A stretch of 64,000 nucleotides of DNA. Source: Escherichia coli. Its GTDB lineage: Bacteria > Pseudomonadota > Gammaproteobacteria > Enterobacterales > Enterobacteriaceae. Location of the stretch: the NCBI RefSeq assembly GCF_003790525.1, contig NZ_CP033635.1. One strand, written 5' to 3'. Shown in pieces: positions 1 to 64,000 of the stretch; position 1 is the first letter of the stretch, and each line of letters opens with the position of its first letter. The notes under the pieces were generated by a model, which worked only from the letters and a program-made list of their open reading frames with translations, was not told where the DNA came from and made no database searches. A program made the translations under genes and the position numbers.

Positions 1-21
1 AAATATAGGGTAAAAACTTCA
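1..21 (-). CDS. evgS: sensor kinase EvgS, first 7 codons only
   Basis: Reverse complement of 1-21 reads ATGAAGTTTTTACCCTATATT = MKFLPYI, the EvgS N-terminus. It lies 5 nt after the evgA stop, as in K-12. Confidence 0.7.
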
Positions 22-26
22 TGTGG

Positions 27-641
27 TTAGCCGATTTTGTTACGTTGTGCGAATGTGTAAAGATCCATCAGTGATTTGCATTCTAATTTTTCCATCAAGC
101 GACTTTTATACGTGCTGACAGTTTTGTTGCTGATGAACATTTTTTCAGCAATGTCATTATTATCCTTGCCATCAAGAATATACCGCATGACACTAATTTC
201 TTGTTTCGATAAGGAGTCGAGTTTTTGCTGGTCGGACGTTAAACTTCCAACAAACCGGTTGAGAGAGAAGGGGAAATAGCAGTAGCCATTTTTTGCAGCT
301 TCAATAGCCGCAATGATATTGTTCATGCCTTCTTTTTTACTCACGAAACCATTAGCGCCAGCATCAGCACAATGTTTCCCGTAAAAATGGTCATTTTTAG
401 CGGAGACAATAATAATAATTCCGCTATATTGGCGCTTTCTCAGCGTTTCTAACACCTGGATACCGTTAACTCCGGGGATATCGACATCAATGATGACGAT
501 ATCAGGCTTAAGTGTTTCCACCCGCTGAACGGCACTTCCGCCTTCAGTCAACTCTGCTAAGATTTCAATATCGTTTTTGATCAATAAATTACGAATTGCT
601 GCGATAGCAAGAGGATGGTCATCAATAATTATTGCGTTCAT
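27..641 (-). CDS. evgA: response regulator EvgA (receiver + LuxR-type HTH)
   Basis: 204-aa ORF. Translation matches the EvgA family, with receiver Asp pocket and C-terminal GerE/LuxR HTH. Synteny with emrKY. Confidence 0.95.
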   Translation of the reverse strand: MNAIIIDDHPLAIAAIRNLLIKNDIEILAELTEGGSAVQRVETLKPDIVIIDVDIPGVNGIQVLETLRKRQYSGIIIIVSAKNDHFYGKHCADAGANGFVSKKEGMNNIIAAIEAAKNGYCYFPFSLNRFVGSLTSDQQKLDSLSKQEISVMRYILDGKDNNDIAEKMFISNKTVSTYKSRLMEKLECKSLMDLYTFAQRNKIG

Positions 642-683
642 AGATTATTCCCTTTGCAATGAAGCATCTCCCTTCTCCCTGTA

Positions 684-703
684 GTAATACAGACATAAGG
701 CAT
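684..703. promoter_or_regulatory. Palindrome CTGTAGTAATACAG in the evgA-emrK divergent intergenic region; candidate EvgA box
   Basis: Perfect dyad CTGTA-GTAA-TACAG just upstream of evgA. emrK is EvgA-activated in K-12. Assigned by position and symmetry only. Confidence 0.3.
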
Positions 704-1056
704 CATCTCATTTTCTCAATAAAAATAAGAAAATTTGAGCTTCCTTTAAGATAATTCGACAAGTATACCATATAAATAGTCGGCATATATGAAATGTCAA
801 CAATAAAATCAGGGATTGTACCGATGATTTATAGTTTCACATTAGCACTATAAGTCTTCTCACTAATCCTACAGGCGTAAGAATTGTATTGCAAAAGCCA
901 CGGTTTAGTCCTCTGTTGTTTTTTTTGCACCTCATTTAAATTAGGCCTCCAACGTTCCTGGGATAATGTGCAACACATGCACTGTGTTTGATATGAAGAA
1001 TGAATACTCTTTTCATTCAATTCATAAATTTCATCTATGCGAAATGAGAGATAAAA

Positions 1057-2220
1057 GTGGAACAGATTAATTCAAATAAAAAACATTCTGACAGAAAAAA
1101 ATATTTTGCTTTGTTAGCGGTAGTTTTATTTATTGCGTTTTCAGGTGCCTATGCCTATTGGTCAATGGAATTAGAAGACATGATTAGTACAGATGACGCC
1201 TATGTCACGGGAAATGCAGATCCAATTTCTGCACAAGTTTCAGGCAGCGTCACTGTCGTTAATCATAAAGATACGAACTACGTTCGACAGGGTGACATTT
1301 TAGTCTCACTGGATAAGACTGATGCCACTATCGCACTCAATAAAGCTAAAAATAATCTGGCCAATATTGTTCGGCAAACGAATAAACTGTACTTACAGGA
1401 TAAACAATACAGTGCCGAAGTCGCTTCAGCTCGTATTCAGTATCAACAATCTTTAGAAGATTATAACCGTCGTGTACCTTTAGCGAAGCAGGGGGTTATT
1501 TCAAAAGAAACGCTGGAGCATACCAAAGATACGTTAATAAGTAGCAAAGCGGCATTGAATGCTGCTATTCAGGCTTATAAAGCGAATAAAGCTTTAGTAA
1601 TGAACACACCATTAAACCGTCAGCCACAAGTCGTTGAAGCGGCGGATGCAACCAAAGAAGCCTGGTTGGCGCTTAAACGTACGGATATTAAGAGTCCGGT
1701 TACCGGCTATATTGCCCAGCGAAGTGTTCAGGTCGGCGAAACAGTGAGTCCCGGACAATCGTTAATGGCTGTCGTACCGGCACGTCAAATGTGGGTTAAT
1801 GCCAACTTTAAAGAAACACAACTCACGGATGTGCGGATTGGTCAATCGGTCAATATTATTAGCGATCTTTATGGTGAAAATGTTGTGTTTCATGGTCGGG
1901 TGACAGGGATCAATATGGGAACCGGCAATGCGTTCTCCTTATTACCTGCACAAAATGCGACAGGGAATTGGATCAAAATCGTTCAGCGTGTACCGGTTGA
2001 GGTTTCTCTTGATCCAAAAGAACTCATGGAACATCCCTTGCGCATTGGTTTATCGATGACTGCAACTATTGATACCAGGAACGAAGACATTGCCGATATG
2101 CCCGATCTGGCTTCAACCGTGACGTCCATGCCTGCTTATACCAGTAAGGCTTTAATTATCGATACCAGTCCGATAGAAAAAGAAATTAGCAACATTATTT
2201 CGCATAATGGACAACTTTAA
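1057..2220 (+). CDS. emrK: multidrug efflux membrane fusion protein EmrK (EmrA paralog)
   Basis: 387 aa with N-terminal TM segment and HlyD-family coiled coil. Synteny evgA-emrK-emrY. Confidence 0.93.
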   Translation: MEQINSNKKHSDRKKYFALLAVVLFIAFSGAYAYWSMELEDMISTDDAYVTGNADPISAQVSGSVTVVNHKDTNYVRQGDILVSLDKTDATIALNKAKNNLANIVRQTNKLYLQDKQYSAEVASARIQYQQSLEDYNRRVPLAKQGVISKETLEHTKDTLISSKAALNAAIQAYKANKALVMNTPLNRQPQVVEAADATKEAWLALKRTDIKSPVTGYIAQRSVQVGETVSPGQSLMAVVPARQMWVNANFKETQLTDVRIGQSVNIISDLYGENVVFHGRVTGINMGTGNAFSLLPAQNATGNWIKIVQRVPVEVSLDPKELMEHPLRIGLSMTATIDTRNEDIADMPDLASTVTSMPAYTSKALIIDTSPIEKEISNIISHNGQL

Positions 2221-3758
2221 TGGCAATCACTAAATCAACTCCGGCACCATTAACCGGTGGGACGTTATGGTGCGTTACTATTGCATTGTCATTAGCGACG
2301 TTTATGCAAATGTTGGATTCCACTATTTCTAACGTCGCAATACCGACAATATCTGGCTTTCTGGGAGCATCAACAGACGAAGGCACCTGGGTTATCACTT
2401 CGTTTGGCGTAGCAAATGCCATTGCGATCCCTGTTACCGGCAGGCTGGCACAAAGAATAGGCGAATTAAGGTTATTTTTACTTTCAGTCACTTTTTTTTC
2501 GCTGTCTTCCTTAATGTGTAGTTTATCGACCAATCTTGATGTGCTGATATTTTTTAGAGTCGTTCAGGGATTAATGGCGGGGCCGTTAATTCCACTGTCA
2601 CAGAGTTTATTATTAAGGAATTATCCACCAGAAAAAAGAACATTTGCTCTGGCATTATGGTCTATGACCGTGATTATCGCGCCGATATGTGGGCCGATAT
2701 TGGGCGGTTATATTTGTGATAACTTTAGCTGGGGTTGGATATTTTTAATCAATGTCCCTATGGGGATTATCGTCCTGACATTATGCTTAACCTTACTTAA
2801 AGGAAGAGAAACCGAGACTTCACCGGTCAAAATGAATCTACCAGGACTGACCCTGTTAGTGCTCGGTGTTGGTGGCTTGCAAATTATGCTTGATAAAGGG
2901 CGCGATCTGGATTGGTTCAACTCGAGTACAATAATAATACTAACAGTAGTATCAGTTATTTCTCTGATCTCTTTAGTCATTTGGGAGTCGACCTCAGAGA
3001 ACCCGATTCTTGATCTCAGTTTGTTTAAGTCCCGTAATTTCACCATTGGTATTGTGAGTATCACATGCGCGTATTTATTTTACTCTGGAGCGATCGTCCT
3101 TATGCCGCAGTTACTCCAGGAAACGATGGGGTATAATGCGATATGGGCCGGGCTTGCTTATGCGCCCATCGGTATCATGCCGCTATTAATATCACCTTTG
3201 ATAGGACGTTATGGCAACAAAATAGATATGCGGTTGTTGGTGACATTTAGTTTTTTGATGTATGCGGTTTGCTATTACTGGCGTTCTGTGACATTTATGC
3301 CAACGATTGATTTTACAGGCATCATTTTGCCACAGTTTTTTCAGGGATTCGCCGTTGCCTGTTTCTTTTTACCCTTAACAACGATTTCGTTTTCAGGCTT
3401 GCCAGATAATAAATTTGCCAATGCCTCGAGTATGAGTAATTTTTTTCGCACCTTGTCAGGATCAGTTGGTACGTCGTTGACAATGACGCTGTGGGGACGC
3501 CGAGAATCATTACACCATAGTCAGTTGACAGCAACCATCGATCAATTTAACCCCGTGTTTAATTCATCGTCACAAATTATGGATAAATACTATGGTTCGC
3601 TTTCAGGAGTTCTTAATGAAATTAATAATGAAATAACCCAGCAGTCACTTTCTATTTCTGCAAATGAGATTTTCCGTATGGCGGCTATTGCTTTTATCTT
3701 ACTTACGGTTTTGGTTTGGTTTGCGAAACCGCCGTTTACAGCGAAAGGCGTTGGGTGA
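2220..3758 (+). CDS. emrY: MFS multidrug efflux pump EmrY (EmrB paralog, 14-TMS)
   Basis: 512 aa, highly hydrophobic, DHA2-family MFS. Start overlaps the emrK stop (ATGG). Confidence 0.93.
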   Translation: MAITKSTPAPLTGGTLWCVTIALSLATFMQMLDSTISNVAIPTISGFLGASTDEGTWVITSFGVANAIAIPVTGRLAQRIGELRLFLLSVTFFSLSSLMCSLSTNLDVLIFFRVVQGLMAGPLIPLSQSLLLRNYPPEKRTFALALWSMTVIIAPICGPILGGYICDNFSWGWIFLINVPMGIIVLTLCLTLLKGRETETSPVKMNLPGLTLLVLGVGGLQIMLDKGRDLDWFNSSTIIILTVVSVISLISLVIWESTSENPILDLSLFKSRNFTIGIVSITCAYLFYSGAIVLMPQLLQETMGYNAIWAGLAYAPIGIMPLLISPLIGRYGNKIDMRLLVTFSFLMYAVCYYWRSVTFMPTIDFTGIILPQFFQGFAVACFFLPLTTISFSGLPDNKFANASSMSNFFRTLSGSVGTSLTMTLWGRRESLHHSQLTATIDQFNPVFNSSSQIMDKYYGSLSGVLNEINNEITQQSLSISANEIFRMAAIAFILLTVLVWFAKPPFTAKGVG

Positions 3759-3862
3759 TGGTAAAAGCAAGGGGTTATAGCGGGTAAGACCGGGGATCTT
3801 AAGTCTGCGCCATCGGCAGCATCGCTCACCCAGGGAAAGGATGGCGATGCTGCGTTGAAACG

Positions 3863-5194
3863 TTATGAACGGCCTTTTGCCAGATATTGCTCCATCTCTT
3901 CTTCCGGCACCATTCCACCTCCCGTCGCCCACACCAGATGAGTGGCATTATGCAGTTGTTCTGCGCTGAAACCGTGCATCTGTTGGTAACTTACTGATGC
4001 GCACACGCGCTGAGGCCCAGCCATACCCGCCAGTGCCGAAGGTTCAAGACGAATACCTTCTTCCTGCGCCAGCCAGCCAAGCATGTCATACATGGTTTGA
4101 TCGCTAAGGGTATAGAAGCCATCCAGCAGACGCTCCATCGCCCGCCCGACAAAGCCTGATGCGCGACCAACTGCAAGGCCATCCGCTGCGGTAAGGTTGT
4201 CGATACCAATATCCTGAACAGAAATCTGATCGTGTAATCCTGTATGGACGCCTAACAACATACAAGGGGAGTGCGTTGGTTCGGCAAAAAAGCAGTGAAC
4301 ATGATCGCCAAACGCCAGTTTAAGTCCGAATGCGACGCCACCAGGACCACCACCAACACCACACGGCAGATAGACAAACAGAGGGTTATCAGCATCGACG
4401 ATACGACCTTGCTGGGCAAATTGCGCTTTAAGACGCTGGCCAGCGACGGAATACCCAAGGAACAACGTGCGGGAATTCTCGTCATCAATAAAGAAACAGT
4501 TCGGGTCAGACTGCGCTGCTTTACGTCCTTCCTCGACAGCAACACCATAATCTTGCTCATATTCCACGACTGTAACGCCATGGCTGCGCAGTTTCGCTTT
4601 TTTCCACGTCCGGGCATCAGCAGACATATGCACTGTCACCTTAAAGCCAATGCGGGCGCTCATTATGCCGATTGATAACCCCAGATTTCCGGTTGAGCCC
4701 ACAGCAATGCTGTATTGACTAAAGAACTGTTTAAACTCCGGGGAAAGCAGTTTGCTGTAGTCATCTTCAAGCGTCAGCAACCCCGCTTCCAGAGCCAGTT
4801 TTTCTGCATGTGCCAGGACTTCATAAATCCCGCCGCGTGCTTTTATGGAGCCGGAAATGGGCAAATGGCTATCTTTTTTCAGTAGCAGTTGCCCGCTGAT
4901 CGGTTGTTGATATTCCTTTTCCAGCCGTTTTTGCATAGCCGGAATGGCAACCAGTTCTGATTCAATAATCCCCCCAGTAGCAGCAGTTTCAGGAAATGCT
5001 TTTGCCAGATAGGGTGCAAAACGGGATAAGCGCGCATGGGCGTCCTGAACATCCTGTTCGGTCAGGCCAACATAAGGTAAACCTTCAGCCAATGAGGTCG
5101 TGCCAGGATTAAACCAGGTGGTTTCTTGAAGAGCAACCAGATCCTCTACCAACGGATACTGGGCGATGAGCGAATTCATTTTAGCGTTTTCCAT
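3863..5194 (-). CDS. dsdA: D-serine dehydratase (PLP-dependent)
   Basis: 443 aa. Translation begins [16 protein letters not shown] and contains the PLP-lysine motif SGSIKARGG, as in DsdA. Confidence 0.95.
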
Positions 5195-5211
5195 AGTACG
5201 TCTCTTTGCGC

Positions 5212-6549
5212 TTAGATGATAAATGACAGCAGGAATGTGCCCGCCAGAGCGACGACCGAAGCGATAAATGTCGCGGTCGTATAGTATTTAAATGTTTCAT
5301 TGAGCGTAGCGCCGCAATATTGCTTCACCAGCCAGAAAAGCGAGTCCGTAACGATCGTGCAGCCAATCGCACCTGAACCGATAGCAATCGCAATAATTTC
5401 CGGGCTGATGTCGGGATACAGCGGCAGCATGGGTGCAACAATTGCCGTTGCCCCCATCATTGCCACCGTAGCGGAGCCCACTGCAGCATGCAGAATAAGT
5501 GCCACCAACCAGGCCAGAAGAATCGGGTGCATATGCATATTGGAGAGAATAACTGCCAGCGTATCAGCGAGACTGCTGCTTTTTAAAATGGCGTTGAATG
5601 CGCCTCCGGCCCCGATAATCAGCAAAATATTAGCAATAGAACCGAAGCCATTTTCCGTATGTGTGAGCATTGTCCCCATGCTCATATGCTGGCGTATACC
5701 CAACACATAATAGGCGACAAACACGGCGATAAACATGGCAGTAATAGGGTTGCCAATAAACTCAAGCAAGGTATACAAACCACTCTCACGCGCCATATTC
5801 AATTCGGCAATCGTTTTAACCAACATCAGCGCAATGGGTAGCAGTATGGTGAATAACGTTGCGCCTAATGACGGTAGTGTTTTTTCATCGCGAACTTTGA
5901 GATCGGCAAACTCTGTGGGTACAGGTTTAAAGGGCAGTCGTTGACCCAGAAATTTAAGGAAAAGTGGGCCACCGATCAGTGATGCCATCAGCCCAACCAG
6001 CAAACCGTAGACGATCACCGAACCGATATCTGCGCCCAGCTTATTGGCAACATATAAAGCAGCCGGATGTGGGGGAACCACGCAGTGCACTGCCATCAAT
6101 GCGGTACATAGCGGAATGGCCAGCTTTAACAATGAGGTATTGGTTTTTTTGGCAATTGAAAAAGCCAGAGGAATCAATAGCACGACGCCCACTTCAACAA
6201 ATAGCGTGATGCCGCAAATCAGGCCAACCAGCACCATAATGACATCAGCTGAAAGCCAGCGACAGCGTTGAAGTGTCAGACCAATTCTTTCTGCGGCCCC
6301 GGATACTTCCATCATTTTTCCCAGTATCGTGCCCAGGCCGATAACCGCAGCAAGGAACCCCAGCGTTCCGCCAATTCCACTTTCAATAGCATTTACCATA
6401 TCCAGTGGTCCCATACCCATCATCGTTCCCACGAAGAAGCTGGCCAGCAACAGCGCCAGAAACGGGTGGAATTTGAACTTCACGATGGTCAGTACAATTA
6501 ACACGATGCTGATAAGCAGCGTGCTCACAACCCAGATTTGAGAGTGCAT
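5212..6549 (-). CDS. dsdX: D-serine transporter, GntP family
   Basis: 445-aa polytopic membrane protein upstream of dsdA in the same operon. Confidence 0.93.
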
Positions 6550-6760
6550 ATCTCACCTTCCCCTGTGATTAACCTGATGATATTGGACAAAAAAACAACG
6601 CAGGCTGACAAACGATAAAATTTGCCTTTCACATGAGCTAAATTGCATCAAGGGAGTGATTTACATCTAAAAATGAAGGTGAATTGAGATATGGTTCACT
6701 TTAGCTCACCTTACAGCTGAAATTTTGCCGCTATTTTTTTACACTTAAGAGAAAAATGAG

Positions 6761-7714
6761 GTGATTATGGAACCCCTTCGTGAAATAAGAAATCGACTGC
6801 TTAACGGCTGGCAACTATCAAAACTGCATACTTTTGAAGTGGCTGCCAGGCATCAGTCCTTCGCCCTTGCGGCAGAGGAATTGTCGCTGAGCCCCAGTGC
6901 GGTAAGTCACCGTATCAATCAGCTGGAAGAAGAATTAGGTATTCAGTTGTTTGTTCGTTCCCATCGCAAAGTGGAATTAACGCACGAGGGGAAACGCGTT
7001 TATTGGGCGCTAAAATCGTCGCTGGATACCCTGAACCAGGAAATTCTTGATATCAAAAATCAGGAATTATCGGGAACGTTAACGCTGTATTCCCGGCCCT
7101 CTATCGCCCAATGCTGGTTGGTGCCCGCATTAGGTGACTTTACACGCCGATATCCGTCTATTTCGCTCACCGTGCTCACTGGTAATGACAATGTCAATTT
7201 GCAACGTGCCGGAATCGATTTGGCGATCTACTTTGATGATGCGCCGTCAGCGCAATTGGCTCATCACTTTCTGATGGATGAAGAAATCTTGCCTGTATGT
7301 AGCCCGGAATACGCTCAAAGACATGCTTTAACCAACCAGGTAATTAACCTGCGCCACTGTACGTTGCTCCATGACAGACAGGCATGGAGCAACGACTCCG
7401 GTACGGATGAATGGCATAGTTGGGCGCAACATTATGCGGTTAATTTGCCGACATCTTCTGGGATTGGCTTTGATCGTTCTGATTTAGCTGTTATCGCTGC
7501 GATGAATCATATTGGGGTAGCGATGGGAAGAAAACGCCTGGTACAAAAAAGGCTTGCCAGTGGTGAGCTCGTCGCGCCGTTTGGCGATATGACGGTGAAA
7601 TGCCATCAGCATTATTACATCACCACATTACCGGGCAGGCAGTGGCCAAAAATTGAGGCATTTATTACTTGGTTAAGAGAACAGGTAAGTCAATATGAAT
7701 GTTATACCTTATAA
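6761..7714 (+). CDS. dsdC: LysR-type activator of dsdXA
   Basis: N-terminal LysR HTH (FEVAARHQSFALAAEELSLSPSAVSHRI). Divergent from dsdX. The real start may be the Met at 6767. Confidence 0.92.
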   Translation: MIMEPLREIRNRLLNGWQLSKLHTFEVAARHQSFALAAEELSLSPSAVSHRINQLEEELGIQLFVRSHRKVELTHEGKRVYWALKSSLDTLNQEILDIKNQELSGTLTLYSRPSIAQCWLVPALGDFTRRYPSISLTVLTGNDNVNLQRAGIDLAIYFDDAPSAQLAHHFLMDEEILPVCSPEYAQRHALTNQVINLRHCTLLHDRQAWSNDSGTDEWHSWAQHYAVNLPTSSGIGFDRSDLAVIAAMNHIGVAMGRKRLVQKRLASGELVAPFGDMTVKCHQHYYITTLPGRQWPKIEAFITWLREQVSQYECYTL

Positions 7715-8075
7715 TACATTAAATCATCTGGTTCCTAAATAACCTTATTATGCACTGTAAGTGTATGTTGGCTTTATAAATTGCAATTTTTATATGGGAA
7801 TTGTTTTGTCAATAGTTACGAAAAGGATAAATAAAATAACCACATCTTCTTGGCGTCGAATATTGGAGAGCGATAATTTATAGTAAACTAGATTACCAGA
7901 GAAAAGATAAGTGGCAATATATTTGCTGGTGGCATTTTTATTAAATATTATATGTGTTGGTTTGTGACTTTAAAAAAATTAATTTTTAATAAAAAGGTGA
8001 TTTATTTCTCATTTTGATTAATATTGAGGATCCATTATGATTATCAGTTGTATGTCATAAAAATGAGAGGCTAAA

Positions 8076-8093
8076 AGCCTCAATGAATTGAGG
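8076..8093 (-). terminator. Rho-independent terminator downstream of the minus-strand recombinase gene
   Basis: Perfect hairpin GCCTCAAT-GA-ATTGAGGC followed on the minus strand by TTTTAG. A second small hairpin GAGGC-taaaa-GCCTC lies adjacent. Confidence 0.6.
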
Positions 8094-8108
8094 CCTTTAG
8101 AACAGGGG

Positions 8109-8678
8109 TTATATCTTCTTTATATCTAACACATCACCCTCCCATACTCGTTTAAATCTTGCTGCATTACTGGCTGTATATAATACCGTATGATGTATAT
8201 TTCTGTGCCCTAAATAATCTTGTATTAGTCTGGTGTCTAACCCTTGATTAGCTAAAGCATACCCACAACCATGCCTAAGCATGTGAGGATGAATATTAAT
8301 ATTCATATTGTGACTATATTTCTTACACATCTTATACACATATTGTCTCGAGATTTTATTTCCTTGACAAGAAAGAAATAAAGAGTCTTCAAAAGGTTTT
8401 TTTACTATGTTATCACGTAGTGCTAGCCATTTTTTTAATAACAGAACAGTTTCTTTTTGCAGGGGATGTACTGTGGATAATCCATTTTTTAAACGCTTGA
8501 TATATATTGCTGACTCTGAAAAGTCAATGTCGCTAATCTTTAGTGCAATAAGCTCGCTTACCCTAAGACCATGTACATATGCCATTTGTAACATGGCTTT
8601 ATCTCTAATTTCATTTTTTGAACCGTTGATGGCTTCAAAAAATAACAACCATTCACTATGAGTAATAAATTTGCGCAT
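8109..8678 (-). CDS. FimB/FimE-family tyrosine site-specific recombinase (IpuA/IpbA-like)
   Basis: 189 aa. C-terminal catalytic motifs HMLRHGCGY...LGHRNIHHTVLYTA are typical of FimB/FimE invertases. Located next to dsdC as in UPEC CFT073. Confidence 0.85.
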   Translation of the reverse strand: MRKFITHSEWLLFFEAINGSKNEIRDKAMLQMAYVHGLRVSELIALKISDIDFSESAIYIKRLKNGLSTVHPLQKETVLLLKKWLALRDNIVKKPFEDSLFLSCQGNKISRQYVYKMCKKYSHNMNINIHPHMLRHGCGYALANQGLDTRLIQDYLGHRNIHHTVLYTASNAARFKRVWEGDVLDIKKI

Positions 8679-9426
8679 AATATTATCGGTTATACTAATT
8701 AAGTTAAAAAATAAACTATAAATACCAGAGCCTGGTATTATTGCTTGTTTTTTATAAGCAAATAATGAGCTGGGGTTTAAATTATGCCACTAAATGGATA
8801 TTCATCAATACCCCGCCAGAGAGATAGTTGCCCAGCGGGCATAGATCATTATTAGTCAACCAATGAGCATAAATAAGCACAAGGAGGTGTGTATTGCGAA
8901 TAGTAATTCAATGACATGCTGGTGGTTTTTTTGTGGTGAAAATATTTGTACCTTTTTGTTTACGGATGAAAAATAAACAGTCATATTATTTTGGTTAATT
9001 GTTGTGTTAGTTTTAACACTCGGTGATGTTTTTTGTTATAGTGCATTAATTTTTAAATAAAAAAATTCATACATTCATGGATGTAATATATACAAGATAC
9101 AATGTTAATTTTAGATAAAATATTAATTGCATTGGATACTTTTTAAATATGCCGATGTTGAGCTTAATTTTATGAGGGAATACTATTTCGGGTTGTAGGA
9201 CTTTTTTATAATCATCTTATAGGGCTCTTTATATTTACAGGAGGGTTTTGAACGATAGTTACATAACGAAGGTTGTTTATATGCGTTTACAAGCGATTAA
9301 TTAGATTAGGTGAATTTTAATAAATTAATCTATAATCATACAGCAACTATATGAATTATATTATTGACTAAATGTAATTCTTTCATCATAGTTGACATGG
9401 TTATTTTATATAAATAGAGGTGATTT

Positions 9427-10056
9427 ATGCAAAACAGAAAATTTTTAACGCATCATGAAATTAATTTACTACTTCAATCTGTAAGACAAAAGAGTTGCTC
9501 TTCACGCGATGTTTGCATGATTTTATTGGCTTATTTTCATGGTCTGCGTGTTAGTGAGCTCTTATCTCTGCAGTTGTCGGATTTAGAACTAACTACAGAA
9601 AAAATATATATTCAACGGATAAAAAATGGATTCAGTACAGTCCATCCACTTCAAAAGGAAGAGGTGATTGCAATAACAAACTGGCTGAATGAAAGGAATT
9701 CATTAAATGTTAAACATTTCAATGATAACCCGTGGTTATTTGTTTCCCGAACAGGAAAACCATTATCGAGACAACGATTTTATAACATAGTTTCTGCTGC
9801 GGGTAAAAATGCAGGTTTAAATATTAAAGTTCATCCACATATGTTACGCCATGCATGTGGTTATTCACTAGCAGATAATGGTGTGGATACCCGTCTTATT
9901 CAGGACTATCTCGGGCATCGTAATATCAGGCATACGGTAATTTATACTGCTTCTAATTCAATGAGATTTGAAAAAATGTGGGGGAGAGGTGACGCAAAAA
10001 AGCAACATTTTGACCCAAAATGTAAACCCAATCTTTGTTTAGAAATTCTCGTATAG
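9427..10056 (+). CDS. FimB/FimE-family tyrosine site-specific recombinase (IpuA/IpbA-like)
   Basis: 209 aa with HMLRHACGY...LGHRNIRHTVIYTA motifs. Divergent from the first recombinase and co-directional with the regulator and autotransporter genes. Confidence 0.85.
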   Translation: MQNRKFLTHHEINLLLQSVRQKSCSSRDVCMILLAYFHGLRVSELLSLQLSDLELTTEKIYIQRIKNGFSTVHPLQKEEVIAITNWLNERNSLNVKHFNDNPWLFVSRTGKPLSRQRFYNIVSAAGKNAGLNIKVHPHMLRHACGYSLADNGVDTRLIQDYLGHRNIRHTVIYTASNSMRFEKMWGRGDAKKQHFDPKCKPNLCLEILV

Positions 10057-10373
10057 AAAAACATTTTTTTCTATAAAAAACATTAAATTTACTGATTTAG
10101 ATCAATGTGTGACGTCAATCTACACATAAAGAGGTAGGTTTGTCTTCTTTTTAATCTTTGGCGTATAAAGCCAAAATGTAAATAATAATCAAAATTATAT
10201 TCTGAATTAAAATAAATACGCAGGTTTTTTACCTGCGTTTTGTGCTATTTATAGTTAATTAAATTGATGTTGTCAAAATGGGTCATTTTGTAAACCTGTG
10301 CCTCAAGGTTTGTCTCCCCCCGGTGTGCAAAGCAAAAGGAAATTGGGAAAGGGGATAACAGGAAATTGATTGC
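10057..10373. promoter_or_regulatory. Candidate location of the invertible promoter element (ipuS-like switch) between recombinase and regulator genes
   Basis: 317-bp AT-rich gap directly downstream of a Fim-type recombinase and upstream of the regulator-autotransporter operon, the same layout as fimE-fimS-fimA. It contains palindrome TATAGAAAAA-catt-TTTTTCTATA at the recombinase stop, hairpin ACGCAGGT-tttt-ACCTGCGT (10218-10238), and direct repeats TGTAAACC (10021, 10291) and AGGTTTGTCT (10135, 10305). I could not locate the exact 7-bp inverted repeats by eye. Confidence 0.4.
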
Positions 10374-10994
10374 ATGGTTTTGATTACGACGACAAAAAAT
10401 ATTTTTATAATTCAAGCAATTAAGAGTATGCGTTGGCGGGGTTTTTCGTACGTGAAAGTCATCGCTGTGGACGACTATTCTTCTCTGATTCGTGATTTTG
10501 GCACATCTTGCTTTCGGGATGAGCAATCGTTGTTGTTACCTGTATTCCCTGATAATGATTCTACTACCTGTATACGCTCACTGTATTTCATTCACCAATG
10601 GCTAAAAAGCCAGCCTGTCAATATTCCGTGCCTGGCATGGGGGGATAATGGTGTAGTTAGTAATAAAGGCATACCTTCCATACCGTGGAAATTAACAGCA
10701 GAGCAATTTTGTTTCTATATAGATAAATTTATCAATGGCTGGAGGTGCAAAAAAAATATTCGCGCGAGTCATAAAGTTTCTTTTTTAGAACGACAATTAT
10801 CCCCGAGGGAGAAAAGTATCTTTATATATACCAAGGAAGGAAAAGATATTGCATGGATCTCTAACACCTTGGGTATATCCAGTAAGACTGTGTGGACGCA
10901 TCGTCGTAGAGCTATGGATAAACTCGGGGTAAAACGTTTACATCAATTTATAAATATTCCGCGTTCCCTTATTAGTGAAAATATTCAATTATAA
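10374..10994 (+). CDS. LuxR/GerE-type transcriptional regulator (IpuR-like)
   Basis: 206 aa. C-terminal HTH LSPREKSIFIYTKEGKDIAWISNTLGISSKTVWTHRRRAMDKLGV. No receiver domain. Lies 24 bp upstream of the autotransporter gene. The real start may be downstream, e.g. the Met at 10428. Confidence 0.8.
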   Translation: MVLITTTKNIFIIQAIKSMRWRGFSYVKVIAVDDYSSLIRDFGTSCFRDEQSLLLPVFPDNDSTTCIRSLYFIHQWLKSQPVNIPCLAWGDNGVVSNKGIPSIPWKLTAEQFCFYIDKFINGWRCKKNIRASHKVSFLERQLSPREKSIFIYTKEGKDIAWISNTLGISSKTVWTHRRRAMDKLGVKRLHQFINIPRSLISENIQL

Positions 10995-11018
10995 TGTACG
11001 TTCAAGAGTATTAGTGTT

Positions 11019-20819: not shown

Positions 20820-22091
20820 CTATTCTTTCCAGTCAATCCCATCCAGTAAGCACCCTGCCTCATATTGCCCAACAACCCAGTCAAGATTGCAGGACTCATA
20901 GAAAGCGAGGCGATTATACTGTGGCTCGTTTTTTACCAGACCACGAACGGAGCCGCGTTGCCAGTACAGGCACAGATTGGCAAGAGGTGTGATCAGCACA
21001 GCATTGTCCGGGAAAAATGGAACGGTCACAGCCGGAAGATTCCCCAGCACGGGCTTTTTAATGATTTCCTCGTTAAGCAAAATTTCCTGATTCATCTGCG
21101 ATGGATCAAGACGGTTTATCAAAGGCCATTGTTTACGGACCAGAGTATTGTGACTGCATACGGCCACAATGCCTTCCTGCCACTGTTCATCAATCATGGA
21201 TTGCCAGGCATCCAGAACAAGTGCATCTATTGTATGGTGTGTACCGCGTGTATTGCTTGTCGGCGATGAAACAGAAAGACCGCTGATAACCCTTCCCGCT
21301 GCTTCGTTTCGAAACTTCTGCAACCATCCGACGCCGCAATCGTCACGGCCCGGATATGTTTCAGGATCAGATTGATCGGCATAGTGTGTGCCGTTAAAAC
21401 CAATCTGAATTAAATCCAGCCATTTCCGGCGTTCAAAAGCGGCACGGGCGCTTCCTTCAAGACCATTTGCGGACGCGTGAGCATCGACATTGTCGTAGCT
21501 CAACGCAAAATCAAAATTAACCTGCTCGCAGCGGTAGCCTCTTGAAACCAGTGAATGCGCCTGTAGTGGCGAACGGCGCTCGTGAGGTGGCGATGTACGT
21601 GCCAACGGCCGGGAAGCGTCTACCAGCACAACCTGACCTGATATATCCGTAACAGGCACGGGGGTTATTTCAGCAAGGAAATTTGCCTGCCATCCACTGG
21701 CAAGCGTTGCACTCTGGCGGGGAACGGGTTCAACTTCTGACGAATAGCGCGCAGTATCACCGGAAAAGTGCAAATCCTTCGGATGCTTTCCGGTTATCGA
21801 CTCGATAGCGCAATTGAAAACCATCTGAGACTGTTGATTTCGTTGTGATACAACATAATCAGCAGTGCAATTATAACACTCAATGCCGTCGTTATTACCC
21901 CCACCGCTTGCAGTATGCAGGGTGTGAAGCTCAAGCTCACGCTCCAGTTTTTGATATTCATTGTCCAGCGCGCGACGCGTCTCATCGCTTATGCTTGCTG
22001 TGTTTGCTTTCAGGCGATTCCGGGACATTAACTCCCTGAGTCGGCTCACTATATCAGCGCCGTGCAAATGTGAAATATTCAGACCGCCCAT
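20820..22091 (-). CDS. Hypothetical protein B (424 aa), no recognisable domain, second gene of a translationally coupled pair
   Basis: The listed ORF runs to 22232 and overlaps the upstream gene. The likely start is the ATG at 22091, overlapping the upstream stop as TAATG. E. coli-like codon usage throughout. Confidence 0.6.
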   Translation of the reverse strand: MGGLNISHLHGADIVSRLRELMSRNRLKANTASISDETRRALDNEYQKLERELELHTLHTASGGGNNDGIECYNCTADYVVSQRNQQSQMVFNCAIESITGKHPKDLHFSGDTARYSSEVEPVPRQSATLASGWQANFLAEITPVPVTDISGQVVLVDASRPLARTSPPHERRSPLQAHSLVSRGYRCEQVNFDFALSYDNVDAHASANGLEGSARAAFERRKWLDLIQIGFNGTHYADQSDPETYPGRDDCGVGWLQKFRNEAAGRVISGLSVSSPTSNTRGTHHTIDALVLDAWQSMIDEQWQEGIVAVCSHNTLVRKQWPLINRLDPSQMNQEILLNEEIIKKPVLGNLPAVTVPFFPDNAVLITPLANLCLYWQRGSVRGLVKNEPQYNRLAFYESCNLDWVVGQYEAGCLLDGIDWKE

Positions 22092-22801
22092 TACTGCCAC
22101 CCCCGGCAGAGTTCTCTGCCCTCCGCAAGGTCGCGCATTTTTTCTGGATTCTGTCGCGCCGCGCTCCATTGTACAGGTGAAGGGGCGTTCCTGATTGCGT
22201 GGCTTACCGAATCCGGCAGTTTCTCCGGGCAATAACGAAGCGGATTGGAGGCATCGCTCTCAATATCGTTAATCCGGCCGCGAATCAGCCCGACACTTTC
22301 AACAATATCTGCCATTTTCAGTGTTTCACATATTTTCTTTTCTGCGTTATACAGCGGCTGGCCAAGCAGCTCACATAAACCACGAATCAATAGCAGAGCA
22401 GGGGTCAGCTCGTTAATCAGTCCGGGAAGTGCTTTTGCAAATATCTCTGCCCGCAACTTATTATCAATGCTTTGGTAAGCACAGCCAGCCTCTGCCGCGT
22501 TATAACGACACTCCAGTAACCTGATGCGCGCCTCATCATGCAATACCCGCAGACGCTCAAGATTTTCTCGCGCCACACCCGCCTGAATGCATAATTTTGC
22601 GGAGGCTTCCGTTTTTGCGCCCAGCGCAGACAGGATTGAGTTCTGCCAGTCACGTTCGAGAGACTCCAGCTCCCCTTTCGTCTGTTCGATAGTCGCTTCC
22701 AGATTGGTGATTAATGATTCCTGTTCGCTGAGTTTTGCCATGGCCGTATCAAACTGTGCTTTACATGCCTGATGCCTGGCGCTTGCCTGAGTTATATCCA
22801 T
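22091..22801 (-). CDS. Hypothetical alpha-helical/coiled-coil protein A (236 aa); positional equivalent of P4 psu
   Basis: Predicted coiled coil. Sits directly after the Ogr/Delta-like gene on the same strand, as psu does in P4. I cannot verify homology to Psu. Confidence 0.55.
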   Translation of the reverse strand: MDITQASARHQACKAQFDTAMAKLSEQESLITNLEATIEQTKGELESLERDWQNSILSALGAKTEASAKLCIQAGVARENLERLRVLHDEARIRLLECRYNAAEAGCAYQSIDNKLRAEIFAKALPGLINELTPALLLIRGLCELLGQPLYNAEKKICETLKMADIVESVGLIRGRINDIESDASNPLRYCPEKLPDSVSHAIRNAPSPVQWSAARQNPEKMRDLAEGRELCRGWQ

Positions 22802-22810
22802 TGTTTGCTC

Positions 22811-22910
22811 CTGTAATACATTTTTTACTTACGCCCATTTTTTCCATATTGCGTAATACATTCCAGCCGATTTTGTTCTCGTAATACGCTCACAATACTG
22901 TTGTATTACG
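22811..22910. promoter_or_regulatory. Array of (C)GTAATAC(A) operator-like repeats in the divergent promoter region between the two-gene operon and the RHH gene
   Basis: Direct copies at 22813, 22853 and 22881. Inverted copy GTATTACG at 22903. Further copies at 22993 (inside the RHH gene 5' end) and 23196. Confidence 0.55.
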
Positions 22911-22965
22911 CTTTCTTATATCGCGGGTGTTAAATCCCGGTATAAGCAATCAGGGAGGCAACACG

Positions 22966-23199
22966 ATGAAAAAACAAAAGAAAATGCGATACGTATTACG
23001 CTGTATTCGTATCCCGCACGAAATCGACCATAAAATAAATCAGATATGTAAGGACAGAGAGATGAACTACTCCCAGTGCGTCAGAATGTTTATCTGTCAG
23101 GGAATTAAGGCCGGGGAAACGCAGGAAGAAGACCGCAACGGGCGCAATGTAGCGGGAGATGTGTGGGCCTGGGCAAATGACCAGAACTACACGACGTAA
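22966..23199 (+). CDS. Small ribbon-helix-helix (CopG/Arc-like) DNA-binding protein, about 77 aa
   Basis: Start chosen at the ATG preceded by AGGGAGG. MRYVLRCIRIP is the predicted beta-strand, followed by two helices. Divergent from the A/B operon and surrounded by the GTAATAC repeats. Confidence 0.5.
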   Translation: MKKQKKMRYVLRCIRIPHEIDHKINQICKDREMNYSQCVRMFICQGIKAGETQEEDRNGRNVAGDVWAWANDQNYTT

Positions 23200-23249
23200 T
23201 ACAGAAATAACGTAGCCGGTTACACTCGCTGGCTGCGTTATACAAATCA

Positions 23250-23432
23250 CTATGAAGTTTTCAACTTCCTGCGCTTAGTGATGCGTACAAACGACTCAAG
23301 CGTACAAAAACAAGCCCCACACTCAATATTACTGCACTGGTAATACGTTTTGTAGATGTTTTGTTCGTGCTCTTCCAACGAACGACTACGGGTTCGGGCT
23401 GAAGCGCCACAGGCCGGGCAAGGGAAAGACAT
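23250..23432 (-). CDS. Ogr/Delta-family zinc-finger late-gene transcription activator (P2 Ogr / P4 delta homolog)
   Basis: 60 aa with the CPACG...RTRSR...YYQCSNIECGACFCTLES Cys4 pattern characteristic of Ogr. Confidence 0.8.
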   Translation of the reverse strand: MSFPCPACGASARTRSRSLEEHEQNIYKTYYQCSNIECGACFCTLESFVRITKRRKLKTS

Positions 23433-23721
23433 ATCACGCTCCTCTTACTGGTGTGAAATTTGACCTATTATATCTCCTGCCGCCCCCTCTGGCTGTATCA
23501 AATAAACCCGCAGCAGTCGCCGCGTATTACGGACGGACGCACCGTTCCCATGCTCACTCGTCACATTCCCCGTATCAGTTCTCTCTTACCGTAAGAACGG
23601 CTCTGGCTGGCGATAAAACTAACCCGGTCGGGCATTCCCGCAGTCTTTAGAGAAAATGTAATTTACCCCCTGAAACGTGGGCTGTTCCCCCGTCACCTGC
23701 GCGCGAAAAACTCACCGTTTT

Positions 23722-23820
23722 TTGTGCACGCACGAAATCGCCCTCCGGGTGCGCCAGTACTGGGCCGGATGGGCAAAAAGTTACTCTAAAAAATTGTGCA
23801 AATTTGTGCACTTTTGTGCA
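23722..23820 (+). promoter_or_regulatory. Four TTGTGCA repeats, three phased at 10 bp (23794, 23804, 23814), including palindrome TGCAAATTTGCA
   Basis: Helical-turn phasing of direct repeats is typical of repressor operators or Ogr-dependent late promoters. Confidence 0.4.
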
Positions 23821-24046
23821 GATGAACAATAGCGTGAAAAAGAGTGCTTTTGAGAGATTTTTTATGGCAACTGCGCCGCGTGTATTACGTTTTTTACCAT
23901 CCCCGCCGCGCATGTACATACTTCATTTTTCTGCCAGACAACAGGGCAACTCCCCGTGACTGACAGCCCCAAAAAATCAATGATTGATGTTGCATTTTTG
24001 TTAAAGGTTAGACCAGTTGTTTTAGGGCTCTGCCTCATAATCCGGT

Positions 24047-24360
24047 GGGGGGTGCGCAAAGCGGTTACAACGGTTACAACACTCAAAAACACCACTTAAC
24101 AGCATGATTTTAATGGATATTGTTTGTAACCGCTTTGCGGTTACACTGCGGTTACAACGGTTACAGGTTTCAAAAAGCACTTTATTATCAATCAATTAAA
24201 AACTTAACCTGTAACCGCCTGTAACCTAACAAAACGGTTACATGTAACCGCGTTGTAACCGCTTTTATAACTCATCGGACCAGTTATAATATATTGATAT
24301 ATAATACAAAAATAAGTAATTTTAAATTTGTAACCGTTGTAACCGCTTTGCGCACCCCCC
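24047..24360. repeat. 314-bp dyad-symmetric iteron region; candidate replication origin (ori/crr-like) or recombinase site
   Basis: 33-bp perfect inverted repeat: GGGGGGTGCGCAAAGCGGTTACAACGGTTACAA (24047-24079) and its reverse complement TTGTAACCGTTGTAACCGCTTTGCGCACCCCCC (24328-24360). At least 12 GGTTACA/GTAACCG iterons in both orientations. AT-rich centre. C9 homopolymer at 24355-24363. Confidence 0.7.
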
Positions 24361-24611
24361 CCCAAACTTTAGCGCGACCCTTTAAAATGTTAATTAAACT
24401 CACTTACTCTGTATCTCTCTCGTTAACTCTCTGTTATTGAAATGTATCTCTCCACTGTTTCACTCTTTCTGATAATCAGGGGAAGCAAAAAATTGATGGC
24501 GGCACTACTGCAATATGGCCACCATTGCATTGCTGTTACCGTTGGTTCTGGCCAACAAAAAAGGTCAGCGGGAAACTGACCTCTTTTGCTGTGAATGCGG
24601 CGTTCTGCGGG

Positions 24612-25616
24612 TTACTCTGCTGGCTCTTTTTCTTCGGTGATCACTATGTTGGCTACCGGGTTAAATCTCATGGCATCTGCCAGATAATCCGGTGCAAAAT
24701 GTGCGTATGCCATAGTCTGCTGAATTGTCGCATGCCCAAGGATTTTTTGTAGCGCAAGAATGTTGCCACCGTTCATCACAAAGTGACTGGCGAATGTATG
24801 CCGCAATACATGCGCAGCCTGCCCCCTCGGTAAATCGGGTTTTATTTTTTTTAATGCCCGGCAAAACTCTCTGTACTTCACATCAAACAGTCGCCCGGTT
24901 TCTTTTGTTTTTACGGCATCGCATATTTCCTGCGACACAGGCACCGTTCTTTTTCTACCGTTTTTGGTTTCCAGAAACGTTATTCTGTTATGAACTATTT
25001 GCTCTCCATGCAATCTGCTGGCCTCACTCCAGCGGGCTCCGGTACAAAGACACAAGAGCGCAACCCTTCGTTGATCTCCATTCAGCCCGTCAAGCAACAA
25101 TGTGACCTCGTTTTTTGATAAAAAGGCCATTTCCCGCTGCTTTACATAAAGAACAGGAATACCACGAACCGGATGCTCTGCATCCCACAAACCGATCTTT
25201 TTCAGGGCTGTAAACATCCCCGATAATCTGTTCATGTATCTGTTTGCTGAGGACGGCTTTAATCCTTCCGCAATTTTCTGCGATCGCCATGCAATGATTT
25301 TTAATTTGTTGAGTTCTGCCGCAAACATGTCAGCTCCAAGCTCATTAATAATTTTGCCAAGTTGCTGTTTATCCGTGTTTGCCTTTCGCCTGTGCTGACC
25401 GTGATAGACCCACCACAATTCCAGTAAATCGCTAAGCGTTCTCCGGTCGCGATAGCCCTGTATAAACTCGCGCTTTTCGGCGTTCGCTATGATGTACCGT
25501 TCAGTTGCTGTAGCTATCGATTTTTTGTCAAATATTCTTCTGATGCGCTTCCCTTTACGTCCGCATGGCCTGATATCGAGCAGCCACCGCCCATCATGCA
25601 TCTTTCTGATCGGCAT
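24612..25616 (-). CDS. P2-Int-like tyrosine recombinase (second integrase/recombinase of the element)
   Basis: MPIRKMHDGRWLLDIRPCGRKGKRIRRIFDKKS resembles the P2 Int N-terminus, with C-terminal HVLRHTFASHF...LGHATIQQTMAYAHF catalytic motifs. Start chosen 3 bp after the primase stop. The listed ORF extends into the primase gene. Confidence 0.8.
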   Translation of the reverse strand: MPIRKMHDGRWLLDIRPCGRKGKRIRRIFDKKSIATATERYIIANAEKREFIQGYRDRRTLSDLLELWWVYHGQHRRKANTDKQQLGKIINELGADMFAAELNKLKIIAWRSQKIAEGLKPSSANRYMNRLSGMFTALKKIGLWDAEHPVRGIPVLYVKQREMAFLSKNEVTLLLDGLNGDQRRVALLCLCTGARWSEASRLHGEQIVHNRITFLETKNGRKRTVPVSQEICDAVKTKETGRLFDVKYREFCRALKKIKPDLPRGQAAHVLRHTFASHFVMNGGNILALQKILGHATIQQTMAYAHFAPDYLADAMRFNPVANIVITEEKEPAE

Positions 25617-25618
25617 GT

Positions 25619-28288
25619 TTAACTCCCCTCCTTGTAACTGAATATCCGGCATTTCAGTACTTCCGGCTCTCTGGCCTCGGCGACCCCTCTTCCGGCGTTT
25701 GCCTGTCTGGAGACCTCACTACGAATGGTTTTGCGGCCTGTCAAAGGTCGGGAACGTCCGGCTGCGAGCAACTCAATCATTTCGCGGTCAGTTCGGATCT
25801 CCACGCGGTGAATAGCGGCAGCCTGTGCCAGTTGCGGAATACTGATAGCAATCCCCTCGCGGCATCCCTTGCCGTAGTGGTTTACACCGTATTTTGTTAT
25901 GCCGTCCAGATAGTCGAACGCCTCCCAGAACGCTATTACTTCCGGCAAGTCATCCGTTACCGCTTTAACTTGTTCCGCTGCCATTCGTTCCAGTTCCTGG
26001 CATGTGGCATTAAGCCATTCATCCGGGATATCAATAACGCATTTCAGCGCCCTGACCAGCGCAATAAGTTGCGCGTGATTTTTGGCAATACGGGGATGGA
26101 GAATATTTTCGCAACCGCAAAGGCGGGTCGTTTCAGGCTCTGAGAGCGCCAGAAACATTTCCATAATTGCCCGTTCACGGCTGACTGCCCGATGAATAAA
26201 CCCTGACACCTTCTCAACGGGGTAGAGTTCCAGTCGTCTCGCCGCCAGCCGGGTATCAGACGAGTGGCGCTTTTTATCGGTATATATGCGAATCAGTCGC
26301 TCAATAATTGCAAGTGAGGCGTTTACCCTGGCATTCTGTGCAATCACGATAGCGCCCTTAAAATCCGGGTCATAGGTGTTGTTATTGTTGGTCTTAACGC
26401 CACGAACGCCGATACCGCCGCCGTTATAGAGGCTTTTCAGGTTATCGAAGTCAAACGCACCTCTTTTTTGCGCATTGCCTCCCCTGTCTGCTTCAATCAG
26501 AACAACAGGTAATCCGGCGACCTGTCCAAAGGTGCGCTTCCAGCCCGCCTCTGATCCTTTGGTTGGATCAACGCCTTCATAGTTGTCACGACCGCACAAC
26601 CGCCAGCAAAAATCAATCAATGTTGATTTACCCGTTCCGGGCTCCCCGGTGACTTCAAGGAAGGGGAAGGATTCTTCTTTATCCCGGATTTGTTCGCTGA
26701 ACAGGGAGCCCAACCAGAAAGCCAGGGTAATAATTCCTTTTTCACCAAAAGCCAGCCAGAGATCTTCCACCCAGGACTCTGTAAACTCATCCGGTTTTTT
26801 GTAGTTAATCTGTAATGTGGGTTTTTCGCTTAATGGTTTTGCGTTTATGCCATCAATTTCAAAATAATCTTCGTCATTGATTTCATAAGTTTTTCCCTTG
26901 TAAACAGCAATATCATTAAACAGCCATGCCCCAATCGCCTTGTTGTATCCGATAAAATCCTGACCAATAACCTCTTTTATTGCGGGAAGGTCATTTTTTA
27001 TTAATGCGTCAAGGTGCGCAGTTGTTCCGGTATAAATGCCGCCTTTTGCCACATGCAACAGGCGTTTTTTAAATTCAGATGCGGATGTCAATTGTCCTGA
27101 TGTAAAGGTGTTTTTCACCGTAGCACCATCCGGGAACGTAACACGGAAGTAATACCATGCTTCATCCGTGTCATTATTTCTAATGTAATAAAGCGGCGCT
27201 GGGTTACAGTTTGCGATTTCTTTTACTGCGCCAGATTCCTTAAGTGCAATTTTGCGCGCTTCATCCTCATCAACACTTCTCTCATTCTTGGCACGCTCTA
27301 CAGCTTTCATATAGCGCTCAATGTCCAGTTTGAACCAGAAAACACGGTTATCAAAAGTAAAATGAAATTCCTTCCGCTCACGAAAGGAAAATATTATTAG
27401 CGCCTTATCTCTCGGAGATTTCGCCAGCAATAAATCACCGTAATGACGGTATCTTTTCACATCATGGCCACGCAGCTTTCCGGCGATGTGTAAATCATTC
27501 CAGTCGCGTTTATTGTTGTTTTTACCTGGCAACGCCGCTGCCGTTCTCCAGCCGTCTTCGGCGCTGCGTTCTGCATGTTTTTTCGCGTAACGCTCACCCG
27601 CACGCCCGTTATCCAGCGCCCACACAATAACCGGACGGGGATTATCCCCGCACAGCTTCGCCAGCTCTTCCAGCGCCTTATCAGGGTAGTTCACGGCAGA
27701 CATGACAGAAACGGCCGCAATGCCATTCTGGTTAAGGCTGATGGCATCAAAGATGCCCTCACAAATCCAGATTTCTTTGGCCTTGCTTAAATCTGCTCCC
27801 GGATAAGCCCACCACAACCCCTTGTAGCTGCCGGAAAAATTCGCCTTGCGCGCGAAGCGTCCCGGTCGGTCTATGATGCGCTCCCACCACACGCCGTCAG
27901 CCAGCGTAAAACGCACAGTAGCGGCCTGTTCGCCGTTTTCCTTGTCCTGGTATCGCTCCTGAGTAAATGCGCCCTTCAGTGGCCCCACAGCAATATTGCG
28001 CGCCTCCTGAAGATAAGCTGCCACCGCTGCATATGGCTCGTCTTTCGTGCTGATATAACGATCTGACCATGATGAAAACACATCCGGGTAAAGTTCTTTG
28101 GTCAGCAGGTCTGTACCGCATTTATTTTCGCGCCCACAGTGTACGATGTACGGCCTTTCAAGGCTGGTAAACAACTCTTTCTTTCCACATTGCGGACAAA
28201 CACCATACCGGAGGTAGTTATTTTCTTCTTTGAAGTTGTAATCACGGATAAGACGGTTAATAATCTCTTTTCTGATGTCAGATTTCAT
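25619..28288 (-). CDS. P4-alpha-like primase-helicase (zinc-ribbon primase + D5_N + SF3 helicase Walker A GEPGTGKS)
   Basis: About 890 aa. N-terminal CPQCG...HCGRENKCG zinc ribbon and a central P-loop. Size and architecture match satellite-phage replication proteins. Confidence 0.8.
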   Translation of the reverse strand: MKSDIRKEIINRLIRDYNFKEENNYLRYGVCPQCGKKELFTSLERPYIVHCGRENKCGTDLLTKELYPDVFSSWSDRYISTKDEPYAAVAAYLQEARNIAVGPLKGAFTQERYQDKENGEQAATVRFTLADGVWWERIIDRPGRFARKANFSGSYKGLWWAYPGADLSKAKEIWICEGIFDAISLNQNGIAAVSVMSAVNYPDKALEELAKLCGDNPRPVIVWALDNGRAGERYAKKHAERSAEDGWRTAAALPGKNNNKRDWNDLHIAGKLRGHDVKRYRHYGDLLLAKSPRDKALIIFSFRERKEFHFTFDNRVFWFKLDIERYMKAVERAKNERSVDEDEARKIALKESGAVKEIANCNPAPLYYIRNNDTDEAWYYFRVTFPDGATVKNTFTSGQLTSASEFKKRLLHVAKGGIYTGTTAHLDALIKNDLPAIKEVIGQDFIGYNKAIGAWLFNDIAVYKGKTYEINDEDYFEIDGINAKPLSEKPTLQINYKKPDEFTESWVEDLWLAFGEKGIITLAFWLGSLFSEQIRDKEESFPFLEVTGEPGTGKSTLIDFCWRLCGRDNYEGVDPTKGSEAGWKRTFGQVAGLPVVLIEADRGGNAQKRGAFDFDNLKSLYNGGGIGVRGVKTNNNNTYDPDFKGAIVIAQNARVNASLAIIERLIRIYTDKKRHSSDTRLAARRLELYPVEKVSGFIHRAVSRERAIMEMFLALSEPETTRLCGCENILHPRIAKNHAQLIALVRALKCVIDIPDEWLNATCQELERMAAEQVKAVTDDLPEVIAFWEAFDYLDGITKYGVNHYGKGCREGIAISIPQLAQAAAIHRVEIRTDREMIELLAAGRSRPLTGRKTIRSEVSRQANAGRGVAEAREPEVLKCRIFSYKEGS

Positions 28289-28336
28289 ATATAAAACTCC
28301 ACCCCACTGCACCTTTTGCCGTGGGGTTTTTATTAA

Positions 28337-28636
28337 TTACTCGTTACTTATTGCTTTGGCAATCCCGGCGGTTTCAGCACTATGCCATGAAAAAATTCCG
28401 CCAGAAGTATGCATTCCTGACTTAATCACTCGTAATTCCCGATAAAGAATGTTAGTTAATGATTCCATTTCATTAATTTGCACTGGCATTCTCTCACTGG
28501 TATTAATTTCACCTGTCAATGCTGAAATGAGCGCAATAACATTTATTACATCTTCAAGATTCTCAATGGAATCTTCCGTGAAAAAACCAGCGTATTCTTT
28601 TTTGTATATATTGCGGATATTCTGATTTTCAGACAT
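28337..28636 (-). CDS. Hypothetical small protein (99 aa), satellite early region
   Basis: ORF co-directional with the primase gene. No recognisable motif. Confidence 0.35.
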   Translation of the reverse strand: MSENQNIRNIYKKEYAGFFTEDSIENLEDVINVIALISALTGEINTSERMPVQINEMESLTNILYRELRVIKSGMHTSGGIFSWHSAETAGIAKAISNE

Positions 28637-28703
28637 AAAAACTCCCCGACCCGTTAAGATCGAAATATAAATTTAATTCAGTTATCAGTTGGTAATTCGG
28701 TAA

Positions 28704-28922
28704 TCAGTCGGAAAGCTGCGTCACCTTCAACGCTTTGAAATGTGTCATTCCCAGCTCTTCCAGCCCTTCGGCTGCGCGGCGTATGGCTTCGCCCGGTCCC
28801 GTTCCGTATACCGTTGCATGTGCATGTTTGGTTAACCCACGTTTATTAACGGCATAACCCAACACAAAGAAACGTTTTTCACCACTGCCATTATTTTTAC
28901 GGGATATTGAACGGCTTTTCAT
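28704..28922 (-). CDS. Hypothetical small basic protein (72 aa)
   Basis: ORF in operon context. Its start overlaps the upstream ORF stop. Confidence 0.35.
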   Translation of the reverse strand: MKSRSISRKNNGSGEKRFFVLGYAVNKRGLTKHAHATVYGTGPGEAIRRAAEGLEELGMTHFKALKVTQLSD

Positions 28923-29104
28923 TTCTTCACCCTTACCACTGATGCTGTGAGTTCTTCTGGCAATTGATATTTCGGCGCAATTTCTTCCGTATACCTGATA
29001 GCGTCCCTTGCCGCTTTTCCTTTTGATTTATATTTATATGTGGTGCGGTAGTTTTCTTCCTCTCCTGTTACCACATTACGCAATTTTATATGAATCTCGT
29101 ACAT
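28919..29104 (-). CDS. Hypothetical small protein (about 61 aa, start MYEIHIKL)
   Basis: ORF in operon context. Confidence 0.3.
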   Translation of the reverse strand: MYEIHIKLRNVVTGEEENYRTTYKYKSKGKAARDAIRYTEEIAPKYQLPEELTASVVRVKK

Positions 29105-29281
29105 CGTTACCCCTCCATGATTTTTACTGCGCATTTGTGGGTTAATCGCCCCTGTTTGTCATTGCGGGAATATGCCATACGACAGGTATCACGCCATGCA
29201 TCGTCATAAGTCGGATATTCCCGGGAATGAATCATCTGGCGAACGTCGCCGTTCTGGTAGTTAATCAGGGTGATAAGGAGC

Positions 29282-29809
29282 TTAAACATGGCACGCCTCC
29301 CGGACACGGATACGGGCAACAAAGACCAGACGGGATGCCGGAAGCAGGGCGCGCGCTTCGCGCTCACTGGCAGCGGTAACGGTATGAAGGCGGATATTTT
29401 TACCGTGGCACTGCATAAAGCGCCAGATAAAATCAGGGCGTGTTGATATAGCCATTTTGGCGGCTCCTTGATTAAGTTTACGGAGTCTCGCCAGCACGCT
29501 GTCAAACATGGTGGCGGGACGTAACAGGGTTGACAGACTGGCAATCAAGGAACCAGCGAGCGCAAAGGCTCCCCCATTACGCCCCGCCATAATACGGGGT
29601 AGGGTGGAATTACGGGCACAAAAAAACCGCATTACGGAAATATAGCGGCTACCCGCTTGATTGTTCAGGCTGTCAAACCCGGCACCCGCTTTATGAGGTG
29701 CGGGCAAACGATACGCCATGACAAAAAAGCGAGTCAAGCAATATTGCAAATTATTTTTGCGCAATTGCGCTGAGTGATTGATTTTTAAGAGTAAAAAAGT
29801 CATAATCAT
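29282..29809 (-). CDS. Hypothetical protein, satellite early region (start uncertain; overlaps a frame-shifted ORF at 29107-29544)
   Basis: Two overlapping ORFs are listed. Possible frameshift, or only one is real. Confidence 0.3.
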   Translation of the reverse strand: MIMTFLLLKINHSAQLRKNNLQYCLTRFFVMAYRLPAPHKAGAGFDSLNNQAGSRYISVMRFFCARNSTLPRIMAGRNGGAFALAGSLIASLSTLLRPATMFDSVLARLRKLNQGAAKMAISTRPDFIWRFMQCHGKNIRLHTVTAASEREARALLPASRLVFVARIRVREACHV

Positions 29810-29870
29810 TTCTGCCTATTGTTTCTTATTGTTGATTTCAGGTGCACTAAATGCACATCCTTGACTGGTT

Positions 29871-29899
29871 GGCTCGCTGGCTTTAGCGAGCTTCTTTTT
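29871..29899 (+). terminator. Plus-strand intrinsic-terminator-like hairpin in a region otherwise transcribed on the minus strand
   Basis: GCTCGCT-ggcttt-AGCGAGC followed by TTCTTTTTT. Confidence 0.45.
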
Positions 29900-30084
29900 T
29901 GCTCTGCTGCCAATACCCGGCCTCCTTCCCTCACATGTAGTCATGTGCTCATTCCAGTCAGGTGGATAATGCTGTATTACCGGACATCCGGTTATGATGT
30001 TTAAAGCGTTTGTTTGTTTATGCCACGTGGAGAATATACCCCCACCGCCATTACTTGTATTTATCATAACAGTTCACCCAATTC

Positions 30085-30101
30085 GGTTAATGTAACCGGA
30101 A
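30085..30101. repeat. Perfect palindrome CCGGTTA-atg-TAACCGG sharing the GGTTA/TAACCG iteron core of the ori-like region
   Basis: Second cis site 5.9 kb from the main iteron cluster, on the other side of the primase gene. This parallels the P4 ori/crr arrangement. Confidence 0.4.
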
Positions 30102-30362
30102 TAACTCAATTTCATACACTGTAAATAAATGCTGATTTTAAACTTAGCTCCTTGGAATATATTTCTTACGTGTGACGCACAGGTGAAAATATCCCTCTGA
30201 TAGTCCATTTTCTTTTATTTTGTCACATCTGTTTACTCCGGTTCCCTTAACAAGGGTAGAGCATCTTTTAAACCATGAATGCATCTTCGGTTAAGTGATG
30301 TTTCTTATTGTATGAAATATTTAGGCGCATATCGCGCCATGCTGACTATAAAATGAAAATAA

Positions 30363-30584
30363 TTAAGCCTGAAAACGTTGTTGTTTTCTTTCTTCTATCC
30401 AGTCGATAATTTCCTCTTCAACCCATGCAACCGCGCGAGGGCCTATTTTTATTGGTTTGGGGAATATATCAGATTTTATATCTTCGTAAATTCGAGCTCT
30501 TGATCTCCCTGTGATTTCAATGACTCTGGGGAGTCTTATTAATTTTTGAATCCGCCTTTCGCTGGTCTGTGAGTATGCTGACAT
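30363..30584 (-). CDS. alpA: AlpA-family phage transcriptional regulator (MerR-like HTH/excisionase-like)
   Basis: 73 aa. RLPRVIEITGRSRARIYEDIKSDIFPKPIKIGPRAVAWVEEEI is the AlpA/prophage CP4-57 regulator signature. Confidence 0.8.
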   Translation of the reverse strand: MSAYSQTSERRIQKLIRLPRVIEITGRSRARIYEDIKSDIFPKPIKIGPRAVAWVEEEIIDWIEERKQQRFQA

Positions 30585-31112
30585 ATTGGCCTCCTGTATA
30601 TGCTGACATTTTACGTTAGCTCACAGCGGGAGCATGTAAGATCTCGCGGTCGTCTGCGGGACGAGAAAAATCATAAACAACGAAAAGCGGATTTGTAAAT
30701 CAGGTCGATTTTCAGGCGGGGTTGACATGGACAGTGAGATTTGTTCCATGTGTGCAATATACATTTTAGGACCACTTTAAGCCACTTTAAACCGCCAGAA
30801 AGCGACAAAGAATAACAAGTTAGTGCCAGAAAGGTTTGCTGACTTACCCTTTTAGGTACCAGAAAAAGCCCTTTCAGGTCGGTGTAATGCTTGTGAACGC
30901 TGAAATAGTGGTTTCTGAAAACAAAAAAAGAATTGAAAATGTGATAAATATCACAAAATAATATCGATAAAATAGTTTGATTTTTTTGTTTTTATTAAAA
31001 GCACTGGTTAATTGTAAAAAATTAATTATAAATCAAATGGATATATCTGTTTTTTTAGGGTAAAAATCACTAGGTGCTTTTAGCAGTATCTTATTCTATT
31101 GATTTTAAAAGA

Positions 31113-31147
31113 TAAAAAAATCGGCGTGTCCACATATTGTCCACGCC
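31113..31147 (-). terminator. Rho-independent terminator of the P4-type int gene
   Basis: Hairpin GGCGTG...CACGCC followed on the minus strand by a T8 run. Confidence 0.55.
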
Positions 31148-31194
31148 TTGAGTTTAATTCAGCCGCTTGGGATAGTTTAGTTTGTTGAGTTGAT

Positions 31195-32457
31195 TCAGTC
31201 TGTTTCGTTAGTCCATTTAAAATCATAGGGGGAAATATATGCCGCCTTGCAGGTGTCGAGATAATCAGCCCACCATTGCAACATTCGGCGGCGTTCCTGC
31301 ATATGTTCAGCTCTGTGAACGTATGCAGCCCGGACACTGCCTCTTTCCCTGTGACTCATCTGAAGCTCAACGGCTTCTCTTGTCCACCTGCCTGACTCTG
31401 TCAGCGCCGAACAGGCCATGGTCCTGAATCCGTGACCACAAATATCTTTTTTTGTGTCGTATCCCATGTGGCGTAATGCCTTGTTAATGGTGTTTTCGCT
31501 CATTGGTTTTATCTGGTAATGGTCGCTGGGGAAAATAAACACTTCATCACCGGATATATTTCTTATATCGTCAAGAAGCTGCATGGCCTGAGTGGGTAAA
31601 GGGATGGCGTGAGGGGTTCCCATTTTCGTTCCACGATATGAATATTTTACGCCTTCTATTTTTTCGCGTTCTGCTGGTATTACCCACATTGATTTATCAA
31701 AGTCAATTTCATTCCAACGAGCAAAACGCAATTCACTTGAGCGAATAAAAATTAATAAATTTAATTTTAGTGCAAATTGCGTTAATAACCGTCCATTCAT
31801 CTTATGGTGGTAATCATTTATTTTGCCAAGTAATTCAGGTAATCGCTCAAGGGGAAGAGCGGGGCGATGTTTGGTTTTATTAGTTTCGATTGCACCGTTC
31901 AGTTCCTGCGCTGGATTGTATTTAATCATTCCATTCTGTACAGCGTAGCGCATAATGGCGTTCATTCGCTGCTTGTTACGTGATGCTGTCTCAAGCACTC
32001 CTTTGTCTTCCATTTTGCGTAAAGGAATCAGTAGATCCATGGTTGTGATCTCGTTAATTGGCCTTTTACCAAGAATGGGGAAGATGTGGTTTTCCAGGTC
32101 TTTTAAGACTTTTTGCGCGTGCAATTCGCTCCAGCCCTTTTTCCGGCTGTGCCATTCTCTGGCAACGTCTTCAAAAAGCACTATTTGAGGTTTTGGTGTG
32201 TGCAGTGGGTCAATGCCTTTAGCCAGGCTCGCCAGATATTCATCACGAGCGTTCCTTGCCTGTGCAAGTGTTACGGCAGGATAAATGCCTAAAGCTCGGG
32301 TCGTTTCTTTACCGTTGATAACCTTGCGAAAGCGCCAGTATTTTGAGCCGTTGGGGTGAACATAGAGATACAGGCCTTTCCCGTCACGAAGTTTTTTAAT
32401 TTTATTGTTGTCCTTATCTGGTTTGGCGTTACGTACAGCTATATCAGTCAGTTTCAT
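31195..32457 (-). CDS. P4-type tyrosine integrase (DUF4102 arm-binding + catalytic domain)
   Basis: Start chosen at MKLTDIAVRNAKP. Catalytic motifs GHGFRTMA and MSHRERGSVRAAYVHR. Directly adjacent to the 3' end of argW. Confidence 0.9.
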   Translation of the reverse strand: MKLTDIAVRNAKPDKDNNKIKKLRDGKGLYLYVHPNGSKYWRFRKVINGKETTRALGIYPAVTLAQARNARDEYLASLAKGIDPLHTPKPQIVLFEDVAREWHSRKKGWSELHAQKVLKDLENHIFPILGKRPINEITTMDLLIPLRKMEDKGVLETASRNKQRMNAIMRYAVQNGMIKYNPAQELNGAIETNKTKHRPALPLERLPELLGKINDYHHKMNGRLLTQFALKLNLLIFIRSSELRFARWNEIDFDKSMWVIPAEREKIEGVKYSYRGTKMGTPHAIPLPTQAMQLLDDIRNISGDEVFIFPSDHYQIKPMSENTINKALRHMGYDTKKDICGHGFRTMACSALTESGRWTREAVELQMSHRERGSVRAAYVHRAEHMQERRRMLQWWADYLDTCKAAYISPYDFKWTNETD

Positions 32458-32635
32458 TATGTTGATCCTCCAGACGGGTACAAATAAAAATCGAACCAAG
32501 CATACCCGCTTTTATACCCATTTTAATATGGGCTTCAGGCAAATTTAACGAGAGAAAATGAGACAATGGGAGATGTTTAACTCATTGAAAGTAAATGGAT
32601 AATGGTTTTTTCTGAGAGGTTGCAAGAAGTTGCGA

Positions 32636-32710
32636 TGGTGTCCCCTGCAGGAATCGAACCTGCAATTAGCCCTTAGGAGGGGCTCGTTATATCCATTTAA
32701 CTAAGAGGAC
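32636..32710 (-). tRNA. argW: tRNA-Arg (CCU anticodon)
   Basis: Reverse complement gives GTCCTCTTAGTTAAATGGATATAACGAGCCCCTCCTAAGGGCTAATTGCAGGTTCGATTCCTGCAGGGGACACCA, with anticodon loop CT-CCT-AA. Confidence 0.9.
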
Positions 32711-32785
32711 AATGCGGCATGAGTATACCCGCTAATGGACTGCGGGGTAAGTACACTGCCGCTCGATTGCTTAAACCCTCGCCAT

Positions 32786-33718
32786 TTATGCCGGGTTTTT
32801 ATCATTTTTCTTAATGTTTTCCGCACGTTCTGCTTTTTGGCGTGCTTCTGCTTTGCGCTTGTTGCTCATGTCGTTACGAATCTGTGCATGACTCATTAAC
32901 GCGAAGATAAAGGTGCCGCCGCAGATGTTCCCCGCTAAAGTAGGTAGTGCGAAGGGCCAGATGAAATCGCTCCAGTGCAGCGTACCGTTAAACACCAGAT
33001 AGAGGATTTCAACAGAACCGACAACGATGTGAGTGGTGTCACCCAGGGCAATAAGCCAGGTCATCAATATAATCACCACAATCTTTGCCGCACCCGCTGC
33101 AGGAAACATCCATACCATAGTGGCGATCAGCCAGCCGGAAATGATCGCGTTGGCAAACATCTCGCTGGGGGTGTTCTTCATCACATCCATGCCGATTTTG
33201 ACAAATGCATCGCGAGTTTCTTCATTGAAGATTGGCATATATTCAAATGCCCACGCCGCAATACCTGTCCCGAGAATATTACCCAGCAGCACGACGCCCC
33301 ATAACCGCATAAGTAAGCCAACGTTGCTCATTGTCGGTTTTTGCATGACAGGTAGTACCGCAGTCACGGTATTTTCGGTAAATAATTGCTGGCGGGCCAT
33401 AATGACGATAATAAAACCAAAGGTATAACCGAGATTCTCCAGCAAGAAGCTGCCCGGCACACCTTCCAGTTCGACATGAAATATCCCTTTTGCCAGTAAT
33501 GAAGCGCCCATCGACAGACCCGCCGCAATGGCTGACCACAGTAGTGCCATTGCGTCGCGTTCCAGCTCTTTTTCACCATCCTGGCGGATATGCTCATGAA
33601 TTGCCATCGCCCGGGAGGGGAGTCGATCTTCATCTATTTCTATTTTTTTGCCGCGCTCTTTTTCTTCACTCTCAACTTCAATTTCGTCGCTGTGTTGATC
33701 AATTTTGTCGTTGTCCAT
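32786..33718 (-). CDS. yfdC: Formate/nitrite transporter family inner-membrane protein YfdC
   Basis: 310 aa with FNT-family TM helices and a charged N-terminal extension. K-12 synteny argW-yfdC-mlaA. Confidence 0.9.
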   Translation of the reverse strand: MDNDKIDQHSDEIEVESEEKERGKKIEIDEDRLPSRAMAIHEHIRQDGEKELERDAMALLWSAIAAGLSMGASLLAKGIFHVELEGVPGSFLLENLGYTFGFIIVIMARQQLFTENTVTAVLPVMQKPTMSNVGLLMRLWGVVLLGNILGTGIAAWAFEYMPIFNEETRDAFVKIGMDVMKNTPSEMFANAIISGWLIATMVWMFPAAGAAKIVVIILMTWLIALGDTTHIVVGSVEILYLVFNGTLHWSDFIWPFALPTLAGNICGGTFIFALMSHAQIRNDMSNKRKAEARQKAERAENIKKNDKNPA

Positions 33719-34011
33719 GGTCTCTTCTCTTGAATTAGCACGTATAGCTAAAGCGTAGCGGCTTTTTTGCTCGCAACTGGCGGGAGTTACTCTGAAAATG
33801 TAGAAAAGGCCGCGTTTGCCTTTTTCTGTTTCTATAGAATCAAGTAGCCTACAGGGCGGCGATTACCAGGCTATGATCAAATCAGCAAATCAGGGCGTCT
33901 GGACATCAGTTGACGTGCTGTTACAATCGCCCACACCTAAACAGGCGGATACGGTATCGTTCCGTCATGGATGGCAAACTGCATAAGCCATAAAAAAACA
34001 GGGAGACATTT

Positions 34012-34767
34012 ATGAAGCTTCGCCTGTCGGCGCTTGCTCTGGGAACTACGCTTCTGGTGGGGTGTGCGAGTTCCGGTACAGATCAGCAAGGGCGTTCTGA
34101 CCCGTTAGAAGGGTTCAACCGCACCATGTACAACTTCAACTTCAATGTATTAGACCCGTATATTGTTCGACCGGTCGCTGTCGCCTGGCGTGATTATGTT
34201 CCGCAACCGGCGCGTAACGGTTTGAGCAACTTTACTGGCAACCTTGAAGAACCTGCGGTGATGGTTAACTACTTCTTGCAGGGCGACCCTTATCAGGGGA
34301 TGGTCCACTTTACCCGCTTTTTCCTGAACACCATTTTGGGGATGGGCGGCTTTATTGATGTTGCAGGGATGGCGAACCCGAAACTGCAACGGACTGAACC
34401 TCACCGCTTCGGTAGTACGCTTGGTCATTATGGTGTGGGTTATGGGCCATACGTTCAGTTACCGTTCTACGGTAGCTTCACGCTGCGTGATGACGGTGGT
34501 GATATGGCGGATGGTCTTTACCCGGTTCTTTCCTGGCTGACCTGGCCGATGTCTGTGGGTAAATGGACGCTTGAAGGGATAGAAACTCGTGCGCAGTTGT
34601 TGGATTCCGATGGTCTGCTGCGTCAGTCGTCCGATCCTTATATTATGGTGCGCGAAGCGTACTTCCAGCGTCATGATTTCATCGCTAATGGCGGCGAACT
34701 CAAACCGCAGGAAAATCCGAACGCGCAAGCGATTCAGGATGATTTAAAAGATATCGATTCTGAATAA
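34012..34767 (+). CDS. mlaA: Outer-membrane lipoprotein MlaA (VacJ), phospholipid asymmetry maintenance
   Basis: 251 aa with lipobox LLVGC and VacJ family signature. Confidence 0.93.
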   Translation: MKLRLSALALGTTLLVGCASSGTDQQGRSDPLEGFNRTMYNFNFNVLDPYIVRPVAVAWRDYVPQPARNGLSNFTGNLEEPAVMVNYFLQGDPYQGMVHFTRFFLNTILGMGGFIDVAGMANPKLQRTEPHRFGSTLGHYGVGYGPYVQLPFYGSFTLRDDGGDMADGLYPVLSWLTWPMSVGKWTLEGIETRAQLLDSDGLLRQSSDPYIMVREAYFQRHDFIANGGELKPQENPNAQAIQDDLKDIDSE

Positions 34768-34782
34768 GAAACAAATAAAAAA

Positions 34783-34808
34783 GGTGAGTCACAAAACTCA
34801 CCTTTTTT
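34783..34808 (+). terminator. mlaA intrinsic terminator
   Basis: GGTGAG-tcacaaaa-CTCACC followed by TTTTTTG. Confidence 0.7.
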
Positions 34809-34945
34809 GTTGTTATCCCTCAATTACCCCAAGTAAAAGAAGATAAACCGACAATGACCTGGACATAATTATGTAAAAATACTGATGTTCGTCATTGTCT
34901 GTTTCCGATATTCAGACGTTGAAAAATCAAAAAAACTGGACAATT

Positions 34946-36193
34946 TTAATTATCATCAAAATTAACATCCAATGCAGATAGTTGATTAATTTCATTTTGA
35001 TATTTAGCCTGGCGATTTTGAAGCCTTTTTTCAACTTTATCTTCGATTTCCTTAAAGTGGTCATATTTATTTTGAGAACGGTCAACTTCGTTATCGACTA
35101 AAGTAGAAATTATTTCTTTTACATTATCGCGTCTAAATTTTGCATCGTCCACTTGAAAATTATATCTTATTGCTCGACCTAAACGTTTAAAAACTTCGTT
35201 TGGCTCTCTCAGTCTTTCCCCGTTGAGCTCGTTTACAACCTGATGATCGGAACCTGTTGCAAATGATTCTGCCATGATAGCTTTACTGCTTTCAAACCAC
35301 GCTGAAGCATTCCTGGCTTTTTCACTACAATATTGGGTGAGACTATCACCATTAATACGAATTCCTCTTTGAATGTGGTAGTCGTCCTGATCATAGTAAC
35401 CGAGAGATAAGTAATCATTTCCGTTTTTATTTTTAATTACAATAGCGAGAGAATCGCCTTTTTTATCTTTACCGTACCAGGTAAATAAGTCCGTTGGTTC
35501 GCTTTTCCCATTCTCATCAAATTCCGTTATCGTATGTCTGAGTTTTTGTGATATCTTATCGAAGATAAAACCAGGATCTCCATCATATATTTCTTTTAAT
35601 GCGCTGAAGATCATTTCCTTCTTATTGATATCATGAGTATTCTCTACTACATTTTCATGGATGATGGTTTGGCCGACTTTTTTGTTTTCATCGTTCGTAG
35701 GTGATTTTATTGGTTCTTGATTATAGATACCACTAGTAATATCGGCTGTATCATTGGAGTCAATAGCACCCTCATTACCACTAACAACGATACTACCATC
35801 AGTAAAGTCAGCATTATTTATATCATCATGAGTCTTCTCAACTATGTTGTCATTAATGATAGCACGGACGAGTTCTTTGTCTTTATAGCTCGCAAGTAAT
35901 TTTATTGTTTCTTGGTTATCGATACCAATAGTAATATAGTCTGTATCATTGGAGCCAATATCAATATAAGTAACTGAGGAATTATTAATATTAAATCTAT
36001 CAGGATTGTCGTTTCCTCGTATGGCGTTTTTTATAAGCGCAAGTAGATGTTTAACACAGGTGCTTATTCCTTGCTTACCATTAAAAAGGTTTTTGAGCTC
36101 TTGTACTAATATATTAACTTCATCATTGTTATTTTCATTGATGGATTCTGTGTAAGCTGCGCTGGTATTGTTGATTGAAATAGATGGTAGCAT
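34946..36193 (-). CDS. yfdF: YfdF-like low-GC hypothetical protein (415 aa) with an internal tandem duplication
   Basis: N-terminus MLPSISINNTSAAY as in K-12 YfdF. Asn/Asp-rich. Segments DNIVEKTHDDINNADF and ENVVENTHDINKKEMIF form an internal repeat that makes it about 60 aa longer than I recall for K-12. Confidence 0.75.
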   Translation of the reverse strand: MLPSISINNTSAAYTESINENNNDEVNILVQELKNLFNGKQGISTCVKHLLALIKNAIRGNDNPDRFNINNSSVTYIDIGSNDTDYITIGIDNQETIKLLASYKDKELVRAIINDNIVEKTHDDINNADFTDGSIVVSGNEGAIDSNDTADITSGIYNQEPIKSPTNDENKKVGQTIIHENVVENTHDINKKEMIFSALKEIYDGDPGFIFDKISQKLRHTITEFDENGKSEPTDLFTWYGKDKKGDSLAIVIKNKNGNDYLSLGYYDQDDYHIQRGIRINGDSLTQYCSEKARNASAWFESSKAIMAESFATGSDHQVVNELNGERLREPNEVFKRLGRAIRYNFQVDDAKFRRDNVKEIISTLVDNEVDRSQNKYDHFKEIEDKVEKRLQNRQAKYQNEINQLSALDVNFDDN

Positions 36194-36559
36194 GATTTTA
36201 TTCCATGTTGATTGATTTGTTACAAATATATATTACCTAATAAAATAGACTATCAAAAAACGCTCATTTATTTAGACCCTATCTTTAATTTGAGTGTATG
36301 AGCGCACAATAGCCAGGGTGGTTTGAGTATCCTGGAAATTCAGAAAAGTAAACTCTTTGAGAAAGACGAGCAGAACGCCTGAAAATATGCCTTTCCCTTC
36401 AGGTTTGTCTGTGGATACCACTTAATGATTTGAAAGGGCAAGCTACCATCAGGCTGTTTGCAAAACTCAGGAGGCAAGCAATGAGGAAACAACTTTCGTT
36501 GAAGTGTGGGAGTTAAAGTCACCTGCATAGCAGGTGACTTTATCCAGGCGAACGCGTTA

Positions 36560-37900
36560 TCAGAACGCGTAGTTAAAGTTAGTACCGAACAGCCAGGCTT
36601 TACCTTCAGACTCGAACTGGTATGGGCCTTCGTTAATTTTCACGCTCTGACCGTGCATATAAGAAACACCAACATCGACTGAAGCATCTTTATTAAATGC
36701 GTAAGTCGTACCTGCACTCAGCCAGAAACGGTCCTGGTCCGGAATGGAGATAGAACGATTCTGTGCCGGAACTGGGCTGTCATCAAAGGCGATACCGGTA
36801 CGGAAGGTCCAGTTATCATCGTAGTAATAAGTGGTTCCCAACGCGATGCGGTAAGCATCTTTAAAGCCTTCATGTTTCTGGAACAGCGTGTCGCCACTCG
36901 TTGAGGTCGCTTTCAGCTGCTGGAACTGACTCCAGCTGGTGTAAGCCAGGCTATAGTGAATTGCCCACTGCGGATCAACACGGTTATAACCCGACACTTC
37001 CCACATTTCAGGCAGGTTCAGCGTCAGATAACCCGACTGCGTTGCGCCACCTGTCGCGGTAGGAATTGGCAAACCGTAGTTATTAAAAGCCGGGTTAAGA
37101 TCGCTGCTGTAGTTACCCTTGAAGTCAATTTTCACTTCAGAGCGGTAGGTCAATGCGTAGCGGTTGTTTTTATCCAGTTCGTACAGGATCCCGGCGTTCC
37201 AGCCAAAGCCCCACTGGTTACCGTTCAGGTGAGCGATTTTGGTATTACTGTCGATGCCGTTGGCGGTAGCTGCTAATGCTTGCCCCTGAGGAGTCTGCCT
37301 GGCAGGAGATTGCATAATCTGACCAGCAACCAGCTGCCCCAGATCGCCTGCGAAACGTTCAATTTTCGCGCGAGCGTAGACGGCGTTGAAACCAAGACCA
37401 AAGCTCCATGCATTATTTAAGCGATACGCACCGCTTAAGTTCAGGTTCATGGTTTCAAGGTCGGTTGTACCCCCGACAGAGCCGCCTGCATAAGTATCGT
37501 TAAACTCTGTTGCCAGGCCATAGTTAGAGGTAATAGAAGCGCCCCAACCAAATTGGTCGTTAATCGGTGCAACAAAGTGCATGTTCGGAACCCATGCCGT
37601 AGGTGCGATGTTATCGGCTTTCAGGCTACGGCCAGATGGAGACGTTCCGCTGATATTTACATCCGGATCAATATAAACCGCACCCGCAGAAAATGTCGGG
37701 CGGTCAAACATGGTAATCAATGCGGGGTTACGGCTAACGTTACCTGCATCATCGGCAATTGCGCCTTCCCCTGAATAAGCCCGGCCCAGGCCAGAGGAAG
37801 AAAATTCGTTTAACTGAAAGCCTGCCGACCAGGCCTGGGTGGAGATAAGTGCCACTGCGACTGCGAGAGCAGACTTTGTAAACAGGGTTTTCTGGCTCAT
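36560..37900 (-). CDS. fadL: Long-chain fatty acid outer-membrane channel FadL
   Basis: [33 protein letters not shown] signal and N-terminus. Ends in a C-terminal Phe. Confidence 0.95.
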
Positions 37901-38271
37901 GACCATAACCTCAATGATTTATTTTTATACAAACTATGTTACGTGCTGTAACAGGAGCGCGAAGTGTAGGGTCTGAGGTACATCTTAGAAATCAGACCAG
38001 TGGCGAGAGTATAGGTCGGACCAGCTGGAATGTTGCAAGTATGTTTCTATCTTTTTTCAAATATGATCTAAGAAACGCGATCCAGCTGGCAAAATTTGGA
38101 GGTGGCGCACTCATGGATTCGGGTGAATTTTGTTTTAGATCATTTTTAAGTGTGATTTCGGTCACTTATCCGATTTTGCAGAATTAACAACTGGAGCAGC
38201 ACTTTCCGGAAGCGTAAAATATCCACAACGTTTATCTGGCACCTTGGGTGCACATACAGAGGAAATCAACG

Positions 38272-38556
38272 ATGAGTAAATGTAGTGCTGATGAAACCCC
38301 GGTTTGCTGCTGTATGGATGTTGGCACCATTATGGACAACTCCGACTGCACCGCGTCTTATAGCCGCGTGTTTGCAAACCGCGCAGAAGCAGAACAAACG
38401 CTGGCGGCGCTGACTGAAAAAGCCCGTAGCGTGGAATCCGAACCGTGCAAAATCACCCCGACTTTCACTGAAGAGTCTGACGGTGTGCGCCTGGATATCG
38501 ATTTCACTTTTGCCTGCGAAGCTGAAATGCTGATCTTCCAGCTGGGTCTGCGTTAA
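38272..38556 (+). CDS. yfcZ: Conserved small protein YfcZ (UPF0381)
   Basis: Begins MSKCSADETPVCCCMDVGT. The listed ORF starts 8 codons upstream. The ATG at 38272 follows GAGGAAATCAACG. Confidence 0.85.
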   Translation: MSKCSADETPVCCCMDVGTIMDNSDCTASYSRVFANRAEAEQTLAALTEKARSVESEPCKITPTFTEESDGVRLDIDFTFACEAEMLIFQLGLR

Positions 38557-38573
38557 TTCCTCTCGGGTATATA

Positions 38574-38609
38574 CGCCCCTGTCAGTTCCTGGCGGGGGCG
38601 TTTTATTTT
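38574..38609 (+). terminator. yfcZ intrinsic terminator
   Basis: CGCCCC...GGGGCG stem followed by TTTTATTTT. Confidence 0.6.
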
Positions 38610-38736
38610 CTCTTCTACTTTTCTCTCTGTGTCATAGCTCCCACTTTCCCTTTTCTCCACTTGGCTAAATGTAAAAAAATGGTTAAGACTATGATCAGGT
38701 CAGACCACTTTATTTATTATTTTACAGGGGAGTGTT

Positions 38737-40047
38737 ATGGGTCAGGTTTTACCGCTGGTTACCCGCCTGGGCGATCGTATCGCCATTGTTAGCGGTTTAC
38801 GTACGCCTTTTGCCCGCCAGGCGACGGCTTTTCATGGCATTCCCGCGGTTGATTTAGGGAAGATGGTGGTAGGCGAACTACTAGCACGCAGCGAAATTCC
38901 CGCCGAAGTGATTGAACAACTGGTCTTTGGTCAGGTCGTTCAGATGCCGGAAGCCCCCAACATTGCGCGTGAAATTGTTCTTGGCACCGGAATGAATGTC
39001 CATACCGATGCTTACAGCGTCAGCCGCGCTTGCGCTACCAGTTTCCAGGCGATTGCAAACGTCGCAGAAAGTCTGATGGCGGGAACTATTCGCGCGGGGA
39101 TTGCCGGTGGGGCCGATTCCTCTTCCGTATTGCCCATTGGCGTTAGCAAAAAACTGGCGCGCGTGCTGGTTGATGTCAACAAAGCCCGCACAATGAGCCA
39201 GCGCCTGAAACTTTTTTCTCGCTTACGTTTGCGTGACTTAATGCCCGTACCGCCTGCGGTAGCAGAATATTCTACCGGCTTGCGGATGGGGGACACCGCA
39301 GAGCAAATGGCGAAAACCTACGGCATCACCCGAGAACAGCAAGATGCATTAGCGCACCGTTCGCATCAGCGAGCCGCTCAGGCGTGGTCAGACGGTAAAC
39401 TCAAAGAAGAGGTGATGACTGCCTTTATCCCTCCTTATAAACAACCGCTTGCCGAAGACAACAATATTCGCGGTAATTCCACGCTTGCTGATTACGCAAA
39501 GCTGCGTCCGGCGTTTGATCGCAAACACGGGACGGTAACGGCAGCAAACAGTACACCGCTGACCGATGGCGCGGCAGCGGTGATCCTGATGACTGAATCG
39601 CGGGCGAAAGAATTAGGGCTGGTACCGCTGGGGTATCTGCGCAGTTACGCATTTACTGCGATAGATGTCTGGCAGGACATGTTGCTCGGTCCGGCCTGGT
39701 CAACGCCGCTGGCGCTGGAACGGGCCGGATTGACGATGAGCGATCTGACCTTGATCGATATGCACGAAGCCTTTGCAGCTCAGACACTGGCGAATATTCA
39801 GTTGCTGGGTAGCGAACGTTTTGCTCGTGATGTACTGGGGCGTGCACATGCCACTGGCGAAGTGGACGATAGCAAATTTAACGTGCTTGGCGGTTCGATT
39901 GCTTACGGGCATCCCTTCGCGGCGACCGGCGCGCGGATGATTACCCAGACATTGCATGAACTTCGCCGTCGCGGCGGTGGATTTGGTTTAGTGACCGCCT
40001 GTGCTGCGGGTGGGCTTGGCGCGGCAATGGTTGTGGAGGCGGAATAA
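38737..40047 (+). CDS. fadI: 3-ketoacyl-CoA thiolase (anaerobic beta-oxidation)
   Basis: 436 aa thiolase with active-site Cys region and C-terminal GGG motif. Overlaps the fadJ start. Confidence 0.95.
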
Positions 40048-42191
40048 TGGAAATGGCATCAGCGTTTACTCTTAATGTTCGTCTGGACAACATTGCTATC
40101 ATCACCATCGACGTACCGGGTGAGAAAATGAATACCCTGAAGGCGGAATTTGCCTCGCAGGTACGCGCCATTATTAAGCAACTCCGTGAAAACAAAGAGT
40201 TGCGTGGCGTGGTGTTTGTCTCCGCGAAACCAGACAACTTCATTGCTGGCGCAGACATCAACATGATCGGCAACTGCAAAACGGCGCAAGAAGCGGAAGT
40301 ACTGGCGCGGCAGGGGCAACAGTTAATGGCGGAGATTCATGCTTTGCCCGTTCCGGTTATCGCGGCTATTCATGGCGCTTGCCTGGGCGGTGGTCTGGAG
40401 TTGGCGCTGGCGTGCCACGGTCGCGTGTGTACTGATGATGCTAAAACGGTGCTCGGTTTGCCTGAAGTACAACTTGGATTATTACCCGGTTCAGGCGGCA
40501 CCCAGCGTTTACCGCGCCTGATAGGTGTCAGCACAGCATTGGAGATGATCCTCACTGGAAAACAACTTCGGGCGAAACAGGCATTAAAGCTGGGGCTGGT
40601 GGATGACGTCGTTCCGCAATCCATTTTACTGGAAGCCGCTGTTGAGCTGGCAAAGCAGGATCGTCCATCTTCACGCCCTCTACCTGTACGCGAGCGTATT
40701 CTGGCGGGGCCGTTAGGTCGTGCGCTGCTGTTCAAAATGGTCGGCAAGAAAACAGAACACAAAACTCAGGGTAACTATCCGGCGACAGAACGCATCCTGG
40801 AGGTTGTCGAAACGGGATTAGCGCAGGGCACCAGTAGCGGCTATGACGCTGAAGCACGGGCGTTTGGCGAACTGGCGATGACGCCGCAATCGCAGGCGCT
40901 GCGCAATATCTTTTTTGCCAGTACGGAAGTGAAGAAAGATTCCGGCAGTGATGCGCCGCCTGCGCCATTAAACAGCGTGGGGATTCTCGGTGGTGGCTTG
41001 ATGGGCGGCGGTATTGCTTATGTCACTGCTTGTAAAGCGGGGCTTTCGGTCAGAATTAAAGATATCAACCCGCAGGGCATAAATCATGCGCTGAAGTACA
41101 GTTGGGATCAGCTGGAGGGCAAAGTTCGCCGTCGTCATCTCAAAGCCAGCGAACGTGACAAACAGCTGGCTTTAATCTCCGGAACGACGGACTATTGCGG
41201 CTTTGCCCATCGCGATCTGATTATTGAAGCGGTGTTTGAAAATCTCGAATTAAAACAACAGATGGTGGCGGAAGTGGAGCAAAATTGCGCTACTCATACC
41301 ATCTTTGCTTCGAACACGTCATCTTTACCGATTGGCGATATCGCCGCTCACGCCGCGCGACCTGAGCAAGTTATTGGCCTGCATTTCTTCAGTCCGGTGG
41401 AAAAAATGCCGCTGGTGGAGATTATTCCTCATGCGAGTACATCGGCGCAAACCATCGCCACCACGGTAAAACTGGCGAAAAAACAGGGCAAAACGCCAAT
41501 TGTCGTGCGTGACAAAGCCGGGTTTTACGTCAATCGCATCTTAGCGCCTTACATCAATGAAGCTATCCGCATGTTGACCGAAGGCGAGCGTATTGAGCAT
41601 ATCGATGCCGCGCTGGTGAAATTTGGTTTTCCGGTAGGCCCAATCCAACTTTTGGATGAGGTAGGAATCGACACCGGGACTAAAATTATTCCTGTACTGG
41701 AAGCCGCTTATGGAGAACGTTTTAGCGCGCCTGCAAATGTTGTTTCTTCAATTTTGAACGACGATCGCAAAGGCAGAAAAAATGGTCGGGGTTTCTATCT
41801 TTATGGTCAGAAAGGGCGTAAAAGCAAAAAACAGGTCGATCCCGCCATTTACCCGCTCATTGGCGCACAAGGGCAGGGGCGACTCTCCGCACCGCAGGTT
41901 GCTGAACGGTGTGTGATGTTGATGCTGAATGAAGCAGTACGTTGTCTGGACGAGCAGGTTATCCGTAGCGTACGTGACGGGGATATTGGCGCGGTATTTG
42001 GCATTGGTTTTCCGCCATTTCTCGGTGGACCGTTCCGCTATATCGATTCTCTCGGCGCAGGCGAAGTGGTTGCAATAATGCAACGACTGGCCACGCAGTA
42101 TGGTTCCCGTTTTACCCCTTGCGAGCGTTTAGTCGAGATGAGCAAGCGTGGGGAAAGTTTTTGGAAAACAACTGCAACTGACCTGCAATAA
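40047..42191 (+). CDS. fadJ: Multifunctional enoyl-CoA hydratase/3-hydroxyacyl-CoA dehydrogenase/epimerase
   Basis: 714 aa. Crotonase fold followed by an NAD-binding [10 protein letters not shown] 3-HCDH domain. Confidence 0.95.
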
Positions 42192-42393
42192 GCAGGTCAA
42201 AGCTATATGAATCCGCGCTGAATGGCGGAGTGTTGCTCAAAATGTAAACGCATATTGACTATACTTACGCCATTGAGGTAAAAAACAGCGTTTCATTCGG
42301 TGAATGGATAAGGCACAATGCCGGCCACCGTTTTCTTTCTCTGGTTTCAGATGAAAGAAAACGGGCGAATCTGGTTAACAAAAGCGGTGCAAT

Positions 42394-42879
42394 ATGCAAG
42401 TTTTTATCATGCGTCACGGCGACGCAGCCCTCGATGCCGCCAGTGATTCGGTTCGTCCTCTGACTACTAACGGTTGTGACGAATCTCGCCTGATGGCGAA
42501 CTGGCTGAAAGGTCAAAAAGTGGAAATCGAACGCGTTCTGGTGAGCCCGTTCCTGCGAGCCGAGCAAACACTTGAAGAAGTAGGGGATTGTCTGAACCTG
42601 CCTTCCAGTGCAGAAGTTCTGCCGGAGTTAACACCCTGCGGCGATGTTGGTCTGGTCAGTGCCTATTTGCAGGCGTTGACCAATGAAGGTGTTGCTTCGG
42701 TACTGGTGATCTCCCACTTACCCTTAGTCGGGTATCTGGTTGCCGAGTTATGTCCGGGCGAAACGCCGCCTATGTTTACCACGTCAGCGATTGCCAGCGT
42801 AACGCTTGATGAAAGCGGAAAAGGCCAATTCAACTGGCAAATGAGCCCTTGTAATTTGAAGATGGCAAAAGCAATTTAA
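42394..42879 (+). CDS. sixA: Phosphohistidine phosphatase SixA
   Basis: 161 aa with the RHG catalytic motif (MRHGDA) of the histidine phosphatase superfamily. Confidence 0.95.
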   Translation: MQVFIMRHGDAALDAASDSVRPLTTNGCDESRLMANWLKGQKVEIERVLVSPFLRAEQTLEEVGDCLNLPSSAEVLPELTPCGDVGLVSAYLQALTNEGVASVLVISHLPLVGYLVAELCPGETPPMFTTSAIASVTLDESGKGQFNWQMSPCNLKMAKAI

Positions 42880-43446
42880 GCAATCAATGCCCGGTTGCGT
42901 GCGCGTACACCGGGCAGTTTCTCCGTCATACAATCATTCTTTTTCTTGTCTAAATGTTGTTAATATTTAACAACTCTCGATAGTTATTATATTTTCCCAT
43001 TATTGAATCCCGTAATAAAATAAAGAAGATAATGGTTTTGTGTCTTGAATATATATTTATTGATTTAATTAATATTAAATTTTAGCAATAAATGATGGTA
43101 AGGTCATTATAATTTTTTTTAGTGTGCTTTATAAGCAATTCATTTTTGTTGATTATAATAGTTTGTTTTTTTGTTGATAATTCGCATGTTTTTTTGTTGG
43201 AAAGTGGTGAAAGTATTTTGTAGATGTATTAATTAATAAAATCTACATAAAGTGTTTAAGTATTACTAAATTGAGTTTTTTTATAGATAAGACCAACATA
43301 CAGACACACCAGAGAATACTTGTTTACATTCTATGATTATATTGGAGTGTATATGTTCAATGGCTAACTATAAATATCGGGCATAATATATATTAATTTT
43401 ATGTCAGGTGTTTATATTATAACTCTTAATGATTTAAGGACAAATA

Positions 43447-44013
43447 ATGAGTAAGTTTGCCAAAACAGCCATTGCTGCGGCGATGGTCATGGGCGCAGTT
43501 GTTTCCAGTTCTGCATTTGCAGCAGGCAACAACGGTACCGCGCGCTTCTACGGCACCATTGAAGACTCCCCGTGCTCTATCGTTCCAGACGATCACAAAC
43601 TGGAAGTCGATATGGGTGACATCGGTGCGGCTAAACTGACCGGCGGTGGCACCACCACACCGAAAGATTTCCAGATCCGTTTACAGGACTGCGTGTTTTC
43701 CACTGAAACAAACATGGAGACCACGTTCACCGGTACTAACTACGCGGGGCCAGCCAACACAGATAACTATGCGTTATTCAACGTTGACAGCGGTGTTGCC
43801 ATGAAGAATGTGAGCCTGGTGATCGGCGATACCCATGGCAAAGGTTATAAAGTGGGCGAAAAGATTGTTCAGCCAATCGTGATGGATGCTTCAACCAGCA
43901 AAGGTAAAGACAAGCAAACGCTGAACTTTAAAGCCTGGCTGGTGGGTGAAACCGAAGCGCCGGATCTCGGCCAGTTCGAAACCCTGACCACATTCCAGAT
44001 TACCTATCTCTGA
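43447..44013 (+). CDS. yfcV: Fimbrial major subunit (chaperone-usher, Yfc fimbriae)
   Basis: 188 aa with signal peptide and a pilin C-terminal beta-strand. Preceded by a 550-bp AT-rich regulatory region. Confidence 0.9.
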   Translation: MSKFAKTAIAAAMVMGAVVSSSAFAAGNNGTARFYGTIEDSPCSIVPDDHKLEVDMGDIGAAKLTGGGTTTPKDFQIRLQDCVFSTETNMETTFTGTNYAGPANTDNYALFNVDSGVAMKNVSLVIGDTHGKGYKVGEKIVQPIVMDASTSKGKDKQTLNFKAWLVGETEAPDLGQFETLTTFQITYL

Positions 44014-44040
44014 TGTGACAACCCCACAGCGTTCTGCTGT
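44012..44040 (+). terminator. Attenuating terminator after the major pilin gene
   Basis: CCCCACAGC-gttct-GCTGTGGGG followed by TTTTTC. Confidence 0.7.
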
Positions 44041-44087
44041 GGGGTTTTTCAACACGCAACAGATTTACGACTGTTTCACAAACGGAT

Positions 44088-46742
44088 ATGTGTATGCCTA
44101 ATCACTCAAATTTTCGGCTGCGGGGAATCGCCTGCTATATTGCGCTGGCAATCTCAGGTGGATCAGTCAATGCATGGGCTGATGATTCCATTCAATTTGA
44201 CCCCCGTTTCCTTGAGTTAAAGGGCGACACGAAAATTGATCTCGGTAAGTTTTCAAAAAAAGGGTATGTCGACGCGGGAAAATATAATTTACGTGTATTT
44301 ATAAATAAACAACCCCTTTCTGATGAATACGACATTAACTGGTATGTTTCTGAAAACGATCCAACAAAAACGTATGCCTGCCTGACACCTGAGTTAGTGG
44401 CGGCGCTGGGGCTGAAAGAAGGGATAGCAAAAAGCCTGCAGTGGACGCACAACGATGAATGCCTTAAACCGGGGCAATTAGATGGGATGGAAGTCGAGAA
44501 TGATTTAAGCCAGTCGGCGTTGCTGCTGACAGTGCCACAGGCTTATCTCGAATATACCAGCAGCGACTGGGACCCACCCTCACGCTGGGACGACGGTATT
44601 CCTGGCCTGATTGCCGACTACAGCCTCAATGCGCAAACCCGCCACCAGGAGCAGGGTGGCGAGGACTCACATGATATCAGCGGCAACGGTACCGTTGGGG
44701 CGAACCTGGGGGCATGGCGTTTCCGCGCAGACTGGCAAAGTGATTATCAGCACACCCGCAGCAACGATGACGACGATGACAGCAGTAACAGTACAACGAG
44801 CAAAAACTGGGACTGGAGCCGTTATTACGCCTGGCGGGCCTTACCCTCTTTAAAAGCGAAGCTGTCGCTGGGGGAAGATTATCTCAATTCCGATATTTTC
44901 GACGGCTTTAACTATATTGGCAGCAGCGTCAGCACCGATGACCAGATGCTGCCGCCCAACCTGCGCGGCTATGCGCCGGATGTCTCCGGCGTGGCGCACA
45001 GCAGTGCAAAAGTCACCATTAGCCAGATGGGCCGGGTACTTTACGAAACCCAGGTTCCCGCCGGGCCATTCCGCATTCAGGATATCGGCGACTCCGTCTC
45101 CGGCACACTGCACGTCCGCGTTGAAGAACAGAATGGTCAGGTGCAGGAATATGACGTTACGACCGCATCTATGCCATTCCTCACGCGCCAGGGGCAGGTG
45201 CGTTACAAAGTGATGATGGGGCGTCCGGAAGACTGGAACCACAAGACCGAAGGCGGCTTTTTCTCCGGCGGAGAAGCGTCATGGGGGGTGGCAGATGGCT
45301 GGTCGCTCTACGGTGGCGCGCTGGCAGATGAACACTACCAGTCGGCGGCGATGGGGGTGGGGCGCGACCTCGCACAGTTTGGCGCGCTGGCGTTCGATGT
45401 GACTCACTCGCACGTCAACCTGGATCATGACAGCGCATACGGCAAAGGAAAACTGGACGGCAACTCCTTTCGCGTGAGCTATGCCAAAGACTTTGACGAA
45501 CTCAACAGCCGCGTCACCTTTGCAGGCTACCGTTTTTCTGAAAAGAACTTCATGACCATGAGCGAGTATCTGGACGCGAACCAGTCGGACATGGCGCGGA
45601 CCGGTAACGACAAAGAGATGTATACGATCACCTATAACCAGAACTTTGCCGCTGCGGGTGTCTCGATCTATCTCAACTACTCCCATCGTACTTACTGGGA
45701 TCGCCCGGAACAGACAAACTATAACCTGATGTTTTCCCACTATTTTAATATGGGGAGCATTCGCAACGTGAGCATCTCGGTGACCGGCTATCGCTACGAA
45801 TATGACGATAACGCGGATAAGGGGATGTACCTCAGCATGAGCATTCCGTGGAGCGACAGCAGCACCGTGACCTACAACGGTTCCTACGGCAGCGGGTCGG
45901 ACAGCAGCCAGGTCGGTTACTTTAAGCGCGTTGATGACGCAACGCACTACCAGGTTAACGTCGGTACCAGCGAACAGCACGGCAGCGTGGATGGTTATCT
46001 GAGTCACGACGGCTCGCTGGCGAAGGTTGATCTCAGCGCCAACTACCATGAGGGGGAATACCGCTCGGCGGGGATCGCCTTACAGGGCGGGGCAACGCTG
46101 ACCGCGCATGGTGGGGCGCTGCATCGCACTCAAAGCATGGGCGGTACGCGCCTGCTGATTGACGCCGACGGGATTGCCAATGTGCCGGTCGAAAGCAACG
46201 GCGCGCCGGTGTACACCAATATGTTTGGCAAGGCGGTGGTCGCCGATATTAACAACTACTATCGCAATCAGGCGTATATCGATTTAAACAACCTGCCAGA
46301 AGATGCGGAAGCCACCCAGTCGGTGGTACAGGCAACCCTGACGGAAGGTGCAATTGGCTATCGCAAATTCAAAGTGATCAGCGGGCAAAAAGCGATGGCG
46401 GTACTGCGGTTGCGTGACGGCAGCTACCCGCCGTTTGGCGCGGAAGTGAAAAACGACGAGCAGCAGCAGGTTGGCATTGTGGATGATGAAGGCAATGTCT
46501 ATCTGGCGGGAGTCAATGCGGGTGAGCATATGACGGTGTTCTGGGAAGGCAGCGCACAATGCGAGATCGTATTGCCGAAGCCGCTACCTGCCGATCTGTT
46601 CAGCGGCCTGTTGTTGCCGTGTGAACAAAAGGGAACGGCAGCCCCTGATTCTTCAGCGCCAGAAATTAAGCCTGTTATTCAGGACCAGACGCGGCAAGTC
46701 ACACCAACGGAAGCGCCGACGTCAATTTCAGCTACTCAATAA
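44088..46742 (+). CDS. yfcU: Fimbrial outer-membrane usher, intact (884 aa)
   Basis: Full-length usher (PapC/FimD family). It is split as a pseudogene in K-12, but this window has a single uninterrupted ORF. Confidence 0.9.
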   Translation: MCMPNHSNFRLRGIACYIALAISGGSVNAWADDSIQFDPRFLELKGDTKIDLGKFSKKGYVDAGKYNLRVFINKQPLSDEYDINWYVSENDPTKTYACLTPELVAALGLKEGIAKSLQWTHNDECLKPGQLDGMEVENDLSQSALLLTVPQAYLEYTSSDWDPPSRWDDGIPGLIADYSLNAQTRHQEQGGEDSHDISGNGTVGANLGAWRFRADWQSDYQHTRSNDDDDDSSNSTTSKNWDWSRYYAWRALPSLKAKLSLGEDYLNSDIFDGFNYIGSSVSTDDQMLPPNLRGYAPDVSGVAHSSAKVTISQMGRVLYETQVPAGPFRIQDIGDSVSGTLHVRVEEQNGQVQEYDVTTASMPFLTRQGQVRYKVMMGRPEDWNHKTEGGFFSGGEASWGVADGWSLYGGALADEHYQSAAMGVGRDLAQFGALAFDVTHSHVNLDHDSAYGKGKLDGNSFRVSYAKDFDELNSRVTFAGYRFSEKNFMTMSEYLDANQSDMARTGNDKEMYTITYNQNFAAAGVSIYLNYSHRTYWDRPEQTNYNLMFSHYFNMGSIRNVSISVTGYRYEYDDNADKGMYLSMSIPWSDSSTVTYNGSYGSGSDSSQVGYFKRVDDATHYQVNVGTSEQHGSVDGYLSHDGSLAKVDLSANYHEGEYRSAGIALQGGATLTAHGGALHRTQSMGGTRLLIDADGIANVPVESNGAPVYTNMFGKAVVADINNYYRNQAYIDLNNLPEDAEATQSVVQATLTEGAIGYRKFKVISGQKAMAVLRLRDGSYPPFGAEVKNDEQQQVGIVDDEGNVYLAGVNAGEHMTVFWEGSAQCEIVLPKPLPADLFSGLLLPCEQKGTAAPDSSAPEIKPVIQDQTRQVTPTEAPTSISATQ

Positions 46743-46760
46743 TCTGATTAAGGAACGATC

Positions 46761-47514
46761 AATGTCTTATAAATTATCCAGTTCAATGGTCGTCAGCACG
46801 GCGCTGGCGGCACTGCTTTCCACCGTCAGCCTGGCGGCGCACGCCTCGGTCACCCCGGACCGCACCCGTCTGGTGTTTAACGAAAGCGATAAATCGATCA
46901 GCGTGACGTTGCGTAACAACAACGAAAAGCTGCCTTACCTGGCGCAAAGCTGGCTGGAAGACGAGAAGGGCAACAAAATCACCTCGCCGCTGGCGGTACT
47001 GCCGCCGGTGCAGCGTATTGACGCCATGATGAACGGCCAGGTGAAGATTCAGGCGCTGCCGGACATTCACACGCTGCCATCTGACCGTGAAAGCCTGTTC
47101 TACTACAACGTGCGTGAGATCCCGCCAAAGACCGGGAAAGCCAACACCCTGCAAATTGCCCTGCAAACGCGCATCAAGCTGTTCTGGCGACCAAAGGCGC
47201 TGGAGAAGATTGACATGAGAAAACCGTGGCAGTTTAAGGTGACGCTCACGCGCAGCGGCCAGGACTATACCGTCAATAACCCGACGCCATACCACGTCAT
47301 CATCAGCGATGCCAGCACACAGAAGAAAGGGCCGACCGCAGCCGGGTTTAAACCGCTGGTGATGTCGCCGAAAACGTCACAGCCGTTAAAGGCAAAAATG
47401 GACAGCGCCCCGGTGCTGACCTACATCAACGACTACGGCGCGCGCCTGCCGCTGATCTTCCGCTGTGAAGGGGACACCTGCAAGGTGGATGAAGATCAAA
47501 GCAGCAAAGGCTGA
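46761..47514 (+). CDS. yfcS: Fimbrial periplasmic chaperone (PapD fold)
   Basis: Start chosen at MSYKLSSSMVVSTALAAL (signal peptide). Chaperone family motifs. Confidence 0.88.
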
Positions 47515-47530
47515 TAACGGGAGAGCCAGG

Positions 47531-48022
47531 ATGAAAGGATCGTGGGCGTGGTTGCTGGTGGGCTGCATCGGTAGTTGCTCCGTGACGGCAGGGAGCAAAT
47601 CGGTGGATATGATTTTACGGGTGCTTGTTGATGCTCCGCCTCCTTGTACGGTAACGGGCGCGGAGGTGGAGTTCGGTAATGTTGTCATTACCAGAATTGG
47701 TGGCGTGAATTATAAGCGCCCCATTGATTACAAGCTTGTCTGTAACAACCTGGCCATGGATGACCTGCGTCTACAGATGCAGGCGGCAACGGTCGTGATT
47801 AACGGTGAAACGGTGATCAGCACGGGGATTCCTGGGTTTGGTATTCGGATTCAGAAGGCCAGCGATAGTTCGATACTCGACTTAACGTCTGGCGCATGGC
47901 TGCCGTTTAATTTCTCCTCGGGCGCACCAGCGCTGGAAGCGGTTCCGGTGAAACAGAGCGGCACGTCGTTAACGGCGGCGGAATTTAGCGCCAGCGCCAC
48001 CATTGTGGTGGATTACCAATGA
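47531..48022 (+). CDS. yfcR: Fimbrial minor subunit
   Basis: Start chosen at MKGSWAWLLVGC (lipobox-like signal). Pilin-like C-terminus VVDYQ. Confidence 0.8.
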   Translation: MKGSWAWLLVGCIGSCSVTAGSKSVDMILRVLVDAPPPCTVTGAEVEFGNVVITRIGGVNYKRPIDYKLVCNNLAMDDLRLQMQAATVVINGETVISTGIPGFGIRIQKASDSSILDLTSGAWLPFNFSSGAPALEAVPVKQSGTSLTAAEFSASATIVVDYQ

Positions 48023-48489
48023 AACGGATCTCACTTCTTATGCTGTGGGGCTTTTGCTCCATGGCGCTCTCAAATGTCACTTTTCACGGTTATTTAGTGC
48101 AGCCGCCTAACTGCACCATTAGCGACGGTGAAACCATTGAATTAACCTTTCAGGACGTGAATATCGACGACATTAACGGCAGTAATTATGAGCAAATCGT
48201 GCCGTATCGCATTACTTGCGATACACCGGTTCGTGACCCTTTACTGGAAATGACCTTGAGCTGGAGCGGCACGCAGAGCGACTTTGACGATGCGGCGGTA
48301 AGCACGGACATCGCAGGCCTGGGGATTCGGCTTAAACAGGCAGGGCAGAGCTTTAAGCTGAATACGCCACTGGTGGTGGATGAAACGGCTTTGCCGGCGT
48401 TAACGGCGGTACCGGTCAAAAAGAGCGGCGTCGATTTGCCTGAGGCCAACTTTGAAGCCTGGGCTACGTTACAGGTGGATTACCAATGA
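48019..48489 (+). CDS. yfcQ: Fimbrial minor subunit
   Basis: 156 aa with signal peptide. C-terminus LQVDYQ. Overlapping ATGA junction. Confidence 0.8.
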   Translation: MKRISLLMLWGFCSMALSNVTFHGYLVQPPNCTISDGETIELTFQDVNIDDINGSNYEQIVPYRITCDTPVRDPLLEMTLSWSGTQSDFDDAAVSTDIAGLGIRLKQAGQSFKLNTPLVVDETALPALTAVPVKKSGVDLPEANFEAWATLQVDYQ

Positions 48490-49010
48490 CGAAAAAACAT
48501 GCGTTGGTTTTTATCAGCAGTCTGCTGTTACTGTGCAGCAGTACTGCTCCGGCGGTCGACAACCTGCACTTCACCGGCAATCTGCTCGGTAAATCCTGTA
48601 CACCGGTGATCAACGGTAGTCTGCTGGCGGAGGTGCAATTTCCTACCATTGCCGCCAGCGATTTAATGCATCTTGGGCAGTCAGATCGAGTGCCGCTGGT
48701 CTTTCAGTTGAAGGATTGCAAAAGCTCTACGCTGTTTAGCGTCAGAGTGACGCTGGCGGGAACGGAAGACAGCGAACTGCCCGGATTTCTGGCTATAGAC
48801 GCCTCATCGTCAGCGTCCGGGGTCGGGATTGGTATTGAAACGGCGGCGGGCGCAGCGGTGCCTATCAACGACACGACGGGCGTGACGTTCCCGCTGAATC
48901 AGGGCAGTAACACTCTCAACTTCAATGCCTGGTTACAGACAAAAAGTGGGCGGGATGTGACGCCCGGTGATTTCAGCGCCACGGCGACGGCAACCTTTGA
49001 GTATTTTTAA
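48486..49010 (+). CDS. yfcP: Fimbrial minor subunit
   Basis: 174 aa with signal peptide. C-terminal ATATFEYF pilin strand. Confidence 0.8.
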   Translation: MTKKHALVFISSLLLLCSSTAPAVDNLHFTGNLLGKSCTPVINGSLLAEVQFPTIAASDLMHLGQSDRVPLVFQLKDCKSSTLFSVRVTLAGTEDSELPGFLAIDASSSASGVGIGIETAAGAAVPINDTTGVTFPLNQGSNTLNFNAWLQTKSGRDVTPGDFSATATATFEYF

Positions 49011-49011
49011 G

Positions 49012-49851
49012 ATGAAAAAATGGATGATGTTTTTCGCGAGCCTGATATTGCTCGTAATGAGTGTAGGTACGCCAAAGAGTTATGCCAGGGATAAACTCAC
49101 CAGCGCAACTTTTGATAGTGTGAAAATTTACTATGGGATGGGGAGAGCAGGTTTCACCACAGGAGCCTTACATGTCACTGTGTTAACCCCAGGCGAGGTT
49201 GCCTATGGGGTATACAATACTACCGGGTATATAGGCACTGACGCGAGGGTCGTTTCATGGACGGGGTCTGGCCCTGCGCCAACGTTGACTCTTGTTGACT
49301 ATAGTAGCACTGATAACTCGTTTTGCCCTGGGATAAATACGACGCTGTTTCGATGCGCATATGAGACATTTAAAGTTACCGTTCAATCTGACAATTATGG
49401 CTGTCCGTGGATCGCCTCTTTTTATGAGGTATCAGATCAACATGCATATGGAATATATACTGGCCCAACGGATCATGCTACGGCATGCCCAACGATTCCG
49501 GTGACTTCATTTGATATTTCGTGGAATGAGAATTATGTCAGCCATAGTAAAGCGTTGCAGTTACAGTCCAATGGCTCGACCATCACCACCACGCTTTCGA
49601 CCTACCTGATGCAAGACGGCAAACTCTGTGATGGCAGCGTTTTTGATAACAGAGGAGCATACTGCCGCGTGGTCTCGGAACTGTTAACCTTTACCTCTTA
49701 CGGTTGCGATAAATCGACAGTAACGGTTTCCCCTACACGTCATCCAGTAACGGATAAACAACTGCACGATATTGTGGTGAAGGTGAATACCAGTAGCCGA
49801 CAACCGATTGATTCTACGTGTCGTTTTCAGTATGTATTGAATGAATTGTAG
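49012..49851 (+). CDS. yfcO: Fimbrial tip adhesin-like protein YfcO
   Basis: Start chosen at MKKWMMFFASLILLV. Cys-rich two-domain protein, last gene of the operon. Confidence 0.75.
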   Translation: MKKWMMFFASLILLVMSVGTPKSYARDKLTSATFDSVKIYYGMGRAGFTTGALHVTVLTPGEVAYGVYNTTGYIGTDARVVSWTGSGPAPTLTLVDYSSTDNSFCPGINTTLFRCAYETFKVTVQSDNYGCPWIASFYEVSDQHAYGIYTGPTDHATACPTIPVTSFDISWNENYVSHSKALQLQSNGSTITTTLSTYLMQDGKLCDGSVFDNRGAYCRVVSELLTFTSYGCDKSTVTVSPTRHPVTDKQLHDIVVKVNTSSRQPIDSTCRFQYVLNEL

Positions 49852-49892
49852 TGACTCTGGTACGGATGGTCGGGTATCGGCCATCCGTTATG

Positions 49893-50552
49893 TCATGCGG
49901 TCATCCAGTTTTTTAGAATATTCGCCACCACGGGAGCGAAAGGTGCCAGATAACCGTCGACGGGGGTGAGTAATTCGTCGATAACCGCTTGCAGCAGGTC
50001 GTCATCCTCAAGCCCCTCTGAAGGGTCAATGCCATTAGCCCACAGAAGGCTGTCGGAAAGCTGCTTACGTTTTTCAATCAATGCCCGATTATTACGTTCA
50101 CTATCGCCAAGGTTGAGTACCTTAATCGCATCGATAGCTCTCGGCGTCGTCCCTTCAATTCGACCACTGATCTTGAAGATAAACTCGGTTTCACATTCCG
50201 GCATAAGCGGCGTTAACAGCAATGGCTGGTTCTTATGCGAGTCGTCACACTGGCCTTTTGTTTTGCAGCTTGCAACGATATTCGTGAATTCCAGACTGCG
50301 AGCAGGAGCTAAATCCCTGGCTTCGACATGTTCATTAACGGTATCGCGGTTTGTACCTGTCACGCGATCGCAGCAATAAGCACAGAGATAAAATTGCTCC
50401 TGAGCGCACTGCTGGCTGAGATCGCCAACGATATCCCATTTTTTTTGCGCATAAAGTTCCTGAAACCACTGATTGGCATTTTTATCCCGTGGTTTTGCTC
50501 TCACCCACTGTTGCAAACTGGCCGGCGGTTGCCCTTTAGTTATTTCGCGCAT
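49893..50552 (-). CDS. HNH-family nuclease, Septu PtuB-like
   Basis: 219 aa with CAYCCDRV...NEHVEARDL, a His-Me finger/HNH-like Cys/His cluster. Overlaps the upstream ATPase gene by 17 nt. Confidence 0.6.
   Translation of the reverse strand: MREITKGQPPASLQQWVRAKPRDKNANQWFQELYAQKKWDIVGDLSQQCAQEQFYLCAYCCDRVTGTNRDTVNEHVEARDLAPARSLEFTNIVASCKTKGQCDDSHKNQPLLLTPLMPECETEFIFKISGRIEGTTPRAIDAIKVLNLGDSERNNRALIEKRKQLSDSLLWANGIDPSEGLEDDDLLQAVIDELLTPVDGYLAPFAPVVANILKNWMTA

Positions 50553-64000: not shown

Follow-up and report, generated by a model that had tools for sequence, protein, structure and literature searches.

The window analysed here, i.e., the whole stretch of 64,000 bp of Escherichia coli DNA, contains an island whose closest record is that of strain GF60 (99% identical), where the island is annotated at tRNA-Arg beside yfdC. 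Judged by its gene content, the element, which is integrated in the E. coli chromosome, is a phage satellite of P4/PICI-like type. The following genes and signals surround the region of interest:

31195-32499, minus strand: P4-type integrase gene
30363-30584, minus strand: alpA
29507-29701, minus strand: C4 and isrK RNAs of the P4 immunity type (Rfam), with an Icd-like gene in the island
25619-28288, minus strand: primase-helicase gene (889 aa) with zinc finger, toprim, Walker-A NTPase and a fast-evolving C-terminal domain (Pfam toprim; PHROG 1139, E = 2e-297)
24612-25616, minus strand: tyrosine integrase gene of the P2/HP1 family (Pfam Int_N and Phage_integrase; PDB 5c6k, E = 5e-80)
24553-24591, minus strand: terminator-like hairpin (GGTCAG..CTGACC, then TTTTTTG), which closes the primase-recombinase transcript

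As the preliminary description had stated, the P2-type integrase gene adjoins both the primase gene and an array of short repeats (24047-24363): it starts 2 nt past the primase stop and is separated from the array by 248 nt. Concerning the hairpin, the terminator scan calls it on the plus strand only; the minus-strand reading is our own and is based on the inverted repeat and the sequence. With Rfam, the stretch 29507-29714 (minus strand) matches the C4 antisense RNA (74.6 bits) and isrK (50.6 bits), the c4 a1/b1 target element staying below the gathering score. These matches indicate RNA immunity of the P4 type, although the primase of the satellite is not alpha-like. The Rfam scan found no known RNA family in the array region, its only hits being C4, isrK, and one tRNA elsewhere in the island.

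Past the array, the island continues on the minus strand with a 90-aa ORF, an ogr/delta gene, a 236-aa ORF, a P2-family capsid gene, and a MazEF pair. The satellite thus has a P2-family major capsid protein of its own (Pfam PF05125, E = 2e-73; within 20820-22801, minus strand), whose 236-aa neighbour in the same stretch has no family match. In GF60, an IS21-family element (istA/istB) is situated between the ogr/delta gene and the 90-aa ORF (17005-19312 of its locus, L001), which the window does not contain.

The array itself is composed as follows, beginning at the side away from the primase gene:

24047-24079: far-side outer arm with G6, the box GCGCAAAG, and direct heptamers at 24063 and 24072
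24080-24124: far-side AT-rich spacer, up to 70% AT in 40-nt composition windows
24125-24165: inner unit cluster 1, with a reverse unit at 24125 and forward units at 24139, 24150 and 24159
24166-24209: AT-rich spacer in the centre (78% AT), in which TATCAATCAATTA at 24186-24198 (plus strand) matches the IHF consensus
24210-24260: inner unit cluster 2, in which the units at 24210, 24220 and 24254 are reverse and GGTTACATGTAACC at 24236-24249 forms a head-to-head pair
24265-24327: primase-side AT-rich spacer, 93% AT at 24290-24329, with the block TTGATATATA and an IHF-consensus match at 24287-24299 (minus strand)
24328-24360: primase-side outer arm with units at 24329 and 24338, the box CTTTGCGC, and the beginning of the C run
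24355-24363: C9 run, which reads G9 on the primase strand
24366-24393, minus strand: promoter-like TTAACA-16-TAAAGT, found in a consensus scan directly before the G run of the primase strand

The perfect inverted repeat of 33 nt that had been described is present, GGGGGGTGCGCAAAGCGGTTACAACGGTTACAA at 24047-24079 being the exact reverse complement of 24328-24360; an inverted-repeat search extends the arms to 36 nt at 97% complementarity (one mismatch), with 248 nt between them. The two homopolymer runs were likewise confirmed (G6 at 24047-24052 and C9 at 24355-24363). Thirteen of the 18 GGTTACA/TGTAACC heptamers of the window fall within 24063-24344, the other five being found elsewhere in the 64 kb; shuffled sequences contain 6.9 +/- 2.6 heptamers per 64-kb window, and none of 100 shuffles reached 18. 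Between the arms, where more than ten units had been reported, there are nine exact ones and one with a single mismatch. On the plus strand, the layout is >> < >>> << > << << (> denoting a forward and < a reverse unit), the head-to-head pair consisting of forward unit 24236 and reverse unit 24243. Folded as a single strand, the array reaches -86 kcal/mol compared to -35 +/- 3.6 kcal/mol in shuffles (z = -14.4). An AT-rich centre, as described before, does exist (78% AT), but the highest AT content (93%) is found off-centre, beside the primase-side arm. The spacer concerned is a candidate melting region, and its TTGAT..ATATA block is conserved across genera. As to the IHF-consensus match in the central spacer, it recurs in E. 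coli lineages and in the loci L011 and L018, but not in all loci, and as a functional element it is only suggestive. DnaA boxes were found in none of the arrays.

The C tract had also been considered a hotspot of slipped-strand mispairing. Its length does vary among the nine E. coli relatives (C run 7-11, opposite G run 5-6), but there is no sign of switching, and the tract seems to be a fixed structural part with ordinary homopolymer drift, as nearly all other genera have a run of G5 to G9 at the primase-side border. All genera (L006-L046) have, on the primase strand, a -10-like hexamer (nAnAAT) that precedes the G run by 4-6 nt, and in E. coli a TTAACA is situated 16 nt further upstream. Such a promoter-like element (24366-24393, minus strand) could direct transcription into the array; the promoter scan of the region yielded three promoter-like sites compared to 2.1 +/- 1.6 in shuffles, i.e., not above background.

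To study the occurrence of the array outside the window, primase homologues were aligned, and the alignment was used to scan a single genome of each species; a profile built from the array was then applied to the resulting 80 loci. A homologous array of about 330 bp was found in 26 loci (nine of E. coli, L006-L018, L024-L026, and L046), distributed over about ten enterobacterial genera (Escherichia, Kluyvera, Erwinia, Izhakiella, Pectobacterium, Samsonia, Providencia, Proteus, Xenorhabdus, Arsenophonus, Klebsiella, and Enterobacter). In all 26, it is situated downstream of the primase gene and in the same polarity, with profile scores of about 190-280 on the strand defined by the primase versus 20-80 on the other one. 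Among 5426 complete E. coli genomes, the array with its flanks is present in 64, in every case on the chromosome, with a single copy in each satellite; the plasmid and phage collections yielded no record of it. In six further enterobacterial loci with a primase of about 50% identity (L019-L023 and L027), neither a homologue of the array nor a cluster of 6- or 7-mers was found within 6 kb, so that their origin must be of another form or be located elsewhere. These loci weigh against the array as an origin.

The frame common to the genera opens with a G run, which is followed by a CGGAAA-type box and a pair of direct units. Next come an AT-rich spacer containing the TTGAT..ATATA block and inner units, among them the head-to-head pair; another AT-rich spacer separates these from further inner units, and after a third spacer the frame closes with two inverted units and the box once more. 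The composition of the outer arm (G/C run, CGGAAA-type box, two units 9 nt apart) recurs in all genera, and other genera retain the head-to-head pair, built from their own core. The core of the unit differs among lineages in the following way:

GGTTACA: Escherichia, Providencia, Proteus
rGTTACA: L007-L010 (Kluyvera, Erwinia, Izhakiella, and an unplaced metagenome bin)
CGTTACA: Providencia rustigianii, Xenorhabdus
CCTTACA: Arsenophonus
yGTTACA: Pectobacterium
yATTACA: Klebsiella, Enterobacter

In an alignment of five E. coli array versions, identity between the window and TOE17 or STEC388 amounts to 93% in the columns of the heptamers, compared to 62-64% in the other array columns, which shows selection on the units. 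In STEC313, 12 of the 13 units exhibit the same change from T to C, resulting in GGTCACA. The higher identity of the heptamers together with this concerted change is what is expected of sites for one sequence-specific protein with a shifted specificity, and the array is a real and functional structure.

Concerning the gap between the primase gene and the array, it contains a recombinase gene only in the E. coli group and in L006-L010. In the other loci it is either empty, the array beginning 135-220 bp after the stop in most of them, or occupied by an unrelated ORF (L015, L017, L018). The nine E. coli loci possess, in the same slot, three types of recombinase (A, B, and C), which are 51-59% identical to each other and all of which adjoin GGTTACA arrays, type B adjoining both GGTTACA and GGTCACA arrays. 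The array thus follows the primase and not the recombinase, because it is kept whatever the gap contains and because three recombinase types share one heptamer.

The array is quite probably the vegetative replication origin of the satellite, of the iteron type known from PICIs and P4. That it might be a satellite origin had already been proposed, and this proposal is the best-supported reading, both by the comparison of loci and by the likeness to the experimentally studied origin of EcCICFT073. In that island, a pri-rep-ori segment maintains a plasmid only if the origin is present, and deletion of the origin abolished pri-dependent plasmid maintenance (Fillol-Salom et al. 2018, PMC6092414). 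Located in the CFT073 sequence, the origin of EcCICFT073 lies directly 3' of pri-rep, exhibits the layout >> < >>> << > <<, and has a terminal inverted repeat of 18 nt. The two structures have in common their position downstream of the primase/initiator gene in an island of the type int-alpA-...-primase, the outer inverted pairs, whose direct units are spaced 9 nt apart, inner units of mixed orientation, and AT-rich spacers; they span about 230-320 bp, and their layouts are nearly alike, the array described here having one extra << pair. Despite this general similarity, there are several differences: The unit is of TCTACC type in EcCICFT073 and GGTTACA here; the initiator of EcCICFT073 comprises 584 aa and has nothing but the Walker-A region in common with the toprim protein of 889 aa; an integrase as a cargo gene between initiator gene and origin is found in the E. 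coli group described here, unlike in EcCICFT073; and the array described here is framed by a G run and CGGAAA-type boxes.

In the SaPIs of Staphylococcus aureus, two sets of iterons flank an AT-rich region 3' of rep. The array shares with PICI and SaPI origins the position 3' of the initiator gene in the integrated satellite (26 of 26 loci) as well as opposed sets of iterons that flank AT-rich DNA (13 heptamers, outer inverted pairs, spacers of 70-93% AT). With SaPI origins there is, however, no sequence relation and only a weak structural match, and primase and helicase form one polypeptide here. In the literature consulted, no paper was found that links GGTTACA to an iteron of this kind. The element is, most likely, of an ordinary kind but a version not described before, with an origin that serves a distinct primase-helicase family. 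A function can hence be proposed for a conserved non-coding block of a satellite family that about 1% of complete E. coli genomes carry and that extends to about ten further genera of enterobacteria, and the PICI origin layout would also be used by a different, larger family of primase-helicases in P4-like elements.

With P4, the element shares the P4-type immunity RNA (C4/isrK), the Icd-like gene, the ogr/delta gene, and a primase-helicase. The primase had been called alpha-like, which is true in a remote sense only: BLASTP aligns just the Walker-A region (27 aa, E = 2e-4) and the toprim region (E = 0.004) with P4 alpha, and neither a sequence match in the PDB nor a fold match revealed the origin-binding domain of alpha in the primase. 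In P4, crr directly follows the terminator of alpha and contains TGTTCACC octamers in both orientations, the orientation of the units being likewise mixed here. Yet P4 needs two regions, ori and crr, which are 4.5 kb apart, whereas a single cluster is present here, and the suggested comparison with the type I iterons of P4 does not hold at the level of the unit, GGTTACA being different from the P4 octamer.

The pairing of ori and crr had been proposed on account of a second site near alpA, described as the perfect palindrome CCGGTTAatgTAACCGG at 30085-30101. The sequence actually present is TCGGTTAATGTAACCGG at 30083-30099, in which only the arms CGGTTA/TAACCG of 6 nt each (30084-30098) are perfectly paired. 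Its heptamer at 30091 is the only other one in the non-coding DNA of the island. The site follows the int/alpA module and not the array: It is present in GF60 and TOE17, which have the tRNA-Arg int/alpA module in common, and absent in STEC388, OkiPb01677, and STEC313; where the GGTTACA array is kept but the integration module is a different one, the site is missing. A GGTCA..TGACC counterpart was not found in STEC313, and in the other genera heptamers outside the array do not occur beyond chance. Since the site is tied to int/alpA and does not recur elsewhere, there is no second cis region of the crr kind. A few bases before this palindrome, in the alpA-proximal intergenic region, lies AGTTCACC (30071-30078), a single 7/8 match to the type I iteron of P4.

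Concerning the protein that might bind the heptamers, the primase is the most economical candidate. Its C-terminal domain evolves fast: Within E. coli, the last 130 aa or so are 66-90% identical compared to 91-98% for the first 700 aa, and between genera the respective values are 31-50% (C-terminal 130 aa) and 54-68% (N-terminal 700 aa). The AlphaFold (AF2) model of the C-terminal 215 aa, with a pLDDT of 89, ends in an order of helices and strands compatible with a winged helix. In fold searches, none of the known origin-binding domains, that of P4 alpha among them, was matched significantly; the best long matches of the C-terminal domain were weak ones to the C-terminal parts of the SaPI Rep and Cch helicases. 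In Xenorhabdus innexi (L018), an ORF of 278 aa is situated between primase gene and array (8733-9569, minus strand of the locus), and it ends in the motif set of the primase C-terminus, EFW..FD.L..NH..IA..F...KCW.F. This ORF suggests that the C-terminal domain is a separable module, and it may represent a stand-alone copy of the putative origin-reading part. At the level of single residues, covariation between the heptamer core and the primase C-terminus did not tie the T-to-C switch to particular residues: The C-terminus of the STEC313 primase (GGTCACA) differs from those of GGTTACA elements no more than these differ among each other, and the CGTTACA locus L016 and the GGTTACA locus L014 are 95% identical in this domain. 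GGTTACA and GGTCACA, with primases about 91% identical, form a natural specificity pair for the reading of the iterons.

The mechanism that we infer, in which the binder, the site of melting, and any role of IHF, of the G run, or of the promoter-like element are all putative, would be the following: After induction, the primase-helicase of the satellite would bind the 13 heptamers, probably with the C-terminal domain that evolves so fast. Assembly of the protein to either side of the AT-rich spacers would be brought about by the two outer inverted pairs together with the two inner clusters. Melting of the stretch of 93% AT beside the primase-side arm would follow, upon which synthesis would be initiated by the helicase and primase activities.

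Among the alternatives to an origin, the array could be an operator or enhancer of the downstream late-type genes, bound by a regulator specific to the satellite, with or without an additional role as an origin. Its location, with the terminator of the replication operon on one side and co-directional genes (90-aa ORF, ogr/delta, a scaffold-like gene, capsid) on the other, and the conserved -10-like hexamer just before the G run would fit this explanation. We nevertheless regard it as unlikely, as 13 sites in a dyad layout with AT-rich spacers correspond to the layout of tested PICI origins, the promoter-like matches do not exceed the background, and the downstream genes vary (the 90-aa ORF is absent in STEC388, STEC313, and OkiPb01677), the primase being the only constant neighbour.

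A role as recombination site of the adjacent P2-type integrase, be it as an attP with arm sites or as a site for the resolution of multimers, had been offered as an alternative and would be suggested by the gene order: The integrase gene lies directly upstream of the array, and in P2-like phages the attP is likewise found just downstream of int. Moreover, the integrase (type A, 24612-25616) is 81% identical to the integrases of the P2-like Xuanwuvirus phages and 51% to that of P2, has an N-terminal segment of the arm-binding type and intact catalytic motifs, and the array contains IHF-consensus matches. Contradictory to this explanation, arrays exist with nothing or with unrelated ORFs between them and the primase gene, no P2-type recombinase was found within 6 kb in L011, L012, L013, L025, L015, and L017, and in Providencia-type elements a homologous integrase gene is situated about 5 kb from an intact array. 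With three recombinase types at one heptamer, the recombinase furthermore does not predict the repeat. The homologous attP is different from the array, such that the heptamers are not ordinary int arm sites of a P2-like attP: The arm sites of phage Chuche, a Xuanwuvirus, are TGTCCAC pairs (TGTCCAC-N4-TGWCCAC) in direct orientation around a unique core, 277 bp apart, none of which is found in the array, and the 6-kb phage region examined contains no GGTTACA. Homology between phage and satellite DNA ends inside int, at window position 24673. In view of these findings, a recombination site is very improbable.

What the second integrase acts on is a separate matter. No recognisable site of its own was found in the satellite, and no TGTCCAC pairs are tied to it. 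There is some, rather slight, chance that it is an orphan enzyme of helper type, used in trans on a P2-like helper prophage, which it might excise where the helper expresses its own int poorly, or in whose attachment site it might land the satellite. If so, the origin would mark a cargo slot that is expressed together with the replication operon; for the array as origin, its place is in any case the boundary of a variable cargo slot.

The only TGTCCAC pair of the window, GTGTCCACATATTGTCCAC (31127-31144, plus strand), is situated just 3' of the P4-type integrase gene. It accompanies the tRNA-Arg integrase module whatever the type of the second recombinase, and it is absent in elements at the hpt/gcd site that carry type A. 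Two copies of GTGTCTAC exist near the other end of the island (20117-20158, minus strand). As the pair at 31127-31144 is confined to elements with the tRNA-Arg integrase module, the two sets of sites are probably the arm sites of this integrase, although they resemble those of the P2 family.

Even less credit can be given to the array as an invertible or phase-variable segment, which was a further suggestion and in which a recombinase would flip the DNA between the 33-nt arms or the C run would slip. Perfect inverted repeats do lie beside a tyrosine recombinase gene, and the C run ranges from 7 to 11 among relatives. However, all 61 E. coli genomes found by megablast are collinear over at least 80% of a 601-nt query that spans the array, of which an inversion would leave at most 59% per strand; the polarity towards the primase is the same in 26 of 26 loci; and the array segment splits neither a gene nor a significant promoter.

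The poorest candidate, with next to no probability, is a miniature transposable element or a packaging (cos/pac) site, for which one could cite the terminal inverted repeats and chance-level matches of 10-11 nt within the arms (CGCAAAGCGG) to the P4 cos junction, but the array has a fixed place with the same flanks in each satellite and does not occur elsewhere in the 5426 genomes or the plasmid and phage collections, the 19-mer of P2/P4 cos is absent from the window within 3 mismatches, and the lineage-specific changes of the unit point to a protein encoded by the element and not to a helper terminase.

Two minor observations concern the surroundings and the copy number of the array. The stretch of about 190 nt between the terminator of the recombinase gene and the array (24367-24560) is conserved to 84-99% in the same 64 E. 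coli genomes, and just its last 50 nt or so are recognisable in other genera. Providencia rustigianii (L016) possesses two full tandem arrays and a partial third one (profile matches at 8751-8908, 8982-9334, and 9376-9696), and an extra half array exists in X. innexi (L018) at 10187-10336.

Follow-up and report, generated by a model that had tools for sequence, protein, structure and literature searches.

An Internal Integrase of Helper-Phage Type in a P4-Like Satellite at Escherichia coli argW

Organization of the element

The window, meaning the whole stretch of DNA that was analyzed, is 64,000 nucleotides of Escherichia coli contig NZ_CP033635.1. It contains a satellite of approximately 12.7 kb inserted at the argW tRNA gene. 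The features are listed in Table 1. The satellite ends carry an imperfect repeat, ATGGTGTCCCTGCAGAAATC at position 19947 and ATGGTGTCCCCTGCAGGAATC at position 32635, and resemblance to the element’s other copies at argW begins at approximately 19940–19950.

Table 1. Features of the satellite and of the pdxB attachment site in the window.
Feature	Position	Strand	Remarks
attL (left satellite end)	19947–19966		Imperfect repeat of argW 3’ end
MazE-like antitoxin (20184–20432) and PemK/MazF toxin (20432–20776)	20184–20776	+	Left element end
P2-family major capsid gene, 423 aa	20820–22091	-	Phage_cap_P2, 2.2e-73 (Pfam)
236-aa coiled-coil protein	22091–22801	-	Start overlaps capsid gene
Ogr/Delta-type zinc-finger late-gene activator	23250–23432	-	Ogr_Delta (PF04606), 2.3e-11 (Pfam)
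cos-like segment, P88-type (Xuanwuvirus)	23655–23821		77.5–82.4% identical to P88-like non-coding segment
Putative origin of replication	24044–24363		CGGTTACA iterons in both orientations, AT-rich stretch, 36-nt inverted repeats at edges
Conserved 3’ cassette flank	24364–24640	-	Tail codons (...NIVITEEKEPAE), stop, terminator hairpin, spacer
Internal P2-family integrase, allele A, 334 aa	24612–25616	-	Directly 3’ of primase
Toprim primase-helicase, P4 alpha analogue	25619–28288	-	Toprim_2, 7e-13; weak DUF5906
Three small ORFs 5’ of primase	28337–29134	-	“Hypothetical” in annotation of relatives
Immunity region: C4 antisense RNA, isrK, a1/b1 target, Icd-like ORF	29282–29809	-
AlpA/Vis-type regulator	30363–30584	-	Phage_AlpA (PF05930), 5.5e-17 (Pfam)
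Tandem P2-family arm-type motif GTGTCCACATATTGTCCACG	31126–31145	+	~50 nt past int1 stop
Terminal P4-type integrase (int1)	31195–32457	-	Arm-DNA-bind_3, Phage_int_M, Phage_integrase (Pfam)
tRNA-Arg(CCT) argW, 3’ end = attR	32636–32710	-	ARAGORN, Rfam tRNA; repeat with attL
Unoccupied attB of P884B11-type phages	63191–63212		Between flk and pdxB; 21/22 bases identical to phage attP core

The terminal integrase, int1, lies beside argW, as an earlier note on this DNA had stated. Its ORF spans 31195–32499, with the start set at 32457 by homology, and is separated from the tRNA gene by 136 nucleotides. The int1 module is exchanged between copies of the element at different chromosomal sites. Copies at the hpt-gcd site have another terminal integrase, 22% identical to int1.

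At the opposite end, the toxin ORF has a PemK_toxin match of 1.1e-24, and its homologues in two related loci (L001 and L002) are annotated by RefSeq. The capsid protein belongs to PHROG 70, major head protein (1.5e-77). The adjoining 236-amino-acid protein has a weak Tropomyosin match alone and is 92–93% conserved in L001, L002, and L007; a role as scaffold or in size determination would be a guess. It matched neither Psu (PF07455) nor Sid nor any PHROG family (Pfam, PHROG), and the other ORFs tested did not match Psu either. The satellite ogr and that of P88-like phages are 50% identical.

The primase (889/897 aa) belongs to PHROG 1139, DNA primase (2.4e-297), and has no PF03288 (Pox_D5) match. 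The small ORFs upstream of it have no Pfam or PHROG family, and the epsilon antirepressor (PF10554) was not found among the ORFs tested. Within the immunity region, the C4 antisense RNA (29507–29594) scores 74.6 bits in Rfam (gathering score 45) and isrK (29620–29701) scores 50.6 bits (gathering score 50), with the a1/b1 target at 29662–29714. The Icd-like ORF matches over its C-terminal part of approximately 55 amino acids, where PHROG matches span residues 121–175. RNA-based immunity of the CI/C4 type is a trait of P4. It is not among the seven markers of the paper that defined the P4-like family.

P4-like satellites of P2-like phages were defined as a family by Moura de Sousa and Rocha in 2021 (PMC8628076). 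The element described here resembles them in its end integrase at a tRNA site, AlpA, Delta/Ogr, primase-helicase with iteron origin, helper-type cos, and C4/CI-type antisense-RNA immunity with an Icd-like gene. It differs in that no Psu was detected and nothing Sid- or epsilon-like was recognized (Pfam, PHROG), and in having its own P2-family capsid gene, the 236-amino-acid protein, and a second, internal integrase. Its primase is of the Toprim_2/DUF5906 kind and not of the Pox_D5 marker kind, although Salmonella relatives do have D5_N/Pox_D5. The element encodes its own major capsid protein, as cf-PICI do. Unlike cf-PICI (defined in PMC10085698), it has a P4-like backbone and a P2-like helper, and it carries only the capsid gene and one possible scaffold gene, with no portal, protease, terminase, or head-tail connectors recognized. 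The suggestion in the earlier note that the element is chimeric holds: P4-like immunity RNA, AlpA, primase, and tRNA-site integrase are combined with integrase, capsid, ogr, and cos of the P2 family.

The internal integrase and its alleles

The internal integrase contains an Int_N domain (5.5e-24) and a Phage_integrase domain (8.8e-20), and it matches the solved structures of the integrases of P2 (5c6k, E = 5e-80) and HP1 (1aih, 4e-48), in agreement with its initial description as P2-Int-like. The arm-binding N-terminal domain of allele A is identical to the phage protein at 42 of 55 positions. Inactivation of the R-H-R-Y catalytic residues had been considered beforehand; the catalytic set is complete (R195, K218, H269, R272, H295, and Y304), and all six residues are kept in every allele of the gene.

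The gene begins immediately downstream of the primase, as noted earlier, but the spacer is 2 nucleotides and not 3. The ATG is at 25616–25614 and the primase TAA stop is at 25621–25619. The ribosome-binding site, AAGGAGGGGAG, is embedded in the final primase codons. The short gap and the placement of this site suggest that the integrase is co-expressed with the primase.

A survey of 5,426 complete E. coli genomes yielded approximately 55 copies of the element core. All of them contain the internal integrase, and its ORF is intact in every copy seen. These copies are colinear across the gene at both the argW and hpt-gcd sites, with differing terminal integrases. In every copy examined (the approximately 55 from E. 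coli and the Salmonella loci), the terminal-integrase module forms one boundary and host genes form the other. In the Salmonella relatives, the gene lies behind a DUF927 primase or a D5_N helicase, two unrelated replicases. Values of dN/dS are 0.06–0.13, satellite-satellite pairs included, and the gene is under purifying selection.

A scan of GTDB species representatives with the internal integrase gave one more copy of the arrangement (L007). The other GTDB loci hold mostly ordinary P2-like prophage integrases, and two have a primase nearby in divergent orientation. An IMG/VR primase scan returned prophage-derived records, not packaged genomes, and served allele typing only. Distant primases in IMG/VR (43% identity) have no integrase downstream.

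The gene can be sorted into alleles A, C, D, E, and F, which are 47–58% identical to one another and lie in backbones that are approximately 95% identical. Allele A has 28 copies and allele D has 7, and the remainder are E, F, or other. Between the window and locus L066, the primase is 90% identical, the integrase body 50–65% identical (DNA), and the downstream sequence 92% identical. The swapped body extends from approximately 24640/24822 to 25630. Comparison with L001 shows strong divergence at 24716–25631 and, outside this cassette, three short divergent patches at 26111–26181 (primase), 28419–28629 (a 99-amino-acid ORF), and 29654–29694 (RNA immunity region). No cis site that co-varies with the allele was found anywhere in the element. 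These comparisons show that recombination with P2/P88-like phage int genes replaces the integrase body between satellite flanks that stay constant. Homologous recombination with co-resident phages could bring about such swapping as a neutral side effect.

The exchange stops short of the 3’ end of the gene. DNA similarity to P88-like int genes ends approximately 60 nucleotides before the stop codon, and every allele ends, after the catalytic tyrosine, in a satellite-specific tail in place of the phage P-arm. The flank that holds this tail is approximately 92% identical to that of L066, and satellites with other alleles match this flank only. It includes a hairpin with a T-run at 24553–24591. 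The changed tail could alter the activity of the protein.

Integrases of the Peduoviridae (P2, HP1, and the Xuanwuvirus phages P88 and P884B11) share the three-part architecture and the R-K-H-R-H-Y set with the satellite protein, and particular phage Ints are 77–94% identical to satellite alleles. The phage gene is terminal in the prophage, with the C repressor upstream and cox opposite, whereas the satellite gene is not at the element end, is not beside C/cox, and follows the primase. An attP adjoins the phage gene, with tandem arm repeats at the 3’ end of int as well as a core and a P’ arm, and the satellite gene is without one; the phage C-terminal tail overlaps the P-arm, while that of the satellite is replaced.

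Downstream sequences and the helper phages

The earlier note had placed an iteron/inverted-repeat region and then an Ogr/Delta gene after the internal integrase, and both are present. Twelve of the 14 CGGTTACA copies in the window fall inside 24062–24345, with 1.9 expected for the whole window. The iterons are flanked by 36-nucleotide inverted repeats (inverted repeat I1 is 97% complementary). No inversion of the enclosed segment was seen; a single orientation is found in six of six relatives (L001–L004, L007, and L066), which rules out a FimB/FimE-type invertible switch among the relatives compared.

The resemblance of this region to the ogr-attP-int corner of P2, also proposed earlier, is not sustained. 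The spacer holds the putative origin and a P88-type cos with no attP arms or core. The satellite ogr and internal integrase also read the same way, while the corresponding genes of P88-like phages face each other across attP. Downstream of the internal integrase there is neither a P-arm (tandem TGTCCAC) nor a core nor a P’-arm. Beyond a chance-level 11-nucleotide match, no attP core was found beside the gene, nor elsewhere in most satellites. BLAST and k-mer comparisons of P88-type attP with the window gave only 11–13-mers, also at chance level. The sole 22-nucleotide match to the attP core in the window is the chromosomal attB at 63191.

Tandem TGTCCAC occurs in the window at 31127–31144 alone, within the int1 module. 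The GTGTCCACATATTGTCCACG motif there and the P arm of phage Chuche share 18 of 20 bases and an 11-nucleotide spacing; in P2-like prophages, the motif comes immediately after int. It is restricted to argW-type int1 modules, regardless of the internal allele. Since it is absent in hpt-type and Salmonella satellites, it does not accompany the internal integrase in general.

The P2/P4 cos sequence GGCGAGGCGGGGAAAGCAC is absent, even when three mismatches are allowed, and the cos is of the P88 type instead. The segment matching the satellite cos lies approximately 290 nucleotides from the portal gene in P88. In the linear P884B11 record, it is at positions 42–110, near the start, and the same record has a second matching place. 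Approximately 435 E. coli genomes carry the cos-like segment, unannotated. Of the four Salmonella loci, three gave no match to this segment, and neither did the L003/L066-type variants. Going by its sequence, the P88-type cos marks the P88-like phages as the probable helper group of the satellite.

P88-like phages, which share this cos, have three Int types that are counterparts of alleles A, D, and E. Allele A is 81% identical (amino acids) to the Int of Xuanwuvirus P884B11, Chuche, PhiR44_2, and phiSM, and 51% identical to that of P2. Allele D is 77% identical to the Int of P88, and allele E is 87.5% identical to the Int of 569R5, 705R2, and Entero_P88(23). Allele C is 94% identical in amino acids and 91% in nucleotides to the int of a P2-like prophage adjoining prpC. 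In Salmonella, satellite L064 has an internal integrase with 93% identity to a pdxB prophage Int. The core specificity of the satellite proteins could have drifted from that of the phage integrases, since identity is 77–94% and not 100%.

Among phage Ints, the one nearest to allele A targets the pdxB attB. In the window, this site is empty, beyond flk (62094–63089) and approximately 30 kb from the satellite. P884B11-type prophages occur in 319 genomes, with int beside pdxB in every example among the matches listed. In strain STEC316, an allele-A satellite coexists with a P884B11-type int that adjoins pdxB. The STEC306-308 lineage has an allele-A satellite and P88-like DNA beyond flk, a partly decayed prophage (int end left out). 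Strain ETEC4067 has an A-type prophage at pdxB, and its sister strain ETEC4069 carries allele E; judged from the sister strain, satellite and prophage of ETEC4067 are apparently a mismatched pair. A further P2-type int is seen in 13 of 35 typed satellite genomes, against approximately 6% overall (kinship ignored). As the pdxB attB of the window is empty and most satellite genomes are without a matching prophage, a resident helper is not the rule.

Possible roles of the internal integrase

The internal integrase may well be a functional integrase of helper-phage type with no attachment site of its own, as far as its residues and surroundings can tell. The lack of an allele-linked cis site, the swapped helper-type body, the constant flanks, and the selection on the gene point to action in trans on helper att sites. 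We give slightly less than an even chance to the reading that the protein is a trans-acting, helper-matched integrase, which most plausibly would excise a resident helper prophage. P2 prophage excision after derepression is reportedly limited by the supply of Int. The satellite would be activated in a cell with a resident P2-like helper prophage and would supply Int, the derepressed helper would supply Cox, and the two would excise the helper jointly. The excised helper would replicate, and its late genes, at high dosage, would serve satellite packaging into capsids built with the satellite’s own capsid protein. The carried allele would set which helper lineages can be exploited. We infer both the direction of the reaction (excision versus integration) and its benefit to the satellite. 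P2 uses Cox as its excision factor, and Cox likewise activates P4 (PMC5009727); P2 integration requires Int, IHF, and two att sites (PMC7581858). The proposed logic is like that of the cross-talk between P4 epsilon/delta and P2 Cox, in which one partner’s product acts on the DNA or regulators of the other; what differs is the agent, which in this proposal would be a site-specific recombinase that was copied from the helper.

Helper matching and the missing cis site fit equally well with interference, in which the satellite Int binds helper arm or core sites or joins helper Int tetramers and so blocks or derails integration or excision; the helper genome would not be propagated while its late genes would still be used. 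In lambda-type integrases, the C-terminal tail regulates activity between subunits, and the tail past the catalytic tyrosine is always satellite-specific here. A poison subunit needs no catalysis, yet every allele keeps the six catalytic residues, and dN/dS is low across the whole protein, so that we regard interference as unlikely. The enzyme might instead integrate an incoming helper (attP x attB), giving a resident helper or trapping the helper genome so that only satellite DNA is packaged. A lytically growing, infecting helper makes Cox, and Cox inhibits integration. This inhibition, the helper’s own Int, and, if the gene is co-expressed with the primase, production of the enzyme in a replicative phase that usually ends in lysis make helper lysogenization decidedly unlikely, even though Int and IHF are enough for P2 integration (PMC7581858), an allele-A-type attB stands empty 30 kb away, and satellites and pdxB prophages co-reside in some lineages.

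The remaining alternatives, site switching, multimer resolution, and a nested prophage remnant, leave the helper aside and had all been raised in the earlier note. A second integration system that inserts the satellite at the attB sites of P2-like phages would account for the full integrase architecture with its arm-binding domain, and for the single tandem arm-type motif in argW-type elements. We consider it quite improbable: that motif goes with the int1 module and not with the allele, an attP is missing, with neither a core match nor paired arms, and alleles with different targets (pdxB and prpC-adjacent) sit in near-identical flanks. Nor do the ends of the copies and their colinearity across the gene fit with such switching. 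Resolution of multimers or plasmid maintenance of the replicative form, as known from Cre/loxP and Xer/cer, would agree with the position of the gene beside primase and origin in all family members, whatever the replicase type, and P4-like elements are able to replicate as plasmids (PMC8628076). It would need a cis site matched to the recombinase, yet alleles of such low mutual identity share flanks and origin, and the protein, with its arm-binding domain, belongs to the two-site integrases and not to the simple Xer/Cre recombinases; the ori segment between the inverted repeats never inverts in the relatives compared. This role is very improbable. The view that the gene is an inert relic, the corner of a P2-like prophage within a P4-like island, can draw on the truncated phage 3’ end and the lost attP. 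It is barely credible for a gene that is intact in every copy, constrained between satellites, and retained in Escherichia and Salmonella beside different replicases, with new intact alleles supplied repeatedly.

Our wider proposal for trans action on the helper is somewhat more tentative. With an attP-less, swappable helper integrase, the satellite may itself time the excision of the helper prophage from the chromosome (or its insertion); the allele of this integrase would determine the helper range and would be updated by recombination with helpers. No description of a satellite-borne helper integrase, or of this satellite family, was found in the literature searched. An “integrase next to alpha” was reported in fewer than 1% of cases and ascribed to neighboring elements, and the pipeline used there retains one integrase per element (PMC8628076). 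Satellite finders assume a single integrase and drop others (PMC8628076, PMC10085698), so their design excludes a conserved internal integrase.

The interplay of satellites and helpers known so far works through regulators, capsid-size factors, and packaging proteins. If the proposal is true, site-specific recombination would join this list, as a previously undescribed way in which a satellite controls its helper. It could help to explain the exploitation of non-inducible P2-like prophages. Alleles A, C, D, E, and F in near-identical backbones are a natural experiment on integrase specificity and helper range.

Layout of the satellite

The island is 12.7 kb in length and is inserted at the tRNA-Arg(CCT) gene argW (32636-32710). 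Its ends, at 19947 and 32635, are an imperfect repeat of the tRNA 3' end. The main island genes are all on the minus strand.

Features of the satellite at argW (window positions)
Feature	Position	Strand	Remarks
Terminal P4-type integrase (int1)	31195-32457	minus	Arm-DNA-bind_3, Phage_int_M, and Phage_integrase domains
AlpA	30363-30584	minus	
RNA immunity region	29507-29714		C4 antisense RNA and isrK, with an Icd-like ORF
Three small ORFs		minus	between immunity region and primase
Toprim primase-helicase	25619-28288	minus	
Second recombinase (internal int)	24612-25616	minus	
Terminator hairpin			after internal int in reading direction
Iteron origin	24044-24363		12 of 14 window copies of CGGTTACA in 24062-24345, between 36-nt inverted repeats
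cos-like non-coding segment	23655-23821		160 nt; match to P88-like phage cos region
ogr/Delta	23250-23432	minus	
236-aa coiled-coil protein		minus	upstream of capsid gene
P2-family major capsid gene	20820-22091	minus	
MazEF pair		plus	

The element is a P4-like satellite. It shares the terminal integrase, AlpA, Delta/Ogr, and RNA immunity with this group. Psu and epsilon were not detected in it, however, the primase belongs to another Pfam type, and a P2-family capsid protein is encoded by the satellite itself. Portal, protease, and terminase genes were not recognised, which sets the element apart from the cf-PICIs. A P2-like helper, specifically of the P88/Xuanwuvirus group, is indicated by the cos, by ogr, by the capsid gene, and by the internal recombinase. 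One reading of the earlier note, a chimeric P4/P2 element, is borne out as a P4-like backbone with these P2-type parts.

The cos-like segment has a counterpart, at 77.5-82.4% identity, in P88-like (Xuanwuvirus) phages; the counterpart lies near the portal gene in P88 and near the record start in linear P884B11. The satellite segment is most likely a cos site and names the helper group. The segment is present, unannotated, in approximately 435 complete E. coli genomes.

In the capsid region (20820-22801), the satellite capsid protein has an N-terminal extension of approximately 130 aa before the Pfam match, and the coiled-coil protein upstream belongs to no known family. In the variant elements L003, L004, and L066 the capsid gene is shorter (350 aa, 24% identical) and lies instead between alpA and the Icd-like gene, together with the gene for a partner protein of 291 aa. 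At 29282-29809, the C4 RNA, isrK, and the a1/b1 target lie inside the ORF that RefSeq calls Icd-like in relatives. The annotated ORF is probably too long, because only its C-terminal 55 aa or so match Icd-type families.

To the left of the satellite are a FimB/FimE-sized tyrosine recombinase (209 aa, 9427-10056), a LuxR-type regulator (10374-10994), and an autotransporter of 2,637 aa with ESPR, PATR, and AC_1 domains (11019-18932). This region (9427-18932) may be a phase-variable adhesin island. It is missing from strain HNSQ2209, where dsdC abuts the satellite directly.

The internal integrase

The presence of two tyrosine recombinases in one element, claimed in the earlier note, was confirmed. 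The internal protein contains Int_N and Phage_integrase domains, and its structure-database matches include the solved P2 integrase (E 5e-80) and HP1 integrase (4e-48). Among phage proteins it is nearest to the integrases of Xuanwuvirus P884B11, Chuche, PhiR44_2, and Citrobacter phiSM (81% aa identity); P2 Int is 51% identical. The catalytic residues R195, K218, H269, R272, H295, and Y304 are all kept, and the inactivation envisaged earlier does not occur. The gene directly follows the primase gene as described, with a spacing of 2 nt from the primase stop to the ATG rather than 3 bp, an immaterial difference. A strong ribosome-binding site lies within the last primase codons. By sequence and architecture the protein is a P2-family integrase, but the adjacent attP, the position at an element end, and the C/cox neighbourhood of a phage integration module are missing.

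The element core was found in approximately 55 complete E. coli genomes, always colinear and always with the internal gene. The E. coli copies are located at argW or between hpt and gcd, and their terminal integrases are unrelated (22% identity). One variant retains the ogr-ori-int-primase block though its capsid module is elsewhere. In Salmonella satellites the corresponding slot contains a gene of 62-76% identity, but the replicase gene before it, for a DUF927 primase or a D5_N helicase, is unrelated in DNA sequence to the primase gene of the window. The dN/dS values for the internal int are 0.06-0.13, satellite-satellite pairs included. The internal int is a core gene and not the inert relic or nested P2 prophage remnant that had been considered.

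A survey defining P4-like satellites found an integrase next to alpha in <1% of elements and ascribed it to neighbouring mobile elements (PMC8628076). One integrase per element is kept by the pipeline of that survey and by SatelliteFinder (PMC10085698). Our literature search found no published description of an internal-int satellite family or of a satellite-borne helper integrase.

Three of four Salmonella relatives (L060, L061, and L064) contain a Gp49/HI1420 (HigBA-like) toxin-antitoxin pair directly after the internal integrase (approximately 9070-9760 of these loci). Their replication genes represent two additional, unrelated types, a DUF927 primase and a D5_N/Pox_D5 helicase. Enterobacter vonholyi (L010) and Microbulbifer (L015) have a satellite-primase homologue (52% and 29% identity) with a P2-family integrase adjacent to it in divergent orientation. 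Such loci may be satellites in which a P2-type enzyme serves as the terminal integrase.

Exchange of the integrase gene body

The satellite of HNSQ2209 is approximately 93-95% identical to the window over the element, while its internal integrase is only 47% identical. The divergent block extends from approximately 24716 to 25631. Beyond it, strong divergence is confined to three short patches at 26111-26181 (primase), 28419-28629 (99-aa ORF), and 29654-29694 (RNA immunity region). The 70-nt primase patch, with surroundings approximately 95% identical, is also divergent from the window in relatives L002 and L007 and is therefore specific to the window. L066 is 90% identical in the primase, 92% downstream of the stop, and 50-65% in the int body.

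This one slot has five alleles (A, C, D, E, and F) with 47-58% mutual identity and intact catalytic motifs; the window contains allele A. The phage tail GG.SVH..ST, with codons that make up the phage P-arm, is replaced in every allele by a satellite-specific C-terminal sequence, ...FNPVAN(I/M)..(E/Q)KEPAE. Complete E. coli genomes contain 28 copies of A and 7 of D; other copies match in the conserved flank only and have other alleles such as E and F. IMG/VR records add five A, four E, and one F. The swap breakpoints lie within conserved int motifs and differ between alleles, as expected from repeated homologous exchange with phage int genes.

Phages with the satellite-type cos segment carry three different integrases, each with a satellite counterpart. 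The Int of P884B11, Chuche, PhiR44_2, and phiSM matches allele A (81%), that of P88 matches allele D (77%), and that of vB_EcoM-569R5, 705R2, and Entero_P88(23) matches allele E (87.5%). Allele C is 94% identical in aa (91% in nt) to the int of a P2-like prophage beside prpC, which has Cox and a repressor. Among the Salmonella satellites, one allele shares 93% identity with Int from a P2-like Salmonella prophage at pdxB. No close phage was found for allele F in the phage collection (best 57%). The gene body is an exchangeable cassette; this pattern and its correspondence to the helper Int types are well supported and were not expected.

Attachment sites and proposed function

In the phages with the closest integrases (P884B11, Chuche, PhiR44_2, and phiSM) the attP follows int. 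The last int codons coincide in part with tandem arm repeats (GTGTCCACGCAGTGTCCACG), and the core is approximately 200 nt beyond, followed by the second arm. The tandem motif is also present right after int in most of the P2-like prophage loci compared. Similarity of the window to phage int DNA ends approximately 60 nt ahead of the stop codon, and comparison with phage attP revealed no attP-like sequence after the internal int. Satellite origin and cos instead fill the stretch from the internal int to ogr, and these two genes have the same direction in the satellite but are convergent in the phages. The arrangement is thus not the "ogr-attP-int corner" of P2 that the earlier note had read into it.

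Approximately 50 nt past the int1 stop, at 31126-31145, there is a tandem arm-type motif of the P2 family (GTGTCCACATATTGTCCACG, spaced by 11 nt). All argW-type int1 modules have it, whichever internal allele is present, and hpt-type and Salmonella satellites do not. The internal integrase could bind there, or the motif could be a relic.

The allele versions differ in target specificity (pdxB versus prpC-adjacent), and no satellite site changes with the allele. The protein, a two-site integrase with a conserved arm-binding domain, has stayed intact over a long time, has repeatedly been swapped between specificities, and is always without attP and without a co-varying satellite site. These features speak against a function on satellite DNA itself, be it as a second integration system, in multimer resolution, or in inversion. 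The constant orientation of the ori segment among the relatives compared also argues against inversion. The multimer resolution or site switching suggested earlier is disfavoured, and a resolvase was rejected along with the P2 attP corner and the relic, which is at odds with conservation under selection.

The sequence comparisons argue instead for an internal int that would act in trans, at the att sites of the helper with the corresponding Int type. Co-residence is weakly consistent with this. An allele-A satellite occurs with a P884B11-type int next to pdxB in STEC316, and allele-A satellites occur with P88-like DNA, a partly decayed prophage beyond flk retrieved without its int end, in the STEC306-308 lineage. 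Of 35 typed satellite genomes, 13 have an extra P2-type int (roughly 6% do among genomes overall), clonal copies counted. Counting against it, the window's own attB is empty, the matching prophage was not seen in most satellite genomes, and at least one pair is apparently mismatched, with an A-type prophage in ETEC4067, the satellite allele there (E) being taken from sister strain ETEC4069. The attB core of P884B11-type phages that is empty in the window is at 63191-63212, with flk (62094-63089) and pdxB on its two sides and the satellite approximately 30 kb away. Such phages occupy the flk-pdxB site in 319 of 5,426 complete E. coli genomes. In STEC306 it contains a partly decayed P88-like prophage beside the allele-A satellite (L086).

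In rival readings that also use the helper att sites, the internal int may interfere with helper integration or excision, or may force lysogenisation of the helper. Excision of the helper is the form of action in trans considered most likely. It would fit the biology of P2, whose prophages are not inducible and, once derepressed, excise poorly owing to limiting Int. If a P2-like helper is resident when the replication genes of the satellite are turned on, the satellite would provide Int, and the derepressed helper would provide Cox, the P2 excision factor (PMC5009727). The helper would then be excised, replicating, and expressing its late genes.
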